Source: Candidatus Omnitrophota bacterium
Lineage (GTDB): Bacteria > Omnitrophota > Gorgyraeia > Duberdicusellales > Duberdicusellaceae
Direction of reading: 5' to 3'
DNA: 64,000 nt
Assembly (NCBI GenBank): GCA_021163425.1
Contig: JAGGWS010000072.1
Location: 6,582-70,581, forward strand
Shown: positions 1 through 64,000 of the stretch, in pieces
How positions within the stretch are numbered: the first letter of the stretch is position 1
How the letters are laid out: every line of letters begins with the position of its first letter
Translations under genes and position numbers: made by a program
Notes under the pieces: generated by a model
The model's input: the letters and a program-made list of their open reading frames with translations, nothing else
Databases searched by the model: none
What the model was told of the DNA's origin: nothing

Positions 1-301
1 TCCTTCTCTGAAGGAAGGGTTCGGGTTTTCAGTTATTGAAGCCCAGTATATAGGAGTTCCAGTAATAGTTTCAAGAGCAGGGGGATTAGGAGAAATAGTA
101 GAGGATAAAGCAACTGGATTAGTAATAAATGAGATTAAACCTTCTGATTTATACGAGGCCATTAAATTAATTTTGAAAGATAGGAATTTAAGGGATAAGA
201 TAATTACTAACGCCCGGCAAAAGGTTGAAAGGGAGTTTCTTTTAGATAAGATGACTAAGGGTATTGAAAATGTGTATAGAGAAGTATTAAATGGAGGTTA
301 A
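1..301 (+). CDS. Glycosyltransferase family 1 (GT-B), C-terminal fragment; 5' end lies outside the window
   Basis: Frame 2 is open from base 2 to TAA at 299-301. It translates to ...EGFGFSVIEAQYIGVPVIVSRAGGLGEIVEDKATGL..., which matches the GT1 C-terminal nucleotide-sugar binding motif (EX7E-like). Confidence 0.7.
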   Translation, partial: PSLKEGFGFSVIEAQYIGVPVIVSRAGGLGEIVEDKATGLVINEIKPSDLYEAIKLILKDRNLRDKIITNARQKVEREFLLDKMTKGIENVYREVLNGG

Positions 302-1070
302 AAAGATGGATAAATTTAAGAAGTTTGTTTTATTCCCTTTATTAACCATAACTTTATTTTTCTCGGTTTTCTTTTTATTTCTTCAGATTAACTATTACCC
401 CCCAATTCTTATGTACCATTCTTTAGGAACTCCCCCGGTTGAAACCCCTCAGGTGGAAAAAGAGATATTTAAGCAACAGCTTAGGTATTTAAAAGAGCAT
501 GGTTTTAAGGTTATTTTAGTTGAGGAGTTAGCAGAGTCTATAAAAAAAAGAAAGATTGAGCGTAAGGTAGTGGCTATTACTTTTGATGATGGTTACAAGA
601 ATAATTTAGAGGCTGCAGAGCTTCTTAAAGAATTTGGTTTTCCGGCAACTATTTTTGTAATAGTTAATAAGATAAATGAAGAAGGCTACCTGGGAGAGGA
701 AGACCTAAAATATATTCTTGCCAATACTCCGGTTAATATAGGTTCCCACACTTTAAATCACAAGTATCTCCCTTCACTTTCTCTGTTTGAATTAGAGAAA
801 GAGATATTTTTGTCAAAGAAGATTCTAGAGAATATGTTAGGAAGAGAAATAAATGCTTTTTCCTATCCTTTGGGAGGATTCAACAGAGAAGCCTTAAAAA
901 TAGTAGAGAAGGCAGGATATAAATGTGGATTTACTACTAACCGGGGAAAAGGCAAAAATATTTTTGCCTTAAAAAGAATTAAAATTACTAATAATGATGT
1001 AGGGTTAAATCTTTGGGCTAAACTTTCTGGTTTTTATCATATCTTTAAACGAGCAAGGAGGCCTTACTAA
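291..1070 (+). CDS. Polysaccharide deacetylase (NodB homology domain), N-terminal membrane anchor
   Basis: ITFDDGYKNN...SHTLNHKYL are NodB catalytic motifs. There is a hydrophobic N-terminus (FVLFPLLTITLFFSVFFLFL). The true start may be the Met at 306 (MDKFKK). Confidence 0.75.
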   Translation: MEVKKMDKFKKFVLFPLLTITLFFSVFFLFLQINYYPPILMYHSLGTPPVETPQVEKEIFKQQLRYLKEHGFKVILVEELAESIKKRKIERKVVAITFDDGYKNNLEAAELLKEFGFPATIFVIVNKINEEGYLGEEDLKYILANTPVNIGSHTLNHKYLPSLSLFELEKEIFLSKKILENMLGREINAFSYPLGGFNREALKIVEKAGYKCGFTTNRGKGKNIFALKRIKITNNDVGLNLWAKLSGFYHIFKRARRPY

Positions 1071-1132
1071 GAAGAGGTGGTTTTTAAGAAAAGTCTTAGC
1101 TTCTTATATGAAGGCCAACTCTTGGAGAGGAA

Positions 1133-2131
1133 ATGAAAAGGGTATTAATAGTTATGCCTAACTGGATAGGAGATTGTCTTTTAGCCTCTCCTTCTTTAAG
1201 GGCAGTTAAGGAGAGTGGTAAGGAATTTTTAGCTGTATTAGCTGAAGAAAGAGTTAGAGAAGTTTTTCGTAATAACCATTTTTTAGATGAACTTATAATC
1301 TTTAAAGACAGAAGATTTTTTAGACCCAAAGTTTTAAAAACCCTTATTTTGAGGGTTTCTTTGTTAAAGATTGATACAGCAATTTTGTTTAAACCTTCTT
1401 TTACTAAGTCTCTAATCTGTAAGCTTTCAGGGATAAAAGAGATAATTGGTTATAAGAGTAAAAAGATTAGTTTTATAAATAGAAAAATTCCCCCTCCTTC
1501 AGGAAATATCCACAAGATGGATTACTACTTAAATATCTTGGAGGCCATAGGTATAAAGACTAAGAAAACTCCAGAGTTTTTTGTGAAGGAAGAATATCTG
1601 CAAAAAGCTAAGAAATTCTTAGAAGGGGTCTCTCCAGAGAGAAAAAAAATAGTTATTCACCCTAAGGCTAACTGGCCTTTGAAGATGTGGCCTAAGAAAT
1701 ATTTTGCTGAACTTGCAGACAGGTTAATAGAGGAGTTAAATAGTGAAGTCTTAATAACCGGTTCAGCTGAAGATGAGGATTTAGCCCTTAGTATTTATAG
1801 ATTGATGAGAAATACTCCTCATATTTTAGCCGGTAAGACTAGTTTAGGAGAATTAGCTGGTTTATTAAAATTAGTAGATTTATTTATTTCTGCTGATACA
1901 GGGATAATGCACTTAGCTGCTAGTTTAAAGGTTCCTCTTATAGCTTTATTTGGACCTACTCTTCCTTCAATTAGTGGACCGCGGGGAGAGGGGTTTATTA
2001 AAGTGATTCACAAAGAAAAAGACTGTTTTCTTCCTTGCTATAACCTTAAATGTAAAGATAACCTTTGTATGAAAAAGATAACTCCTCAGCAAGTTTTAGA
2101 GGAAGTAAAGGATTTTTTAATTACAAAGTAA
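1133..2131 (+). CDS. ADP-heptose:LPS heptosyltransferase (GT9), copy 1
   Basis: The N-terminus KRVLIVMPNWIGDCLLASPSLRAVKE is the GT9 signature, and length is ~330 aa. A GGAGAGGAAATG RBS is upstream. Confidence 0.8.
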   Translation: MKRVLIVMPNWIGDCLLASPSLRAVKESGKEFLAVLAEERVREVFRNNHFLDELIIFKDRRFFRPKVLKTLILRVSLLKIDTAILFKPSFTKSLICKLSGIKEIIGYKSKKISFINRKIPPPSGNIHKMDYYLNILEAIGIKTKKTPEFFVKEEYLQKAKKFLEGVSPERKKIVIHPKANWPLKMWPKKYFAELADRLIEELNSEVLITGSAEDEDLALSIYRLMRNTPHILAGKTSLGELAGLLKLVDLFISADTGIMHLAASLKVPLIALFGPTLPSISGPRGEGFIKVIHKEKDCFLPCYNLKCKDNLCMKKITPQQVLEEVKDFLITK

Positions 2132-2140
2132 AGCTTAGAG

Positions 2141-3079
2141 ATGACAATAGGGATTAATTTTCCTACTAATATAGGAGATACAATTCTGGCTTTACCGGTC
2201 TTAGATACTTTAAAAGAAAATTTTTCTCAGGCAAAAATTACAGCTATTGCTTCTCCGAAAACGCAAGATTTATTGTTTAGAAATAGCTTTATAGATGAAG
2301 TTGTGTTATTTGATAAGAAGTGGAGCTGGAGGGAAAAAATAGCTTTTTCTTTCTCATTGAGGAAGAAGTTTGAATTATTTATAGATTTGAAAAATACTTT
2401 TCTCCCTGTTGTTTTAGCCCCTAAAAAGAGCACGCCTTTTTTGAGAATTCCTTCTAAAACTACCCATAAAAAAGATTATTATCTTTATCTTATTAAAAAT
2501 TTAATAAAGAGTAGCAATGGCCTTATAAAGAGTGAAGTTATTTTAGAGTCTCAAGAAAAAGAAAAATGGGTTAAACTTTTTTTAGAAAAAGATTATTTAT
2601 TTATAGCTACTTGTTCAGCCTCTTCTTTAAAACAGTATCCTTCTTCTTATTTAAAAGAAGTAGTTTATCAATTGAAAAGTAAATTTAAAATAGTCTTGTT
2701 AGGGAGAGAAGAAGACAGAGATTGTTATAAAGGTTTATTCAGTGAGGATGTTATTGATTTAGTAGGTAAGACTGAGATTTGGGAAGTTTTTTTTCTTCTA
2801 AAAAATTATGCTAAGGTTTTTTTAGGTGTGGATTCAAGCCTCTTACATATAGCCGGTTACTTAAATATTCCCATAGTAAGTATATTTGGCCCTACTTCTG
2901 AGAAATTATATGGGCCTTATTCTGAGAATTCCTTGATTTTAAAGAGAGAAAATTTAACCTGCCGGCCTTGTGGTAAAGCCCAATGTAGATTTAAGACTAA
3001 AGAGTGTATGAAGGTGGAACCACAAAAAGTTGTAGAAGCAGTATTAAAGATTAGCAATGTCCAGTGCCAATCTTCCTAA
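2141..3079 (+). CDS. ADP-heptose:LPS heptosyltransferase (GT9), copy 2
   Basis: NIGDTILALPVLDTLKENF is the GT9 N-terminal motif. The C-terminal GVDSSLLHIAGYLNIP and GPT motifs are shared with copy 1. Confidence 0.75.
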   Translation: MTIGINFPTNIGDTILALPVLDTLKENFSQAKITAIASPKTQDLLFRNSFIDEVVLFDKKWSWREKIAFSFSLRKKFELFIDLKNTFLPVVLAPKKSTPFLRIPSKTTHKKDYYLYLIKNLIKSSNGLIKSEVILESQEKEKWVKLFLEKDYLFIATCSASSLKQYPSSYLKEVVYQLKSKFKIVLLGREEDRDCYKGLFSEDVIDLVGKTEIWEVFFLLKNYAKVFLGVDSSLLHIAGYLNIPIVSIFGPTSEKLYGPYSENSLILKRENLTCRPCGKAQCRFKTKECMKVEPQKVVEAVLKISNVQCQSS

Positions 3080-4106
3080 ACCAGAGAAAATTTTAATTGT
3101 TCGGACTGATAGAATAGGGGATGTAGTTTTGTCTACGCCGGTTATAAGAAATTTGAGAGAGAATTTTCCTGAAAGTTATATTGCTTTTATGTGCAGGCCA
3201 TATACTAAAGATATCTTAGCAGGCAATCCTTACTTAGATGAAGTGATTGTCTATGATAAGTATGGAAAAGATAAAAGCTGGCTTAATTCTCTAAGATTTT
3301 CTTTCTCTTTAAGAAGAAAAAGATTTGACTGGGCAATAATTCTTCATTCCACAAACCGAGCTCACTTAATAACTTTTTTTGCTAATATCCCAGTAAGAGT
3401 AGGCTGGGATAAGAAGATGGGTTTTCTCCTTACTAAGAGAATTCCTCACCAGAAAGATAAGGGGGAGAAGCACGAGTTAGATTATAATTTAGAGCTTTTA
3501 AAAATTTTGGGTCTTAAGGTTTACTCTCGAGAAGTCTTTATCCCGGTATATAAAGATTCAGAAAAATGGGCAGAAGATTTTTTTAAAAATCACAATCTAG
3601 ATGCTGAAAGAGATAGGATTGTAGGTTTAGGGATTGGAGCGAGTTGTCCTTCTAAGGTATGGCCTCCTTCTTATTTTGCTCATTTAGCTAAACTTTTGAA
3701 GAAAGAGTTGGGGGTAAAGATTTTAGTTATTGCTGAAGAGAGAGAAAAAAACTTAACTGAGGGGTTTAAAGAGAATTTTAAAGAGGAATTTATAGACTTG
3801 ACGGGGAAGTTAAATTTGCCCAGAATATTTTCTTTATTCCGAAGGCTTTCTCTATTTATAGGAAATGATTCGGGATTAATCCATATAGGCTGGGGCTTAG
3901 GCTTAAGAGTTATTTCTATTTTTGGCAGAAATGATGCTGGCCTTTCTCCTCAGAGGTGGAAGCCTTTAGGTAGTAATTCTTATTATTTTCATAAAGATTT
4001 AGGGTGTAAACCCTGCCTAGCCCATAACTGTAAGAAGGGTTTTTTGTGTTTAAAGAGAATTTATCCTGAGGAGGTTTATTCCTTAGCCAAGAAATTGATT
4101 TGCTAA
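3057..4106 (+). CDS. ADP-heptose:LPS heptosyltransferase (GT9), copy 3
   Basis: ILIVRTDRIGDVVLSTPVIRNLRENFP and GNDSGLIHIGWGLGL are GT9 motifs. It overlaps the previous gene by 23 nt. Confidence 0.8.
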   Translation: MSSANLPKPEKILIVRTDRIGDVVLSTPVIRNLRENFPESYIAFMCRPYTKDILAGNPYLDEVIVYDKYGKDKSWLNSLRFSFSLRRKRFDWAIILHSTNRAHLITFFANIPVRVGWDKKMGFLLTKRIPHQKDKGEKHELDYNLELLKILGLKVYSREVFIPVYKDSEKWAEDFFKNHNLDAERDRIVGLGIGASCPSKVWPPSYFAHLAKLLKKELGVKILVIAEEREKNLTEGFKENFKEEFIDLTGKLNLPRIFSLFRRLSLFIGNDSGLIHIGWGLGLRVISIFGRNDAGLSPQRWKPLGSNSYYFHKDLGCKPCLAHNCKKGFLCLKRIYPEEVYSLAKKLIC

Positions 4107-4128
4107 CTCCTTATTTATATGATAAAAT
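4100..4128 (+). promoter_or_regulatory. Candidate sigma70-like promoter TTGCTA-17-TGaTAAAAT upstream of the heptose kinase gene
   Basis: TTGCTA at 4100-4105, a 17-nt spacer, then TAAAAT at 4123-4128 with an upstream TG (extended -10). It sits 70 nt before the 4197 start. The AT-rich background lowers specificity. Confidence 0.3.
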
Positions 4129-4196
4129 CACTTTTCAATGAACTCTAAATTATATCCTCTTATTTATCAGTTAATTATAAGTAGTTAAATTTTTAG

Positions 4197-5216
4197 ATGA
4201 AAAAGTATTTAAATAAAGAAAGACTCCTAAATTTGATAAGTAAGTTTAAAAAGGCTAAACCTTTAGTCATAGGAGATATAATCTTAGACCATTATATCTG
4301 GGGTAAGGCAGAAAGGCTTTCACCTGAAGCTCCAGTTCCGGTAGTCTGGGCTAACCGGGAGAATTATCTTTTAGGAGGAGCAGGAAATGTAGCTTACAAT
4401 CTTTCTTCTTTGGGAGCAAAAGTGAGTCTGGCTGGAGTAATAGGAAAAGATTTTTATGGAAACCAAGTTTTAACTCTTCTTAAAAAAGAGAAAGTAAAGA
4501 GTGAATCTGTATTTGTGAGTAAAGATAGGCCTACTACTTTAAAGAGCCGGGTTATTGCTCAGCATCAGCAGGTAGTAAGAATAGACTGGGAGAGTCCTGA
4601 GGAAATTTCTTTAAATCTTAGCCGAAAGATAATAAACTTTGTAAAAAAGAATATTGATAAATTTTCTTCTATAATCATAGAGGATTATGCTAAAGGTGTG
4701 ATAAATCCTTATCTTTTAGCAGAGTTAGTCTCTTTAGCCAAGAAGAAGAAAAAAGTTATTACTGTTGACCCTAAAGAAGAACATTTTGATTATTATCAAG
4801 AAGTTACTGCTCTTACTCCCAACCTGAAAGAAGCCCAATACGGAGCAAATTTTAAAGTTAAGAAGAAAGAAGACTTAAATCTTTTAGGAAATATCTTGAG
4901 AGAGAGGTGTAAACCTGAAGCTTTATTAATTACCTTAGGAGAGGAAGGGATGAGAATTTTTCTTAAGAAAGGTGAGGTCTTCCATTTTCCTGCTTACGCC
5001 TTAGAAGTTTTTGATGTTTCGGGAGCCGGAGATACAGTTGTTGCTGTGTTTACTCTGGCTTTGTCAGTGGGAGCCTCTTTTTTAGAAGCAGGGTTTTTGG
5101 CTAATCTTTCAGCGGGGATTGTAGTGGGTAAGTTAGGAGTAGCTGGAGTTTCTCCTTCAGAACTTATTCAACGACTCAATAGTTTTCCTAAGGTTGATAT
5201 TCAAAAGATAGCTTAA
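4197..5216 (+). CDS. hldA: D-glycero-beta-D-manno-heptose-7-phosphate kinase (RfaE/HldE domain I only, PfkB family)
   Basis: It has a PfkB ribokinase fold, with GGAGNVA near the N-terminus and DVSGAGDTVVAVF near the C-terminus. At 339 aa there is no adenylyltransferase domain. Confidence 0.75.
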   Translation: MKKYLNKERLLNLISKFKKAKPLVIGDIILDHYIWGKAERLSPEAPVPVVWANRENYLLGGAGNVAYNLSSLGAKVSLAGVIGKDFYGNQVLTLLKKEKVKSESVFVSKDRPTTLKSRVIAQHQQVVRIDWESPEEISLNLSRKIINFVKKNIDKFSSIIIEDYAKGVINPYLLAELVSLAKKKKKVITVDPKEEHFDYYQEVTALTPNLKEAQYGANFKVKKKEDLNLLGNILRERCKPEALLITLGEEGMRIFLKKGEVFHFPAYALEVFDVSGAGDTVVAVFTLALSVGASFLEAGFLANLSAGIVVGKLGVAGVSPSELIQRLNSFPKVDIQKIA

Positions 5217-5228
5217 ATTATAGAATAA

Positions 5229-5966
5229 ATGGAAGTGTTAGGAGTTATTCCGGCAAGACTTTCTTCTCAGAGGTTGCCTGGTAAGCTTTTAAGAAAGGTT
5301 TTAGGAAAGACTATCTTAGAGTGGACCTGGTCTCAGGCTAAAAAGGCTAAAAATTTAGAAGACTTAATAATTGCTGTTGATTGTGAAGAATTAAAAGAGG
5401 AAGCTGAAAATTTTGGAGCAAAAGTTGTATTGACTTCACCTGAGCATTCTTCAGGCACAGAAAGGATTTGTGAGGCAGTATCATCTATAGATACCCGGAT
5501 TGTAGTAAATATCCAGGCTGACGAACCCTTAATTCATCCTTCAGTTATTGATTCTTTAGTAGAAAATATGCTTTCTGGAGAGGGGCTAACTATGACTACT
5601 CCTATAAAAGAGATTGAAGATGAAGAAGAGTTAACTGACCCTAATATAGTGAAAGTGGTAATAGATAGAGATAATTTTGCTTTATATTTTTCCCGGACGA
5701 CCATCCCTTTTTTAAGAAATAAAGATTTTAACCCCACTTATTTTAAACATTTAGGAATCTATGCTTATACTAAAGATTTTCTCTATGTATTTAAAAATTT
5801 GCCTCCTTCTTTATTGGAAAGGGCGGAAAAACTTGAACAATTAAGAGTTTTAGAGGCTGGATTTAAGATTAAGACAGTAATTACCAATTTTGATTCTTAC
5901 GGAGTAGATACTGAAAAAGATTTAGAAAAAGTAGAAAGAGTTTTAATTGAGAAAGGTTATGCCTAA
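5229..5966 (+). CDS. kdsB: 3-deoxy-manno-octulosonate cytidylyltransferase (CMP-KDO synthetase)
   Basis: VIPARLSSQRLPGKLL is the KdsB N-terminal motif; length is 245 aa. Confidence 0.85.
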   Translation: MEVLGVIPARLSSQRLPGKLLRKVLGKTILEWTWSQAKKAKNLEDLIIAVDCEELKEEAENFGAKVVLTSPEHSSGTERICEAVSSIDTRIVVNIQADEPLIHPSVIDSLVENMLSGEGLTMTTPIKEIEDEEELTDPNIVKVVIDRDNFALYFSRTTIPFLRNKDFNPTYFKHLGIYAYTKDFLYVFKNLPPSLLERAEKLEQLRVLEAGFKIKTVITNFDSYGVDTEKDLEKVERVLIEKGYA

Positions 5967-6750
5967 AGAAGAGAAAAAGTTTATTTTAATTGCTGGGCCT
6001 TGTGTAATAGAAGAGGAAAGGTTAACTTTTAAGATTGCCCAGCAACTTAAAGAGATTACAGCTGATTTTCCTTTACATTTTATATTCAAAGCCAGTTTTG
6101 ATAAAGCTAATAGAACAAGACTTAATTCTTTTCGTGGTCCAGGTTTAGAAAAAGGGCTAACTATTCTTAAAAAGATAAAAGATAAGCTAAAGATACCAGT
6201 GTTAAGCGATGTGCATTGTGTCACTCAAATAAAATTAGCAGAGAAAGTTTTAGATGTTATTCAGATACCTGCTTTTCTTTGTCGGCAGACAGACCTTGTC
6301 TTAGAAGCTGCTCGCACTAAGAAAACCATAAATATTAAAAAAGGACAATTTCTTTCTCCCTATGATGTAAAGTATATAATAGAGAAAGTTGAGTCTACTC
6401 ATAATAAAAACATTTTGCTTACTGAAAGGGGGACTTTTTTTGGCTACAATAATTTAGTAGTTGATTTCCGTTCTTTTGGTATTTTGAAGTCTTTTGGGTA
6501 TCCGGTAATATTTGATGTTACTCATTCTTTACAACGTCCTTCAGCTAATCGGGGAGTTTCTGGTGGAGAAAGAAAGTTTGTAGTGCCTTTAGGAAGAGCA
6601 GCAGTGTCTTTTGGGGTTGATGGTATTTTTTGTGAAGTTCATCCTCAACCTCAAAAAGCTTTATCTGATAAATATACTTCTATTAATTTTAAAACATTAG
6701 AAAAACTTCTTAAAGATATTTTTAGAATAAGAAAGGTTATCCGTGAGTAA
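5947..6750 (+). CDS. kdsA: 2-dehydro-3-deoxyphosphooctonate aldolase (KDO-8-P synthase)
   Basis: ILIAGPCVIE...KASFDKANRT are DAHP/KDO8P synthase family motifs; length is 267 aa. It overlaps the kdsB end. Confidence 0.85.
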   Translation: MRKVMPKEEKKFILIAGPCVIEEERLTFKIAQQLKEITADFPLHFIFKASFDKANRTRLNSFRGPGLEKGLTILKKIKDKLKIPVLSDVHCVTQIKLAEKVLDVIQIPAFLCRQTDLVLEAARTKKTINIKKGQFLSPYDVKYIIEKVESTHNKNILLTERGTFFGYNNLVVDFRSFGILKSFGYPVIFDVTHSLQRPSANRGVSGGERKFVVPLGRAAVSFGVDGIFCEVHPQPQKALSDKYTSINFKTLEKLLKDIFRIRKVIRE

Positions 6751-7723
6751 TAAAGACAAGAAGATAATAGACTGGGCAAAAGAGGTTCTTAAAATTGAGG
6801 TTGAAGCTATCTTAGGTATTTTAGAAAGATTAAATAAAGAGTTTATCAAGGCTATAGAAATTCTTAAGTCCTGTAAAGGAAAAGTTGTAGCTACGGGGAT
6901 GGGTAAAGCCGGGATAATTGCTCAAAAGTTTTCTGCTACTCTTTCTTCAACAGGGACTACTTCTATCTGGCTGCATCCTGCTGAAGCAGTTCACGGAGAT
7001 TTAGGAAGGGTGTTGAAGGAAGATATAGTAGTTATTTTTTCTTATAGTGGAGAGACTGAAGAGATAAAGGGGCTTTTGCCTTTTCTCAAAAAAATTGGCT
7101 CAAAGATAATCTCTTTTACCGGCAATAAAAATTCCTGTTTAGCTCAATATTCGGATGTAACCTTAGATGTTAAGGTAGAGAGGGAGGCTTGTCCTTTAGG
7201 GCTTGCTCCCACTACTTCTACCACTGTAATGTTGGCTTTGGCTGATAGTGTAGCTGTGGTTCTTCAAAGGTTAAAAGGATTTAAGGAGAAAGACTTTGCT
7301 TTTTTTCATCCCAAAGGGAGTTTAGGGAGAAAGCTTTTGTTAAGAGTGGAAGACTGTATGCGTAAAGGAAGAGAGAATCCTTTAGTGAGAGAGGATACCC
7401 CTGTTTCTAAAGTTTTAGTAGCCATTACTCAGGCCAGAGCTGGAGCAGCTGTAGTTATAGATAAAAATAAAAAAGTTTTAGGAATTTTTACTGATGGTGA
7501 TTTGAGAAGGCATTTAGAAGAAGACCCTAACCTTCCCAAGAGAAAGATTCACGAAGTAATGACTAAGACTCCGGTAGTAGTCAGTAAGGATATTTTGGCT
7601 ACTGAAGCTATGAGGATTATGGAGGAGAAAAAGATTGATGAAGTTCCAGTGGTAGATAAAAAAGGGAGAGTCGTAGGGTTGTTAGATGTTCAGGATTTAC
7701 TGAGAGCAGGCATAGTTTTATAA
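6743..7723 (+). CDS. kdsD: Arabinose-5-phosphate isomerase (SIS domain + tandem CBS)
   Basis: The SIS motif GMGKAGIIAQKFSATLSSTGT is followed by two CBS domains (VMTKTPVVVSKD.., VPVVDKKGRVVG). Confidence 0.85.
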   Translation: MSNKDKKIIDWAKEVLKIEVEAILGILERLNKEFIKAIEILKSCKGKVVATGMGKAGIIAQKFSATLSSTGTTSIWLHPAEAVHGDLGRVLKEDIVVIFSYSGETEEIKGLLPFLKKIGSKIISFTGNKNSCLAQYSDVTLDVKVEREACPLGLAPTTSTTVMLALADSVAVVLQRLKGFKEKDFAFFHPKGSLGRKLLLRVEDCMRKGRENPLVREDTPVSKVLVAITQARAGAAVVIDKNKKVLGIFTDGDLRRHLEEDPNLPKRKIHEVMTKTPVVVSKDILATEAMRIMEEKKIDEVPVVDKKGRVVGLLDVQDLLRAGIVL

Positions 7724-7731
7724 TTGAAGAA

Positions 7732-8232
7732 ATGATTAGAGAAGATATTGTAAAAAAGGCAAAAAAGATAAGACTTTTAATTTTAGATGTGGATGGGGTT
7801 TTAACTGAAGGCAGTATTATTTATGATAACAAAGGCAGAGAGCTTAGAATTTTTAATGTTAAAGATGGATTAGGGGTGTTTTTGCTTACTCAGAGAGGAT
7901 TTCCAGTGGTTATTTTGACTGCTAAAGATTCTAAGATTGTAAAGAAAAGAGCCAGGGATATGGGCATAAATGATGTTTTTTCAGGGTATCCCAAAGAAGA
8001 AGTTTTAGATAAGATAATTAAAAAATATAAAGTAGGTTTGGAAGAAGTTGCTTTTGTGGGAGATGACCTTATTGATATAGAAGTAGCCAAAAGAGTAGGC
8101 TTCTCAATTGCAGTTAACGATGCAGCCGAAGACCTTAAGAAAACAGTTGATTTTGTAACTGAAAATAAAGGAGGCAAAGGAGCAGTAAGAGAAGTTACTG
8201 AAATTATTCTTCAGGCTAAAGGTTTTAAATAA
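7732..8232 (+). CDS. kdsC: KDO-8-phosphate phosphatase (HAD superfamily)
   Basis: LILDVDGVLTEGSIIYDNKGRELRIFNVKDG and GDDLIDI are KdsC motifs; length is 166 aa. Confidence 0.85.
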   Translation: MIREDIVKKAKKIRLLILDVDGVLTEGSIIYDNKGRELRIFNVKDGLGVFLLTQRGFPVVILTAKDSKIVKKRARDMGINDVFSGYPKEEVLDKIIKKYKVGLEEVAFVGDDLIDIEVAKRVGFSIAVNDAAEDLKKTVDFVTENKGGKGAVREVTEIILQAKGFK

Positions 8233-8285
8233 AATTTAAGAATTGTTTAAGTTTTTAGTAGGTTTGAGAAAAGTAGAAAGGGAGA

Positions 8286-9164
8286 ATGAGTCTTTTAAAA
8301 GAGAAGTTAGAGAAAGGCGAATTTGTGATAACTTCTGAGATTGGCCCTCCCAAAGGAGTAAATATAAAGCCTTACTTAGAAGAGGCAGATAAGTTAAGGG
8401 GAAGAGTTACTGCTATAAATGTTACTGATATTCAGTCAGGAGTAATGAGACTGGGTTCTTTAGCGGTTTGTCATCTTTTAAAAGAAAGAGGGATTGAGCC
8501 AGTTTATCAGTTAGTAACCCGGCACAGAAATAGACTTGCTCTCCAATCGGATCTATTAAGTGCTTATGTTTTGGGAGTTGAGAATGTTTTGTGTTTAACC
8601 GGCGACCACCCTGCTTTAGGAGACCATCCTCAGGCAAAACCTGTTTACGATTTAGATTCAGTCCAATTATTAGAGGCAGCTAAAAGGCTTAATGAGGGAG
8701 AAGATATGGCAGGGAATCCCTTAGAAGGTAAGCCTCAGTTATTTTTGGGCGCAGTAGTTAATCCGGGAATAGAGCCTTTAGAACCTGAGATTATAAGAAT
8801 GAAGAAGAAAATATCCGCAGGTGCGCGGTTTTTTCAGACTCAACCTGTATATGAGGTTGATAAGTTTGCTAAGTTTGTAGAGAAAGTAAAGGATTTAAAA
8901 GTTCCCATATTAGCTGGTATAGTTCTTTTAAAATCTGCTAAGATGGCTAAGTATATGAATGAGAATGTTCCCGGAATAAATGTGCCTCAGGAGTTGATAG
9001 AGGAGATGGCTTCTCTTTCTAAAGAAGACAGACCCAAAAAATCAATAGAGATAGCAGTAAGACTTATTAGAAAGCTTAAGCCTTTGTGTCAGGGTATTCA
9101 TATTATGCCTTTAGGCTGGGGTAGGTATGTTCCTGGTGTTTTAAAAGGAGCAGGCTTGGTCTGA
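8286..9164 (+). CDS. metF: 5,10-methylenetetrahydrofolate reductase
   Basis: The N-terminus ...EKGEFVITSEIGPPKG is the MetF signature. It forms a ~290-aa TIM barrel. Confidence 0.75.
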   Translation: MSLLKEKLEKGEFVITSEIGPPKGVNIKPYLEEADKLRGRVTAINVTDIQSGVMRLGSLAVCHLLKERGIEPVYQLVTRHRNRLALQSDLLSAYVLGVENVLCLTGDHPALGDHPQAKPVYDLDSVQLLEAAKRLNEGEDMAGNPLEGKPQLFLGAVVNPGIEPLEPEIIRMKKKISAGARFFQTQPVYEVDKFAKFVEKVKDLKVPILAGIVLLKSAKMAKYMNENVPGINVPQELIEEMASLSKEDRPKKSIEIAVRLIRKLKPLCQGIHIMPLGWGRYVPGVLKGAGLV

Positions 9165-9322
9165 ATGTATAGTGTTGGTAGTATTTTGAGAATGGGAAGT
9201 AATAGAGAAATATTAAAAACATTTAGGCAAGCTTGCAACTAGTGGTTTACATAAGGCAGTAAATACTGGTAATTTGTTAGGCATCTTATTTAGGTGCCTG
9301 TAAATAATAATAGTTAAGAGTT

Positions 9323-9739
9323 ATGGTAGTTAGAGAAGAGATTTCTTTAAGGACAAAAGGGTTTACTGATATTATTGATATTACTGAAAAAGTTCAGAAG
9401 AGTTTAGAGGAGACAAATTTAAAGGAAGGTATATTAACAGTTTTTGTTCCCGGTTCAACTGGAGGTTTAACTACTTTAGAGTATGAGCCCGGCCTCATCT
9501 CTGATCTTAAGAAGGCTTTAGAAGTTATAGCCCCTCAAAGAGGAGATTATGAGCATAATCGGAGATGGCAGGATGGGAATGGTTTTTCTCACATCCGTTC
9601 AGCTTTAATTGGCCCTTCTTTAACTGTACCCTTTTCTAAAGGAAGACTTACCTTAGGCACCTGGCAGCAGATTGTCTTTATTGATTTTGATAATCGTCCG
9701 CGTTCCAGAACTTTAATTATTCAAATTATTGGAGAATAG
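9323..9739 (+). CDS. yjbQ: YjbQ/UPF0047 family protein (secondary thiamine-phosphate synthase-like)
   Basis: GILTVFVPGSTGGLTTLEYEPG...HNRRWQDGNGFSHIRSALIGPSLTVP matches the YjbQ family. Confidence 0.7.
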   Translation: MVVREEISLRTKGFTDIIDITEKVQKSLEETNLKEGILTVFVPGSTGGLTTLEYEPGLISDLKKALEVIAPQRGDYEHNRRWQDGNGFSHIRSALIGPSLTVPFSKGRLTLGTWQQIVFIDFDNRPRSRTLIIQIIGE

Positions 9740-11054
9740 TTTAATTATGGAGTTAAAAATCCCTATCTTACAGTTAGCCTTAGATTTTTTAAACTTAGAG
9801 AGAGCTCTTAAGATAGCTAAAGAAGCAGTAAAGGCTGGAGTGGACTGGTTAGAAGCAGGCACTCCTCTAATTAAGAGTGAAGGTTTAGATGCTTTAAGAG
9901 CTTTAAGAAAAGAATTTCCCAAAGTCACTTTAGTTGCTGATGTTAAAACTATTGATGTAGGAAGAATAGAAGTAGAAGCCTGTGCTAAGGCAGGAGCAGA
10001 TATTGTTTGTGTTTTAGGATTAGCTTCTGATTCTACTCTTAAAGAATGTATCCGGGCAGGGAAAAATTACGGAGCAAAAATTTGGGTTGATTTAATAGAA
10101 GTAAAAGAAGAAGAGTTAGAGAAAAGAGCAAGAGAGGCTGAAATTATAGGTGCTGATTTTGTAGGAGTTCACACTTCTATTGATGAGCAGATGCAGGGAA
10201 AAGACCCTTTTTTAGGGTTAAAGAAGGTAGTAAAAGCAGTAAATATTCCGGTAGGAGTAGCCGGCGGCATAAATTCAGAAACAGCTTATCAGGCAGTTAA
10301 ATCAGGAGCAAGTATTATAGTAGTAGGGGGTTCAATAACTAAGGCTAAATCTCCTTTTAAGGAAGCAAAGAAAATTAAAGAAGCTCTGTTTGAAAAGAAA
10401 AAGATAAAGAGCGAGTTCTTTAAAAGGGTAAGACTTACGGAAGTAGAAAAGATTTTAAAGAAAGTTTCTACTCCCAATATTTCTGATGCTCTCCACAGGA
10501 GTGGAGAGGTAGAGACCCTTTTCCCTTTATTTTCCGGGATAAAGATAGCAGGTAAGGTTTTAACAGTGAGGACTTATCCCGGAGACTGGGCAAAGCCAGT
10601 AGAGGCAGTAGATTTAGCTGATAAAGGTGATGTTTTGGTTATAGATGCTGGAGGTCAGCCTCCAGCAGTTTGGGGAGAGTTGGCTACTCACGGAGCTCTT
10701 CAGAAGGGGCTTTCGGGGGTAGTAATAAATGGGGGAGTTCGCGATACTAAAGAAATCAAGAAGTTGAAGTTCCCAGTATTTACTAAGTTGATTACTCCTA
10801 CTGCTGGCGAGCCTAAGGGTTTGGGAGAAATAGGAGTGCCTTTAGTAATTGAAGGAGTGAGAATTGAGACTGGAGATTATATAGTAGGTGATGATGATGG
10901 TTTAGTAGTCATTCCTAAGAATATTCTAATAGAGACCACTAATCGGGCAATGGGTATTTTAGAACAGGAAAATAGATTGAGAGAAGAAATAGACCAAGGT
11001 TCAACTTTAGCTAAAGTTATTGAACTTTTGAGGTGGGAGAAGAAGAAAAGTTAA
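9729..11054 (+). CDS. Fusion of 3-hexulose-6-phosphate synthase (OMPDC-family HPS) and an RraA-like domain (bifunctional HPS/ribonuclease-regulator type)
   Basis: The N-terminal ~210 aa are ELKIPILQLALDFLNLERALKIAKEAVKAGVDWLEAGTPLIK...VAGGIN (HPS/KGPDC). The C-terminal ~220 aa are ISDALHRSGEV...DAGG...INGGVRDTKEI...GDYIVGDDDGLVVIP (RraA/MenG fold). Confidence 0.7.
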   Translation: MENSLIMELKIPILQLALDFLNLERALKIAKEAVKAGVDWLEAGTPLIKSEGLDALRALRKEFPKVTLVADVKTIDVGRIEVEACAKAGADIVCVLGLASDSTLKECIRAGKNYGAKIWVDLIEVKEEELEKRAREAEIIGADFVGVHTSIDEQMQGKDPFLGLKKVVKAVNIPVGVAGGINSETAYQAVKSGASIIVVGGSITKAKSPFKEAKKIKEALFEKKKIKSEFFKRVRLTEVEKILKKVSTPNISDALHRSGEVETLFPLFSGIKIAGKVLTVRTYPGDWAKPVEAVDLADKGDVLVIDAGGQPPAVWGELATHGALQKGLSGVVINGGVRDTKEIKKLKFPVFTKLITPTAGEPKGLGEIGVPLVIEGVRIETGDYIVGDDDGLVVIPKNILIETTNRAMGILEQENRLREEIDQGSTLAKVIELLRWEKKKS

Positions 11055-11168
11055 TTCATTAGCAAAAAAGAAAAGGAAGAATTAGCTGATATTTTTACAA
11101 AGGGATAAATGGGGTTAGATTTGCTTTTAAAATAGACCCGGTTAATATAAGCTTCAGGGTTAAATAAC

Positions 11169-11197
11169 TTGACTATTTAGAGGGGTTGTGGTAAGAT
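11169..11197 (+). promoter_or_regulatory. Sigma70-like promoter TTGACT-17-TAAGAT for the OmpA-family lipoprotein gene
   Basis: TTGACT at 11169-74, a 17-nt spacer, then TAAGAT at 11192-97. It overlaps the ORF-track start at 11196, which argues that the real start is the downstream ATG at 11220. Confidence 0.4.
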
Positions 11198-11219
11198 GTT
11201 GGCAAATAAGGGGTGGATT

Positions 11220-11861
11220 ATGAAGTATTTTAGGATATTTAGCGTAATAAGTGTTTGTTTATTAGTTATTACTTATCTATCAGGATGTGCTTTAGTGATT
11301 CAGAAGGGTCGGCGTTCAGATTTAGAAAAGATAAAGCAGTTAGAGCAAGAGTTAACTGAGCTTAGGTCTGCGAAGAGTTTGTTAGAGGAAAGGTTTTCTA
11401 AAGAGATAAAAGATAAAGAAGTAAAACTTAAGATGGAAGAGAGAGGTTTAGTTATTACGGTTTTAGCAGAGGTTCTTTTTGATTCGGGGAAGACTGAGCT
11501 TCGTCAGGAGAGTTTTCCTATATTAGATAAGGTGGCTAAAATTTTAAAGGAGGAACTTAGAAGTCATAATGTGGGCATAGAAGGTCATACTGATAATCAG
11601 CCTATAAAATATTCGGGCTGGAAATCTAACTGGGAGTTATCTACTCACCGGGCTCTAAGTGTTTTACATTATTTGGAGGAGAAAGGAATAAGTCCTGCTC
11701 GTCTCTCAGCTATTGGTTATGGAGAATATAGGCCGGTAGCTTCCAATGATACTCCTGAAGGAAGGCAGTTAAATCGTCGGGTAGAAATAGTAGTCCTTCC
11801 TCGTTTGGTAAAAAAATTAGAGATGGAAAAACCAGAATCCAAAGAAGAGATTTTTAAGTAA
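11220..11861 (+). CDS. OmpA-family (Pal/MotB-like) peptidoglycan-binding lipoprotein with coiled-coil linker
   Basis: From the ATG at 11220 it reads MKYFRIFSVISVCLLVITYLSGC. This has a lipobox L-S-G-C. The AAGGGGTGG RBS sits 8 nt upstream. The C-terminal OmpA domain contains NRRVEIVV. The ORF-track start at 11196 lies inside the predicted -10. Confidence 0.75.
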   Translation: MKYFRIFSVISVCLLVITYLSGCALVIQKGRRSDLEKIKQLEQELTELRSAKSLLEERFSKEIKDKEVKLKMEERGLVITVLAEVLFDSGKTELRQESFPILDKVAKILKEELRSHNVGIEGHTDNQPIKYSGWKSNWELSTHRALSVLHYLEEKGISPARLSAIGYGEYRPVASNDTPEGRQLNRRVEIVVLPRLVKKLEMEKPESKEEIFK

Positions 11862-11950
11862 ACCCCGACTACGGCTTAACTCTCTGTCTGGAGAGGGTGT
11901 AAGCGTGGCTTTCTAATGGTGCGGGGTAAAAATTTAAGGAGGTAGGTTAG

Positions 11951-12298
11951 ATGAGGGATTCGTCAATTTTAGGATTTTTAGCAGGGGTTATTGTACTTTT
12001 ATTAATTGTGGTTTTCTCTTTAGGCTATCAGCTTAATAAGGCTCATAAATATTCTTCTAGAGAAAAAAGTTTGAGGATAAAGGCAGAAGAAAGAGTAGAC
12101 AGTTTAGAAAAGGAAAAAGGCAATCTCTTAAAGAAAATAGAGAATTTAGAAAACCAACTTAATTCTACCAAGGAAGTTTTAGCCTCTAAAGAGAAGGTAA
12201 TTGGAGAATTAAAGTTAGAGATAGAAAAATTAAAGAGATTAAAGGCGAAATTAGAGGAAAATCTAAGTGAAGAATTAATAAAAAGGGATACTCCTTAA
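11951..12298 (+). CDS. Small membrane-anchored coiled-coil protein (FtsB/DivIC-like topology), function unknown
   Basis: There is a single N-terminal TM (ILGFLAGVIVLLLIVVFSLGY) and then a ~80-aa heptad-rich coiled coil. I see no catalytic motif. Confidence 0.5.
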   Translation: MRDSSILGFLAGVIVLLLIVVFSLGYQLNKAHKYSSREKSLRIKAEERVDSLEKEKGNLLKKIENLENQLNSTKEVLASKEKVIGELKLEIEKLKRLKAKLEENLSEELIKRDTP

Positions 12299-12336
12299 GG
12301 AGAGAAGTTACTTCTTTTTTATTGATTTCTGGAAGA

Positions 12337-12360
12337 AGGGGCTGGAGAGCCCCTTTTTTT
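12337..12360 (+). terminator. Rho-independent terminator
   Basis: The hairpin GGGGCTGGAGAGCCCC (12337-12352) is followed by T8 (12353-12360), just downstream of the 11951-12298 CDS. Confidence 0.8.
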
Positions 12361-12367
12361 GTAGAAG

Positions 12368-13075
12368 ATGGCTTTTCCTGAGCATGTAGGGATAATTATG
12401 GATGGAAATGGACGCTGGGCTAAAAGGAGGGGTTTGCCCAGGAATTTTGGTCATCGCAAAGGAATAGAAAATGTAGAGAGGATTTCTAAATATGCCCAGA
12501 AGAAGGGGGTAAAAATTCTGAGCTTATTTGCTTTTTCTACTGAAAACTGGAAGAGGCCTAAGCAAGAAGTTGATTTTTTATTTTCCTATTTAGAAGAATA
12601 CTTAATAAAAAATAAGCAGGAAATGAAAGATAGAGGAGTGGGTTTGAATGTAATGGGAAGAAGAGAGGGTTTACCCCTGAGTTTAGTAAGTCAGATAGAA
12701 GAAGCAGTAATACTTACAAAAGATAATAAAGATTTTATTCTGAATATAGCTTTAAATTACGGAGGAAGAGCTGAAATTGTAGACGCTGTAAATAGTATCA
12801 TTTTAGATTATCAAGAAAAAAAATTTAACTTACCTCTAAATGAAGATAAGTTTAAAAGTTATCTCTATAGCCCTTTTATTTCTGACTTAGATTTATTGAT
12901 TAGAACTGCGGGAGAAGAGAGAATCAGTAATTTTTTTCTCTGGAGGTTAGCTTACTCTGAACTCTATTTTACTGAGACTTTGTGGCCAGATTTTAATGAA
13001 GTTGATTTTGATAAAGCTTTGGAGGCTTTTTCTCAGAGAAAGAGGAGGTTTGGAGGGTTGAGGGATGGTGGCTAA
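12368..13075 (+). CDS. uppS: Undecaprenyl diphosphate synthase
   Basis: HVGIIMDGNGRWAKRRGLPR and the ...ERISNFFLWRLAYSELYF cis-prenyltransferase motifs. Confidence 0.9.
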   Translation: MAFPEHVGIIMDGNGRWAKRRGLPRNFGHRKGIENVERISKYAQKKGVKILSLFAFSTENWKRPKQEVDFLFSYLEEYLIKNKQEMKDRGVGLNVMGRREGLPLSLVSQIEEAVILTKDNKDFILNIALNYGGRAEIVDAVNSIILDYQEKKFNLPLNEDKFKSYLYSPFISDLDLLIRTAGEERISNFFLWRLAYSELYFTETLWPDFNEVDFDKALEAFSQRKRRFGGLRDGG

Positions 13076-13889
13076 GAGGATTAGAAGTAGTTTAGCCTTA
13101 ATAGGGATAACTGTTCTTTCTATAATTTTTAGACCTCTATGTCTTTTAACAGTTCTTCTCTTTATTCTTATCGGGCTTTGGGAATTCTTCTTGATGATTG
13201 AGAAAAAGAAGGTAAGGCTGTTTAAGTTTTTTGGGCTGATATTGGGTGCTTTTATCCCTATTTCTATATTTTTTCAATTTCCTATCACCCGTGAATGGCA
13301 ATTATTTTTAGTACTCTGTGGTTTGTTTATACTTTTCTTGTTGGAGTTGACTCGCAAAGAAAATCAGGATACGGTTCTTTCTATTTCAGCAACAGTTTTT
13401 GGAGTTTTATATGTTTCTTGGTGTTTTAGCTTTATCTTAAGAATTAGAAATTTAGAAGGAGGAGTCTTTCTTTTAGGATTTTTGATTTTAGTAGTTAAAG
13501 CCCAGGATTTAGGAGCTTATATTATAGGTAGTCTTTGGGGAAGACACTCCTTACTAAAAAGAGTAAGCCCTAATAAATCTATAGAGGGAGCAATAGGAGG
13601 ATTAGTTTTTAGTGTAATATTTGCCTTGTTATTTAGAGCTTGGCTTGATAATTTTACTATTTTCCAAGTTATGGGACTGGGGTTAATTTTAGGAGTAGTT
13701 GGTCAGTTAGGAGATTTATTTGAGTCTTTGTTAAAGAGAGATTGCCAGGTTAAAGATTCAGGAAGGATTTTACAAGGTATGGGAGGAGTATTGGATATTA
13801 TTGATAGTTTAATTTTTTCTGCACCAGTATTTTATTTTTATATTACTATGTTTAAAAATATTTCCTTTTATCATCTTCTGTTCAAGTAA
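13065..13889 (+). CDS. cdsA: Phosphatidate cytidylyltransferase
   Basis: It is a polytopic membrane protein and carries the CDS signature region SLLKRDCQVKDSGRILQGMGGVLDIIDSLIF. Confidence 0.85.
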   Translation: MVAKRIRSSLALIGITVLSIIFRPLCLLTVLLFILIGLWEFFLMIEKKKVRLFKFFGLILGAFIPISIFFQFPITREWQLFLVLCGLFILFLLELTRKENQDTVLSISATVFGVLYVSWCFSFILRIRNLEGGVFLLGFLILVVKAQDLGAYIIGSLWGRHSLLKRVSPNKSIEGAIGGLVFSVIFALLFRAWLDNFTIFQVMGLGLILGVVGQLGDLFESLLKRDCQVKDSGRILQGMGGVLDIIDSLIFSAPVFYFYITMFKNISFYHLLFK

Positions 13890-13904
13890 AAAACAAAAAT
13901 AAGG

Positions 13905-15038
13905 ATGAAAAGAATAATTATTTTAGGTTCCACAGGTTCTATTGGGAGAGCTACTTTAAAGGTCGTAAAAGAAAATCTTGATAAGTTTGAAGTAATAGGC
14001 CTTTCAGCGAGAAAAAATACTTCTCTTCTTAATAAGCAGATAGAGGAATTTAGGCCTTCTTACGTAAGTATTTTAGATAAAGGAAAGGCTAAAGCTCTCA
14101 AAATTAATAAAGGCCTGAAGATATTAGCCGGAGAAGAAGGCTTAGAGGAACTCTCTAGGAAAGAATGTGATATTTTAGTTTTAGGAGTGCCTGGTCTTTC
14201 TGCCCTTAAGCCTTTGTTTTCTTGCTTGGGGAGAGCTAAAAAAGTTCTTTTAGCTAATAAAGAAGCAATTATCTCTGCAGGTGAGATTATAAAAGAGAGA
14301 GCGAAGAATGAGAATACTGAACTCTTTCCTGTAGATAGCGAAGCCTGGGCGGTATCTAATCTTCTTAAGAGAGAAGAGAGAGAAGATATTCTCTCTGTTT
14401 ATCTTACAGCTTCAGGAGGTCCTTTCTGGGATAAGCCTAAAGAGATTATTAAGAATGTTAAAGCTGAAGAGGCAATAAGACATCCAGTGTGGAAGATGGG
14501 CAAGAAAATCTCAGTAGATTCAGCCACCCTTATGAATAAGGGTTTTGAAGTGATAGAGATAAGGAGGTTATTTAATATAGACTCAGAAAATATAAAGATA
14601 CTTATTCATCCTCAATCAGTAGTCCATGCCTTTTTGGAAAAGAGAGATAAGAGCTTAATTTCCTGTATGTTTTATCCCGATATGAGAATACCTATTTCTT
14701 CAGGATTGGGAATAGATAATTTTTCTTTAAAAGGGAAGAAGCTTCTTTTAGATAAGATAAAAGGCTTAGAATTTTTTCTGCCTGATTATAAAAAATTTCC
14801 TCTACTTAATTTGGCTTATTTTGTAGCTAAAAAAGAAAAAAGTTTCCCTACAGTTTTAGTTTCTGCCGATGAGGAAGCGGTAGACTTTTATCTTAAGGAG
14901 AAAATTAGTTTTTCGGACATTCCTAAGATTATAGAAAGAGTAATTGCCAAGCATAAACCAGGAGAGATTACTTCTTTAGAAGATGTTTATTATTGGGAAG
15001 CTTGGGCTAAAGAAAAAGTAAAAGAATTAGTCTTCTAG
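13905..15038 (+). CDS. dxr: 1-deoxy-D-xylulose-5-phosphate reductoisomerase
   Basis: IIILGSTGSIGRATLKVV, ...ANKEAIISAG, and ...HPQSVVHAF. Confidence 0.9.
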   Translation: MKRIIILGSTGSIGRATLKVVKENLDKFEVIGLSARKNTSLLNKQIEEFRPSYVSILDKGKAKALKINKGLKILAGEEGLEELSRKECDILVLGVPGLSALKPLFSCLGRAKKVLLANKEAIISAGEIIKERAKNENTELFPVDSEAWAVSNLLKREEREDILSVYLTASGGPFWDKPKEIIKNVKAEEAIRHPVWKMGKKISVDSATLMNKGFEVIEIRRLFNIDSENIKILIHPQSVVHAFLEKRDKSLISCMFYPDMRIPISSGLGIDNFSLKGKKLLLDKIKGLEFFLPDYKKFPLLNLAYFVAKKEKSFPTVLVSADEEAVDFYLKEKISFSDIPKIIERVIAKHKPGEITSLEDVYYWEAWAKEKVKELVF

Positions 15039-15054
15039 ATTTAGTTTAAAAAGT

Positions 15055-16119
15055 ATGAGTGTGCTGATATTTATTCTTATTTTGGGAATTTTAGTAGTGG
15101 TTCACGAACTGGGGCATTTTCTTTTAGCTAAGGCTTCAGGAGTAAAAGTAGAAGTTTTCTCCATTGGGTTTGGGCCTCCCTTAGCTAAATTTAAGTTCAG
15201 AACATTTGACCTTTATATATCTCTTATTTTGTGGGGAGGTTATGTTAAGTTAGCTGGTTTTGAACACCAGGAGCATCAGGGAAAACCTTGGGAGTTTCTA
15301 TCTAAACCTTTAGGAGCAAGAGCTAAGATAATATTAGCTGGTCCTTTATTTAATTATTTATTTAGTTGGGTCTTATTCTGTCTTGTTTTCTTCACCGGCG
15401 TAGAATTTCCTTCTAACCGGGTGGGAAAACTTAAATCCGGCTGGCCAGCGGAAAAAGCCGGAATTAAAGAGCAGGATATAATCTTGGAAGTAGAGGGCAA
15501 ACCTACAAAAACCTGGCAGGATATAACTGAAATAGTTCATAATACTAACCTCAGACAGATGGAGGTAGTAGTTTTAAGAAATGGGGAAAAATTGAGATTT
15601 ACCATTACTCCTAAGAAAGAAGAAGTAAAAGACTTGTTGGGAAGAAAGAGAGCCTTTTCTTTTATCGGAATTTATCCTTCCCAAGAGGTGGTTAAGTTAA
15701 GATACTCTCCTTTAAAAGCGGTTATAAAGGGAAGTTTGAGTTTACTCAAACTCACTTTTCTTACTTTTAAGGCTTTATTCTATATAATAATAGGGGCTCT
15801 TCCCTTTAGAGAGACTCTTACCGGTCCTTTAGGTATATATTATATTACTAAGCAGGCTGTAAGCTGGGGGCTTTCTTCTGTGCTCCACCTTATGGCGGTT
15901 TTAAGTATGAGTTTGGCGATTTTTAATATTTTACCCTTGCCAGTTTTAGATGGAGGGCACCTTTTTCTCTTAGGCTTAGAGAAGATAAGAAGAAAACCTC
16001 TTTCATTGAAGACAGAGGAGATAATTACTAAGATAGGGATGTCTTTTATTTTTCTTTTAATATTCTTTGTTCTCTATAATGATATTGTAAGGTTTGGTTC
16101 TAAAATATTTAGTAAATAA
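15055..16119 (+). CDS. rseP: RIP site-2 zinc metalloprotease (RseP family) with one PDZ domain
   Basis: HELGHF for zinc binding, a PDZ domain (GIKEQDIILEVEG), and a C-terminal LDGG motif. Confidence 0.85.
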   Translation: MSVLIFILILGILVVVHELGHFLLAKASGVKVEVFSIGFGPPLAKFKFRTFDLYISLILWGGYVKLAGFEHQEHQGKPWEFLSKPLGARAKIILAGPLFNYLFSWVLFCLVFFTGVEFPSNRVGKLKSGWPAEKAGIKEQDIILEVEGKPTKTWQDITEIVHNTNLRQMEVVVLRNGEKLRFTITPKKEEVKDLLGRKRAFSFIGIYPSQEVVKLRYSPLKAVIKGSLSLLKLTFLTFKALFYIIIGALPFRETLTGPLGIYYITKQAVSWGLSSVLHLMAVLSMSLAIFNILPLPVLDGGHLFLLGLEKIRRKPLSLKTEEIITKIGMSFIFLLIFFVLYNDIVRFGSKIFSK

Positions 16120-17174
16120 TGGAGAAAAAAGTTATAAGAGTAGGTAATTTAAAATTAGGAGGCAAAAATCCTATAGTTATAAAAGGAATGATTAAGTCTT
16201 CCTTAGAAGATAACAAAAACTTTTTAAAAGAGGTTAAACTCCTTAAACAAGAAGGTTGCCAAATCTTGAGGGTAGCTATAGAAAAAGAGGGAGATTTAAA
16301 GGTAATAGACTGGTTGAGAAATTTAATAGATGTCCCTTTAGAAGCAGATATTCACTTTAACTATAGGTTAGCTCTCTCAGCTTTAGAGAAGGGTGTAGAT
16401 TGTTTAAGATTAAACCCTTTAAATATCTATAGAAAACCTCAGCTAACAAAGATTGCAAAGCTGGCTAAAGAAAAATCTACGCCTGTAAGAGTAGGTGTTA
16501 ATTCCGGAGGATTTAAAAAAAAGATGGGTAGCAGGGAATTAGCCCAGGCTATGGTTAAGAAGATCTTTTCTTATGTAGAATTTTTGGAGAGTTTAGACTT
16601 TAGGAAAATAATGGTTTCAGCTAAGGCTGATTCTTGTTTAGCTACAATTTTAGCTAATCAGATTCTTTATAAGAAGTTGCCTTACCCCATTCATTTAGGT
16701 TTAACTGCTACTGGCCCTCTTTATGAGGGTTTAATAAAAAGTTCTCTTACTCTGGGGATTCTTATATATCAGGGTATAGGTTCAGCTATAAGAGTTTCTT
16801 TGAATTCTTCTTCTTGGGAGGAAGTAAGAACTGCTGGCTGGATACTCCAATCTTTAGGAAAAGGGCAATTTTATCCTGAAATAATATCCTGTCCTACTTG
16901 TTCGCGGTGTAAGGTAGATTTAAAGAAAAAGGTAGAGAAATTTAAAGAAATGGTTTATAAGAACAGAGATAGTCTGTATAATAAAAACATAAAAGTTGCT
17001 CTTATGGGCTGTGCAGTAAATGGCCCCGGAGAAGCAAGTACCTCAGACTTAGGCTTAGCTTTTGCTGGAAGGAGGGCCCTTCTTTTTAAGAGAGGTAAAA
17101 TAATTAAGGCTATTGAGGAGAAGGACTCTTTAGATACTCTTTGGTATTTTTTAAAAAGGAATTATGATGGATAA
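16119..17174 (+). CDS. ispG: 4-hydroxy-3-methylbut-2-enyl diphosphate synthase
   Basis: VGNLKLGGKNPIVIKGM... and the C-terminal CPTCSRC...MGCAVNGPGE Fe-S ligands. Confidence 0.9.
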   Translation: MEKKVIRVGNLKLGGKNPIVIKGMIKSSLEDNKNFLKEVKLLKQEGCQILRVAIEKEGDLKVIDWLRNLIDVPLEADIHFNYRLALSALEKGVDCLRLNPLNIYRKPQLTKIAKLAKEKSTPVRVGVNSGGFKKKMGSRELAQAMVKKIFSYVEFLESLDFRKIMVSAKADSCLATILANQILYKKLPYPIHLGLTATGPLYEGLIKSSLTLGILIYQGIGSAIRVSLNSSSWEEVRTAGWILQSLGKGQFYPEIISCPTCSRCKVDLKKKVEKFKEMVYKNRDSLYNKNIKVALMGCAVNGPGEASTSDLGLAFAGRRALLFKRGKIIKAIEEKDSLDTLWYFLKRNYDG

Positions 17175-18435
17175 AACTGAACTTAAAAAGATTCTCAGGG
17201 AAAGTTTATTTTTAAATTGGGGAAAAGATAGAAGTTCTTTTAGTGAAGAAGAGATAACCTTTAAAATGGAGGATATTTTTAAAAGTTTAAAGAAGGAAAG
17301 ACAGATAACTATCTCTGATAAAGATAAGGAGACTCTTATCTCAGAAATAATTAATGACGTGTTAGGGTGGGGTCCTCTTCAAAAGCTTATGGAGGATGAA
17401 GAAGTTACTGAAATTATGGTTAATGGCCCTTACCAGGTCTATGCAGAGAAAAAAGGTAAAAAGTTTTTAACTGAGGTTAAGTTTGATAATGAACAGCACC
17501 TTCGTTATATTATTGAGAAGATGATAAGACCTACTGGAAGAAGAGTAGATGAGTCTTTCCCTTATGTAGATTTTTCTTTGGAGAATGGCTCAAGGGTTAA
17601 TGTGATATTGCCTCCTTTATCTGTGGAAGGGCCTGCATTAACTATCAGAAAATTTTTGAAAAGAATAGAATCTTTGGAAGACTTAATAAACTTAGGGACA
17701 TTAGATGAAAAAATGGCTCATTTTCTTAAAGCTTGTATAAAAGCTAAAATCAATATGATTTTTTCTGGGGCCACTGGCGTGGGAAAGACTACCACTTTAG
17801 AAGCTTTATCTTCTTATATTGAGCCTTCAGAGAGAATTATAACTATTGAGGATGCTTTAGAATTACATCTTAGACAGGAGCATGTAGTAAGACTTTTAAC
17901 CCGGCTTCCTAATGTAGAGGGTAAAGGAGAAGTTACTATAAGAGATTTATTTATAAATACTTTAAGGATGAGGCCTTCCCGGATTATCTTAGGAGAAATA
18001 AGAGGCCAGGAAGCCTTAGATTTCCTTCAGGCTTCAAATAGTGGGCATAGGGGTATTTTGGCAGTAATCCATGCTTCTTCACCTGAAGATGTAGTTAGTA
18101 GGTTAGAGACAATGGTTTTTTATTCCGGAGTAAATCTGCCTGTTTGGGCAATCAGAAGGCAGATTACCCAGGGTTTAGAAGTAGTGGTTCAACAGGAGCA
18201 GCTGGTAGATGGCTCTCGAAAGATTACCCGGATAAGTGAGATTGTTGGTTTAGATTCTGAAGATAATATAATTATCAAGGATTTATTCTCTTTTACTCAA
18301 GAAGAGATAACTCCTCAGGGAGAAGTGAGAGGATTTTTTTCTCCTACAGGAGTTTTGCCTACTTTTTTATCTAAATTTGATAAGATGGGAGTTAAAGTGT
18401 CTAAAGAATTATTTGAACCAATAAATAAGAGTTAG
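17164..18435 (+). CDS. CpaF/TadA-family secretion ATPase (T2SS/T4P/T4SS ATPase superfamily)
   Basis: Walker A is FSGATGVGKTTTLEAL. Asp-box, Walker B, and His-box regions follow (IITIEDALEL...RPSRIILGEIRGQEA...SNSGHRGILAVIHASS). It overlaps ispG by 11 nt, and proS starts 8 nt after it. Confidence 0.8.
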   Translation: MMDKTELKKILRESLFLNWGKDRSSFSEEEITFKMEDIFKSLKKERQITISDKDKETLISEIINDVLGWGPLQKLMEDEEVTEIMVNGPYQVYAEKKGKKFLTEVKFDNEQHLRYIIEKMIRPTGRRVDESFPYVDFSLENGSRVNVILPPLSVEGPALTIRKFLKRIESLEDLINLGTLDEKMAHFLKACIKAKINMIFSGATGVGKTTTLEALSSYIEPSERIITIEDALELHLRQEHVVRLLTRLPNVEGKGEVTIRDLFINTLRMRPSRIILGEIRGQEALDFLQASNSGHRGILAVIHASSPEDVVSRLETMVFYSGVNLPVWAIRRQITQGLEVVVQQEQLVDGSRKITRISEIVGLDSEDNIIIKDLFSFTQEEITPQGEVRGFFSPTGVLPTFLSKFDKMGVKVSKELFEPINKS

Positions 18436-18442
18436 AATAAAA

Positions 18443-19702
18443 ATGCTTTTTTCCAAATATTTTATTCCCACTTTAAGAGAAGTAAAAGAAGAGTCTGTCT
18501 CTTTTAGATTCTCTTTAAAAGCAGGTCTTATTTCTCCTTTAGCATCAGGGATATATTCCTATCTTCCCTTAGGTTTGAGAGTTTTAAGGAGGATAGAAGC
18601 TGTGGTAAGGAAGAATATGAATAGTTTAGGTGCTTATGAGGTTTTACTTCCTGCTCTTCAACCTTTAGAGCTATGGCAGAAGACTAAAAGATCTGACCTT
18701 TTAGGGGAGGTTATGATTAAGTTTAAAGACAGAAGAGGAAGAATTCTCTGTCTGGGGCCTACCCATGAAGAGGTGATTACTGATTTAGTGAGTAAATATG
18801 TTTCTTCTTATAGGGAGCTTCCTTTAATTCTTTATCAGATTCAGACTAAGTTTAGAGACGAGCTAAGACCCAAAGGAGGGCTGGTTAGAAGTTGTGAGTT
18901 TATAATGAAGGATGCCTACAGTTTTGATAAGAATGAAGAGGGTTTAGAAAAAAGTTATCAGAGTATGTACTCAGCTTATGAGAAGATATTTAAAGAGTGT
19001 GGGCTTAAACCTTTAGTTTTTTCCGCTGATGTGGGTTTTATTGGAGGGAGTGCTTCTTGTGAGTTTTTAATAGAGAGTTCTTCAGGAGAAGATAACTTTT
19101 TTCAATGTAGAAATTGTGGTTTTTATTTTAGAGATAAAGACACCTGCCCTAAGTGTAAGAGCAGAGATTACTTAGAGAAGAAGGGGTTAGAGTTAGGCCA
19201 TATTTTTAAGTTGGGGACTATTTATTCAGAAAAGTTAGGAGCTTATTTTTTAGATGAGGAAGGTAAAAGATTGGCTATTGTTATGGGTTGTTACGGAATA
19301 GGAGTAAGTAGGCTTCTTTCAGGAGTAATAGAACAAAATTATGATTCTGAAGGGATAATTTGGCCAGAAAGTATAGCTCCTTTTGATATAGAGATAGTCT
19401 GTCTTAACCCTGAGGAAGAAGAAATTCTTTCTTTTTGTTTCCAGGTTTATAATACCCTTAGTCAGCAAGGTTTTCAGGTATTATTAGATGAGCGAGCCGA
19501 ATATTCGGGAGTAAAATTTAAGGACGCCTACTTAATAGGTATACCTTATTTAATAGTGGTGGGAAAAAAGAATTTTTCTGAAGATAAATTAGAATTTATC
19601 CGGAGAAGAGATAAAAAGAAGCTTTTGATAGATAAAAAAAATTATTTAGAGCCTTTAATAAATTCTCTGAGAGAGAAAAATGGAAAAGTTAAACTTGATT
19701 AA
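18443..19702 (+). CDS. proS: Prolyl-tRNA synthetase, bacterial-type but without the INS editing domain; a CxxC-x11-CxxC zinc ribbon sits at the INS position
   Basis: FIPTLREVKEE...LASGIYSYLPLGLRVLRRIE, motif 2 FRDELRPKGGLVRSCEFIMKDAYSF, then CRNCGFYFRDKDTCPKCKS, then GLELGHIFKLGTIYSE...GCYGIGVSRL. It is 419 aa against ~570 for INS-containing ProRS. Confidence 0.8.
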   Translation: MLFSKYFIPTLREVKEESVSFRFSLKAGLISPLASGIYSYLPLGLRVLRRIEAVVRKNMNSLGAYEVLLPALQPLELWQKTKRSDLLGEVMIKFKDRRGRILCLGPTHEEVITDLVSKYVSSYRELPLILYQIQTKFRDELRPKGGLVRSCEFIMKDAYSFDKNEEGLEKSYQSMYSAYEKIFKECGLKPLVFSADVGFIGGSASCEFLIESSSGEDNFFQCRNCGFYFRDKDTCPKCKSRDYLEKKGLELGHIFKLGTIYSEKLGAYFLDEEGKRLAIVMGCYGIGVSRLLSGVIEQNYDSEGIIWPESIAPFDIEIVCLNPEEEEILSFCFQVYNTLSQQGFQVLLDERAEYSGVKFKDAYLIGIPYLIVVGKKNFSEDKLEFIRRRDKKKLLIDKKNYLEPLINSLREKNGKVKLD

Positions 19703-19806
19703 AGAGAAGACTAAGAGAGGGTTGAAAAAAAGAATATTTGATAATAAAGAAAGGAATATTTTTCTTTCCGGAATAAGATAAAGTTAGAACAGGTAAAGAT
19801 TTTTGG

Positions 19807-20298
19807 ATGAATTCCTTACAGGAGAAACAGGCTTTTCTTAAGGAGAAAATCACTCCTCTTGTGGAAAAAGAAGGGTTTGAAGTTTTTGAACTTAGACTCT
19901 TCTATAATAAGGGAAGGCTTTTTTTGAGGATATTAATAGATTTTAAAGAAGGAGGTATAACTTTAGAGGATTGCCAATATATAAACAAAAAATTATCTAA
20001 TTATTTAGACAAGGAAGATTTTTTAGAGAGCCCTTTTATTTTAGAAGTTTCTTCTCCGGGAGTTAGGAGGGAACTCAAGACTCTTAAAGATTTTTTGAGA
20101 GTAAGAGGAAGAGAAATTAATATTTGGTTTCAGGATCAAGACCTTAAAAAGCCTATTCAAGGCAAGGTTTCTGGAATAGATGTATTCAAAGGAGAGGTTC
20201 TCTTAGAAACAAAGGAGGGAAATTTATCCATTCCTTTAGTTAAGATTAGAAAAGCTACCCAGAGAGTAAATTATGGGAACAACTCTGAGGAGGAATAA
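19807..20298 (+). CDS. rimP: Ribosome maturation factor RimP
   Basis: It is 163 aa, contains LEVSSPGVRRELK, and sits immediately upstream of nusA-infB. Confidence 0.8.
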   Translation: MNSLQEKQAFLKEKITPLVEKEGFEVFELRLFYNKGRLFLRILIDFKEGGITLEDCQYINKKLSNYLDKEDFLESPFILEVSSPGVRRELKTLKDFLRVRGREINIWFQDQDLKKPIQGKVSGIDVFKGEVLLETKEGNLSIPLVKIRKATQRVNYGNNSEEE

Positions 20299-20300
20299 AA

Positions 20301-21437
20301 ATGGATGGAGAGTTATTAGCAATACTGGAACAGATAGAAAGAGAGAAGGGTATTCAGAAGGAAAAGCTTATTCAGGCTATAGAACAGGCTTTAGTTGTAG
20401 CGGCCAGGAAGATTGCTAAGATAACTAATCCTTCGGCAGAAATTTCTGTAAAGATTGACCCTGAAAGCGGAAAGATTAGGGCTTTTGTGGGGGGCGAAGA
20501 GATCCTTTCCGAAAGTTTAGCCCGAATTGCTGCTCAGACTGCTAAACAGGTTATAATTCAGAAAATTAGAGAAGCAGAAAAAGAGGTTATTTTTAATGAG
20601 TTTAAAGACAAAGTAGGTTCACTTATTTCTGGTTCAGTTTATAGATTTGAGAAAGCCGGAGTCGTTTTAGACCTTTTGGGAAAGACCGAAGCAATTATTC
20701 CCAAAAGAGAACTTTCTCCTTTAGATAGTTTTAAATTAGGAGAGAGAGTAAGGGCTTATTGTTTAGAAGTAAAAAAAGATAGAACCCCCCAGGTTATAGC
20801 TTCCCGAAGGATGGCTAATTTTGTTAAGAAATTATTTGAGCTGGAGGTTCCTGAAATTTACGAAGGTATTGTAGAGATAAAGTCTATAGCCAGAGATGCT
20901 GGCGATAGAACTAAAATAGCAGTTTATTCTAAAGACGAAAAAGTAGATTGTGTGGGAGCCTGTGTGGGGATGAGAGGCTCGCGAGTAAAGAATATTGTTC
21001 AAGAATTAAAAGGAGAAAAAATAGATATAGTTAGATATTCAGAGGATCCCCAGAGATTTATAAGAGAAAGCCTTTCTCCTGCTGAAGTGAGTAAGATAGT
21101 CTTAAATAAAGAAGAAAGGAGAGCCTTAGTAGTAGTGGATAAGAGCCAGCTTTCTTTGGCTATTGGTAAAGGTGGTCAAAATGTGAGGCTGGCTTCCCGA
21201 CTTACTGGCTGGGAATTGGATATCCGTTCTAAAGAGGAGATAGAGAAAGAGGCAGAAGAACTCCATAAGTTGAAAGGAGTAGGAACTCGGACTGTAGAGA
21301 ATTTAATAAAAGCAGGTTTTCAAAGTTTAGATTCCTTAGCCAGGGCTGACATTAAGGATTTATCCCAGATAAAAGGGATAGGTAAGAGAAAAGCCGAGGA
21401 AATTATTGAACAGGCTAAAAAGATGCGGGGAAGATGA
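20301..21437 (+). CDS. nusA: Transcription termination/antitermination factor NusA
   Basis: The NusA N-terminal domain is followed by S1 and tandem KH domains (GMRGSRVKNIVQEL.., AIGKGGQNVRLASRLTGWELDI). Confidence 0.9.
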   Translation: MDGELLAILEQIEREKGIQKEKLIQAIEQALVVAARKIAKITNPSAEISVKIDPESGKIRAFVGGEEILSESLARIAAQTAKQVIIQKIREAEKEVIFNEFKDKVGSLISGSVYRFEKAGVVLDLLGKTEAIIPKRELSPLDSFKLGERVRAYCLEVKKDRTPQVIASRRMANFVKKLFELEVPEIYEGIVEIKSIARDAGDRTKIAVYSKDEKVDCVGACVGMRGSRVKNIVQELKGEKIDIVRYSEDPQRFIRESLSPAEVSKIVLNKEERRALVVVDKSQLSLAIGKGGQNVRLASRLTGWELDIRSKEEIEKEAEELHKLKGVGTRTVENLIKAGFQSLDSLARADIKDLSQIKGIGKRKAEEIIEQAKKMRGR

Positions 21438-23347
21438 GAGTTTATGAATTAGCAAAAGAGTTAGGTTTAGATTCTAAAGAGTTTCTTAAAAAACTTAAAG
21501 AGATGAATTTCCCAGTTAAAAGCCATCTTTCTATTATAGATGAAGAAACTGCCCAGATTATTAAGGAAGAATTTAAAACTCTTAAAGAGAAAGAGATTAG
21601 TAAAAATATTGTGGAGGTGGAATTTCCTCTTACTGTTAAGGATTTTTCAGTAAAACTGGGTAAAAAGCCTTCAGAAATCGTTCAACTCCTTCTTAGGAAG
21701 AGGAAGTTTTTAAATATAAACCAGAATATAGATCAGGAATTAGCTAAGGGTTTAGCTTACCAGTTAGGATTTACTCTTAAAGAGAAGGCTTCTTTAGAAG
21801 AAGAACTTATTGAAAAAGAGATTCTTGACGAAAGTAGAGCTAAGCCCCGGCCTCCGGTAGTCACCCTTATGGGGCATATTGACCATGGCAAAACTTCTCT
21901 TTTAGATTTTATCCGAAAGTCCAGACTTACTGAGAAGGAGACAGGTGGGATTACCCAGCATATAGGAGCTTATCAGGTAGAGACTCCTAAGGGTAAGATT
22001 ACTTTTATTGATACTCCTGGCCATGAAACTTTTACTTCTATGCGGGCCAGAGGAGCTAATCTTACTGATATTGTAGTCTTAGTAGTGGCTGCTGATGAAG
22101 GAGTGAAGCCTCAGACTGAAGAGGCTGTAAGTCACGCTAAAGCCGCGGGAGTGCCTATAGTAGTGGCTATAAACAAGATAGACAAACCTCAGGCTCAACC
22201 CGACATGGTAAAACAGCAACTTTCTAAATTAGGCCTTAGTCCTGAAGATTGGGGAGGCCAGACCATTACAGTTTTAGTTTCAGCCAAGACAGGAGAAGGA
22301 ATAGATGAACTCTTAGAAATGCTTCTTTTAGAAGCAGAATTGCTGGAATTAAAGGCAGATTATCAGCGCCCGGCTTTAGGGGTAGTATTAGAATCAAAAC
22401 TTTCTAAAGGGTTAGGTCCAGTAGCCACAGTAATAGTTCAACAGGGTACTTTCAGGGTAGGAGATGTAGTAGTTTGTGCTGATCAATGGGGTAGAGTGAG
22501 GTTGTTGAGAGACGACCGGGGTAATTCTTTAAAAGAAGCCTATCCTTCTATGCCGGTGGAATTAGTGGGTTTGGGAGGATTAGTTTCTGCTGGAGAAAGA
22601 TTTATAGTTGTTCCTGAGGAAAAAGAAGCAATTAGGATTGTGGAAAAGAGGAAAGAGAAGAAAGAGGAAAAAGTAATTCCTGAACACGTAAGATTGGAGA
22701 ATATCTATGAGAAGATTAAGAGACAAGAGCTTAAAGAATTCAAAGTAATTATAAAGGCTGATACTTACGGAACCTTAGAGGCAATTGAAGATATCTTAAA
22801 AAAGATAGAAGTTCCCTCTATAGAGATTAAGATTCTCCATAAGGGGGTAGGGGTGGTTAATCTCTCTGATGTAATATTAGCTGATGCTTCTGACGCTTTA
22901 ATATTAGGTTTTAAAGTAAACATAGAGCCTCAAGCTTCTAAAAAAGCTCAGGAAAAAAATATTCAGATTAAGACTTATCAGATTATCTATGAATTAATAT
23001 CAGAAGTAAAATCAGCCTTAGAAGGGTTGCTTGAGCCTGAGATAGAGCGGCTCTTTTTGGGAAGAGCTAAAGTAAGGAAGGTATTTAAGCTTTCTAAAGC
23101 TGGCGTGATTGCTGGCTGTATAGTAGAGAAAGGTAAGATGGTGAGAAATGCTTCCTGTAGAGTTTTAAGGGCAGGTGAAGTAGTTTTTGAAGGAAGAGTT
23201 TCTTCTCTTAAGAGATTTAAAGATGATGTCCGAGAAGTTTTAGAGGGTTTTGAGTGTGGGGTAGGGGTGGGCTTTAATGATATTAAAGAAGAAGATGTGA
23301 TCGAAGTTTTCACTGAAGAAGTTAAAACCCGCAGACTCCAGCTTTAA
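21434..23347 (+). CDS. infB: Translation initiation factor IF-2 (short form)
   Basis: The G-domain reads [16 protein letters not shown]...DTPGHETF...NKID, and the C-terminal beta-barrels are present. Confidence 0.9.
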
Positions 23348-23356
23348 TTGTAAGAA

Positions 23357-24349
23357 ATGGGAGAAAAAAGTAAAAAGAGAGTATTGAGCGGGATGCGGCC
23401 TACAGGAAAGCTCCATTTAGGCCATTGGGCTGGTACTCTTTCTAAATGGGTAGATCTGCAGAAAGATTATGAGTGTTTTTTTATGGTAGCTGACTGGCAT
23501 GCTTTAATGAGCGAATATAAAGACCCTACTTCAATAAGAGAGACAGCTTTAGATAATATAGCTGACTGGTTAAGCTGGGGTATTTCTCCGGAAGAAGCGG
23601 TAATATTTATTCAGTCTGAAGTAAAAGAACATCTGGAATTATTTATGGTCTTTTCTGTGCTTACCCCTTTAGGCTGGTTGTATAGATGCCCTACTTTTAA
23701 AGAACAGATTTCTCAACTTAAAACCAGAGAAATCAATACCCATGCCTTTTTAGGTTATCCAGTACTTCAGGCTTCAGATATTCTGATTTATAAAGCTGAC
23801 TTTGTTCCAGTTGGAGAGGATCAACTACCTCATTTAGAATTAACCCGCCAGATTCTCAGGAGATTTCATTTTCTTTATCACCAGGAGATATTTCCTGAGC
23901 CTCAACCTCTTTTGACTGAAGTTCGAAGGTTATTAGGTTTAGATGGAAGGAAGATGAGTAAAAGTTATAATAATTGTATCTACCTTTCTGAAGAAGACTT
24001 AGTTATAAAAGAAAAAGTAATGAGTATGTTTACTGACCCCCAGAGGATAAGGCGTAAAGACCCCGGCAGACCTGAAGTATGTAATGTTTATTCTTATTAT
24101 AAAGCATTTTTCCCTGTTTATCAGAAAGAGGTATTTAATTGGTGTACTCAGGCAGAAAAGGGCTGTACAGAATGTAAATCTATCTTGGCTGAAGAACTTT
24201 GTAAGTTTATAGCTCCTAAGAGAGAAAAAAAGAAGGCCCTTCTCCAAGATAGAAAAAAATTGTTGTCTCTTATAGAGGAAGGAAGAGAGAAGGCTTCTCA
24301 AGAAGCAAAAAAGACTTTAGTCCAGGTAAAGAGGATAATAGGTTTATGA
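23357..24349 (+). CDS. trpS: Tryptophanyl-tRNA synthetase carrying a C-x20-C-x6-C-x2-C cysteine motif
   Basis: HLGH (GKLHLGHW) and KMSKS are the class I motifs. The cysteine cluster is CNVYSYYKAFFPVYQKEVFNWCTQAEKGCTEC. Confidence 0.85.
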   Translation: MGEKSKKRVLSGMRPTGKLHLGHWAGTLSKWVDLQKDYECFFMVADWHALMSEYKDPTSIRETALDNIADWLSWGISPEEAVIFIQSEVKEHLELFMVFSVLTPLGWLYRCPTFKEQISQLKTREINTHAFLGYPVLQASDILIYKADFVPVGEDQLPHLELTRQILRRFHFLYHQEIFPEPQPLLTEVRRLLGLDGRKMSKSYNNCIYLSEEDLVIKEKVMSMFTDPQRIRRKDPGRPEVCNVYSYYKAFFPVYQKEVFNWCTQAEKGCTECKSILAEELCKFIAPKREKKKALLQDRKKLLSLIEEGREKASQEAKKTLVQVKRIIGL

Positions 24350-25059
24350 AAATAAAGCTGGAGATATTTGAAGGGCCTTTAGATTTGCTCCTTTATCTCA
24401 TTAGAAAGAATCACATCGATATAAAAGATATCCCCATAGCTTTGGTTTTACAGCAGTATTTAGAATATTTAGAATTAATGAAGTTATTGGATATAAATAT
24501 AGCCTCAGAGTATTTAGTTATGGCAGCTACTTTGATTCAGATAAAGTCTCGTTTACTTATACCTAAACCTCCTTCTCCTGAAGAAACAACCGAAGAAGAA
24601 GACCCCCGTCAGGAACTGGTGAGAAGACTTTTAGAATATCAAAAATATAAACAAGCAGCTAAATTTTTAAAAGAGAAAGAAACAGAACGTCTTAAATATT
24701 TAAGAAGGCCTGATAGTTTACTAAATTATAATCCCGAGGAAGTTTATTTTGAAGCCAGCATTTTTGATTTAATTTCTGCTTTTAAGTCTGTCTTAAAGGA
24801 TATTCCCAAGGAGGTATTTTTAGAAGTTATAAAAGATGAGTTTACTGTAGAAGAGAAGATTCACGATATACTCCATCTTCTTTTGGTAGAAGAAAAAGTT
24901 GAGTTGGGTGAACTTTTTAAGAAAGCTAAGAATAAACTGGAGATAGTTGCCTTCTTTTTAGCAATATTAGAGCTTATTCGCCTCAAAGAGATTTCGGCTT
25001 TTCAGGAAGGTCTGTTTGGGAAGATAGTAATTGCCAGGTTTAATAAGGCTTATGTCTAA
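24346..25059 (+). CDS. scpA: Segregation and condensation protein A
   Basis: FEGPLDLLLYLIRKNHIDIKDIPIALVLQQYLEYL is the ScpA N-terminal signature. Confidence 0.85.
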   Translation: MKIKLEIFEGPLDLLLYLIRKNHIDIKDIPIALVLQQYLEYLELMKLLDINIASEYLVMAATLIQIKSRLLIPKPPSPEETTEEEDPRQELVRRLLEYQKYKQAAKFLKEKETERLKYLRRPDSLLNYNPEEVYFEASIFDLISAFKSVLKDIPKEVFLEVIKDEFTVEEKIHDILHLLLVEEKVELGELFKKAKNKLEIVAFFLAILELIRLKEISAFQEGLFGKIVIARFNKAYV

Positions 25060-26098
25060 ATTTAAAGAAAAAGAAATAGAGCTTAAAAAAATTGGGATTC
25101 CTCCTGAGACTGACGAAGATTTCGTGTTTAATCTTTCTTTAAGACCGCGGAATCTTTCTGAGTTTGTAGGTCAGAAAGATATAGTTTCTTCTTTAAAGAT
25201 AGCTATAGAGGCAGCTAAGAGGAGGTCTGAGCCTTTAGAACATATTTTACTTGCTGGTCCTCCAGGGTTAGGGAAAACTTCTCTTGCTTACTGTATAGCC
25301 ACTGAACTATCTTCAAAATTGATGGCTACTTCTGGTCCGGCTATTGAACGGGCTGGAGATTTAATAGGGATACTTACTAATTTAGAAAGAGGAGATATTT
25401 TATTTATTGACGAAATTCATCGTCTTTCCAAGGTTGTTGAAGAATTCTTGTATCCAGCAATGGAGAATTTCCAGATAGATTTTGTGATTGATAAAGGTCC
25501 TTATGCTAAAAGTATAAAATTTAATCTTAAACCTTTCACTCTTATCGGGGCTACTACCCGTGAAGGGCTTTTAAGCGCTCCTTTGAGGGGAAGGTTTGGA
25601 TTATTTTTTCATTTTGATTTCTATAGCCAGGAAGATTTAACCTTAGTAATTAAGCGTTCAGCCAAGATACTGGAAGTAGAAATTGATAGACCTTCAGCTT
25701 TAGAGATAGCTAAGAGGGCAAGAGGTACCCCTCGTATTGCTAACCGGCTATTGAGAAGAGTAAGAGATTATTCTCAGGTTAAAGAAAAGGGAAAGATTGA
25801 AACTTCTACAGTAGAGAAGGCTTTGAGCTTTCTTAAGATTGATGAAAAGGGTTTAGGAGAGTTAGATAGAAAGTACCTTAAAGTCTTAATTGAAATTTAT
25901 AAAGGTGGTCCGGCTGGAGTGGAAGCTCTTTCGGCAAGTTTAGGAGAAGAACAGGATACTTTAATAGATATAATTGAACCCTATCTTCTAAAAATTGGTT
26001 TTGTAAAGCGTTCTCCCCGCGGAAGAATAGCTACAGAATTAGCCTATAAACATTTAGGTATTCCTTACGACAAAGAAGTCCAACAAAAGTTATTTTAA
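25031..26098 (+). CDS. ruvB: Holliday junction branch migration ATPase RuvB
   Basis: LRPRNLSEFVGQ...LLAGPPGLGKTSLA...DEIHRL. The actual start is probably the Met at 25052 (MSKFKEKE). Confidence 0.9.
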   Translation: MPGLIRLMSKFKEKEIELKKIGIPPETDEDFVFNLSLRPRNLSEFVGQKDIVSSLKIAIEAAKRRSEPLEHILLAGPPGLGKTSLAYCIATELSSKLMATSGPAIERAGDLIGILTNLERGDILFIDEIHRLSKVVEEFLYPAMENFQIDFVIDKGPYAKSIKFNLKPFTLIGATTREGLLSAPLRGRFGLFFHFDFYSQEDLTLVIKRSAKILEVEIDRPSALEIAKRARGTPRIANRLLRRVRDYSQVKEKGKIETSTVEKALSFLKIDEKGLGELDRKYLKVLIEIYKGGPAGVEALSASLGEEQDTLIDIIEPYLLKIGFVKRSPRGRIATELAYKHLGIPYDKEVQQKLF

Positions 26099-26100
26099 AG

Positions 26101-27472
<1,372 letters not shown>

Positions 27473-27474
27473 CT

Positions 27475-28152
27475 ATGAGAATAGACATAATTACTATATT
27501 TCCTCAAATGTTTTCTACAGTTTTTACTGAAGGCATAGTGAGGATTGCTCAAGAAAAAAAGCTTTTGAATATTTATATCCACAATCTTAGAGATTTTACT
27601 CAGGACAAGCATAAAAAGGTTGATGCTCCTCCTTACGGAGGAGGAGCGGGGATGGTATTAAGGTGTGAGCCGATATTTAAGGCAGTAGAATCAGTAATTT
27701 TAGATAAGAGGTCAAGAGTTGTTCTTTTAAGTCCTCAGGGTAGAGTTCTTACTCAAAAAAGGGCTAAGCAGTTTCTAAAATACCAACAACTTATTCTTAT
27801 TTGTGGACGCTATGAAGGTGTTGATGAGCGAGTGGCTGAATATTTAGCTGACGAAGAACTATCAATTGGTGACTATATTCTTTCGGGAGGAGAAATCCCG
27901 GCTATGGTTTTAGTAGATGTTTTAGCCCGGTTATTACCAGGAGCAGTAGGCGATAAACAATCAATAGAAAAAGAGAGTTTTGAACAGAGCAGGTTAGACT
28001 GGCCTCATTATACTAGGCCGCGAGTCTTCCGGAGATGGAGAGTCCCCAGGGTTTTATTGTCAGGAGACCATAGAAAAATTGAGCTTTGGCGCAAGAAGAA
28101 AGCTTTAGAAAAGACTAAAGAGAATAGGCCAGATTTATTAAAGGAAGTTTAA
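27475..28152 (+). CDS. trmD: tRNA (guanine37-N1)-methyltransferase
   Basis: MRIDIITIFPQMF..., the ICGRYEGVDERV knot motif, and SIGDYILSGGE. Confidence 0.9.
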   Translation: MRIDIITIFPQMFSTVFTEGIVRIAQEKKLLNIYIHNLRDFTQDKHKKVDAPPYGGGAGMVLRCEPIFKAVESVILDKRSRVVLLSPQGRVLTQKRAKQFLKYQQLILICGRYEGVDERVAEYLADEELSIGDYILSGGEIPAMVLVDVLARLLPGAVGDKQSIEKESFEQSRLDWPHYTRPRVFRRWRVPRVLLSGDHRKIELWRKKKALEKTKENRPDLLKEV

Positions 28153-28168
28153 AAGTGGGAGGTAAGAG

Positions 28169-28519
28169 ATGGGAGATAAACTATTGGAAGTAGAAAAAGA
28201 ATTGCAATCTTCTTTAAAGAAGGATTTTCCTGAGTTTAAGGTAGGTGATACTATAAGAGTTAGTTATAAGATTCAGGAAAAAGATAAGAGCAGGCTGCAT
28301 TCAGTAGAAGGGATTGTAATGAAAATACAAGGTGTTCTTCATCGTAAGAGTTTTACTATTCGCAGAATCTCCTATGGAGAGAGTTTAGAAATGACCTTTC
28401 CTCTTTATTCACCCTTGATAGAGAAGATAGAAGTAGTTCAGCCAGCTAAAAGAAGACCCCGGCGAGCAAGATTGTATTATTTAAGGGGAAGAGTAGGCAA
28501 GAAAGCAACGACGGTATAA
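28169..28519 (+). CDS. rplS: 50S ribosomal protein L19
   Basis: FKVGDTIRVSYKIQEKDKSRLHSVEGIVMKIQG...RRISYGE. Confidence 0.9.
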   Translation: MGDKLLEVEKELQSSLKKDFPEFKVGDTIRVSYKIQEKDKSRLHSVEGIVMKIQGVLHRKSFTIRRISYGESLEMTFPLYSPLIEKIEVVQPAKRRPRRARLYYLRGRVGKKATTV

Positions 28520-28565
28520 GAAAAGTATATTTTTTGTTTTCGGATTTTACACTTTTTATCTCATA

Positions 28566-29162
28566 TTGATGGTTAAAGAGGCACAAGACTATCGAAGAAT
28601 GAAGTTAAAGATAGTGGGTGTAGATGAAGTAGGAAGAGGTGCTCTTTGTGGTCCAGTGGTAGCCAGTTGTGCCTATCTTAAAGAGAAGATTTCTTTCCTG
28701 AAGGATTCCAAACAGCTTACTCCTAAAAAGAGAGAATTTCTTTATTCTAAGATTAAAAAAGTTTCTATCTACTCTTTTGGTATAGTCTCTCAAACTACTA
28801 TTGATAAGTTGAATATATTTTGGGCTACTCAGCTGGCTTTTTTGAGGGCTATCAGAAATTTTTTTAAAAAAAGCAAATTTAATAAGGAGGAAACTTTGTT
28901 TATAATTGATGGTCCTTTCTTTAAATATAAAAAATACAACCACCTTTGTCTTGTCTCAGCAGACAGGAGGATAAAAGAGGTTCAATCAGCTTCTATACTG
29001 GCTAAGGTTTATAGAGACAGATTAATGTTAAAGTATGATAAGGAATTTCCTGGTTGGAATTTCTCCAAACATAAAGGCTATGCTACTAAAGAACACTACC
29101 TTTCTTTAAAGGAGAGGGGCCCTTCGCCTATTCATAGGCTTTCTTTTAACTTAGGTTTATGA
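28566..29162 (+). CDS. rnhB: Ribonuclease HII
   Basis: VGVDEVGRGALCGPVVASCAY at the N-terminus and ...HKGYATKEHYLSLKERGPSPIHR at the C-terminus. Confidence 0.85.
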   Translation: MMVKEAQDYRRMKLKIVGVDEVGRGALCGPVVASCAYLKEKISFLKDSKQLTPKKREFLYSKIKKVSIYSFGIVSQTTIDKLNIFWATQLAFLRAIRNFFKKSKFNKEETLFIIDGPFFKYKKYNHLCLVSADRRIKEVQSASILAKVYRDRLMLKYDKEFPGWNFSKHKGYATKEHYLSLKERGPSPIHRLSFNLGL

Positions 29163-29515
29163 ATAATTCTTTTGGTTATTTTGAGGACTTAGCAGTTGAT
29201 TATCTTAAACAACGAGGTTATAGGGTCTTAGAAAGAAATTTTCGTAATTTTTCAGGTGAGATTGATATAGTAGCCAAAGATAAAGGAGTTCTTTGTTTTG
29301 TAGAAGTAAAGGGAAGAACTTTCCCTTATAAATATGAACCTTTAGAAGCAGTAAATAGGAGTAAAAGGAAAAAGATAGAAAAGTGTGTTTTTTATTATCT
29401 TAGACAGAAAGGATTATTTTCTCTTAGAGCAAGGTTTGATGTGCTTTCAATAGTAAAATTCCGACAGGGTTTAGAATTTTATCTTATAAAGGGAGCATTT
29501 AATCTGGAAGAATGA
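29159..29515 (+). CDS. yraN: YraN/UPF0102 family endonuclease
   Basis: It is 118 aa with EIDIVAKDKGVLCFVEVKGR, and it is in the conserved rnhB-yraN linkage. Confidence 0.8.
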   Translation: MNNSFGYFEDLAVDYLKQRGYRVLERNFRNFSGEIDIVAKDKGVLCFVEVKGRTFPYKYEPLEAVNRSKRKKIEKCVFYYLRQKGLFSLRARFDVLSIVKFRQGLEFYLIKGAFNLEE

Positions 29516-30456
29516 GGTTGGTAGTAGTAGGAGCAGGGATAGCCGGGGTTTCTTTAATAGAAAAATTAAAAGATTCCGGCTTTGAAATTACTTTAATAGA
29601 AAAAGAAAACCCACCTTTTAGAAAACATCTTTTTATTGATTGGCTGCTTGATAAGATAAATAACCAGAATTTTTTTCTTCCTTTAGAAAGTTTAAAAAGT
29701 AATATCCCTTCTTTAGAGATAATACAGAGCAGAGTCTTGAAAGTAAACCTGGAAAAGAGAAAGGTTTTTTTAAAAGAGTATCAGAGTTTAGAATTTGATA
29801 AAATTGTTTTCTGTTGTGGGCTAAGAGGAAAGAGGGTGGTTTTCCCCGGTGTATATAAGGAGGGAGTTTATTATTTAGGAGAGGAGGCTTTAAAACTTAA
29901 ACAGGACTTAATAATTTATGGACAGATTATTGTTTATGCGAAGACTATTTTAGGTATTAACTTAGCTAAAGCCTTACATTCTTTAAACAAAGATGTGAAG
30001 ATAATAGTAGATAATCCTTCTTTCTCTGAAGAGTTAAAACAGGAACTTATTTCCTGTTTAGGAGAAGGTAATTTGTACTTTAATTCTCAGATAGCTGAAG
30101 GTTTGGGAGAGGGAAGAATTAGGGCAGTTAAACTTTCTCGGGGGAAGTTTTTAGCCTGTGATTTGCTTATAATAGATTCAGGATACTTTCCTTATACTTC
30201 TTTATTGAGAGATTATCCTGATCTGTTATCTAAAGAAGGATTTTTAAAAGTAGATGATTATTTAAAGGTTAATGATACTTGTTTTGCCTGTGGAGATATG
30301 ACAAATCCTAAAGTTTTAGAACAAACTTTTGATAACAATAAATACTTAGCTTCTGAGCAGGCAAAAGTGGTAGCTGATAACCTTAGAGGATTGAGACAGA
30401 CATTTAGTTGGGCTGTAAGGGTTGGTTTTATAGAGAGGAGGAGACAGGATGCTTAA
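29512..30456 (+). CDS. FAD-dependent pyridine-nucleotide-disulfide-oxidoreductase-like protein with degenerate NAD(P) site
   Basis: The N-terminus VVVGAGIAGVSL has GxGxxG, and there is a C-terminal FACGDMT FAD motif. The second Rossmann motif is missing, and the protein is only 314 aa. Confidence 0.55.
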   Translation: MRLVVVGAGIAGVSLIEKLKDSGFEITLIEKENPPFRKHLFIDWLLDKINNQNFFLPLESLKSNIPSLEIIQSRVLKVNLEKRKVFLKEYQSLEFDKIVFCCGLRGKRVVFPGVYKEGVYYLGEEALKLKQDLIIYGQIIVYAKTILGINLAKALHSLNKDVKIIVDNPSFSEELKQELISCLGEGNLYFNSQIAEGLGEGRIRAVKLSRGKFLACDLLIIDSGYFPYTSLLRDYPDLLSKEGFLKVDDYLKVNDTCFACGDMTNPKVLEQTFDNNKYLASEQAKVVADNLRGLRQTFSWAVRVGFIERRRQDA

Positions 30457-31999
30457 AGTTAGGAGAGCTTTGATAAGTGTTTCTGATAAGCAAGGGTTAG
30501 AAGATTTAGTAAGGTGTCTTTCTGAGCTGGGAGTAGAGATTCTTTCTACAGGAGGAACAGCTAAAAAGATAAGAGAATTAGGTATAGCTGTTAAAGATGT
30601 TTCTGAATACACAGGTTTTCCTGAAATGCTTGAAGGAAGAGTTAAAACCCTTCATCCTAAAATTCACGCTGGGTTATTAGCTTTAAGAGATAACCCCGAT
30701 CATTTAGAAGAGGTTAAAAAACATAATATAGAGCTGATTGATATGGTGGTAGTAAACTTATATCCTTTTGAAAAAGTTGTCCAGCAAAAAGGTGTAGATT
30801 TAGAAGAGGCTATAGAAAATATAGATATAGGAGGAGTTACTATATTAAGGAGTGCTGCTAAAAATTATAAGGCTGTGGCAGTAGTAACTTCACCTTCTCA
30901 ATATCCTTTGATAATAAAAGAGCTTAAAGATAATAAAGGTTGTCTTGTTGAACAGATTCTTAAGGATTTAGCCTTAGAGGTATTTAGAAGGACATCTGAG
31001 TATGATACAGCTATATTTAATTATTTAAGTGGTGAGTTTAAAGAAGAAAAGCTCTTCCCTCAAAAACTCACCTTAAGTTTGGAAAAAGTAAGAGATTTAA
31101 GGTATGGAGAGAATCCTCATCAAAAGGCGAGTTTCTACAGAGATTTAAGTTTTCAGAGAGGGTTTTCTTTAATTAAGCAGTATCAGGGGAAAGAACTCTC
31201 TTTTAACAATATTTTAGACTTAAATTCAGCAGTAGAGATAGTTAAAGAGTTTATTGAGCCAGCTTGTGCTATAATAAAGCATAACAATCCTTGTGGAGTA
31301 GCTTCTGCTGAAAATATAACTAAAGCCTACTTAGATGCTTTAGACTGTGATAGGCTGAGTGCTTTTGGAAGTATCATTGGTTTTAACAGAGAAGTAGATA
31401 AAAATACTGCTGAAGTTATAATGAAAGAGGCTGATTTTGTAGAGTGTATTATTGCTCCCTCTTATGAAAAAGCTTCTTTAGAGGTTTTTTCTCAGAAGAA
31501 GAATTTAAGGATAATAGAAGCAGATTTTGATTCTTTTAAAGATTATTTAGATTTTAGAAGAGTAGGGGGAGGATTTTTAGTTCAGAATAAGGATTTAAAG
31601 GATATGGGAGAGAGTAATTTAAAGGTAGTTACTAAAAAATCTCCTGCTTCTGGAGAGTTTACCTCTCTTTTATTTGCTTATAAGGTAGTAAAACATGTAA
31701 AGAGTAATGCCATAGTTTTAGCCAAGGGTAAAAAGACAGTAGGCATTGGAGCAGGCCAGATGAGCAGAGTGGATTCAGTAATAATTTCGGTAAGAAAGGC
31801 TGGAGAAAGGGCTAAGGACTCAGTTTTAGCCAGCGATGCTTTCTTTCCTAAGCCTGATGCTATAGAAGAAGCTTATCGGGCAGGAGTTAGAGCTATAATT
31901 CAGCCGGGAGGCTCTATCCGGGATAAAGAAGTAATTTCTGCTTGTGATAGATACGGAATAAGTATGGTTTTTACCGGGATAAGGCACTTTAAGCACTAA
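30449..31999 (+). CDS. purH: Bifunctional AICAR transformylase / IMP cyclohydrolase
   Basis: RALISVSDKQGL...LSTGGTAK...HPKIHAGLL is the MGS-like IMPCH domain, followed by the AICARFT domain; length is 516 aa. Confidence 0.9.
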   Translation: MLKVRRALISVSDKQGLEDLVRCLSELGVEILSTGGTAKKIRELGIAVKDVSEYTGFPEMLEGRVKTLHPKIHAGLLALRDNPDHLEEVKKHNIELIDMVVVNLYPFEKVVQQKGVDLEEAIENIDIGGVTILRSAAKNYKAVAVVTSPSQYPLIIKELKDNKGCLVEQILKDLALEVFRRTSEYDTAIFNYLSGEFKEEKLFPQKLTLSLEKVRDLRYGENPHQKASFYRDLSFQRGFSLIKQYQGKELSFNNILDLNSAVEIVKEFIEPACAIIKHNNPCGVASAENITKAYLDALDCDRLSAFGSIIGFNREVDKNTAEVIMKEADFVECIIAPSYEKASLEVFSQKKNLRIIEADFDSFKDYLDFRRVGGGFLVQNKDLKDMGESNLKVVTKKSPASGEFTSLLFAYKVVKHVKSNAIVLAKGKKTVGIGAGQMSRVDSVIISVRKAGERAKDSVLASDAFFPKPDAIEEAYRAGVRAIIQPGGSIRDKEVISACDRYGISMVFTGIRHFKH

Positions 32000-32060
32000 A
32001 TTATGGATTCTAACAAGATGATTATTCAAATAGGCTCTTTGCTTTTGAAGAGGTGAGCAA

Positions 32061-33761
32061 ATGAAGATACCTTCTGATTTAGAAATAGCCCGGAGAATAA
32101 GACTAAAACCTATAAAAGAGATAGCTAAAAAATTAGGGTTAAGAGAAAAAGAGATAGAACTCTATGGAGACTATAAAGCCAAGGTAAAATTAGAAGTACT
32201 TAAGAGACTTAAAAAAAGAAAGAAAGGAAAGTATATTTTAGTTACAGCTATTACCCCTACTCCTTTAGGCGAAGGAAAGACTCTAACTACTATTGGTCTT
32301 TCTATGGCTTTAAGCAGAATGGGTAAGAAATCTATAGCCTGTATTCGTCAACCTTCTTTAGGTCCGGTATTCGGGATAAAAGGAGGAGCAACTGGTGGAG
32401 GTTATTCCCAGGTGCTTCCTATGGAAGAGGTTAATCTTCATTTAACTGGAGATGTTCACGCCGTAAGTATTGCTCATAATCTTTGCTCGGCTTTTTTAGA
32501 CAATTCTATGTTTAAAGGTAATCCTTTAGAGATTGACCCTGATTCTGTTTTATGGAGAAGGGTTGTAGATGTTTCCGATAGATTTTTAAGGAATATTAAG
32601 ATTGGTTTAGATTCAAAGGAAGATGGCTTTGAAAGAGATTCGGGATTTGATATTGCTGGAGCTTCAGAGATTATGGCTATTTTAGCTTTGGCTAAAAATC
32701 TTAAGGATTTAAGACAAAGGATAGGTAAGATAATTTTAGCTACTAATAAAAAGAGAGAACCAGTAACTTCTGAAGATATAAAAGTAGCAGGAGCTATGAC
32801 TGTTTTGTTAAAAGATGCTTTAAAGCCCAATCTTTTACAGACTACAGAACATACTCCCTGCTTTATTCATACCGGTCCTTTTGGTAATATTGCCCAGGGA
32901 AATAGTTCGATACTGGCTGACTTAATTGCTATCCGACTTTCTGATTTTGTAGTAACTGAGTCAGGTTTTGGTGCTGATTGTGGAGCTGAGAAATTTTTTA
33001 ATATAAAGTGTAGAGTAAGCGGGCTTAAGCCGGATTGTGCAGTTTTAGTTTGTTCTGTCCGAGCTTTAAAGATGCATTCAGGAAGGTTTAAGATAATTCC
33101 AGGAAAGCCTTTCCCTTCTTCTTTATTACAAGGAGACTTAAAAGCTATTGAAGAGGGTTTACCTAATTTAGAAAAACAGATTGAGAATATAAAACTATTT
33201 GGTTTGCCAGTAGTTGTGGCTATAAATAGGTTTAATACTGATACTCCTGAAGAATTAGAGTTTATTATGAAGAAAGCAAAGGAGTTGGGAGCTGATTTTA
33301 GTGTAGTAAGCCAATTGTGGGCTAAAGGTTCAAAAGGGGGGATAGACTTGGCTAAAGCGGTAATTACAGCAGTTAAAAAGAAGTTCAAATTTAAATTTCT
33401 TTATCCCTTAGATTGGCCAATTAAGAAGAAGATAGAAACAATTGCTACTAAGATTTACGGAGCAAAGGGGGTTTCTTATTCACAAAAAGCAGAAAGAAAA
33501 ATTAAGCTTTATAAAGAGTGGGGCTTAAGTAACCTTCCTATATGTATGGCTAAAACTCATCTTTCTTTATCTCATGACCCTAAACTTAAGGGAAGGCCTG
33601 TTGATTTTACTTTGCCGGTAGTAGATATAAAAGTTTCAGCAGGGGCAGGGTTTTTGTATCCTTTATGTGGAAAGATTAGAACTATGCCTGGACTTCCTAC
33701 GCATCCAGCCGGAGAAAGAGTAGATATTGATGCTAAAGGAAGGATAAAAGGGCTTTTTTAG
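32061..33761 (+). CDS. fhs: Formate--tetrahydrofolate ligase
   Basis: SDLEIARR...ILVTAITPTPLGEGKTLTTIGL...PSLGPVFGIKGGATGGGY are FTHFS signatures. Confidence 0.9.
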   Translation: MKIPSDLEIARRIRLKPIKEIAKKLGLREKEIELYGDYKAKVKLEVLKRLKKRKKGKYILVTAITPTPLGEGKTLTTIGLSMALSRMGKKSIACIRQPSLGPVFGIKGGATGGGYSQVLPMEEVNLHLTGDVHAVSIAHNLCSAFLDNSMFKGNPLEIDPDSVLWRRVVDVSDRFLRNIKIGLDSKEDGFERDSGFDIAGASEIMAILALAKNLKDLRQRIGKIILATNKKREPVTSEDIKVAGAMTVLLKDALKPNLLQTTEHTPCFIHTGPFGNIAQGNSSILADLIAIRLSDFVVTESGFGADCGAEKFFNIKCRVSGLKPDCAVLVCSVRALKMHSGRFKIIPGKPFPSSLLQGDLKAIEEGLPNLEKQIENIKLFGLPVVVAINRFNTDTPEELEFIMKKAKELGADFSVVSQLWAKGSKGGIDLAKAVITAVKKKFKFKFLYPLDWPIKKKIETIATKIYGAKGVSYSQKAERKIKLYKEWGLSNLPICMAKTHLSLSHDPKLKGRPVDFTLPVVDIKVSAGAGFLYPLCGKIRTMPGLPTHPAGERVDIDAKGRIKGLF

Positions 33762-33768
33762 GTGAAAA

Positions 33769-34362
33769 ATGTATAAGGAAAAATTTAGCGAGTATTTAGA
33801 GGATTTAGCAGAGAAATTGCCTGCGCCGGGAGGAGGAAGTGCTTCGGGTTTAGTGGCTTGCTTGGGGATAGCTTTATTAGAGATGAGTTGTAATTTTACT
33901 GTAGGAAAGCCTAAATACAAGGAAGTTGAAGCTGAGATTAAAGAGATTTTGGAGAAGTTAGTTTCTTTAAGAGGGAGATTAGAAGAGTTAATTGATGAAG
34001 ATGTGTTTTCTTATCAGGAGTTATCTTTAGCTTACAGACTTAAAGAAAAAGAGAAAATCCAGTCTGCTTTAAAAAAAGCAATAGAAGTTCCTTTGAAAAT
34101 TTGTGGATTTTCTTTAGAGGGTTTAAGGTTATCTAAGATTATTTTAGAAAAGGCTAATCCTAATCTGATAACTGATACAGGGGGAGGAGTATTATTTTTA
34201 ACTGCGGGGTTTAATTCGGCAGAACTAAATGTGAGAATAAATCTAAAGAATTTAAAAGATAGAGAGTTATTAAAGAAAATTCAGCAAAGTTTAAAAGAGC
34301 AATCTGAAGAAGTAAAGGAGATTAAAGAAAAGATATTAAAAAAAGTTTATTGTAGATTGTAA
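33769..34362 (+). CDS. fchA: Methenyl-THF cyclohydrolase / cyclodeaminase-family protein (FTCD_C fold, FchA-like)
   Basis: LPAPGGGSASGLVACLGIALLEMSCNFTVGKPKY is the FTCD_C signature; length is 197 aa. Confidence 0.7.
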   Translation: MYKEKFSEYLEDLAEKLPAPGGGSASGLVACLGIALLEMSCNFTVGKPKYKEVEAEIKEILEKLVSLRGRLEELIDEDVFSYQELSLAYRLKEKEKIQSALKKAIEVPLKICGFSLEGLRLSKIILEKANPNLITDTGGGVLFLTAGFNSAELNVRINLKNLKDRELLKKIQQSLKEQSEEVKEIKEKILKKVYCRL

Positions 34363-34365
34363 GTT

Positions 34366-35295
34366 TTGAGAAAGGAAAAAATTATGCCTGCAAAGTTATT
34401 AGAGGGAAGATCCCTTGCTGATAAGATTAAAGAGGAGTTAAAAAAAGAGATTGAGGTCTTAAAGAAAGAAGGATGTCCTCTCCTTTTAGCAGCAGTTCAA
34501 GTTGGAGAAGACTTTGCTTCTCGGGTTTATTTAAAACAGCAGAAGAAAGCCTGTCAGGAATTAGGTATTGACTACCAGATTAAAGAACTCCCTTTACAAA
34601 TCACCCAGGAAGAGCTTTTAAGTTTTATTGAATCTCTCAATCAGGATAAGAAAATTACCGGGATAATCTTACAGATGCCTTTGCCTTCTCATTTAAATGC
34701 TCACCAGATTCAGATGAGGCTTTCTCCTTTAAAAGATGTAGAGAGTATCCATCCTTTAAATATGGGAAGGTTAATTTATGGGGATAATAAGATTTTTCCT
34801 CCCACAGCAGGAGCAGTGGTTGAGCTTTTAAAGTCTGCTGGTCAAAATTTGAAAGGAAAAGAAATAGTTATTGTGGGTCACAGTGAGATAGTAGGCAAAC
34901 CTTTAAGCTTACTTTTACTGCAATCAGAGTTTTCTTCTCCTACAGTTACGGTTTGTCATATTGCTACTCAGGATTTGGCTTTCCATATCCGGAGAGCTGA
35001 AATTTTGATTGTAGCTGTAGGTAAACCTCAGTTAATTAAAGCTGATAGTTTAAAAGAAGGAGCAATTGTCATAGATGTGGGTATAAATAGAGTGCCGGTA
35101 TTAGATGGGAAAGGAAGAGAAGTATTAGATGAAAGAGGAAGACCTAAGTTTCAGATTGTAGGTGATGTAGAATTTGAAAAAGCTAAAGAAATTTGTTCTT
35201 ATATAACCCCTGTTCCTGGAGGAGTAGGTCCTTTAACCACTGCTTTACTTTTGAAGAATACTGTAGAATGTGCAAAACTTCAGAAAGTTTCTTAA
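34366..35295 (+). CDS. folD: Bifunctional 5,10-methylene-THF dehydrogenase / methenyl-THF cyclohydrolase
   Basis: AKLLEGRSLADKIKEEL...YLKQQKKACQELGI...GHSEIVGKPL...PVPGGVGPLT. Confidence 0.9.
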   Translation: MRKEKIMPAKLLEGRSLADKIKEELKKEIEVLKKEGCPLLLAAVQVGEDFASRVYLKQQKKACQELGIDYQIKELPLQITQEELLSFIESLNQDKKITGIILQMPLPSHLNAHQIQMRLSPLKDVESIHPLNMGRLIYGDNKIFPPTAGAVVELLKSAGQNLKGKEIVIVGHSEIVGKPLSLLLLQSEFSSPTVTVCHIATQDLAFHIRRAEILIVAVGKPQLIKADSLKEGAIVIDVGINRVPVLDGKGREVLDERGRPKFQIVGDVEFEKAKEICSYITPVPGGVGPLTTALLLKNTVECAKLQKVS

Positions 35296-35437
35296 CTTGA
35301 CACTTTCTTTTGAAAGTTAAATGTCAAGTTAGGCAGATACAAGACTCCCCTCTCGGAGTCTCTATAAAAGGGATAGATTGGGTTAGTTTACTTTAAATAA
35401 TAGCAACAGTTAATATAACACTACAGCTTAATTTTCC

Positions 35438-35466
35438 TTTACAATATATCTTTAAAATTGTATAAT
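35438..35466 (+). promoter_or_regulatory. Candidate promoter TTTACA-17-TATAAT upstream of hisG
   Basis: TTTACA at 35438-43, a 17-nt spacer, then TATAAT at 35461-66. A ~130-nt leader runs to hisG at 35603. The surrounding AT-rich intergenic DNA reduces specificity. Confidence 0.35.
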
Positions 35467-35602
35467 TAGTTTCTGTGCCTAAGCCTAAAAAGGTTAAAAT
35501 TAGAAAAGTTTGGTTAATTAATCCTAAGACCCGGATTAAGGAGAGTAAAAAAATATATAAAAGAAGCAGAGAAAAGCAAAGGTTTAAAAAAGAGATTAAT
35601 AA

Positions 35603-36487
35603 ATGTCTAAAAGAATCCTTAAGTTAGGTCTACCTAAAGGGAGTCTTCAAGAAGCGACTTTTAAGCTTTTTCAGATGGCTGGGTTTAAAATAAGGTTGAG
35701 CTCTGAGCGTTCCTATTTTCCTTCCATAGATGATGAAGAAATTTTTCCTGTTTTGATTAGAGCCCAGGAGATGTCCCGCTATGTAGAGAAAGGAGATTTA
35801 GACTGTGGAATAACCGGAGAAGACTGGATTAGGGAAAATTCCTCTAAAGTTAAGGAGGTAGCCCAACTCCTTTATGCTAAAAAGACTTTCCAGCCAGTAA
35901 GGTGGGTGATAGCAGTAAGAGAAGATTCTAAGATTAAGAATGTAAGAGACTTACAGGGAAAGAGAATTGCTACGGAATTAGTAAATGTTACCAGACAATT
36001 TCTCAAAAAGCATAAGGTTAAAGCTTTTGTAGAATTTAGCTGGGGGGCTACAGAAGTAAAGGTAAAGAGTGGTTTAGTTGATGCTATTGTTGAACTTACT
36101 GAAACCGGGACTTCTTTGAGAGCCAATAATTTAAGGGAGATAGCCTGTGTTTGTGAGTCTACTACCAAGTTTATAGCTAACAATTCTGCTTATAAAGATA
36201 GCTGGAAGAGGAAGAAGATAGACTACATAGCTTTGCTTCTATTAGGGGCAATTCAGGCTCAGGGGAAAGTAGGGATAAAATTAAATGTGAAGGAGAAGGA
36301 TTTAAATAAAATTTTAGGAATTTTGCCGGCTTTGAGAAAGCCAACGGTCTCTTCTCTGGCTAGTAAAGACTGGTTTGCCTTAGAAGTTATAATAGAAGAA
36401 GATAAAGTTAAAAAACTCATACCCAGACTTAAAGAATTAGGAGCAGAGGGTATAGTAGAGTACCCTTTAAACAAGATAATAAATTAA
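35603..36487 (+). CDS. hisG: ATP phosphoribosyltransferase, long form with C-terminal regulatory domain
   Basis: [23 protein letters not shown]...ITGEDWI, a ~294-aa HisG-L. Confidence 0.85.
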
Positions 36488-36496
36488 GACAAAACT

Positions 36497-36589
36497 ATGC
36501 CTTGTGGAAGAAAAAGAAAGTTAAAAAAAGTAAAGAGACACTGGTTTAAAAAGAGAAGGAAACAACAGAGACACAAGAAGAAAAAGTAA
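36497..36589 (+). CDS. Putative 30-aa hyper-basic peptide (MPCGRKRKLKKVKRHWFKKRRKQQRHKKKK), candidate bS22-like small ribosomal protein
   Basis: An ATG at 36497 lies 9 nt after the hisG stop, and TAA is at 36587. There are 19 K/R residues in 30. Composition and length resemble bS22/THX-type mini-proteins. The DNA here is purine-rich, so the open frame alone is weak evidence. Confidence 0.35.
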   Translation: MPCGRKRKLKKVKRHWFKKRRKQQRHKKKK

Positions 36590-36624
36590 ATAGTCCCTTA
36601 AAGAGAGGAAATATTAGAGCTACG

Positions 36625-37596
36625 ATGGTAAGGATTTTTTTTCTCAGCTTAGGTATGTGGTTTATCTTCTCTGGCTTTAAAATTGGAGATAAGTCTCCTT
36701 CTAAAAATATTAACCCTGCTTATAGGGCTTACCTTAAAGGTCTCCTTTCTGAACGTTACGGAGATTCTCAGAGAGCTTTAGAAGAATACCTAAAAGCAGG
36801 TAAGTTTGATGAGGAGTCTGTTTCTCTTCAAACACGAGTAGCTGTTCAATATATAAAATTGAATAAGATTTCCAAGGCTCTCCCTATTTTAAAAAGACTT
36901 ACTCAAAAGGAGCCTGTAAATTTAGATGCTTATCTTTTGTTAATACTTGTTTATTCTTCTCAGGGAAAAGAGGGAGAAGCTTCCGGGGTATATGAAGAAA
37001 TGCTTTCTAAGCTTTATAAAGAAAAACCTGGTAATTTAAAGGTTGCCGAGAGTTTAGCTCAGTTTAAATTCCAGAAGAAAGATTTTAATTCTGCCTTGAA
37101 AATTTATGAGACTATTTTGAAGGCTAATCCTGAGTATAGTGATGCTTATTTCTGGATTGGCTATATCTATGAGGAAGAAGGTCAGAGACAGAAAGCTATT
37201 GAGTTCTGGAGGCAAGGACTTAAATTTAATCCTGAGCATTCGGATATTCTGAATTCTTTAGGTTATATTTATGCTGAAGAAGGCATAAACTTGGATGAAG
37301 CAGAAGCTTTAATTAAGAAAGCCTTAGAAATGGAGCCTGATTCTCCAGCCTATTTAGATAGTTTAGGCTGGGTTTATTTTAAAAAGGGAGATTACTCTAA
37401 AGCTAAGAAATATATTGAAAAAGCTGCTTCTCTTATGAAGGACCCAGTAATTTTAGAACATTTAGGAGATGTCTATTATTGTTCCGGAAACAGAGAGCAG
37501 GCAAAAAAAATTTGGGAGGAGGCTTTAGAGCTTCAGCCCGAAAACGAAGTTCTTGAGCAAAAACTTAAAGGAGAAAATGAACTCTGCCAAGATTAA
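36625..37596 (+). CDS. Tetratricopeptide-repeat protein with N-terminal signal/anchor
   Basis: There is a hydrophobic N-terminus and then at least 6 TPR units (A..Y.....Y...G.....A...). It overlaps the next gene by 44 nt. Confidence 0.7.
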   Translation: MVRIFFLSLGMWFIFSGFKIGDKSPSKNINPAYRAYLKGLLSERYGDSQRALEEYLKAGKFDEESVSLQTRVAVQYIKLNKISKALPILKRLTQKEPVNLDAYLLLILVYSSQGKEGEASGVYEEMLSKLYKEKPGNLKVAESLAQFKFQKKDFNSALKIYETILKANPEYSDAYFWIGYIYEEEGQRQKAIEFWRQGLKFNPEHSDILNSLGYIYAEEGINLDEAEALIKKALEMEPDSPAYLDSLGWVYFKKGDYSKAKKYIEKAASLMKDPVILEHLGDVYYCSGNREQAKKIWEEALELQPENEVLEQKLKGENELCQD

Positions 37597-38413
37597 GTTT
37601 TTAAAGAAAAAGGCTAATCAGATTAGGAAGTTGATAATAAAGATGCTTTCTCAGGCAGGAAGTGGACATCCCGGAGGTTCTTTATCTTGTGTAGAGATTA
37701 TTACTTGTTTATATTTTGGGGTAATGCGTCATAATCCTAAAGACCCTAATTGGTCTGAAAGAGATAGGTTTCATCTTTCTAAAGGTCATGCCTGCCCTGC
37801 CTGGTATTCTGCTTTGAGTTTAGTCGGATATTTTGAGGAGGAGCACTTATTTACCTTAAGAAGATTAGGGTCAATTCTCCAGGGACACCCTGATCGCAGA
37901 ACTCCGGGAGTAGAAGTAGCTTCAGGTTCCTTAGGCCAGGGTCTTTCAGTGGCTTTAGGGATGAGTTTAGCCTTAAAATTAGATAAAAAAGACTCTCGAG
38001 TTTATTGTCTTATGGGAGATGGTGAGATTCAGGAAGGGAACATCTGGGAAGCAGCTATGGCTTCAGCTCATTTTAAGGTGGATAATCTCTGTGGAATTGT
38101 AGACTACAATAGATTTCAGATAGATGGAAGGATAGAAAAGATTATGGATATTGAGCCCTTAGTGAGTAAGTGGGAAAGTTTTGGCTGGCATGTAATACAG
38201 GTTGATGGCCATAATATAGAAGAACTCTTAGAGGCTTTTGAAGAAGCTAAGCAGATTAAGGGCAAGCCCACAGTAATAATTGCTCATACAGTTAAAGGTA
38301 AAGGCGTTTCTTTTATGGAGCATGTGGTAGATTTTCACGGAAGAGCTCCTACTAAAGAAGAAGAAAAAATTGCTCTTAAAGAGCTCGAAGATTTAGAGAA
38401 TTTATTTAGCTGA
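37553..38413 (+). CDS. Transketolase, N-terminal (TPP-binding) subunit of a split enzyme
   Basis: GSGHPGGSLSCVEI..., HLSKGH, and the GDGEIQEGNIWEA TPP motif; length is 286 aa. Confidence 0.85.
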   Translation: MSKNLKEKMNSAKIKFLKKKANQIRKLIIKMLSQAGSGHPGGSLSCVEIITCLYFGVMRHNPKDPNWSERDRFHLSKGHACPAWYSALSLVGYFEEEHLFTLRRLGSILQGHPDRRTPGVEVASGSLGQGLSVALGMSLALKLDKKDSRVYCLMGDGEIQEGNIWEAAMASAHFKVDNLCGIVDYNRFQIDGRIEKIMDIEPLVSKWESFGWHVIQVDGHNIEELLEAFEEAKQIKGKPTVIIAHTVKGKGVSFMEHVVDFHGRAPTKEEEKIALKELEDLENLFS

Positions 38414-38428
38414 CTGAGATTAGATAAG

Positions 38429-39364
38429 ATGGCTGAATTATTTTATGCTCGAGATTTTTATGGTAAGACTCTTGTAGAATTAGGAAGAAAAGACCCTAAT
38501 ATTGTAGTTTTAGATGCTGATTTGTCCGGCTCTACCCGCACTGCTTTATTTGGGAAAGAATTCCCAGAGAGATTTTTTAATATGGGCGTGGCTGAGCAGA
38601 ATATGATGGCTACAGCTTCAGGTTTAGCCAGTTGTGGAAAGATAGTCTTTGTTTCTACCTTTTCTATGTTTGCTTCAGCCAGAGCCTTAGACCAGATAAG
38701 AAATACTATTTCTTATAATAACTTTAATGTAAAAATAGTGGCTTCTCACGGAGGTATTACTGTAGGTGAAGATGGTGCTTCTCACCAGGCTTTAGAAGAT
38801 ATTTCTTTTATGCGAGCTATCCCTAATATGAAGGTAGTGGTGCCTTGTGATGCTGAGGAGACTAGAGAAGCAGTATTTTCTGCTTATAAAACCTCAGGGC
38901 CTTTCTACATTCGGATTGGTCGGGCTAAAGTTCCTCAAATTGAAGGAAAGAAACCCTTTATCTTAGGCGAAGGTTATATCTTAAATGAAGGAGGAGACTT
39001 AGCTATAATTAGTTGTGGCTTTATGGTCTATCAGGCTTTGAGAGCTTTAGAGATTCTAAAAAAACAGGGGATAAACCCTTACATAGTAAATATCCATACT
39101 ATAAAACCTATAGACGAAAAGTTAATATCAGAATTAGCTGGGAAAGTAAAAGGCTTTGTAGTTTGTGAGGAACATTCAATAATTGGTGGTTTGGGTTCAG
39201 CTGTAGCTGAAGTAGTTTCGGAGAGAAAACCTCTGTTAATGAAGAGAGTTGGAGTTAGAGATAGTTTTGGTCAATCAGGAGCTCCCGGAGAACTCCTTAA
39301 GTTTTACGGTTTAGAACCCGAGAATATTGCCCAGGCCTGTTTAGAGATTCTCAGAAATGTTTGA
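38429..39364 (+). CDS. Transketolase, C-terminal (pyrimidine-binding + C-terminal domain) subunit
   Basis: TRTALFGKEFPERFFNMGVAEQNMMATASGLA...HGGITVGEDGASHQALEDI; length is 311 aa. Confidence 0.85.
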   Translation: MAELFYARDFYGKTLVELGRKDPNIVVLDADLSGSTRTALFGKEFPERFFNMGVAEQNMMATASGLASCGKIVFVSTFSMFASARALDQIRNTISYNNFNVKIVASHGGITVGEDGASHQALEDISFMRAIPNMKVVVPCDAEETREAVFSAYKTSGPFYIRIGRAKVPQIEGKKPFILGEGYILNEGGDLAIISCGFMVYQALRALEILKKQGINPYIVNIHTIKPIDEKLISELAGKVKGFVVCEEHSIIGGLGSAVAEVVSERKPLLMKRVGVRDSFGQSGAPGELLKFYGLEPENIAQACLEILRNV

Positions 39365-40235
39365 TTGTATCTATCACAGTTCTTCTAAGAGCATCTTTCT
39401 TAAAACTCCTGCTAAACTGAACCTCTATTTAAATATCTTAAGTAAGAGAAAAGATGGCTATCATAATATCTGCAGTATAATAGAGAGAATAGCTCTTTTT
39501 GATGACTTAAAATTAGTTCTTAACAATACTAAGAGGGTAAGACTATTCTGCAATGTAAAAGAGTTGAATAATCCTTCTAACTTAGCCTTTAGAGCCTGCG
39601 AGTTATTTCGCCGAAGTTATAAGATAAGTGAAGGTGTAGATATTTTTTTAAACAAGAATATCCCTCCGGGTTCAGGTTTAGGAGGAGCTTCTTCCAATTG
39701 TGCGGGAGTACTTTTAGGTTTAAGTAAGCTTTTTAAGTTAGAGTTGAGTCTTAATCAGCTTTACAGGTTAGGCGAGAAATTAGGTTCTGATGTTAATTTC
39801 TTCCTGGGAGGAATTAGCTTTGCCTTAGCTTTAGGCAGAGGAGAGAAGATTTATCCTTTAGAAGGGAGGTTTAAGATTAGCCACCTTTTAATTCTGCCTA
39901 ATTTTTCTTCTTCTACTGCCAAAGTATATAAAGCTTACAACTTAAATTTGACAACTTCTATTGACAATGCTAAACTAATAATTTATAGTTTGAAGAAGAA
40001 AGATAAAGCTTTCTTAGAGAAGTTAATTTTTAATGCTCTAACTAAGCCTTTTTTGAAGATATATCCTGAGGAGAGAGAGATTTTTGAAATCATTTCTCAA
40101 AGAGAAGATTATTCCTTCTCTTTGACCGGTGCAGGTTCAGCTATTTTTCTTCTTTATAAACAAAAATTAGGAGGTAAAATATATAAGAGCTTAAAAAAGT
40201 TAGGGGTTAAATTCTTACAGGTTTTTACATTTTAA
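39357..40235 (+). CDS. ispE: 4-diphosphocytidyl-2-C-methyl-D-erythritol kinase
   Basis: AKLNLYLNILSKRKDGYHNI... and NIPPGSGLGGASSNCAG (GHMP kinase motif). Confidence 0.85.
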   Translation: MFDCIYHSSSKSIFLKTPAKLNLYLNILSKRKDGYHNICSIIERIALFDDLKLVLNNTKRVRLFCNVKELNNPSNLAFRACELFRRSYKISEGVDIFLNKNIPPGSGLGGASSNCAGVLLGLSKLFKLELSLNQLYRLGEKLGSDVNFFLGGISFALALGRGEKIYPLEGRFKISHLLILPNFSSSTAKVYKAYNLNLTTSIDNAKLIIYSLKKKDKAFLEKLIFNALTKPFLKIYPEEREIFEIISQREDYSFSLTGAGSAIFLLYKQKLGGKIYKSLKKLGVKFLQVFTF

Positions 40236-40252
40236 CCAAAGGAGGCCAGCTT

Positions 40253-40681
40253 ATGGAGATTACTGAAGTTAAGATTTCTCTTCGTGAGGGGGCTAACAAA
40301 AAGCTTAAAGCCTATGCTACGGTTACCTTTGATGATTGTTTTGTGGTGAGAAACATCAAGGTAATTGAAGGAAGTTCAGGACTTTTTGTAGCTATGCCTG
40401 CTCGAAAAATGAGACAGTTTTGCCCTCGCTGTGGTAAGAGGATTGAGCTTAGGTCTAAGTTCTGCAGTCAGTGTGGAGCACAGCTTCCTCCCCCTCCCCG
40501 GGATCTGCAACAAGAAAAAGCTTCTCAGATTCATCAGGATATTGCTCACCCTATTAATCAGCAGTTTAGGGATTATCTTCAGAAGAAAGTTTTAGATGCT
40601 TACCAGGAGGAGAAGAATAAAGTTCAACAGGCAAAAGGAGTAAATTCAGGCTCTACTTTTACGGGCGAAACATCTTTTTGA
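40253..40681 (+). CDS. spoVG: SpoVG family protein with an inserted double-CxxC zinc ribbon and C-terminal extension
   Basis: MEITEVKISLREG..KAYATVTFDDCFVVRNIKVIEGSSGLFVAMPARK, then an insert QFCPRCGKRIELRSKFCSQCGAQLPPPP..., then the conserved QDIAHPINQQFRDYLQKKVLDAY. Confidence 0.8.
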   Translation: MEITEVKISLREGANKKLKAYATVTFDDCFVVRNIKVIEGSSGLFVAMPARKMRQFCPRCGKRIELRSKFCSQCGAQLPPPPRDLQQEKASQIHQDIAHPINQQFRDYLQKKVLDAYQEEKNKVQQAKGVNSGSTFTGETSF

Positions 40682-40821
40682 ATTTTCCCGCTGATATCCT
40701 AAATCCAGCTTTATTTTTGGTGCCGGATTAAAAGTCTTAGGCTAGCAGAATTTACCCTGACTGAGGCAATTTTTGGTTCTAACAAGAGTAGGGTAGTTAT
40801 TCTGGTTGGTGAGGATATTAT

Positions 40822-40893
40822 TGCCCGGTGGTGTAACTGGTAACACACCAGAATTTGGATCTGGTTTTTGAGGTTCGAATCCTCACCGGGCAG
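40822..40893 (+). tRNA. tRNA-Gln (anticodon UUG)
   Basis: I folded a 72-nt cloverleaf by hand. The acceptor is TGCCCGG/CCGGGCA with U1:A72 (typical of bacterial tRNA-Gln) and discriminator G73. The D-loop is AACTGGTA, the anticodon arm is CCAGA-ATTTGGA-TCTGG, and the T-loop is TTCGAAT. No CCA is encoded. Confidence 0.8.
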
Positions 40894-40927
40894 AGACTTA
40901 AGTTTGAAGAAAAGTTGAAGGTGAAAT

Positions 40928-42202
40928 GTGAGTAAAAGTTTTAAGCTTATAACTGGCGTGGTATTGGCTGCGGGAAAAGGAGTGAGAATGAATTCTCAGC
41001 TTCCCAAGGTTCTTCATAAACTTTGTGGATTGCCTCTTATATACTATCCTTTATCTTTACTTTCTTCACTCCATCTGAAGAATATTGTTGTAGTTCTAGG
41101 CCATAGGAAAGAAGAAGTGAAGGAAGAAATAGCTAAGGAGTTTAAAGGAGTTAATTTTGCCTACCAGCGAGTTTTAAATGGGAGTGCTAAGGCTTTAGAG
41201 TCTGCTTTAAGGTATGTAGATACTCCCTACCTTTTAGTTATGTGTGCAGACTCTTCTTTTTTAGATAAGAAGGTTTTTCAAAAGGCTATCTCTTTCCATA
41301 TTTCTGAGAGAAATGTCTGTACGGTCTTGAGTAGAGAGAGTCCTTCTCCTTCTTCTCTGGGAAGAATTGTAAGAGATTCTCGGGATGAAATTCTGGAAAT
41401 TAGAGAAGAAGTAGATTTAGACCGCAAAAATACCCTTTCTTTAAAGGAGGTAAATACCGGTATCTATATATTTAATCGGGAAGAGCTCTCCAAAGAGATA
41501 AAAAAGATTAACCCCCATCCTAAGAAGAAAGAGTACTTTCTTACTGATATTATAGGGATTTTCCGAAAGAAAAACTATAAAGTTAAAGCCTTTAAGGCTG
41601 GAGAAAGAGAAGCTTTCTATTCAGTAAACAGCCTTAAAGACCTTATTGAAGCAGAAAAAGTTGTTCGGACCTATCTCATTGAGGCTCTTATAGATAAAGG
41701 AGTAAGAATCTTAGACCCTCAGACTACTTTTTTAGGTCCTAAGACTTTTATAGGGAAAAATTCGATAATTTATCCCTTTACCTTTTTAGAAAATAATGTT
41801 AAAATTGGAAATTCTTGTGGAGTGGGTCCTTTTGTCCACTTAAGAGAAGGCACAGTTATAGGAGATAATTCCTATATAGGTAATTTTGCTGAGTTGGTAA
41901 GAACTAGACTTTCCTCAGGAGTGAAAATGAAGCACTTTGGTTATTTAGGAGATGCTGAAGTAGGGAGTAAAGTTAATATTGGCGCAGGGGTAGTAACTGC
42001 TAACTTTGATGGTAAAAAGAAAAATAAGACTAAGATTTCAAATTCAGCCTTTATTGGTTCAGATACAATAATCGTAGCCCCGGTTAAGATAGGGAAATCC
42101 GCTTTTACCGGTGCAGGCAGTGTGATAACTAAGGATGTAAGGGGTAAAACCTTAGTGGTAGGAGTGCCAGCTAAAAAAGTAAGAGAAGTAAAAAATGTTT
42201 AA
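40928..42202 (+). CDS. glmU: Bifunctional UDP-GlcNAc pyrophosphorylase / GlcN-1-P N-acetyltransferase
   Basis: It has a GTG start. VVLAAGKGVRM is in the N-terminal NTP-transferase domain, and the C-terminal left-handed beta-helix has hexapeptide repeats. Confidence 0.85.
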   Translation: MSKSFKLITGVVLAAGKGVRMNSQLPKVLHKLCGLPLIYYPLSLLSSLHLKNIVVVLGHRKEEVKEEIAKEFKGVNFAYQRVLNGSAKALESALRYVDTPYLLVMCADSSFLDKKVFQKAISFHISERNVCTVLSRESPSPSSLGRIVRDSRDEILEIREEVDLDRKNTLSLKEVNTGIYIFNREELSKEIKKINPHPKKKEYFLTDIIGIFRKKNYKVKAFKAGEREAFYSVNSLKDLIEAEKVVRTYLIEALIDKGVRILDPQTTFLGPKTFIGKNSIIYPFTFLENNVKIGNSCGVGPFVHLREGTVIGDNSYIGNFAELVRTRLSSGVKMKHFGYLGDAEVGSKVNIGAGVVTANFDGKKKNKTKISNSAFIGSDTIIVAPVKIGKSAFTGAGSVITKDVRGKTLVVGVPAKKVREVKNV

Positions 42203-43139
42203 CAGGATTTCTATATTCACCGGGAACGCTCATCCTAAATTAGCTAAGGATATAGCTAAATATTTAGGAGGAAAGGTTTCTCCTGCTTTAGTTTCCCGGT
42301 TTAGTGACGGAGAGGTAAGAGTAAAGATTGAGGAAAATGTCCGGGGTAAGGATGTTTTTGTAGTCCAGCCTACTTCTCCTCCAGTAAATGAGAACTTAAT
42401 GGAGCTTTTAATTATGATTGATGCTTTAAAAAGAGCTTCAGCCCGAAGGATTACTGCAGTTATTCCTTATTTTGGCTATGCCCGTCAGGATAGGAAGGAC
42501 CAACCCCGAGTTCCTATTACTGCTAAATTAGTGGCTAATCTCTTAACTGTAGCTGGGGCTGACCGAGTTCTTACCTTAGATTTACATGCCGGCCAAATTC
42601 AGGGATTTTTTGATATACCTTTAGACCACCTTTACGCTATTAATGTTTTTGTGGAGTATTTTTCTAAGAAGAAGTTAAAGAATAATTTGGTAATAGTCTC
42701 TCCGGATGTAGGAGGGATAAAAATGGCTCGAGCTTATGCTAAGAGGTTATCTGCAGGTTTAGCTATTGTAGACAAGAGAAGAAACAGTCCTGATTCTACT
42801 TCAGCTATCCACATCTTAGGAGAAGTAGAAGGGAAAAACTGTGTCTTAGTAGATGATATAATAGCTACGGGAAGTTCTTTAATTGAGGCTGCGAAGGCTC
42901 TAAAAAGGTCTGGAAGTAAAGATATTTATGCTGCGGTTACTCACGGAATTTTATCTAAAGATGCAGTTAAAAGAATAGAGAATTCAGATATTAGGCAACT
43001 GGTTATTACTGATAGCGTACCTCTTCCTCCAGAAAAGAAAAGTCCTAAGATTAAAGTGGTAAGTGTTGCTTCCTTGTTAGGAGAAGCTATTAAGAGGATT
43101 CACGAAGAGAGATCGATAAGTATTCTTTTCGAATTTTAG
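42195..43139 (+). CDS. prs: Ribose-phosphate pyrophosphokinase
   Basis: IFTGNAHPKLAKDIAKYLG...DLHAGQIQGFF...VDDIIATGSSL. Confidence 0.9.
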   Translation: MFNRISIFTGNAHPKLAKDIAKYLGGKVSPALVSRFSDGEVRVKIEENVRGKDVFVVQPTSPPVNENLMELLIMIDALKRASARRITAVIPYFGYARQDRKDQPRVPITAKLVANLLTVAGADRVLTLDLHAGQIQGFFDIPLDHLYAINVFVEYFSKKKLKNNLVIVSPDVGGIKMARAYAKRLSAGLAIVDKRRNSPDSTSAIHILGEVEGKNCVLVDDIIATGSSLIEAAKALKRSGSKDIYAAVTHGILSKDAVKRIENSDIRQLVITDSVPLPPEKKSPKIKVVSVASLLGEAIKRIHEERSISILFEF

Positions 43140-43149
43140 GAGTGAGAAT

Positions 43150-43815
43150 ATGGAGGAAATAAGAATAAAAGCTTCAGTGAGGAAAGAGGCAGGCACTTCC
43201 GAAGCTAAGAGATTAAGGAGGAGTAAATTTATTCCGGGAGTAGTCTACGGTAAAGATATAAATACCTTAATTAAGATAGAAAAGTCAGAACTTAAATACT
43301 TAAAAGCTCACCATTTTTCTGAAAATATCTTAATAAGCTTAGAGATTAAAAACGAGGAGAGTTTTCAGAATATTTCTGTTCTGTTAAAAGATTATCAACT
43401 CAATCCTTTAACTGAGGAGGTTATCCATTTGGATTTTATAAAAGTTTCTTTAGAGGAGAAGGTGGCAGTAGAAGTACCCTTGGAAATAAAGGGAAGCCCT
43501 AAGGGAGTTAAGGCTGGCGGAGTTTTAGAGAGGGTTCTCTGGAATTTAAAGGTAGAGTGTTTACCCAAAGATATTCCTGAGAGTATTGTTGTAGATGTTT
43601 CGGAATTAGATGTTGGCGATTCTATCCATGTAGGGGATTTAGTTTTACCTTTGGGAGTTATAGCCTTGACTGAACCTAAGGAGGTAGTGGTTACAGTTCT
43701 TATGCCGATGAAAGAAGAAGAGGCTGTTTCTGAAGAAGAAGTTGTAGAAGAGCCAGAGGTTATAAAAGAAAAGCCTAAAGAGGAAAAGGAGACTTCTAAG
43801 GAAGAGGAGAGTTGA
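43150..43815 (+). CDS. rplY: 50S ribosomal protein L25 / general stress protein Ctc, with acidic C-terminal tail
   Basis: RKEAGTSEAKRLRRSKFIPGVVYG..., two beta-barrel domains, and an E/K-rich tail. Confidence 0.85.
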   Translation: MEEIRIKASVRKEAGTSEAKRLRRSKFIPGVVYGKDINTLIKIEKSELKYLKAHHFSENILISLEIKNEESFQNISVLLKDYQLNPLTEEVIHLDFIKVSLEEKVAVEVPLEIKGSPKGVKAGGVLERVLWNLKVECLPKDIPESIVVDVSELDVGDSIHVGDLVLPLGVIALTEPKEVVVTVLMPMKEEEAVSEEEVVEEPEVIKEKPKEEKETSKEEES

Positions 43816-44357
43816 GGCTGGTTATAGGCTTAGGTAATCCCGGTTTAAAATTTAAAGAAAGTCGTCATAATTTAGGATTTATGGTTGTAGAAGAATTAGC
43901 CAGAAAGATTAAAGTTTCTTTTAAAAGAAATATTTATTGTAAAGCTTATATATCTCTTAATAAAGAGGTAATTTTAGCTAAACCCTATACGTTTATGAAT
44001 CTTTCGGGGTTTTCAGTGAGAAGATTAAAGGAAAAGTTTGATGTTAGTCTCAGAGATATTTTAGTAATCTGCGATGACCTTAATTTACCTTTGGGTAAAC
44101 TCAGATTGAAACCCCGGGGAAGTAGCGGAGGTCACAAAGGTCTTTCTTCAATTATTCAAGCTTTAGAGAGCGAGGATTTTCCCCGTTTAAGAATAGGTAT
44201 AGGCAGGCCTTTAGAAGAAGATTTTAGTTCTTTTGTTTTATCTAAATTTTCTCAAGAAGAATTATCAATAGTAAAGGAAGCTATTTCTAAAGCTGTAAGT
44301 TGTGTCCAGGAGTGGATTTATCAAGATTTTCAAGGATTAATGGCTAAATATAATTAG
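43812..44357 (+). CDS. pth: Peptidyl-tRNA hydrolase
   Basis: LVIGLGNPGLKFKESRHNLGF...GSSGGHKGLSSI. Confidence 0.9.
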   Translation: MRLVIGLGNPGLKFKESRHNLGFMVVEELARKIKVSFKRNIYCKAYISLNKEVILAKPYTFMNLSGFSVRRLKEKFDVSLRDILVICDDLNLPLGKLRLKPRGSSGGHKGLSSIIQALESEDFPRLRIGIGRPLEEDFSSFVLSKFSQEELSIVKEAISKAVSCVQEWIYQDFQGLMAKYN

Positions 44358-44367
44358 GTTAGAAGAA

Positions 44368-44682
44368 ATGAGAAGTTATGAATTAGTTCTTATATTAAGG
44401 CCAGACTTAGACAAAAATTCTTACGAGGAATTAAGAGAAAAAGTTTCTTCTTTACTTTCTAAAGAAGAAGGTAAACTCTCTTCTTGGCAGATTTGGAAAG
44501 AAAAACAGAAGTTTTCTTATCCTTTGAGATTGAGGGGAGCAGAGAAGAAGAAATTCACTGAGGGGACTTACATCCTTTGTAGTTTTTTACTTTCTCCTTC
44601 TAAGATGAGAAGTTTAAAATATACCTTAGATTTAGAGGAGAGAATCATAAGATATTTAATAGTAAATAAAGAAGCAAAGTAA
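44368..44682 (+). CDS. rpsF: 30S ribosomal protein S6
   Basis: MRSYELVLILRPDL... and the conserved rpsF-ssb-rpsR-rplI gene order. Confidence 0.85.
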   Translation: MRSYELVLILRPDLDKNSYEELREKVSSLLSKEEGKLSSWQIWKEKQKFSYPLRLRGAEKKKFTEGTYILCSFLLSPSKMRSLKYTLDLEERIIRYLIVNKEAK

Positions 44683-44691
44683 GGAGGGATT

Positions 44692-45126
44692 ATGGCTAAT
44701 TTAAATAAAGTATTCCTGATCGGTAATTTGACTAAAGACCCTGAGCTTCGCTATACTCCTCAGGGCAGTCCTGTAACCACTTTAAGGATTGCAGTAAACA
44801 GGAATTTTCGGACTAAGGGTGGAGAGAATAAAAGAGAGACTTGTTTTGTAAATATCATCAGTTGGGGCAATTTAGCTGAGATTTGCAACCAGTATCTTCA
44901 AAAAGGTAAAGCTGTTTTTGTAGAAGGTAGACTTCAATCTCGAAACTGGCAGGATTCTCAGGGCAAGAGCCGTTCAGTAATAGAGGTAAGGGCCGAAAGA
45001 GTTCAGTTTTTAGGTCCTAAGACTGAGCCGGGAGTAGAAGTAGATTTAGGGTCTGAGCCAGATTTAGAACTAGGAGAACCAGAACCAGAGAGTTCTCAAG
45101 CAGAGGATTCTCAGCTAGGAGCTTAA
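44692..45126 (+). CDS. ssb: Single-stranded DNA-binding protein
   Basis: [33 protein letters not shown] is the OB fold, and there is an acidic C-terminal tail. Confidence 0.9.
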
Positions 45127-45127
45127 T

Positions 45128-45361
45128 ATGGCAGTGAAAAGACAAAGAAAAACAATAAGATTTAAAAAGAAATGTATATTCTGTAAAGATAAAACTCCCA
45201 TAGACTACAAAGACATAGACCTCCTCTCTAAGTTTATAAATGTAAAGGGGAAGATTACTTCCCGGAGAGTGAATGGAAACTGCGCTAAGCATCAGAGGAA
45301 ATTGGCTAAAGCTATAAAGAGAGCAAGGTTTTTGGCGCTTCTACCTTATTTAGCAAGATGA
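45128..45361 (+). CDS. rpsR: 30S ribosomal protein S18
   Basis: [61 protein letters not shown]. Confidence 0.9.
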
Positions 45362-45801
45362 AAATAATCCTTTTAGAAGATATAAAAAAATTAGGCTCAA
45401 GAGGAGAGGTTGTAGAGGTAAAAGATGGATTTGCCCGTAATTATCTTCTTCCCCAGGCTAAAGCCTTAGAAGCCACTTCCGAAAATATCCTTATTTTCCA
45501 GAAAAAGAAGGAGAAAGAAGAAAGAAGGAAAGAAAAACAAAGACAGGAAGCTTTAGAATTTGCTGAGGTACTTTCTAAAATTTCTTTAACTGTGGCTTGT
45601 CCGGCTAAGGAGAATGAGGAGCTTTTCGGTTCAGTTACCCCTCAGATGATAGCTTCTGCCTTAAAAGAAGAAGGTTACGAAATTGACAAGGATAAGGTTA
45701 AAGTAGAGGAACCTATCAAGAGATTAGGTATATATAAGGTGAAGATAGAAGTCCATCCTGAAGTTATGGCTGAGGTTAAATTGTGGGTAGTGAAGAAGTA
45801 G
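45358..45801 (+). CDS. rplI: 50S ribosomal protein L9
   Basis: [36 protein letters not shown]. Confidence 0.9.
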
Positions 45802-45808
45802 GTAAGTT

Positions 45809-47176
45809 ATGCCAGTTCCTGATGTAACCTCAGATAAACTCCCTCCTCAGAACATAGAGGCTGAGCAAGCAGTCTTAGGAGCTATGCTTATAAATGAGAA
45901 GATTATCCCTGAAATTTTAGAGATTATTGATGAGGCTTATTTTTATAAGGAAGCTCATCGTCAGATTTTTTCAGTGATTGTAGAGTTATTCCATAATAGA
46001 AAGAACGTTGATATAGTTACTGTGGCTGAGGTATTGAAGAGAAGGAAAAAATTAGAGGAAGTAGGCGGAGTAGTCTACCTTACTAATCTGGTGGATAATG
46101 TTCCGGTTGCTTCTAATGCAGTAAGCTATGCTAAAATTGTTAAAGAGAAAGGAATTTTACGGGCTTTAATAAATTCATCTTTTCAGATTCTTTCTTTGTG
46201 TTATGAAGCTAAAGAAGACGCTTCTTCTATATTGGATAAGTCGGAGAGGTTAATATTTGAGATAAGTGACAGGCGAATAGAAGGAGGCTATGTTCACATA
46301 AAAGAGATTATTAAGAGTAGTATTGAGTTAATAGACACTCTTTATCAGAAGAAGACACACATTACCGGTTTACCTACAGGATTTAAAGAATTTGATATTA
46401 AGACTTCGGGTCTTCATCCCGGAGACTTAATAGTTATTGCCGGAAGACCTTCTATGGGTAAGAGTGCTTTTGTCACTTGTTTGGCTGAATATATAGGTGT
46501 AGAGTGTAATGTTCCAGTAGGGTTTTTTAGCCTGGAGATGTCCAAAGAACAATTAGTTCAAAGATTTCTCTGTTCTTATGCTAAGGTAGATGCGCATAAA
46601 TTAAGAACTGGTTTTCTCTCTCCTTCGGATTGGCCCCTTCTTACTTCAGCTGCAGGCAGGTTATCGGAAGCTCCTTTATTTATTGATGATACTCCGGCTA
46701 TAAATATTTTTGAACTGAGAGCAAAAGCCAGGAGGATGCGTTCCCACCATAACATCCAGTTAGTTATAGTAGATTACCTTCAACTTATAAGAGGAAGTGG
46801 GAAGCCTGAAAGTAGACAGCAGGAAATTTCAGAAGTTTCCCAGGCTCTTAAAGCTTTAGCTAAAGAGTTAGATGTCCCGGTAGTAGCAGTAAGTCAGCTT
46901 TCCCGGGAAGTGGAAAAGCGTGAAGACCATAGACCTCGACTTTCTGACTTGAGGGAATCAGGGGCTATTGAACAGGATGCAGATTTAGTAGCCTTACTTT
47001 ATAGAGATGATTACTATGATCCTGATAGTGAGAAGAAAGGCATAGCTGAAGTAAACATAGCCAAGCAAAGAAATGGTCCTACAGGAGTAATTGAATTAGG
47101 TTTTGTAAGAGAATATATGAAATTTGTAAATTTAGATTTTGTCCACACTGAAGAAGAATTGGGAGAGGAAGGATAA
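45809..47176 (+). CDS. dnaB: Replicative DNA helicase (no intein)
   Basis: PPQNIEAEQAVLGAML... at the N-terminus and the RecA-like domain GRPSMGKSAF...DYLQLI...SQLSREVEKR; length is 455 aa. Confidence 0.9.
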   Translation: MPVPDVTSDKLPPQNIEAEQAVLGAMLINEKIIPEILEIIDEAYFYKEAHRQIFSVIVELFHNRKNVDIVTVAEVLKRRKKLEEVGGVVYLTNLVDNVPVASNAVSYAKIVKEKGILRALINSSFQILSLCYEAKEDASSILDKSERLIFEISDRRIEGGYVHIKEIIKSSIELIDTLYQKKTHITGLPTGFKEFDIKTSGLHPGDLIVIAGRPSMGKSAFVTCLAEYIGVECNVPVGFFSLEMSKEQLVQRFLCSYAKVDAHKLRTGFLSPSDWPLLTSAAGRLSEAPLFIDDTPAINIFELRAKARRMRSHHNIQLVIVDYLQLIRGSGKPESRQQEISEVSQALKALAKELDVPVVAVSQLSREVEKREDHRPRLSDLRESGAIEQDADLVALLYRDDYYDPDSEKKGIAEVNIAKQRNGPTGVIELGFVREYMKFVNLDFVHTEEELGEEG

Positions 47177-47184
47177 AAGCTTGA

Positions 47185-47212
47185 TTGACTTTCTTAAAGG
47201 AATTGGTATAAT
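47185..47212 (+). promoter_or_regulatory. Strong sigma70-like promoter TTGACT-16-TGgTATAAT immediately upstream of bamA
   Basis: TTGACT at 47185-90, a 16-nt spacer, and an extended -10 TGGTATAAT at 47204-12. The predicted TSS is ~47219, which leaves only ~7 nt of 5'UTR before the ATG at 47226. Confidence 0.45.
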
Positions 47213-47225
47213 AACTTAACCTAAA

Positions 47226-49544
47226 ATGGATAGAGGAAAAGAGACTATTAGTTTAAAAGCTATCTTCTATTTTTTAATTTTTTTTTATCTTCCTCTTCTG
47301 GTTTTTCCTCAGGATAATTCTAAAATAGTCTCCGCTATAGAAATTAGAGGTAATAAAGCTATAAGTAAGGATAAAATAGTTACTCAGATAAAGACTCGAA
47401 TTGGACAAGTTTATAATGAACACATAGTAAATGAGGATATAAAGAGGATATTTTCTTTAGGTTATTTTGAAGATATTTCTACTGAGATTGAGGAAGAGGA
47501 GGGAAAAGTAAAACTCATCTTTATAGTAGAGGAGAAACCTATTCTTAAAAGAATAGAGATAAAGGGAGCAAGAGTTATAAAGTCTCTTCATTTACTTAAG
47601 GAAATTAAAGAGGTTGGTTTGAAAGAAGGTTCTTTTTTAGATGAGATTAAGATTAAGGAAGCTGAGCAGAGAATTTTAGATTTATATATTAAGAAAGGGT
47701 TTTCTAAGACTAAAGTTGAGCATAGAATTTCTAAAAATACCTTGGAGAATACAGCTGACTTAATTTTTCAGATTAAAGAGAGCAGGCGTTTGAGGGTAAA
47801 GAGAATTTTTATAACAGGCAACTTAAGTTTTCCTGATAAGAGAATTATTAAACTTATGAAGACAAGGCCTTCTTGGCTTTTTCGAGCAGGTTTTTTCAAA
47901 GAGAAGACTTTTCAGGATGATTTAGAAAGGATAGAAGCTTTTTATAGGAGAGAAGGGTATGAGGATATAGAAGTAACTCCCCAGATAGAAACAGATGAGA
48001 GAAGAGGGTTGGTTTATATTACTTTAAATATAAATGAAGGGAAAAGGTATTTGATAGGAGAGGTTAGGTTAGAAGGAACGAAAGAGGTTTCTTCTCAAGA
48101 AGTAAGAAAGGCTCTAACTATAAATACTGGCGATATCTATAGTGAAGAAAAGGTTCAAGAACAGGTAGCAAAAATTCAAGAAGTCTATTTTAACAAAGGT
48201 TATATTTTTTCTCAAGTAAAACCCGTATCTTTCGTTAATCCTGAGACTAATTTTGTGGATATAACCTTTAAGATAACTGAAAATTCTTTGGTCTATGTGA
48301 GAATGGTGGAGGTTACGGGAAATACTAAGACTAAAGATAAGGTCATAAGAAGAGAGCTCCGGATTAAACCGGGAGAAAAATTTGATGGAGATAAACTCAA
48401 ACGTTCTAAGCAAAATTTAGAAAATTTGGGTTTTTTTGAAGAGATTAAATTTGATGTAAAACCTACACCTCAGCCCAATTATCAAGATTTGGTGGTAGAA
48501 GTCAAAGAAGCTAAAACTGGAAGTTTTAGTTTTGGTGGAGGTTATAGCTCTGTGGATGAGTTTATTGGCTTTTTGGAATTAAGGCAGAGGAATTTTGACC
48601 TTTTTAACTTTCCTTACTTTACGGGAGCTGGGCAAGATCTAACTCTCTATCTTCAAACCGGAACTACTACTGAAGAATATCTTCTAAGTTTTACTGAACC
48701 CTGGTTGTTTGATAGGCCTATTTCTTTGGGTATTGATGCTTATCGACGAGAACACCAGAGAGAGAGTGATGTAGGTTATGGTTATAATGAAAAGAGAAAA
48801 GGAGGAAGACTTAGGTTTGAAAAGCGTTTTACTGATACTTTTCGAGCAGGGGTAAGTTATAACTTTGAGACTATTACTATTTCTGACATTTCCCCTGATG
48901 CTAGTTCTGAGCTCTTTAAAGAGGAAGGAGAAAACGATATAAGTAAATTAGGTTTTTCTTTAATCTGGGATAAAAGAAACAATGTTTTTTCTCCCAGTAG
49001 AGGTTTTGTTTTTTCTAATTCTTTAGAGATAGCCGGAGGAGCTTTTGGAGGAGATAAGGATTTTTTTAAGTTTTATTCTAGTTTTAGTAAATACTTTCCT
49101 TTATTTAGGAGTTCAGTATTAGAGTGTAGATTGAGAGCAGGTTTAGCTAAGGAATACGGAGATTCTCAAGAAGTGCCTATCTATGAAAGATTCTTTGCTG
49201 GTGGAGCTTCTACTATTCGGGGTTATCAGGAAAGGAAAGTTGGTCCTATTGATCCGGTGAGTGAAGACCCGATAGGAGGAGAATCCCTTTTTATAGCTAA
49301 CATAGAATATACTTATCCTTTAGGAGATTATTTTAAATTAGCGTGTTTCTTTGATACAGGAAGAGTTTGGAAGGATTATTCAGATTTTTTAAGTGGGGAT
49401 TTAATGTCTAGTGTAGGTATTGGGTTGAGAGTTAAAACTCCTTTGGGTCCAGTAAGTGTAGATTATGGTTATCCTTTAGATTTAGAACCCGGCGAAGATA
49501 AAAAAACAGGAAGGTTTCATTTTAATATAAGTAGGGGATTTTAA
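47226..49544 (+). CDS. bamA: Outer membrane protein assembly factor BamA (POTRA repeats + 16-strand beta-barrel)
   Basis: The signal sequence is followed by I.I.GN..I POTRA repeats. The C-terminal barrel region reads ...GGGYSS.D.F..., RGYQE at the barrel seam, and a terminal ...ISRGF. Confidence 0.9.
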   Translation: MDRGKETISLKAIFYFLIFFYLPLLVFPQDNSKIVSAIEIRGNKAISKDKIVTQIKTRIGQVYNEHIVNEDIKRIFSLGYFEDISTEIEEEEGKVKLIFIVEEKPILKRIEIKGARVIKSLHLLKEIKEVGLKEGSFLDEIKIKEAEQRILDLYIKKGFSKTKVEHRISKNTLENTADLIFQIKESRRLRVKRIFITGNLSFPDKRIIKLMKTRPSWLFRAGFFKEKTFQDDLERIEAFYRREGYEDIEVTPQIETDERRGLVYITLNINEGKRYLIGEVRLEGTKEVSSQEVRKALTINTGDIYSEEKVQEQVAKIQEVYFNKGYIFSQVKPVSFVNPETNFVDITFKITENSLVYVRMVEVTGNTKTKDKVIRRELRIKPGEKFDGDKLKRSKQNLENLGFFEEIKFDVKPTPQPNYQDLVVEVKEAKTGSFSFGGGYSSVDEFIGFLELRQRNFDLFNFPYFTGAGQDLTLYLQTGTTTEEYLLSFTEPWLFDRPISLGIDAYRREHQRESDVGYGYNEKRKGGRLRFEKRFTDTFRAGVSYNFETITISDISPDASSELFKEEGENDISKLGFSLIWDKRNNVFSPSRGFVFSNSLEIAGGAFGGDKDFFKFYSSFSKYFPLFRSSVLECRLRAGLAKEYGDSQEVPIYERFFAGGASTIRGYQERKVGPIDPVSEDPIGGESLFIANIEYTYPLGDYFKLACFFDTGRVWKDYSDFLSGDLMSSVGIGLRVKTPLGPVSVDYGYPLDLEPGEDKKTGRFHFNISRGF

Positions 49545-49554
49545 AGAAAGGAGG

Positions 49555-50067
49555 ATGAAGGTGGACAGGTTATTAAGAGGAATTATAGTAATGCTAGTGA
49601 GTTTAGGATTTTTAGCTTCAAGCTTGGCCTATGCTGAAGATATAATCTGTGTAGATTTGTTTGAGATTTTTAGTAAATATAAAAAGACTGAAGATTATGA
49701 TAAACTCTTGGAAGAAAAACAAAATAAGAAAGAAGAAGAATTAGAAAAAGAGAAAAAAGAACTGGATAAACTCAAAGAGCAACTTAAACTTATAAAAGAG
49801 AGCGAAAAGGAGGCTAAGAAGAAAGAAATAGAAAAGAAAACATCAGAGTTTAATGATTTAAGAAGAGAGGCACTTTTAGACTTAAAGAAAGAGAGAGATA
49901 CCAAGATGAAAGAGATACTTGAAGATATTCAGTCAGCTATTGAGAAATATGCTAAAAAAAATAAGGTTAAGATAGTATTAAAGAAAGCGGCAGTATCTTT
50001 CGTAGATAACAAGTTAGACAAGACTAAAGATATTATAAATATTATTAATAAGGAGTATAAAAAGTGA
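49555..50067 (+). CDS. skp: OmpH/Skp periplasmic chaperone
   Basis: It has a signal peptide and a K/E-rich coiled coil, is 170 aa, and lies between bamA and lpxD. Confidence 0.8.
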
Positions 50068-51125
50068 GGATGACTTTAAATGAGATAGCTCAGCTAATAG
50101 AAGGAGAAGTTGTTGGCGACCCTAATATTGTAATTACTGGGATTTCAGGGATTAAAGAGGCTAAACAAGGGGACATAACTTTTTTAGCTAATCCTAAGTA
50201 CACTCCTTTGTTAAAGACAACCCAAGCTTCAGCAATCATTACTTCTTTTGAGGTAAACAAAACCTCTAAACCCCTTATAAAGACAGAAAATCCTTCCTTA
50301 GCTTTTGCTAAGATAGTCTCTCTGGTAGGTCCTAATAATGTCCGCCATCCTCAAGGCATCCACCCTACGGCTTTAATTGCTGAAAGTGTTAAGCTGGGTA
50401 AAGGTGTAGCTATTGGGGCCTATGCAATAATTGAGGAAGGGGTGGTGATTGGAGACAATACTATTATCTATGGGGGCTGCTTTATTGGCCACGATACTAA
50501 AATTGGCAAAGATGCCCTTATCTATCCTAATGTTTCTATAAGAGAGAGAATAGAGATTGGTAATAGAGTGATAATCCACTCGGGCACAGTTATAGGGTCT
50601 GATGGTTTTGGTTTTGCCACGGTTAAGGGAGTTCAGGAAAAGATTCCTCAAATTGGCACAGTAGTTATAGAAGATGATGTGGAGATTGGAGCAAATGTTA
50701 CTATTGATAGAGCAAGGTTTGATAAGACTTTAATCGGGAAGGGAACTAAGATAGATAATTTAGTTCAGATTGCCCATAATGTTATAATAGGCGAACATTC
50801 TATAATCGTAGCTCAGGCAGGGATTTCTGGAAGCACTGTGGTTGGTAAAGGAGTAATTTTAGCTGGTCAGGCAGGAGTGGTAGGTCATATCCATATTGGT
50901 GATGGAGCAATAGTGGCAGCTCAAGCCGGAGTTACCAAGTCAGTCCCTCCTAATACTAAAGTCTCAGGCTATCCAGCAAAACCTCACGAACAGGCTAAGA
51001 GAGTAAATGCCTGTGTGCAGAGGCTTCCTCTTGCCTACAAGAGAATAAAAGAATTAGAGGAAGAAGTGAAGAGGCTTAAAGAGAAATTAGAAGAGTTGAC
51101 CTCTAAATTTGAGAGGAGTAGATAG
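50064..51125 (+). CDS. lpxD: UDP-3-O-acylglucosamine N-acyltransferase
   Basis: [17 protein letters not shown]... is followed by LbH hexapeptide repeats and then a C-terminal coiled coil. Confidence 0.9.
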
Positions 51126-52442
51126 ATGTCAGGAGTAGCTAAACAGAAGACGATTAGAAAAGAAGTTAGTTTAGAAGGAGTAGGCCTCCATACCGGTAAA
51201 AATGTTAAGTTAAAATTTTTACCAGCTCCTCCTAATAGTGGGATATTGTTTTTTAGAGAAGATGCTTCTTCTTTAATAAAGGCAGATTTATATTCTGTTC
51301 TTTCCCCGGAAAGTTTTCCCCGCCGAACTTCTATTGGTAGAGATGGCGTATATGTTCATACTGTCGAGCACCTTATGGCCGCTCTCTCTATATTGGGAAT
51401 AGATAATATCCAGATAAATATAACTGGAGAAGAAGTTCCGGGAATGGATGGCAGTGCCAAAGATTTTATAGAAAACATAAAAAAGGCAGGAATAGTTGAA
51501 CAGCCTGCCCCTAAAGATTATTTAGTAATAAGAGAACCTATCTGGGTAGATGAAGGAAATTCCGGCTTAGTAATTCTTCCTTATCCCGAGTTCAGGATTT
51601 CTTATACTTTAGATTACAATAATCCTGTTATCTCTACAGATTTTCTGGATGTAGTTTTGAACTCTGAGGATATAGATTCTTTAGCAATTGCCAGAACCTT
51701 TTGTCTGGAGGAAGAAGTTACTCCTCTTTTAAATATGGGTTTAGGTAAAGGCGCTAATTATTCTAATACTTTGGTAGTTTCTAAAAAGGGGATATTGGAG
51801 AATAAGTTGAGAGATGAGGGAGAATTCGTAAAACACAAAGTTTTAGATTTAATTGGAGATTTATACTTAGCGGGTCCTCTTAAAGGCCATGTTATTGCTT
51901 TCCGTAGTGGGCACCTGTTAAATATAAAACTACTGACAAAACTGCGGGCTTACAAAGAAAAAGTTACATCTTCAGGAGTAGGAGCAGTGAGTGCCTTTAT
52001 CCCTTCTCAAGATACCTTAAATGCTTCAGAAATTATGAAGATTCTTCCTCACCGTTATCCTTTTCTCCTGGTGGATAAGATTGTTTATTTAGAGAAAGGT
52101 AAAAAAGCAATAGGGATTAAGAACGTTACTATAAATGATTACTTTTTTCAGGGTCATTTTCCTGACCGGCCGATTATGCCCGGGGTTTTGATTATCGAAG
52201 TTATGGCTCAGGTGGGAGGAGTATTAATGCTTTCTCCCCAAGAGAATAGAGGAAAACTCGCTTATTTTATGGCTGCTGATAATATAAAATTTAGGAGAAC
52301 GGTTGAACCGGGAGACCAGTTAGTTATAGAGGTTACTGTAGGAAAAGTAAAGAGTAAGACTGGCCAGGTTCACACTAAAGCTTTTGTAGATAATAAGGTT
52401 GTTGCTGAAGCAGATTTAATGTTTGCTTTAGTCAACCGATAA
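51126..52442 (+). CDS. lpxC-fabZ: Fused UDP-3-O-acyl-GlcNAc deacetylase (LpxC) / 3-hydroxyacyl-ACP dehydratase (FabZ)
   Basis: The N-terminal ~280 aa are QKTIRKEVSLEGVGLHTGK...HTVEHLMAAL (LpxC). The C-terminal ~150 aa are LPHRYPFLLVDKIV...GHFP..PIMPGVLIIEVMAQ (FabZ). Confidence 0.85.
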   Translation: MSGVAKQKTIRKEVSLEGVGLHTGKNVKLKFLPAPPNSGILFFREDASSLIKADLYSVLSPESFPRRTSIGRDGVYVHTVEHLMAALSILGIDNIQINITGEEVPGMDGSAKDFIENIKKAGIVEQPAPKDYLVIREPIWVDEGNSGLVILPYPEFRISYTLDYNNPVISTDFLDVVLNSEDIDSLAIARTFCLEEEVTPLLNMGLGKGANYSNTLVVSKKGILENKLRDEGEFVKHKVLDLIGDLYLAGPLKGHVIAFRSGHLLNIKLLTKLRAYKEKVTSSGVGAVSAFIPSQDTLNASEIMKILPHRYPFLLVDKIVYLEKGKKAIGIKNVTINDYFFQGHFPDRPIMPGVLIIEVMAQVGGVLMLSPQENRGKLAYFMAADNIKFRRTVEPGDQLVIEVTVGKVKSKTGQVHTKAFVDNKVVAEADLMFALVNR

Positions 52443-52499
52443 ATTCCTAATCAAGTCCGTAGGGTTTTAACCTTCAAGTTTCAAATTTTGGATTAAATC

Positions 52500-53276
52500 G
52501 TGTCTGTTCAAATTCATTCCCAGGCCCTTGTCTCTGAAAGAGCCTTTTTGTCTTGTGGCGTAGAGGTAGGAGCATTTTCAATAATTGAGGATGAGGTAAA
52601 GATTGGCGAGAATACGAAGATAGGTCCCAACTGTTTTGTTACTGGAGCTACCACTATTGGGAAAAGTTGTCGGATTTTTAAAGGGGCGGTGGTAGGTTCC
52701 CCTCCGCAGGATTTGAAATATAAAGGAGAGAAGACTTACTTAGAAATTGGCGATAATAATGTTATAAGAGAATTTGTGACCATTAACCCTGGGACAGAAG
52801 AAGACTCCAAGACTATAATTGGAAGTAACAACCTTATAATGGCTTATTCTCATATTGCTCATAACTGTAAAATCGGTAATAATTGTATCTTAGCTAACGG
52901 AACAACTTTGGCTGGATATGTAACTATAGAAGACCGGGTAGTTGTAGGAGGTTTAGTAGCAGTCCATCAGTTTTGTAGGATAGGTAGGTTTTCTATTGTT
53001 GGAGGTTGTTCAAAAGTAGTTCAGGATATCCCACCTTATTCTTTGGTTGACGGTCATCCTGCCAAGGTAAGAGGAATAAACCTGGTAGGATTAAAAAGAG
53101 CTAACTTCTCTAAAGAAACTATCGACATTCTTCACCGGGCTTTTAAAATCCTTTTTTTCAAAGGCCATACTTTAAAGTCTGCCCTGGAGATTGTAGAAAA
53201 ACAAATTCCCTTAATCCCCGAAGTAGAAGAACTTCTGCAGTTTTTAAAGGATTCTAAAAGAGGCATTAGCAGGTGA
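52500..53276 (+). CDS. lpxA: Acyl-ACP--UDP-GlcNAc O-acyltransferase
   Basis: It has a GTG start, an LbH domain (IHSQALVSERAFL..., IAHNCKIGNNCIL), and a C-terminal helical domain. Confidence 0.85.
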   Translation: MSVQIHSQALVSERAFLSCGVEVGAFSIIEDEVKIGENTKIGPNCFVTGATTIGKSCRIFKGAVVGSPPQDLKYKGEKTYLEIGDNNVIREFVTINPGTEEDSKTIIGSNNLIMAYSHIAHNCKIGNNCILANGTTLAGYVTIEDRVVVGGLVAVHQFCRIGRFSIVGGCSKVVQDIPPYSLVDGHPAKVRGINLVGLKRANFSKETIDILHRAFKILFFKGHTLKSALEIVEKQIPLIPEVEELLQFLKDSKRGISR

Positions 53277-54082
53277 AAAAAATAGGGTTAATAGCTGGAA
53301 ACAGAAATTTCCCTCTTCTTTTTTCTTCCCGGGCAAAAGTAAAACAACCTTCCTTAGAAATTATAGCAGTAGCTGTGAAGGGAGAAACTCAGAAAAGACT
53401 CTCTAAAATTGTGGATAAAATTTTTTGGGTAGACGCAGGAAAGGTAGGTAGAGCTTTAGAGATATTTCTGAGAGAAAAGGTAGAGAAGATTGTCTTAGCA
53501 GGTCAGATTTCTCCCTATCGTATTTTTAAGGATAGAAAACACTGGGATGAACTTATGCATAAGATTTTTAAGAATATTTCTGATTTTCGGCCCCATTCTA
53601 TCTTTTCTGAGATTATAAAAGAGTTTGAGTCTCAGGGTTTAAGCTTTATAAACTCAATCACCTTTTTAGAGGATTACTTAGTTAAAGAAGGTATAAACAA
53701 CAATGTTAAAGTAGATAGTAGTTTAGAAGAAGAGATAACTAAGATTTTACCTTTAGCCAGAAGGATTGTGGATTTAGATATAGGCCAGACTATTGTTTTC
53801 AAAGATAAAGCAGTAGTAGCAGTGGAAGCCTTAGAAGGAACAGACAATACTATAAAAAGAGCTTATAAAATATGTGGACCGGGATTTTTGGTGACAAAGT
53901 TAGCTAAGAAAGAACAGGATTTAAGATTTGATGTGCCGGTGATAGGTTTTAAGACAATTAAACTCCTTAAGAATTTAGGAGCTAAAGCCCTTATAGGAGA
54001 GAAGAACAAAACCCTCATCTTAGATAAAGAAAAAGTCTTATCTGTGTCTAAAAAAGTTAATATTCCCCTTATAGGAGTTTAG
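53273..54082 (+). CDS. lpxI: UDP-2,3-diacylglucosamine hydrolase, LpxI type (DUF1009)
   Basis: KIGLIAGNRNFPLL...AVAVKGET...FDVPVIGFKT matches the LpxI family pattern. Confidence 0.7.
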   Translation: MKKIGLIAGNRNFPLLFSSRAKVKQPSLEIIAVAVKGETQKRLSKIVDKIFWVDAGKVGRALEIFLREKVEKIVLAGQISPYRIFKDRKHWDELMHKIFKNISDFRPHSIFSEIIKEFESQGLSFINSITFLEDYLVKEGINNNVKVDSSLEEEITKILPLARRIVDLDIGQTIVFKDKAVVAVEALEGTDNTIKRAYKICGPGFLVTKLAKKEQDLRFDVPVIGFKTIKLLKNLGAKALIGEKNKTLILDKEKVLSVSKKVNIPLIGV

Positions 54083-54113
54083 ATTATTTAAATTTTTATT
54101 TCCTTTCTTCCTT

Positions 54114-54187
54114 GCCCCGGTAGCTCAATTGGATAGAGCTTCTGGCTTCGAACCAGAAGGTTGCGGGTTCAAATCCTGCCCGGGGCA
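54114..54187 (+). tRNA. tRNA-Arg (anticodon UCG)
   Basis: I folded a 74-nt cloverleaf by hand. The acceptor is GCCCCGG/CCGGGGC, then U8, D-arm GCTC-AATTGGATA-GAGC, anticodon arm TCTGG-CTTCGAA-CCAGA, and T-arm GCGGG-TTCAAAT-CCTGC. The discriminator is A. Confidence 0.8.
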
Positions 54188-54266
54188 ATGTAACAAAAAT
54201 TGTTTGAATTAAACCCAAATTTTGCGTTAGGAAGTCTTTACAATTTCCTTGTCCTTGAAAAAGTGC

Positions 54267-54295
54267 TTGACAAAAGCCTGTTTTTAACCTAAACT
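54267..54295 (+). promoter_or_regulatory. Sigma70-like promoter TTGACA-17-TAAACT of the pyr operon
   Basis: A consensus -35 TTGACA at 54267-72, a 17-nt spacer, and -10 TAAACT at 54290-95. It sits directly upstream of the PyrR-binding leader. Confidence 0.5.
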
Positions 54296-54310
54296 AAGAG
54301 CAACCTTTAA

Positions 54311-54401
54311 TCTGGTCCAGAGAGGCCAGAAAGGAATTAAGATGAACTTAAACCAGCCTATTAGTCAGGAGTTACCCACCTAAAAAGGTGGGATTTTTTT
54401 T
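54311..54401 (+). promoter_or_regulatory. PyrR-dependent transcription attenuator: PyrR binding loop plus intrinsic terminator
   Basis: The conserved PyrR box GGTCCAGAGAGGCC is at 54314-27, inside the stem CTGG/CCAG. The hairpin CCCACC-taaaaa-GGTGGG (54375-92) is followed by T8 and lies 9 nt before the pyrR ATG. Confidence 0.7.
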
Positions 54402-54409
54402 GTTTAGTT

Positions 54410-54958
54410 ATGGTTTACAGAGAAAAATCTAAGATATTAGGAGAAAAAGAAATAGAGAAGATAATTAAAAGACTCACTCACCAAATTTTAGAGAAGAATC
54501 TTTGTTTAGAGGAAGTTTGTCTGGTGGGAATTCAGAGGAGAGGAGTTTTTTTAGCCGGAAGAATAAAAAGGTTAATCTTAGAGATAGAGGGTAAAGAGCT
54601 TCCTTTAGGGGCAATTGACATAACTTTGTATAGAGACGACCTTACAGCTATCGGTCCTGTTCCCCAGGTGGGAAAAACCGAGATTAATTTTGATATAAAT
54701 AACAAGGTAGTAATCTTAGTAGACGATGTTTTATTTACTGGAAGAACTGTAAGGTCTGCCTTAGATGAAGTAATAGATTTTGGCCGACCCAAGAGGATTG
54801 AGTTAGTAGTTTTAATTGATAGAGGCCATAGGGAATTCCCGATAAGAGCAGACTTTGTAGGGAAAAATATCCCCACTTCTAGCTCAGAGATAGTGGAAGT
54901 AAGACTTAAAGAATTAGATGGTAAAGATGAGGTAGTAATATTAGAAGAAGACGCTTAA
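54410..54958 (+). CDS. pyrR: Pyrimidine operon attenuation protein / uracil phosphoribosyltransferase
   Basis: [22 protein letters not shown]...[18 protein letters not shown] is a PRT-type protein; length is 182 aa. Confidence 0.85.
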
Positions 54959-54959
54959 A

Positions 54960-55901
54960 ATGGGAGAGTGGCAGAGAAAGCACCTATTAGGTCTCAAAGA
55001 TTTAACCCGAGAAGAAATAGAAGTTATTTTAAATTCAGCCCAGGCTTTTAAGGAAATTTCAGAAAGAGAAGTCAAAAAAGTTCCTGCTTTAAGAGGGAAA
55101 ACTGTAGTTAACCTCTTTTTTGAACCTTCCACCCGTACTAAGACTTCTTTTGAGTTAGCTGCTAAAAGACTCAGTGCTGATGTAGTAAATTTTTCTTCTT
55201 CGGGAAGTAGCCTTGTTAAGGGAGAGACTATCTTAGATACTCTTAAAAATATTGAGGCTTATTCTGTAGACATCTTTGTAATCAGACACAGTGTTTCGGG
55301 AGTAGTTTTTTATCTTTCTCAGAGGACAACTTCTTCAGTGGTAAATGCTGGTGACGGTCAGAACGAACACCCTACCCAGGCTCTCTTAGATATGTTTACA
55401 GTGAGAGAAAAATTAGGTAGTTTAGAGAATTTAAAGGTGGCTATAATTGGAGATATTTATCATTCTCGGGTGGCTCGTTCTAATATCTGGGGTTTTAGTA
55501 AGTTTTCTTCCTCAGTCTATGTTTGTGCTCCTAAGACCCTTATTCCTAAATACTTTGATAATTTACCCTGTAAAATCACCTATTCTTTAAAAACTGCTTT
55601 AGACCAGGCTCAGGTAGTGATTATGCTCAGGATTCAAAAGGAGAGAATGAAGGAAAGGTTTTTCTCTTCGCAAAGAGAGTATGTAAAGTATTATTCTTTG
55701 AACGAAGAAAATTTAAAATTTTTACCTCCCCAAGCTTTAGTTTTACATCCTGCTCCGATAAACTGGGATATTGAGATAGCTTCTTCTTTAAAAGAGAAAG
55801 TTTCTCCTTTAATTTTAGAGCAGGTAAATAACGGTTTAGCCGTAAGGATGGCGGTCCTATATCTTTTGGCTGAGAAGAAAAGTTATGAAGTTGTTGATTA
55901 A
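54960..55901 (+). CDS. pyrB: Aspartate carbamoyltransferase catalytic subunit
   Basis: HLLGLKDLTREEIE...FFEPSTRTKTSFELAAKRL...HPAP. Confidence 0.9.
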   Translation: MGEWQRKHLLGLKDLTREEIEVILNSAQAFKEISEREVKKVPALRGKTVVNLFFEPSTRTKTSFELAAKRLSADVVNFSSSGSSLVKGETILDTLKNIEAYSVDIFVIRHSVSGVVFYLSQRTTSSVVNAGDGQNEHPTQALLDMFTVREKLGSLENLKVAIIGDIYHSRVARSNIWGFSKFSSSVYVCAPKTLIPKYFDNLPCKITYSLKTALDQAQVVIMLRIQKERMKERFFSSQREYVKYYSLNEENLKFLPPQALVLHPAPINWDIEIASSLKEKVSPLILEQVNNGLAVRMAVLYLLAEKKSYEVVD

Positions 55902-57162
55902 AGAAGGTACAATAGTTAACCCTGATTCTCAGAAAAAGGCTGATGTCCTTATAGAGAGTTCCAGAATATCCCGGATAGCAGATGCTATTCCTGAGAAGGA
56001 GGCTGATAAAGTAATTTCAGCAAAAGATAAGTTTGTCTTTGCGGGTTTCATTGATATGCATACTCATTTAAGGACACCAGGTAGAGAAGACGAAGAAGAT
56101 TTACTTTCAGGAAGCCTGGCTTCAGCCCGGGGTGGCTTTACTACTCTTCTTTGTATGCCTAATACTAATCCAGCCATCGATAATTATGAGATAGCCTTAA
56201 GAATAAGGAAAGAAGCTGAAAAAATTGGTTTAGTAGATATATATCCTGTAGGAGCAATTACTAAAAACAGAGAGGGAAAAGAGATTTCAGAATTTGGGTT
56301 TTTAGCTGAAGCGGGATGTTTAGCTGTGAGTGATGACGGTTTTCCTCTTAAAGAGTCTTCTCTCTTGAGGAGAGCTTTAGAGTATGCAGAAAACTTTAAT
56401 CTTTTGGTAATCTCTCATTGTGAAGATTTGTCTTTATCTGGAGAAGGATTAATCCGGGAATCTCCTCTTTCTGCAGAGTGGGGGATTCCTTCAGTGCCAG
56501 AGATTTCTGAAATTGTAGATTTAGTCCGGCAGATAGAAGTGGTAAGATATTTAAATTCTCGAGTCCACTTTGCTCATATAAGTAGTAAGCGTTCAGTTGA
56601 GCTCATAAAGAGAGCAAAAGAAGAAGGAATAAACATTACTGCTGAGACCTGTCCGCATTATTTTACCTTCAGTTTAAAGGATGTAGAAGAGAGTGGCTTT
56701 TCTCCTTTATATAAGGTAAATCCACCTTTAGGAAGAGAAGAAGATAAATTAGCTTTAAAGAAAGCCTTAAAAGAAGGGATAATTGACGTAATAGCTACTG
56801 ACCACGCCCCTCACACTTATTTAGAAAAAGAAATAGACTTTAACTCAGCAGAATTTGGGATGATTGGTTTAGAATTTGCTTTGCCTTTGAGCTTGAGTTT
56901 GGTAAGAGAAGGTTTTCTGAGTTTAGAAGATTTAGCCTGCAGGCTTTCTTATAGGCCAGCACAGATTTTGAATTTAAAAGACAGAGGTTATATTAAAGAA
57001 GGGTTGCGGGCAGACTTAACTATAGTGGATACAGAAAGAGAACAGTTAATAACCAAGGAGAATATTTTTTCTAAATCCAAAAATACTCCTCTCTTAGGTA
57101 AAGTCTTAAAAGGAGAGGTCGTTTATACTATATATAAAGGTAAGATAGTTTACTCATCTTAA
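55885..57162 (+). CDS. pyrC: Dihydroorotase
   Basis: GFIDMHTHLRTPGRED...ATDHAPH are amidohydrolase metal ligands. Confidence 0.9.
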   Translation: MKLLIKEGTIVNPDSQKKADVLIESSRISRIADAIPEKEADKVISAKDKFVFAGFIDMHTHLRTPGREDEEDLLSGSLASARGGFTTLLCMPNTNPAIDNYEIALRIRKEAEKIGLVDIYPVGAITKNREGKEISEFGFLAEAGCLAVSDDGFPLKESSLLRRALEYAENFNLLVISHCEDLSLSGEGLIRESPLSAEWGIPSVPEISEIVDLVRQIEVVRYLNSRVHFAHISSKRSVELIKRAKEEGINITAETCPHYFTFSLKDVEESGFSPLYKVNPPLGREEDKLALKKALKEGIIDVIATDHAPHTYLEKEIDFNSAEFGMIGLEFALPLSLSLVREGFLSLEDLACRLSYRPAQILNLKDRGYIKEGLRADLTIVDTEREQLITKENIFSKSKNTPLLGKVLKGEVVYTIYKGKIVYSS

Positions 57163-57163
57163 G

Positions 57164-57631
57164 ATGAGATTTATTCTTACTAAAGAGCTGGGAAGACTTT
57201 CTCGCTGGTTGAGGGTTTTGGGTTTTGATACGGTTTATTTTAAAGAAGAAAATTATTCTAAATTGCTTCTTTTAGCTTTAAGAGAAGAAAGGATAATTAT
57301 TACTCGCAATAAGACTTTAGCTGAAAGAGTAACTACCAAAGCAGTATATTTAAAAGAAGAGAATTTACCAGAGCAGTTAAAAAAAGTTATTAAGAGACTT
57401 AATTTAAAGATAGAGGAGGATAAGATGTTTTCCCGCTGTGTTATCTGTAATAAAAGTTTAGAGAAGGTAGGGAAAGAAAAAGTAAGAGAAAGAGTTCCTG
57501 AATATATCTACAAGACTCAACAAGGTTTTAGGGAGTGTCCTCAATGTAAAAGGGTTTACTGGCCGGGTTCTCACTGGCAGAATATAAGAGAAGCTTTAAA
57601 TAAAACCGGGTTAAATGAAGTTTGTAGCTGA
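57164..57631 (+). CDS. Mut7-C (PF01927) PIN-like RNase domain protein with C-terminal zinc ribbon
   Basis: MRFILTKELGRLSRWLRVLGFDTVY is the Mut7-C N-terminal signature. The C-terminus is CVICNKSL...CPQCKRVYWPGSHW. Confidence 0.7.
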   Translation: MRFILTKELGRLSRWLRVLGFDTVYFKEENYSKLLLLALREERIIITRNKTLAERVTTKAVYLKEENLPEQLKKVIKRLNLKIEEDKMFSRCVICNKSLEKVGKEKVRERVPEYIYKTQQGFRECPQCKRVYWPGSHWQNIREALNKTGLNEVCS

Positions 57632-58844
57632 TTTGCACATTCATTCTAAATATTCTCGGGCTACCTCCCGGGATATGGAAGTGCCTAAATTAGTTCAGTG
57701 GGCTAAACTTAAAGGAATAACTCTTTTAGGTACCGGTGATTTTACTCATCACCTTTGGCTGGAGGAGTTAAAAAGGTATCTGACTCCTTTAAAAGATAAA
57801 GGTTTATTTATTTATGAAGGAGTCTACTTTATATTATCAGGAGAAATATCCAGCATTTTCTCTCAGAAGGGGAGAGTTTACCGGGTTCATAACCTGGTAT
57901 TAAGCCCTTCTTTTTCTATAGTTGAAGAGATAAATAAACTTCTTTCTTTCTACGGAAACTTGGCTTCTGATGGAAGGCCAATCTTAGGGATAAGCTGTGA
58001 GAAGTTAGCAGAAGAGTTATCTAAAATATCTGAGGATATTATGCTGATACCTGCTCATATCTGGACTCCCTGGTTTAGTGTATTCGGTTCCAATTCTGGC
58101 TTTAACTCTTTAGAGGAGGCATTTGGGAAGTATATAGGGAGGATAACCGCTTTGGAGACAGGGCTTTCTTCCAACCCCCTAATGAACTGGAGATTATCTA
58201 AATTAGATAAATTTTCTTTAGTCTCTAACTCTGATTCTCACTCTCCTTCCCGGATTGGTCGAGAAGCTAATGTCTTTGATTGCGAGTTAAATTACTGGGA
58301 GATTAAAAAAGTTTTAGAAACAAAAGATAAAGAAAAGTTCTTATATACTATAGAATTCTTCCCTGAAGAAGGAAAATACCACTATGATGGCCACAGAAAC
58401 TGTGGGATAAGGTTCCACCCTAAGGAAACTAAGATTCATAAAGGTATTTGTCCTAAGTGTGGTAAGCCTTTAACCCGGGGAGTACTCAATAGAGTAGAAG
58501 AATTAGCCGATAGAGAAGAAGGGTTTATTCCTCCTTCGGCTATTCCTTATAAGAGCCTTGTTCCTTTAGATGAGATTATTGCTGAAGCTAAAGGGTTAAG
58601 AAAAGGAGCGAAAGAAGTAGAAAGAACCTATTTAGAGCTGGTAAATAGTTTCGGTTCAGAACTTAATATCTTAGTGGAGTTAACTGAAGAAGAATTATTT
58701 TCTAAACTTCCTCCAAAGATTGCTGAGGGGATTGAGAGAATAAGAAAGGGGAGTTTAAATATTTTGCCGGGGTTTGATGGTGAGTATGGGCAGATAAAAA
58801 TATTTGACCAACACCAAGAAAAAGACCAGCTCACCCTATTTTGA
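57615..58844 (+). CDS. Endonuclease Q (EndoQ)-like PHP-domain / zinc-finger nuclease
   Basis: FVADLHIHSKYSRATS, GTGDFTH, PAHIWTPW, NSDSHSPSRIGREANVF, the zinc finger CPKCGKPLTRG, and a C-terminal LPGFDGEYGQIKIF. The architecture and length (409 aa) match archaeal EndoQ. It overlaps the Mut7-C gene by 17 nt. Confidence 0.65.
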   Translation: MKFVADLHIHSKYSRATSRDMEVPKLVQWAKLKGITLLGTGDFTHHLWLEELKRYLTPLKDKGLFIYEGVYFILSGEISSIFSQKGRVYRVHNLVLSPSFSIVEEINKLLSFYGNLASDGRPILGISCEKLAEELSKISEDIMLIPAHIWTPWFSVFGSNSGFNSLEEAFGKYIGRITALETGLSSNPLMNWRLSKLDKFSLVSNSDSHSPSRIGREANVFDCELNYWEIKKVLETKDKEKFLYTIEFFPEEGKYHYDGHRNCGIRFHPKETKIHKGICPKCGKPLTRGVLNRVEELADREEGFIPPSAIPYKSLVPLDEIIAEAKGLRKGAKEVERTYLELVNSFGSELNILVELTEEELFSKLPPKIAEGIERIRKGSLNILPGFDGEYGQIKIFDQHQEKDQLTLF

Positions 58845-59344
58845 AAGGAGAAGTTATGAAAGTAGCTTTGATATTTTATTCTTTTTCTGGCAATACCCAA
58901 AGGGTTTTTGAATATTTAAAAGAGGTTCTCTTATCTCGAGGTTGTAGTCTGGGATTTTTGCGATTAAAGCCAGAAAATGAGCCTAAGAGTTTTTTTAAAC
59001 AGGGCTTTTCTGCTTTTACTAAGGAGAAACCTAAATTAAAAGGAGAAGTTTTTTATGACCTGAAAGATTTTGATTATATAATCCTGGGAACGCCTCTATG
59101 GGCTTTTACCTTTTCCCCAGCTTTAAGGAGTTATTTAGAAAAGGTTAAAAATCTTAAAAATAAAAGAGTAAGTTTTCTTTTTACCTATGGCTCAGGAGCA
59201 GGATTAAGTAAAGCTATCCGGGAATTAAAGAGTATTTTAGAAGAAAAATCTGCTCAAATAAAAAGTTTTGCCAGCTTAGAAGGTAAAAAGGTTAAAGAGA
59301 GAAGCTATTTAGAGGAGAAACTAAAAGATTTTTTGCGCCTGTAG
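58841..59344 (+). CDS. Flavodoxin-like fold protein
   Basis: KVALIFYSFSGNTQRV is the flavodoxin T/S-x-T-G-x-T loop. The likely start is the Met at 58856. The last 10 nt, including the TAG stop, overlap tRNA-Arg(CCG). Confidence 0.55.
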   Translation: MKGEVMKVALIFYSFSGNTQRVFEYLKEVLLSRGCSLGFLRLKPENEPKSFFKQGFSAFTKEKPKLKGEVFYDLKDFDYIILGTPLWAFTFSPALRSYLEKVKNLKNKRVSFLFTYGSGAGLSKAIRELKSILEEKSAQIKSFASLEGKKVKERSYLEEKLKDFLRL

Positions 59345-59407
59345 CTCAAGTGGATAGAGCACAGGCCTCCGGAGCCTGGTGTGGCAGTTCGATTCTGCCC
59401 AGGCGCA
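59335..59407 (+). tRNA. tRNA-Arg (anticodon CCG)
   Basis: I folded a 73-nt cloverleaf by hand. The acceptor is GCGCCTG/CAGGCGC, then D-arm GCTC-AAGTGGATA-GAGC, anticodon arm CAGGC-CTCCGGA-GCCTG with G37, and T-arm GGCAG-TTCGATT-CTGCC. The discriminator is A. Confidence 0.8.
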
Positions 59408-59419
59408 TAAGTAAGCCTT

Positions 59420-59866
59420 ATGAATATTGGAGTAATTGGAGGATATAAGTGTTCTAAGAAGAGTTATCAGCTTGCCTATAATTTAGGCCGGCTTATAGCT
59501 AAAGAGGGCTGGGTGGTAATTTGTGGCGGAGGACTAGGGGTTATGGAAGCTGTTTGTAAGGGAGCGAAAGAAGAAGGAGGCTTAACCTGTGGGATATTAC
59601 CCAGTTATACTGGAGAAGAAGCCAACTCTTATTTAGATATAAAGCTTCCTACGGGTTTAGGATATGCCCGCAATATTTTAATAATAAGGACCTCAGATGT
59701 TTTGATAGCTGTGGATGGTAAATACGGGACTTTATCAGAAATTGCCTTTGCTTTAAATGAGGGAAAACCAGTTTTAGGGATAGATACCTGGGATATAAAG
59801 GGAATAATAAAGGTTAAAGATCCTCAAGAAGCCATAAGAAAAATAAAACATCTAAGATTGATATGA
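59420..59866 (+). CDS. TIGR00725-family SLOG/LOG-like Rossmann protein
   Basis: IGVIGGYKCSKKSYQLAYNLGRLIAKEGWVVICGGGLGVMEAV...DVLIAVDGKYGTLSEI matches the LOG/TIGR00725 pattern; length is 148 aa. Confidence 0.6.
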   Translation: MNIGVIGGYKCSKKSYQLAYNLGRLIAKEGWVVICGGGLGVMEAVCKGAKEEGGLTCGILPSYTGEEANSYLDIKLPTGLGYARNILIIRTSDVLIAVDGKYGTLSEIAFALNEGKPVLGIDTWDIKGIIKVKDPQEAIRKIKHLRLI

Positions 59867-60999
59867 AGAAGGCTTGTTTATTATTAGAAGACGGCTTTTA
59901 TCAGGAAGGTTTACCCTTAGGGGCTGAAGGCGAAGTTATTGGCGAAGTAGTTTTTAATACTTCAATGACTGGTTATCAGGAGATTTTAACTGACCCTTCT
60001 TATAAGGGGCAAATTGTTTGTATGACTTATCCTTTAATAGGAAACTACGGAATAAATTCTCAGGATGTAGAATCTTCTCAAATTCAGGTTGAGGGGTTTA
60101 TTATAAAAGAAAAGAGTAAAATTTACTCTAACTGGCGGGCAGAAAAATCCTTAGAAGAATATTTAAGAGAAAATAATATTGTAGGTATTGAGGGCGTAGA
60201 TACCCGGGCAATAACTAAACACTTAAGAGTAAAAGGCTCTATGAAAGGAATAATTTCTACAACCGATTTTAACTCAGAAAGCCTGAAAGAAAAGTTAGAA
60301 AAATTTCCCTCGATAGTAGGTAGAGACCTGGTAAAGAAAGTCTTTAGCAACCAAATTTACGAATGGGAGCAACCCTTAATTTCTGAATTTAATCCCTTAA
60401 TTTCTCCTCAGGGCAAAGTCGTAGTTATAGATTGCGGAGTTAAATTTAGTATATTGAGAAACCTTAAAGTTTATTTTGAGAAAGTAATAGTTATCCCTCC
60501 CACAACTTCTTTAGAGGAAATCTTAGAGTTTGAGCCTCAAGGTATATTATTTTCTGGTGGTCCGGGAGATCCTACCGCTGTTGAATATGTTATAGAGTTA
60601 GCCAAAAAAATAATAGAGAAGTTGGAGAAGAGAGAATTGAGAATAGGAGTTTTAGGGATATCCTTGGGTCATCAGATTCTTGGTTTGGCTTTAGGAGGTA
60701 AGATTTATAAGTTAAAATTTGGCCATCACGGAGGAAGTTATCCGGTAAAGGATTTAGAGACGGCTAAGATTGAGATGACTGTCCAGAACCATCATTTTTG
60801 TGTAGATATAAAGAGTTTACCTACAGATTTAGAGCCAACTTACATAAATCTCTACGATGATACTCTGGAGGGGATGGCTCATAAGAGATTGCCTATATTC
60901 AGTGTCCAGTTTCATCCCCGGACAGAGTTAGGACCTTTTGAGGCTACAGGTATATTTAGTAAGTTTAAAAGAATGATAGAGCTAACTACTTCCTTTTAA
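59863..60999 (+). CDS. carA: Carbamoyl-phosphate synthase small (glutaminase) subunit
   Basis: [13 protein letters not shown]...[18 protein letters not shown] at the N-terminus and the GATase domain GISLGHQIL...HH. Confidence 0.9.
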
Positions 61000-61024
61000 C
61001 CCGAAACTTTGGAGAGTATCCCCA

Positions 61025-64000
61025 ATGCCTAAAAGGACAGATATTGAGAAAATTTTAATCATTGGTTCAGGTCCGATAATTATAGGTCAGGCTTGCGAAT
61101 TTGACTATTCAGGCACTCAGGCCTGCAAAGCCTTAAAAGAAGAGGATTATTTTACGATTCTGGTGAATTCCAATCCGGCTACAATTATGACTGACCCCGA
61201 GATGGCCAGGGTAACCTATATAGAGCCTTTAACTGTGGAGGTATTGACTAAAATAATTGAAAAAGAAAGACCCCAGGCAATCCTTCCCACTTTAGGAGGA
61301 CAGACTGCTCTTAATTTAGCCTATTTCTTAATGAAGGAAGGAGTCTTAGAAAGGTATAATGTAGAATCAATAGGAGCCCCTGTAGAGGCAATCGCTCGGG
61401 CAGAAGATAGAGAGTTATTTAAAAAGTCAATGCAGGAGATTGGGTTAGAAGTTCCTAAGAGTAGTATTGCCACAACTTTCCAAGAAGGTTTAAAAATTGC
61501 TGGAAGTATTGGTTTCCCTGTTATTTTAAGGCCGGGTTATTGTCTGGGTGGCTACGGAGGTTCTGTGGCTTATAATAGAGAGGAGTTAGAATTCCTCTTG
61601 GCCAAAGCCTTAGAGGCCAGTCCAGTTCATCAGGTGTTGATAGAGGAGTCTGTTTTGGGCTGGAAGGAGATTGAGTTTGAAGTAATAAGAGATAGTAAAG
61701 ATAATGTTATAGTGGTGACTTCTATGGAAAATGTTGATCCTATGGGGGTGCATACCGGTGATAGTATTGTAGTTGCTCCTTCCCAGACTTTGACAGCTAG
61801 AGAATATACAACTTTTGTAGAACTTTCCAAAAGAATAATAAGGAAGATTGGGGTAAATGGTGGTGCAAATATTCAGTTTGCTCAAAATCCTTATAATGGA
61901 AGGATTGTGGTTATTGAGGTCAATCCCAGACTTTCCAGGAGTTCAGCTTTAGCTTCTAAAGCCACAGGCTATCCTATAGCCAGGATTGCTACCAAACTGG
62001 CAGTGGGCTATACTTTAGAGGAGATTCCCAATGATATAACCAAAGAGACTCCGGCTTGTTTTGAACCAACTATAGATTACTGTGTGGTGAAAATTCCTCG
62101 CTGGGCCTTTGAGAAGTTTCCTCAGGCTGAGGCCACTCTCACTACTTCTATGAAATCAGTAGGAGAGGTTATGGCTATTGGTCGAACTTTTAAGGAGGCT
62201 CTTCAGAAGGGATTAAGGGGTTTAGAAATTGGGAAGGCAGGTTTAGAATCGGTTATTGATGAGAGAAGATATAAAGTCCACTCCCAGGAAGTAGAGGCAG
62301 AAGTTAAAGCTAAACTCCTTACTCCTAATCCTCAGAGAGTCTTTTATATTGGTGATGCTTTTAGGTTGGGTTTTTCCGTAGAAGAGGTTTACCAACTTAC
62401 TAAGATAGACAGATGGTTTTTAAGTAATATAAAAGAGATAATTGACTTTGAGAATTCTCTTAAACTCTATCGGGGTTTAGACCCCCGCACTTTAAAGAAG
62501 GCTAAAGAATTGGGCTTTTCTGATATTCAGACTGCCAAGTTATTAAATATAAATCCTGCTAAGATTTCTTCTTTTCGGGAGAAGCACTCAATTTCTCCTG
62601 TGTATAAATTTGTAGATACCTGTGCTGGAGAATTTCAAGCTTATACTCCTTATTATTATTCTACTTATGAATACGAAGAAGAAGTTTTCTCTGAGGAAAA
62701 GAAGAAAGTGATTATTTTAGGTGGAGGCCCTAATCGGATTGGTCAAGGGATAGAGTTTGACTACTGTTGTGTTCATGCCTGTTTTGCTTTGAAAGAGGAA
62801 AGCATAGAGTCAATTATGGTAAACTGTAACCCTGAGACAGTTTCTACTGATTACGATACTTCGGACAAACTCTATTTTGAGCCGATAACTTTGGAAGATG
62901 TTTTAAATATTGTAAGAAAGGAAAACCCTTTAGGAGTAATCCTTCAATTTGGAGGCCAGACTCCTCTTAATTTAGCTCTGGGTTTGGAAAGGGCTGGAGT
63001 GAATATTTTGGGAACAAAAGCAAGTTTTATAGATACGGCTGAAGATAGAGAAAAGTTTAAAAAACTCCTCCATAGGTTGGGACTTAAACAGGCGCCTTCA
63101 GGAATAGCCTATTCTTTTTATGAGGCTAAGAAGATTGCTAAGGAATTAGGTTTTCCAGTAATGGTCAGACCTTCTTATGTTTTAGGAGGAAGAGCCATGG
63201 AGATAGTCTATGATGAGGAGGTTTTGGAGAGATTTGTAAGAGAAGCGCTTTTAGCTTCTCCTAATCAACCTATTCTTATTGATAAATTTTTAGAAGATGC
63301 TATTGAGATAGATGTAGATATGATTGGTGATGGAGTAAATTTTGTTATTGGCGGTATTTTAGAGCATATTGAGGAAGCAGGTGTTCACTCCGGAGATTCA
63401 GCAATGTGTCTACCTCCTTATAGTCTGCCTGATTCGATGATAGAAGAAATAAGAAAGGCTACTTATTCCTTGGCTAAGGAGTTGAAAATAGTAGGCCTTA
63501 TGAATATCCAGTATGCAGTAAAAAATGAAGAACTTTTTGTCCTGGAAGTAAACCCTCGGGCTTCAAGGACTATCCCTTTTGTTTCTAAAGCTATAGGAGT
63601 GCCTTTAGCTAAACTGGCTACTAAGGTAATGTTGGGTAGAAGCTTAAAAGATTTAGGTTTTACTGAAGAAGTCATTCCAGCTTATACCTGCGTTAAAGAA
63701 TCAGTCTTTCCTTTTAACCGATTTGCCGGCATAGACATAATATTGGGCCCGGAGATGAAATCTACCGGAGAAGTAATGGGCATAGATGAGAGTTTTGCTA
63801 AGGCTTATCTTAAAAGTCAAATTTCAGCTGGACAATTTCTTCCCAAAAAGGGGAAAGTATTTATCAGCGTGAAGAATAGTGATAAGAGGTCAATTGTTTT
63901 TATTGCCAAGGGGTTAAGGGACTTAGGTTTTGAGATTTTAGCTACTGAAGGCACAGGAAAGGTTTTAAAGAGTAATGGCATTCCTTGTTTAGTTTTACCA
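61025..64000 (+). CDS. carB: Carbamoyl-phosphate synthase large subunit, 5' ~990 codons; continues past window end
   Basis: The ATG at 61025 gives [33 protein letters not shown]. The frame is open to the window end, so it is absent from the complete-ORF track. Two ATP-grasp repeats are visible. Confidence 0.9.

Follow-up and report, generated by a model that had tools for sequence, protein, structure and literature searches.

A probable vertically inherited pyrimidine operon with an interleaved EndoQ gene in one Candidatus Omnitrophota clade

Introduction

Why do five elements stand between pyrC and carA in the pyrimidine operon of a Candidatus Omnitrophota bacterium? The pyr operon of Bacillus begins with pyrR, continues with pyrB, pyrC, carA, carB and pyrK-pyrD-pyrF, and is regulated by transcription attenuation through PyrR. 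In the window (the whole stretch of 64,000 nt analysed here), genes for a Mut7-C protein, an EndoQ homologue, a flavodoxin-like protein, a tRNA-Arg(CCG) and a TIGR00725 protein separate pyrC from carA. An initial annotation described them as a nuclease-rich, foreign-looking insert and a candidate functional module, with housekeeping genes co-located by chance as the alternative.

Results

Organisation of the locus

All five elements previously described between pyrC and carA were recovered on the forward strand (Table 1) in the order pyrR-pyrB-pyrC-Mut7-C-EndoQ-flavodoxin-like-tRNA-Arg(CCG)-TIGR00725-carA-carB. Gene junctions ranged from -17 to +25 nt on a single strand throughout, and therefore there was no space for intergenic promoters or terminators. 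The 17-nt overlap noted earlier between Mut7-C and EndoQ was exact, the stop codon of the flavodoxin-like gene was located inside the tRNA with an overlap of 11 nt, and the TIGR00725 gene overlapped carA by 4 nt. The flavodoxin-like ORF opens with TTG at 58841, whereas gene calls on identical metagenome contigs begin at ATG 58856. The carB product was complete (1076 aa) on the identical contigs L002 and L003, and YjbQ, Fpg and pyrK were found beyond carB on identical metagenome contigs.

Table 1. Features of the pyr locus, with positions in the window and the evidence for each assignment.
Feature	Position	Strand	Evidence
Promoter-like site, TTGACA-17-TAAACT	54267..54295	+	10/12 matches
PyrR-binding attenuator: hairpin CTGGTCCAGAGAGGCCAG, then terminator CCCACCTAAAAAGGTGGG and eight-T run	54300..54403	+	RF00515 and leader alignment
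pyrR	54410..54958	+	NF003549, 239 bits vs cutoff 138
pyrB	54960..55901	+	NF002032, 396 bits
pyrC (dihydroorotase)	55885..57162	+	TIGR00857, 411 bits
Mut7-C, Asp-less 'TKE' subfamily; Rossmann-like N-domain and C4 zinc ribbon	57164..57631	+	PF01927, E 1.4e-47
EndoQ homologue: PHP, Zn-binding and C-terminal helical domains	57615..58844	+	5zb8, E 4e-62
Flavodoxin-like / FMN-reductase-like (FMN_red) protein	58856..59344	+	PF03358, E 9.5e-10
tRNA-Arg(CCG)	59334..59408	+	ARAGORN; Rfam tRNA 63.7 bits
TIGR00725 / SLOG cluster-4 protein (MCP/LOG-like)	59420..59866	+	TIGR00725 144 bits vs 107; PF18306 E 9e-49
carA	59863..60999	+	TIGR01368, 448 bits
carB, continues past the window edge	61025..64000	+	Translation

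The locus resembled the Bacillus-type pyr operon (RF00515) in that pyrR came first and was followed by pyrB, pyrC, carA and carB, with pyrK-pyrD-pyrF further downstream, and in its 5' leader, where a PyrR-binding hairpin of the UCCAGAGAGG type is followed by an intrinsic terminator. It differed in having a single attenuator and in the interleaving of Mut7-C, EndoQ, flavodoxin-like, tRNA and TIGR00725 genes, to which dcd, YjbQ and Fpg are added in relatives. In addition, many relatives do not have carA in the operon.

Leader and transcription

The RF00515 covariance model scored 45.6 bits (E 7.8e-4) on the window leader, under the gathering score of 54. The predicted PyrR-binding loop TCCAGAGAGGC was located at 54316-54326, upstream of pyrR as the first pyr gene, and the terminator hairpin at 54375-54392 (54375-54400 together with the eight-T run). 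Alignment of the leaders of relatives showed that both the PyrR hairpin and the terminator were kept and that the loop motif varied as TCCnGTGAGG; a search for the exact loop motif mostly produced no match among the relatives. An Rfam search of three relatives identified the PyrR site in L093 only, as a sub-threshold RF00515 hit, with the L006 leader masked by Ns in this comparison. The -35 TTGACA and a TATAnT-like -10 were aligned in 9 of the 11 leaders of relatives.

Expression from a PyrR-controlled pyr promoter, as had been proposed, is plausible: relatives keep all three leader elements (promoter, PyrR site and terminator), in the window these were located upstream of pyrR only, and internal gaps are absent. 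The whole array would be read as one transcript. PyrR attenuation of the tRNA would be odd if this is the only tRNA-Arg(CCG) of the genome. Internal promoters may exist; one promoter-like site was observed within the flavodoxin-like gene (59055-59082), in a promoter scan that as a whole performed no better than chance.

Conservation among relatives

Related loci were gathered with EndoQ, Mut7-C or TIGR00725 as anchors and not with pyrC, so that the fraction of the clade with pyrC and without EndoQ (L094 is one such case) is a lower bound. pyrC was followed by EndoQ, with or without Mut7-C, in 23 of the 24 related loci showing pyrC, while the remaining locus had pyrC-tRNA-TIGR00725; pyrC and carA were adjacent in none of the 24. 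The pyr-embedded EndoQs were monophyletic in the tree, and the arrangement was found at 41-90% pyrC identity. EndoQ, the tRNA and TIGR00725 were nearly constant, with the tRNA-Arg(CCG) at the identical place in over 20 of the related loci. Mut7-C was variable, occurring in the deep branches L090, L014, L110 and L105 and in the subclade of the window, and so was the flavodoxin-like gene, which about two thirds of the related loci carried. The five elements that had been taken as one module are thus all present but do not form a single unit. Genes carA, carB and dcd were also gained or lost among related loci, and relatives carried dcd, fpg and pyrK-pyrD-pyrF further along the same array.

Two Omnitrophota loci with distant EndoQs (L072 and L088) did not have the arrangement, which is therefore clade-specific and not phylum-specific. 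Among 80 EndoQ loci of GTDB-representative genomes, Mut7-C (searched by HMM) and TIGR00725 (tblastn with the window protein) were found beside EndoQ only in the Omnitrophota clade, and therefore the pairing is lineage-restricted. The nearest case outside was L019, with TIGR00725 located 2.7 kb downstream of EndoQ. An association of EndoQ with Mut7-C or with TIGR00725 that is general across phyla was rejected.

Foreign or resident genes

The initial annotation had called the insert foreign-looking cargo, named the tRNA as a possible integration point and pointed to nucleotide-signalling and conflict systems. An island gained by horizontal transfer, or a defence/conflict module, integrated at the tRNA could account for a tRNA inside the block, for the variable presence of Mut7-C and the flavodoxin-like gene, and for the SLOG domain, which is found in some defence proteins. 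With PADLOC, the TIGR00725 protein matched PsyrA and ShosA weakly and in part, over 60 residues, and the other three proteins had no match. These matches reflect partial similarity of the SLOG domain; a complete system was not found, and a known anti-phage defence system was rejected.

The absence of an integrase ORF (or other recombinase) and of flanking direct (att-like) repeats, on which both analyses agree, argues against an island, as does the location of the variable genes 5' and not 3' of the tRNA. GC content was flat over the region. The dN/dS values of the four interleaved genes were 0.10-0.18, compared with 0.05-0.17 for pyrB, pyrC and carA, with similar dS, and the interleaved genes are under purifying selection just as their neighbours. 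Together with the monophyly and age of the clade-wide arrangement and the restriction of Mut7-C and TIGR00725 beside EndoQ to this clade, these results led to the rejection of a genomic island or tRNA integration, and an acquired origin of the block is very improbable.

A second explanation is that these are independent housekeeping genes with their own promoters, whose order reflects low rearrangement in small, gene-dense genomes. The upstream synteny gyrA-glmS-rsmI-like-pyrR was kept in several relatives, and therefore gene order in the lineage is generally stable; the variable presence of Mut7-C, the flavodoxin-like gene, carA, carB and dcd would also fit. However, the short junctions do not accommodate promoters or terminators, and the sole attenuator and strong terminator at the locus were found upstream of pyrR. 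In addition, the core pyrC-EndoQ-tRNA-TIGR00725 persisted where the upstream context differed: lpx genes stand there in the window and glmS in other loci, and L006 has an inserted Fic gene. Independent expression is for these reasons rather unlikely.

The locus is probably a pyrimidine 'super-operon' passed on vertically within one Candidatus Omnitrophota clade, where housekeeping genes have stood among the pyr genes for a long time. The clade as a whole shares this old arrangement, one of the two results that the initial annotation had set as refuting its module reading and had taken as the mark of a stable housekeeping arrangement. Its alternative of housekeeping genes co-located by chance holds for the housekeeping part but not for chance, as the linkage is stably conserved.

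EndoQ homologue

The match to EndoQ of Pyrococcus furiosus (PfuEndoQ, 5zb8) was full-length and covered residues 5-398. The PHP metal ligands of PfuEndoQ (H8, H10, E76, H84, H139 and D193; PMC5961232) were all kept in the window protein as H8, H10, E77, H92, H148 and D207, with H209 in addition. The lesion-pocket residues T142, E167, G169, L170 and N191 (PMC5961232) were likewise kept as T151, E181, G183, L184 and N205. One pocket position was changed, L168 of PfuEndoQ to T182, where the base is contacted via the main chain. [quoted passage not shown] The score against TIGR00375 (189.7 bits) was under the curated cutoff of 326.6, and this model seems to have been fitted to archaeal members. 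Close homologues are named 'endonuclease Q family protein' at NCBI.

Residue alignment therefore upheld the earlier call of an EndoQ-like endonuclease: the protein is a bona fide homologue of the repair endonuclease with an intact active site and, judged from its residues, is likely an active lesion-specific endonuclease. Apart from the two substitutions given above, the three-domain layout, PHP ligands, pocket and Zn-binding site are as in PfuEndoQ (5zb8, 7k30) and Bacillus pumilus EndoQ, whereas the present homologue is from Omnitrophota bacteria and lies inside a PyrR-controlled pyr operon. EndoQ identity within the clade was about 70-94%, and EndoQ is apparently a core housekeeping gene there. 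In L091, an intein was observed in EndoQ exactly at a metal-ligand His.

Mut7-C protein

The Mut7-C protein scored 161.9 bits against PF01927 (gathering threshold 23.3), and its four-Cys zinc ribbon (C92, C95, C125 and C128) was invariant. The Asp after strand S1 is the sole active-site residue conserved across PF01927 (Matelska 2017). Thr6 (FILTKELG) replaces this Asp of the canonical FxADxMLG in the window protein, with a conserved Glu two residues further on, and 'TRN' was found instead of the canonical 'TRD'. Replacement of both canonical Asp by Thr and Asn was common to about 60 related Omnitrophota clusters. The protein does not match the PIN-like nuclease superfamily, which is defined by a PIN fold and three or four acidic residues as metal ligands. 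The earlier label 'PIN-like RNase' carries over a family name to a protein without the conserved active-site Asp, and 'nuclease-rich' overstates the insert because this subfamily has lost that residue. The sole strong structural match was the C-terminal domain (CTD) of Caenorhabditis elegans MUT-7 (8q66), which binds RNA and protein and has no nuclease activity assigned; no PIN nuclease was ranked over generic Rossmann-like folds in the structural search.

Mut7-C was directly upstream of EndoQ in 15 of the 16 loci with Mut7-C. The sixteenth (L092) had an EndoQ-EndoV-PolX-Mut7-C operon, a second repair-operon context, in which PolX and Mut7-C overlapped by 16 nt. These positions suggest that Mut7-C is a repair accessory, and the pairing with EndoQ pointed out in the initial annotation is borne out by them, so that the other refuting result set there, a lack of co-occurrence of Mut7-C with EndoQ, did not come about. 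They would also suit a dedicated repair module, in which Mut7-C would act as a PIN/FEN-like nuclease and remove the 5' end that carries the lesion after EndoQ has made its nick on the 5' side of it. Haloferax, where Mut7-C lies downstream of PolX (Matelska et al. 2017), and the 17-nt overlap in the window, which suggests translational coupling of Mut7-C and EndoQ, would fit the same module. However, this overlap was not conserved (a 19-nt gap was found in L006), Mut7-C was lost repeatedly among relatives with EndoQ retained, and the missing Asp residues and the structural matches described above speak against a catalytic Mut7-C. A nuclease role is unlikely, and Mut7-C is probably a nucleic-acid-binding accessory rather than a nuclease. 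Compared with the MUT-7 CTD and with archaeal Mut7-C beside PolX, the window form is stand-alone and minimal, and its gene partner is EndoQ and not PolX or an exonuclease domain.

TIGR00725 protein

The TIGR00725 protein scored above the curated cutoffs of TIGR00725 (144.4 vs 106.9 bits) and PF18306 (165 vs 26.3) and under that of TIGR00730 (55.7 bits, cutoff 96). Its closest solved structures were 6y01 (E 3e-25), the Moco carrier protein of the cyanobacterium Rippkaea orientalis (PMC7470044), and 2iz5 (E 9e-22), that of Chlamydomonas. The GGGxGxME and GxGTxxE motifs, common to LOG phosphoribohydrolases, were kept; DGKYGTLSE and ARN align with LOG motifs, but Moco carrier proteins keep them too. 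Compared with Moco carriers and LOG enzymes, the window protein is shorter (148 aa) and is encoded after a tRNA in a pyrimidine operon; its gene adjoins dcd in relatives, and no Moco genes were seen nearby. A literature search on TIGR00725, PF18306 and SLOG cluster 4 gave no specific result.

Discussion

Under the reading of an inherited super-operon, a single promoter and a PyrR-binding attenuator would drive the entire array from pyrR to carB, and RNase P and RNase Z would release the tRNA from the polycistronic transcript. EndoQ would nick DNA on the 5' side of uracil, hypoxanthine and AP sites, the Asp-less zinc-ribbon Mut7-C would serve as its nucleic-acid-binding companion and not as a nuclease, and the TIGR00725 product may be a small protein of the MCP/LOG type with a phospho-ligand that it binds or processes. 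Uracil repair may be functionally tied to the supply of pyrimidines.

A further, tentative and rather doubtful idea is that the 'TKE' Mut7-C is a non-catalytic, dedicated partner of EndoQ, with canonical cousins acting likewise for PolX, EndoV and EndoQ, and that EndoQ is coupled to PyrR. As such a partner, Mut7-C might bind nucleic acid, hand over lesions or recruit factors. If true, this would be the first function for a prokaryotic Mut7-C, in an alternative excision repair of deaminated bases, and uracil excision capacity would be tied to pyrimidine supply by the PyrR attenuator in front of EndoQ and, in relatives, of dcd and fpg as well.

All components are members of known families, and nothing is categorically new. 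Annotations such as 'Mut7-C RNase' or 'SLOG' should not be taken as evidence of conflict systems. EndoQ has been described as archaeal, with bacterial members confined to few groups (PMC5961232), whereas its relatives were found here in at least 593 stretches of genomes that represent GTDB species and come from many uncultured phyla, which shows EndoQ to be widespread in uncultured bacteria. The recurrence of Mut7-C beside EndoQ, EndoV and PolX is a concrete lead on the function of prokaryotic Mut7-C. Finally, EndoQ has a stable place inside a PyrR-controlled pyrimidine operon, which in relatives also includes dcd and fpg. This variant of the operon is unreported and hints that pyrimidine/dUTP metabolism and uracil repair may be connected.

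Organisation of the pyr locus

ORF listing, ARAGORN, Pfam and NCBIfam searches of the window confirmed the five elements that the initial annotation had placed between pyrC and carA, and the 17-nt Mut7-C/EndoQ overlap it described was exact. The junctions from pyrC through carB were, in order, +1, -17, +11, -11, +11, -4 and +25 nt. The stop codon and last three sense codons of the flavodoxin-like gene lay inside the 5' end of tRNA-Arg(CCG) (59334-59344), so that RNase P cleavage would strip the stop codon from that mRNA. This overlap was also present in two relatives (L106 and L090) and absent from a third (L006). The source names of near-identical and related proteins pointed to Candidatus Omnitrophota. 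The same contig was found in JGI and ENA metagenomes, with YjbQ, Fpg, a 624-aa protein and a pyrK-like gene after carB. Directly upstream of the pyr genes was an lpxD/lpxC-fabZ/lpxA/lpxI cluster with the LpxC-FabZ fusion as a single 438-aa ORF (51126-52442), and tRNA-Arg(TCG) (54113-54188) was located between this cluster and the pyr promoter.

Features of the pyr locus in the window
Feature	Position	Strand	Support
pyrR	54410-54958	+	NCBIfam
pyrB	54960-55901	+	NCBIfam
pyrC	55885-57162	+	NCBIfam
Mut7-C protein	57164-57631	+	PF01927, E 1.4e-47
EndoQ homologue	57615-58844	+	PfuEndoQ alignment, E 4e-62
Flavodoxin/FMN-reductase-like protein	58856-59344	+	PF03358, E 9.5e-10
tRNA-Arg(CCG)	59334-59408	+	ARAGORN, Rfam
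TIGR00725/SLOG cluster-4 protein	59420-59866	+	144 bits vs cutoff 107
carA	59863-60999	+	NCBIfam
carB	61025 to window end	+	identical metagenome contigs, translation

Conservation among relatives

Related loci were gathered by three anchors (EndoQ, Mut7-C homologues and TIGR00725), and the window proteins and tRNAs were mapped onto all of them. The EndoQ anchor produced at least 593 stretches with a relative among GTDB species representatives, of which 80 loci were kept. EndoQ was next after pyrC in 23 of the 24 non-redundant loci showing pyrC, with Mut7-C intervening in 12 of the 23, while pyrC-carA adjacency was found in none of the 24. In L094, pyrC was followed directly by tRNA-Arg(CCG) and TIGR00725, without EndoQ. 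In more than 20 loci the tRNA sat in the same slot, between TIGR00725 and the immediately preceding EndoQ or flavodoxin-like gene. The exact window order including carA-carB was also present in L095, L097, L099, L100 and L105 (pyrC identity 44-90%), and L091 differed by lacking the flavodoxin-like gene, whose presence varied among relatives. In L006, L007, L013, L043, L110 and L124, carB followed TIGR00725 or the tRNA in an operon without carA. The genes farther downstream in relatives, again on the same strand, were carB (alone or with carA), dCTP deaminase, YjbQ, Fpg and pyrK-pyrD-pyrF.

A neighbour-joining tree united the pyr-embedded EndoQs in one clade. Mut7-C occurred both in its deep branches (L090, L014, L110, L105) and in the subclade of the window, and L007 had a decayed remnant, so where Mut7-C is missing from other members, loss is the best reading. 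EndoQs of other phyla and of distant Omnitrophota (L072, L088) were not beside pyr genes, Mut7-C or TIGR00725 in the loci examined. On these comparisons, the arrangement is specific to one Omnitrophota clade. The Omnitrophota-type pyrR-pyrB-pyrC-EndoQ array also occurred on L011 and L015, labelled 'Methanosarcinales archaeon' and 'Planctomycetia bacterium' (EndoQ identity 57-71%), which are probably mis-binned. A Fic/RhuM-domain gene was inserted between pyrR and pyrB in L006 (6263-7243), so the clade's pyr array does tolerate occasional real insertions.

The initial annotation had described foreign-looking cargo that splits a canonical pyrC-carA-carB order, and had pointed to the recurrence of SLOG and Mut7-C proteins in predicted nucleotide-signalling and conflict systems. 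The canonical order was found in none of the clade loci surveyed. GC content was flat across the block. The window ORF listing contained no integrase, as had been noted, and the repeat search at the block gave only short purine-rich repeats. Against the closest relative, dN/dS was 0.10-0.18 in the four block genes; pyrB, pyrC and carA gave 0.05-0.17, and dS was similar. PADLOC showed only partial SLOG-domain similarity. The readings as foreign cargo and as a conflict system were rejected; together with the clade-wide order across the pyrC-carA junction, these results argue for an old, stable housekeeping arrangement, which the initial annotation had named among the outcomes that would count against its reading.

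Leader and expression

The sole attenuator-like element in 53500-64000 was just upstream of pyrR, where RF00515 matched 54300-54403 below its gathering score (45.6 bits, E 7.8e-4). A promoter-like TTGACA-17-TAAACT preceded a putative PyrR site, TCCAGAGAGGC, within a CTGG...CCAG hairpin, and 3' of this came the terminator CCCACCTAAAAAGGTGGG and eight consecutive T. Alignment of the leaders of ten relatives showed conservation of the -35 box, -10-like box, binding hairpin (TCCnGTGAGG variants) and terminator. Since there is no intergenic space, the simplest model is that the whole array would be co-transcribed under PyrR attenuation and tRNA-Arg(CCG) cut out by RNase P and RNase Z. Promoters internal to coding regions may be present; promoter and terminator scans performed overall no better than chance. 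The locus is read as a form of the Bacillus-type, PyrR-regulated pyr operon in which housekeeping repair genes and others have long been interspersed.

EndoQ and TIGR00725

The window EndoQ aligned with PfuEndoQ across residues 5-398. All metal ligands supported by mutagenesis (H8, H10, E77, H92, H148, D207) were kept, as were H209 and the lesion-pocket residues, and its Zn-binding site was H260, C263, C279 and C282. It scored below the TIGR00375 cutoff; close relatives are named "endonuclease Q family protein" by NCBI, and conservation across Omnitrophota was high, at 69-94% identity (best 120 protein clusters). The protein adds a bacterial member to a known family, and the part of the initial annotation's nucleic-acid repair idea that concerned EndoQ is supported as a predicted function. 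A link in theme between pyrimidine/dUTP metabolism (pyr genes; dcd in relatives) and uracil repair by EndoQ is plausible.

The L091 EndoQ (8541-11018, 825 aa) carried an intein directly after a metal-ligand His (VPAH/C...HN/CWTPWF; window His148). Intein insertion at such sites is typical of important catalytic sites. The gyrA on the same contig carried an intein too. Bacterial EndoQ has been described as limited to few groups (PMC5961232); the at least 593 stretches with a relative found here spanned Omnitrophota, Patescibacteria, Aminicenantes, WOR-3, Planctomycetota, Desulfobacterota, Chloroflexota and DPANN archaea. Six CPR/Patescibacteria loci (L021, L023, L024, L025, L030, L066) had a PolX gene in the same orientation as EndoQ and 1.2-5 kb away from it, and in L021 tRNA-Arg(CCG) was 27 nt upstream of EndoQ.

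No other companion of the pyr genes was as constant as TIGR00725, which remained with the tRNA in the EndoQ-less L094. Its closest solved relatives were molybdenum-cofactor carrier proteins (MCP; 6y01 from Rippkaea, E 3e-25; 2iz5 from Chlamydomonas), then LOG phosphoribohydrolases, and it is MCP/LOG-like by sequence. The GxGTxxE and Arg motifs common to both groups were present, so ligand binding or hydrolysis is possible. Distant TIGR00725 genes (51-53% identity; L127 7620-8540, L115 296-1177) were flanked on the same strand by tRNA-Pro(CGG) and tRNA-Arg(CCT), a second, unrelated context in which TIGR00725 adjoins a tRNA-Arg gene.

Mut7-C and its link to repair

The initial annotation described the Mut7-C protein as an RNase, which is a family name only. 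The window protein, like some 60 related clusters, had Thr in place of the family's conserved active-site Asp (FILTKELG vs canonical FxADxMLG) and "TRN" in place of the "TRD" motif. The solved MUT-7 C-terminal domain binds RNA and has a TOPRIM-like fold with no significant PIN-domain similarity (Busetto et al.). On this basis the window protein is read as a zinc-ribbon, nucleic-acid-binding protein rather than a second nuclease. It is placed in a subfamily that lacks the Asp within a known family.

Mut7-C was immediately upstream of EndoQ in 15 of 16 loci, which supports a conserved partnership of the pair, whose neighbourhood the initial annotation had suggested testing. The sixteenth (L092, 3588-7722) was a compact EndoQ-EndoV-PolX-Mut7-C operon, which could be a full cassette for repairing deaminated bases; in it, PolX carried a PHP domain and Mut7-C kept the canonical Asp and overlapped PolX by 16 nt. 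This order agrees with the PolX-Mut7-C neighbourhood reported in Haloferax (Matelska et al.). Judged from gene neighbourhoods, the linkage of Mut7-C to repair is real, and the most useful lead is that prokaryotic Mut7-C proteins may be accessories of an EndoQ/EndoV/PolX repair route.
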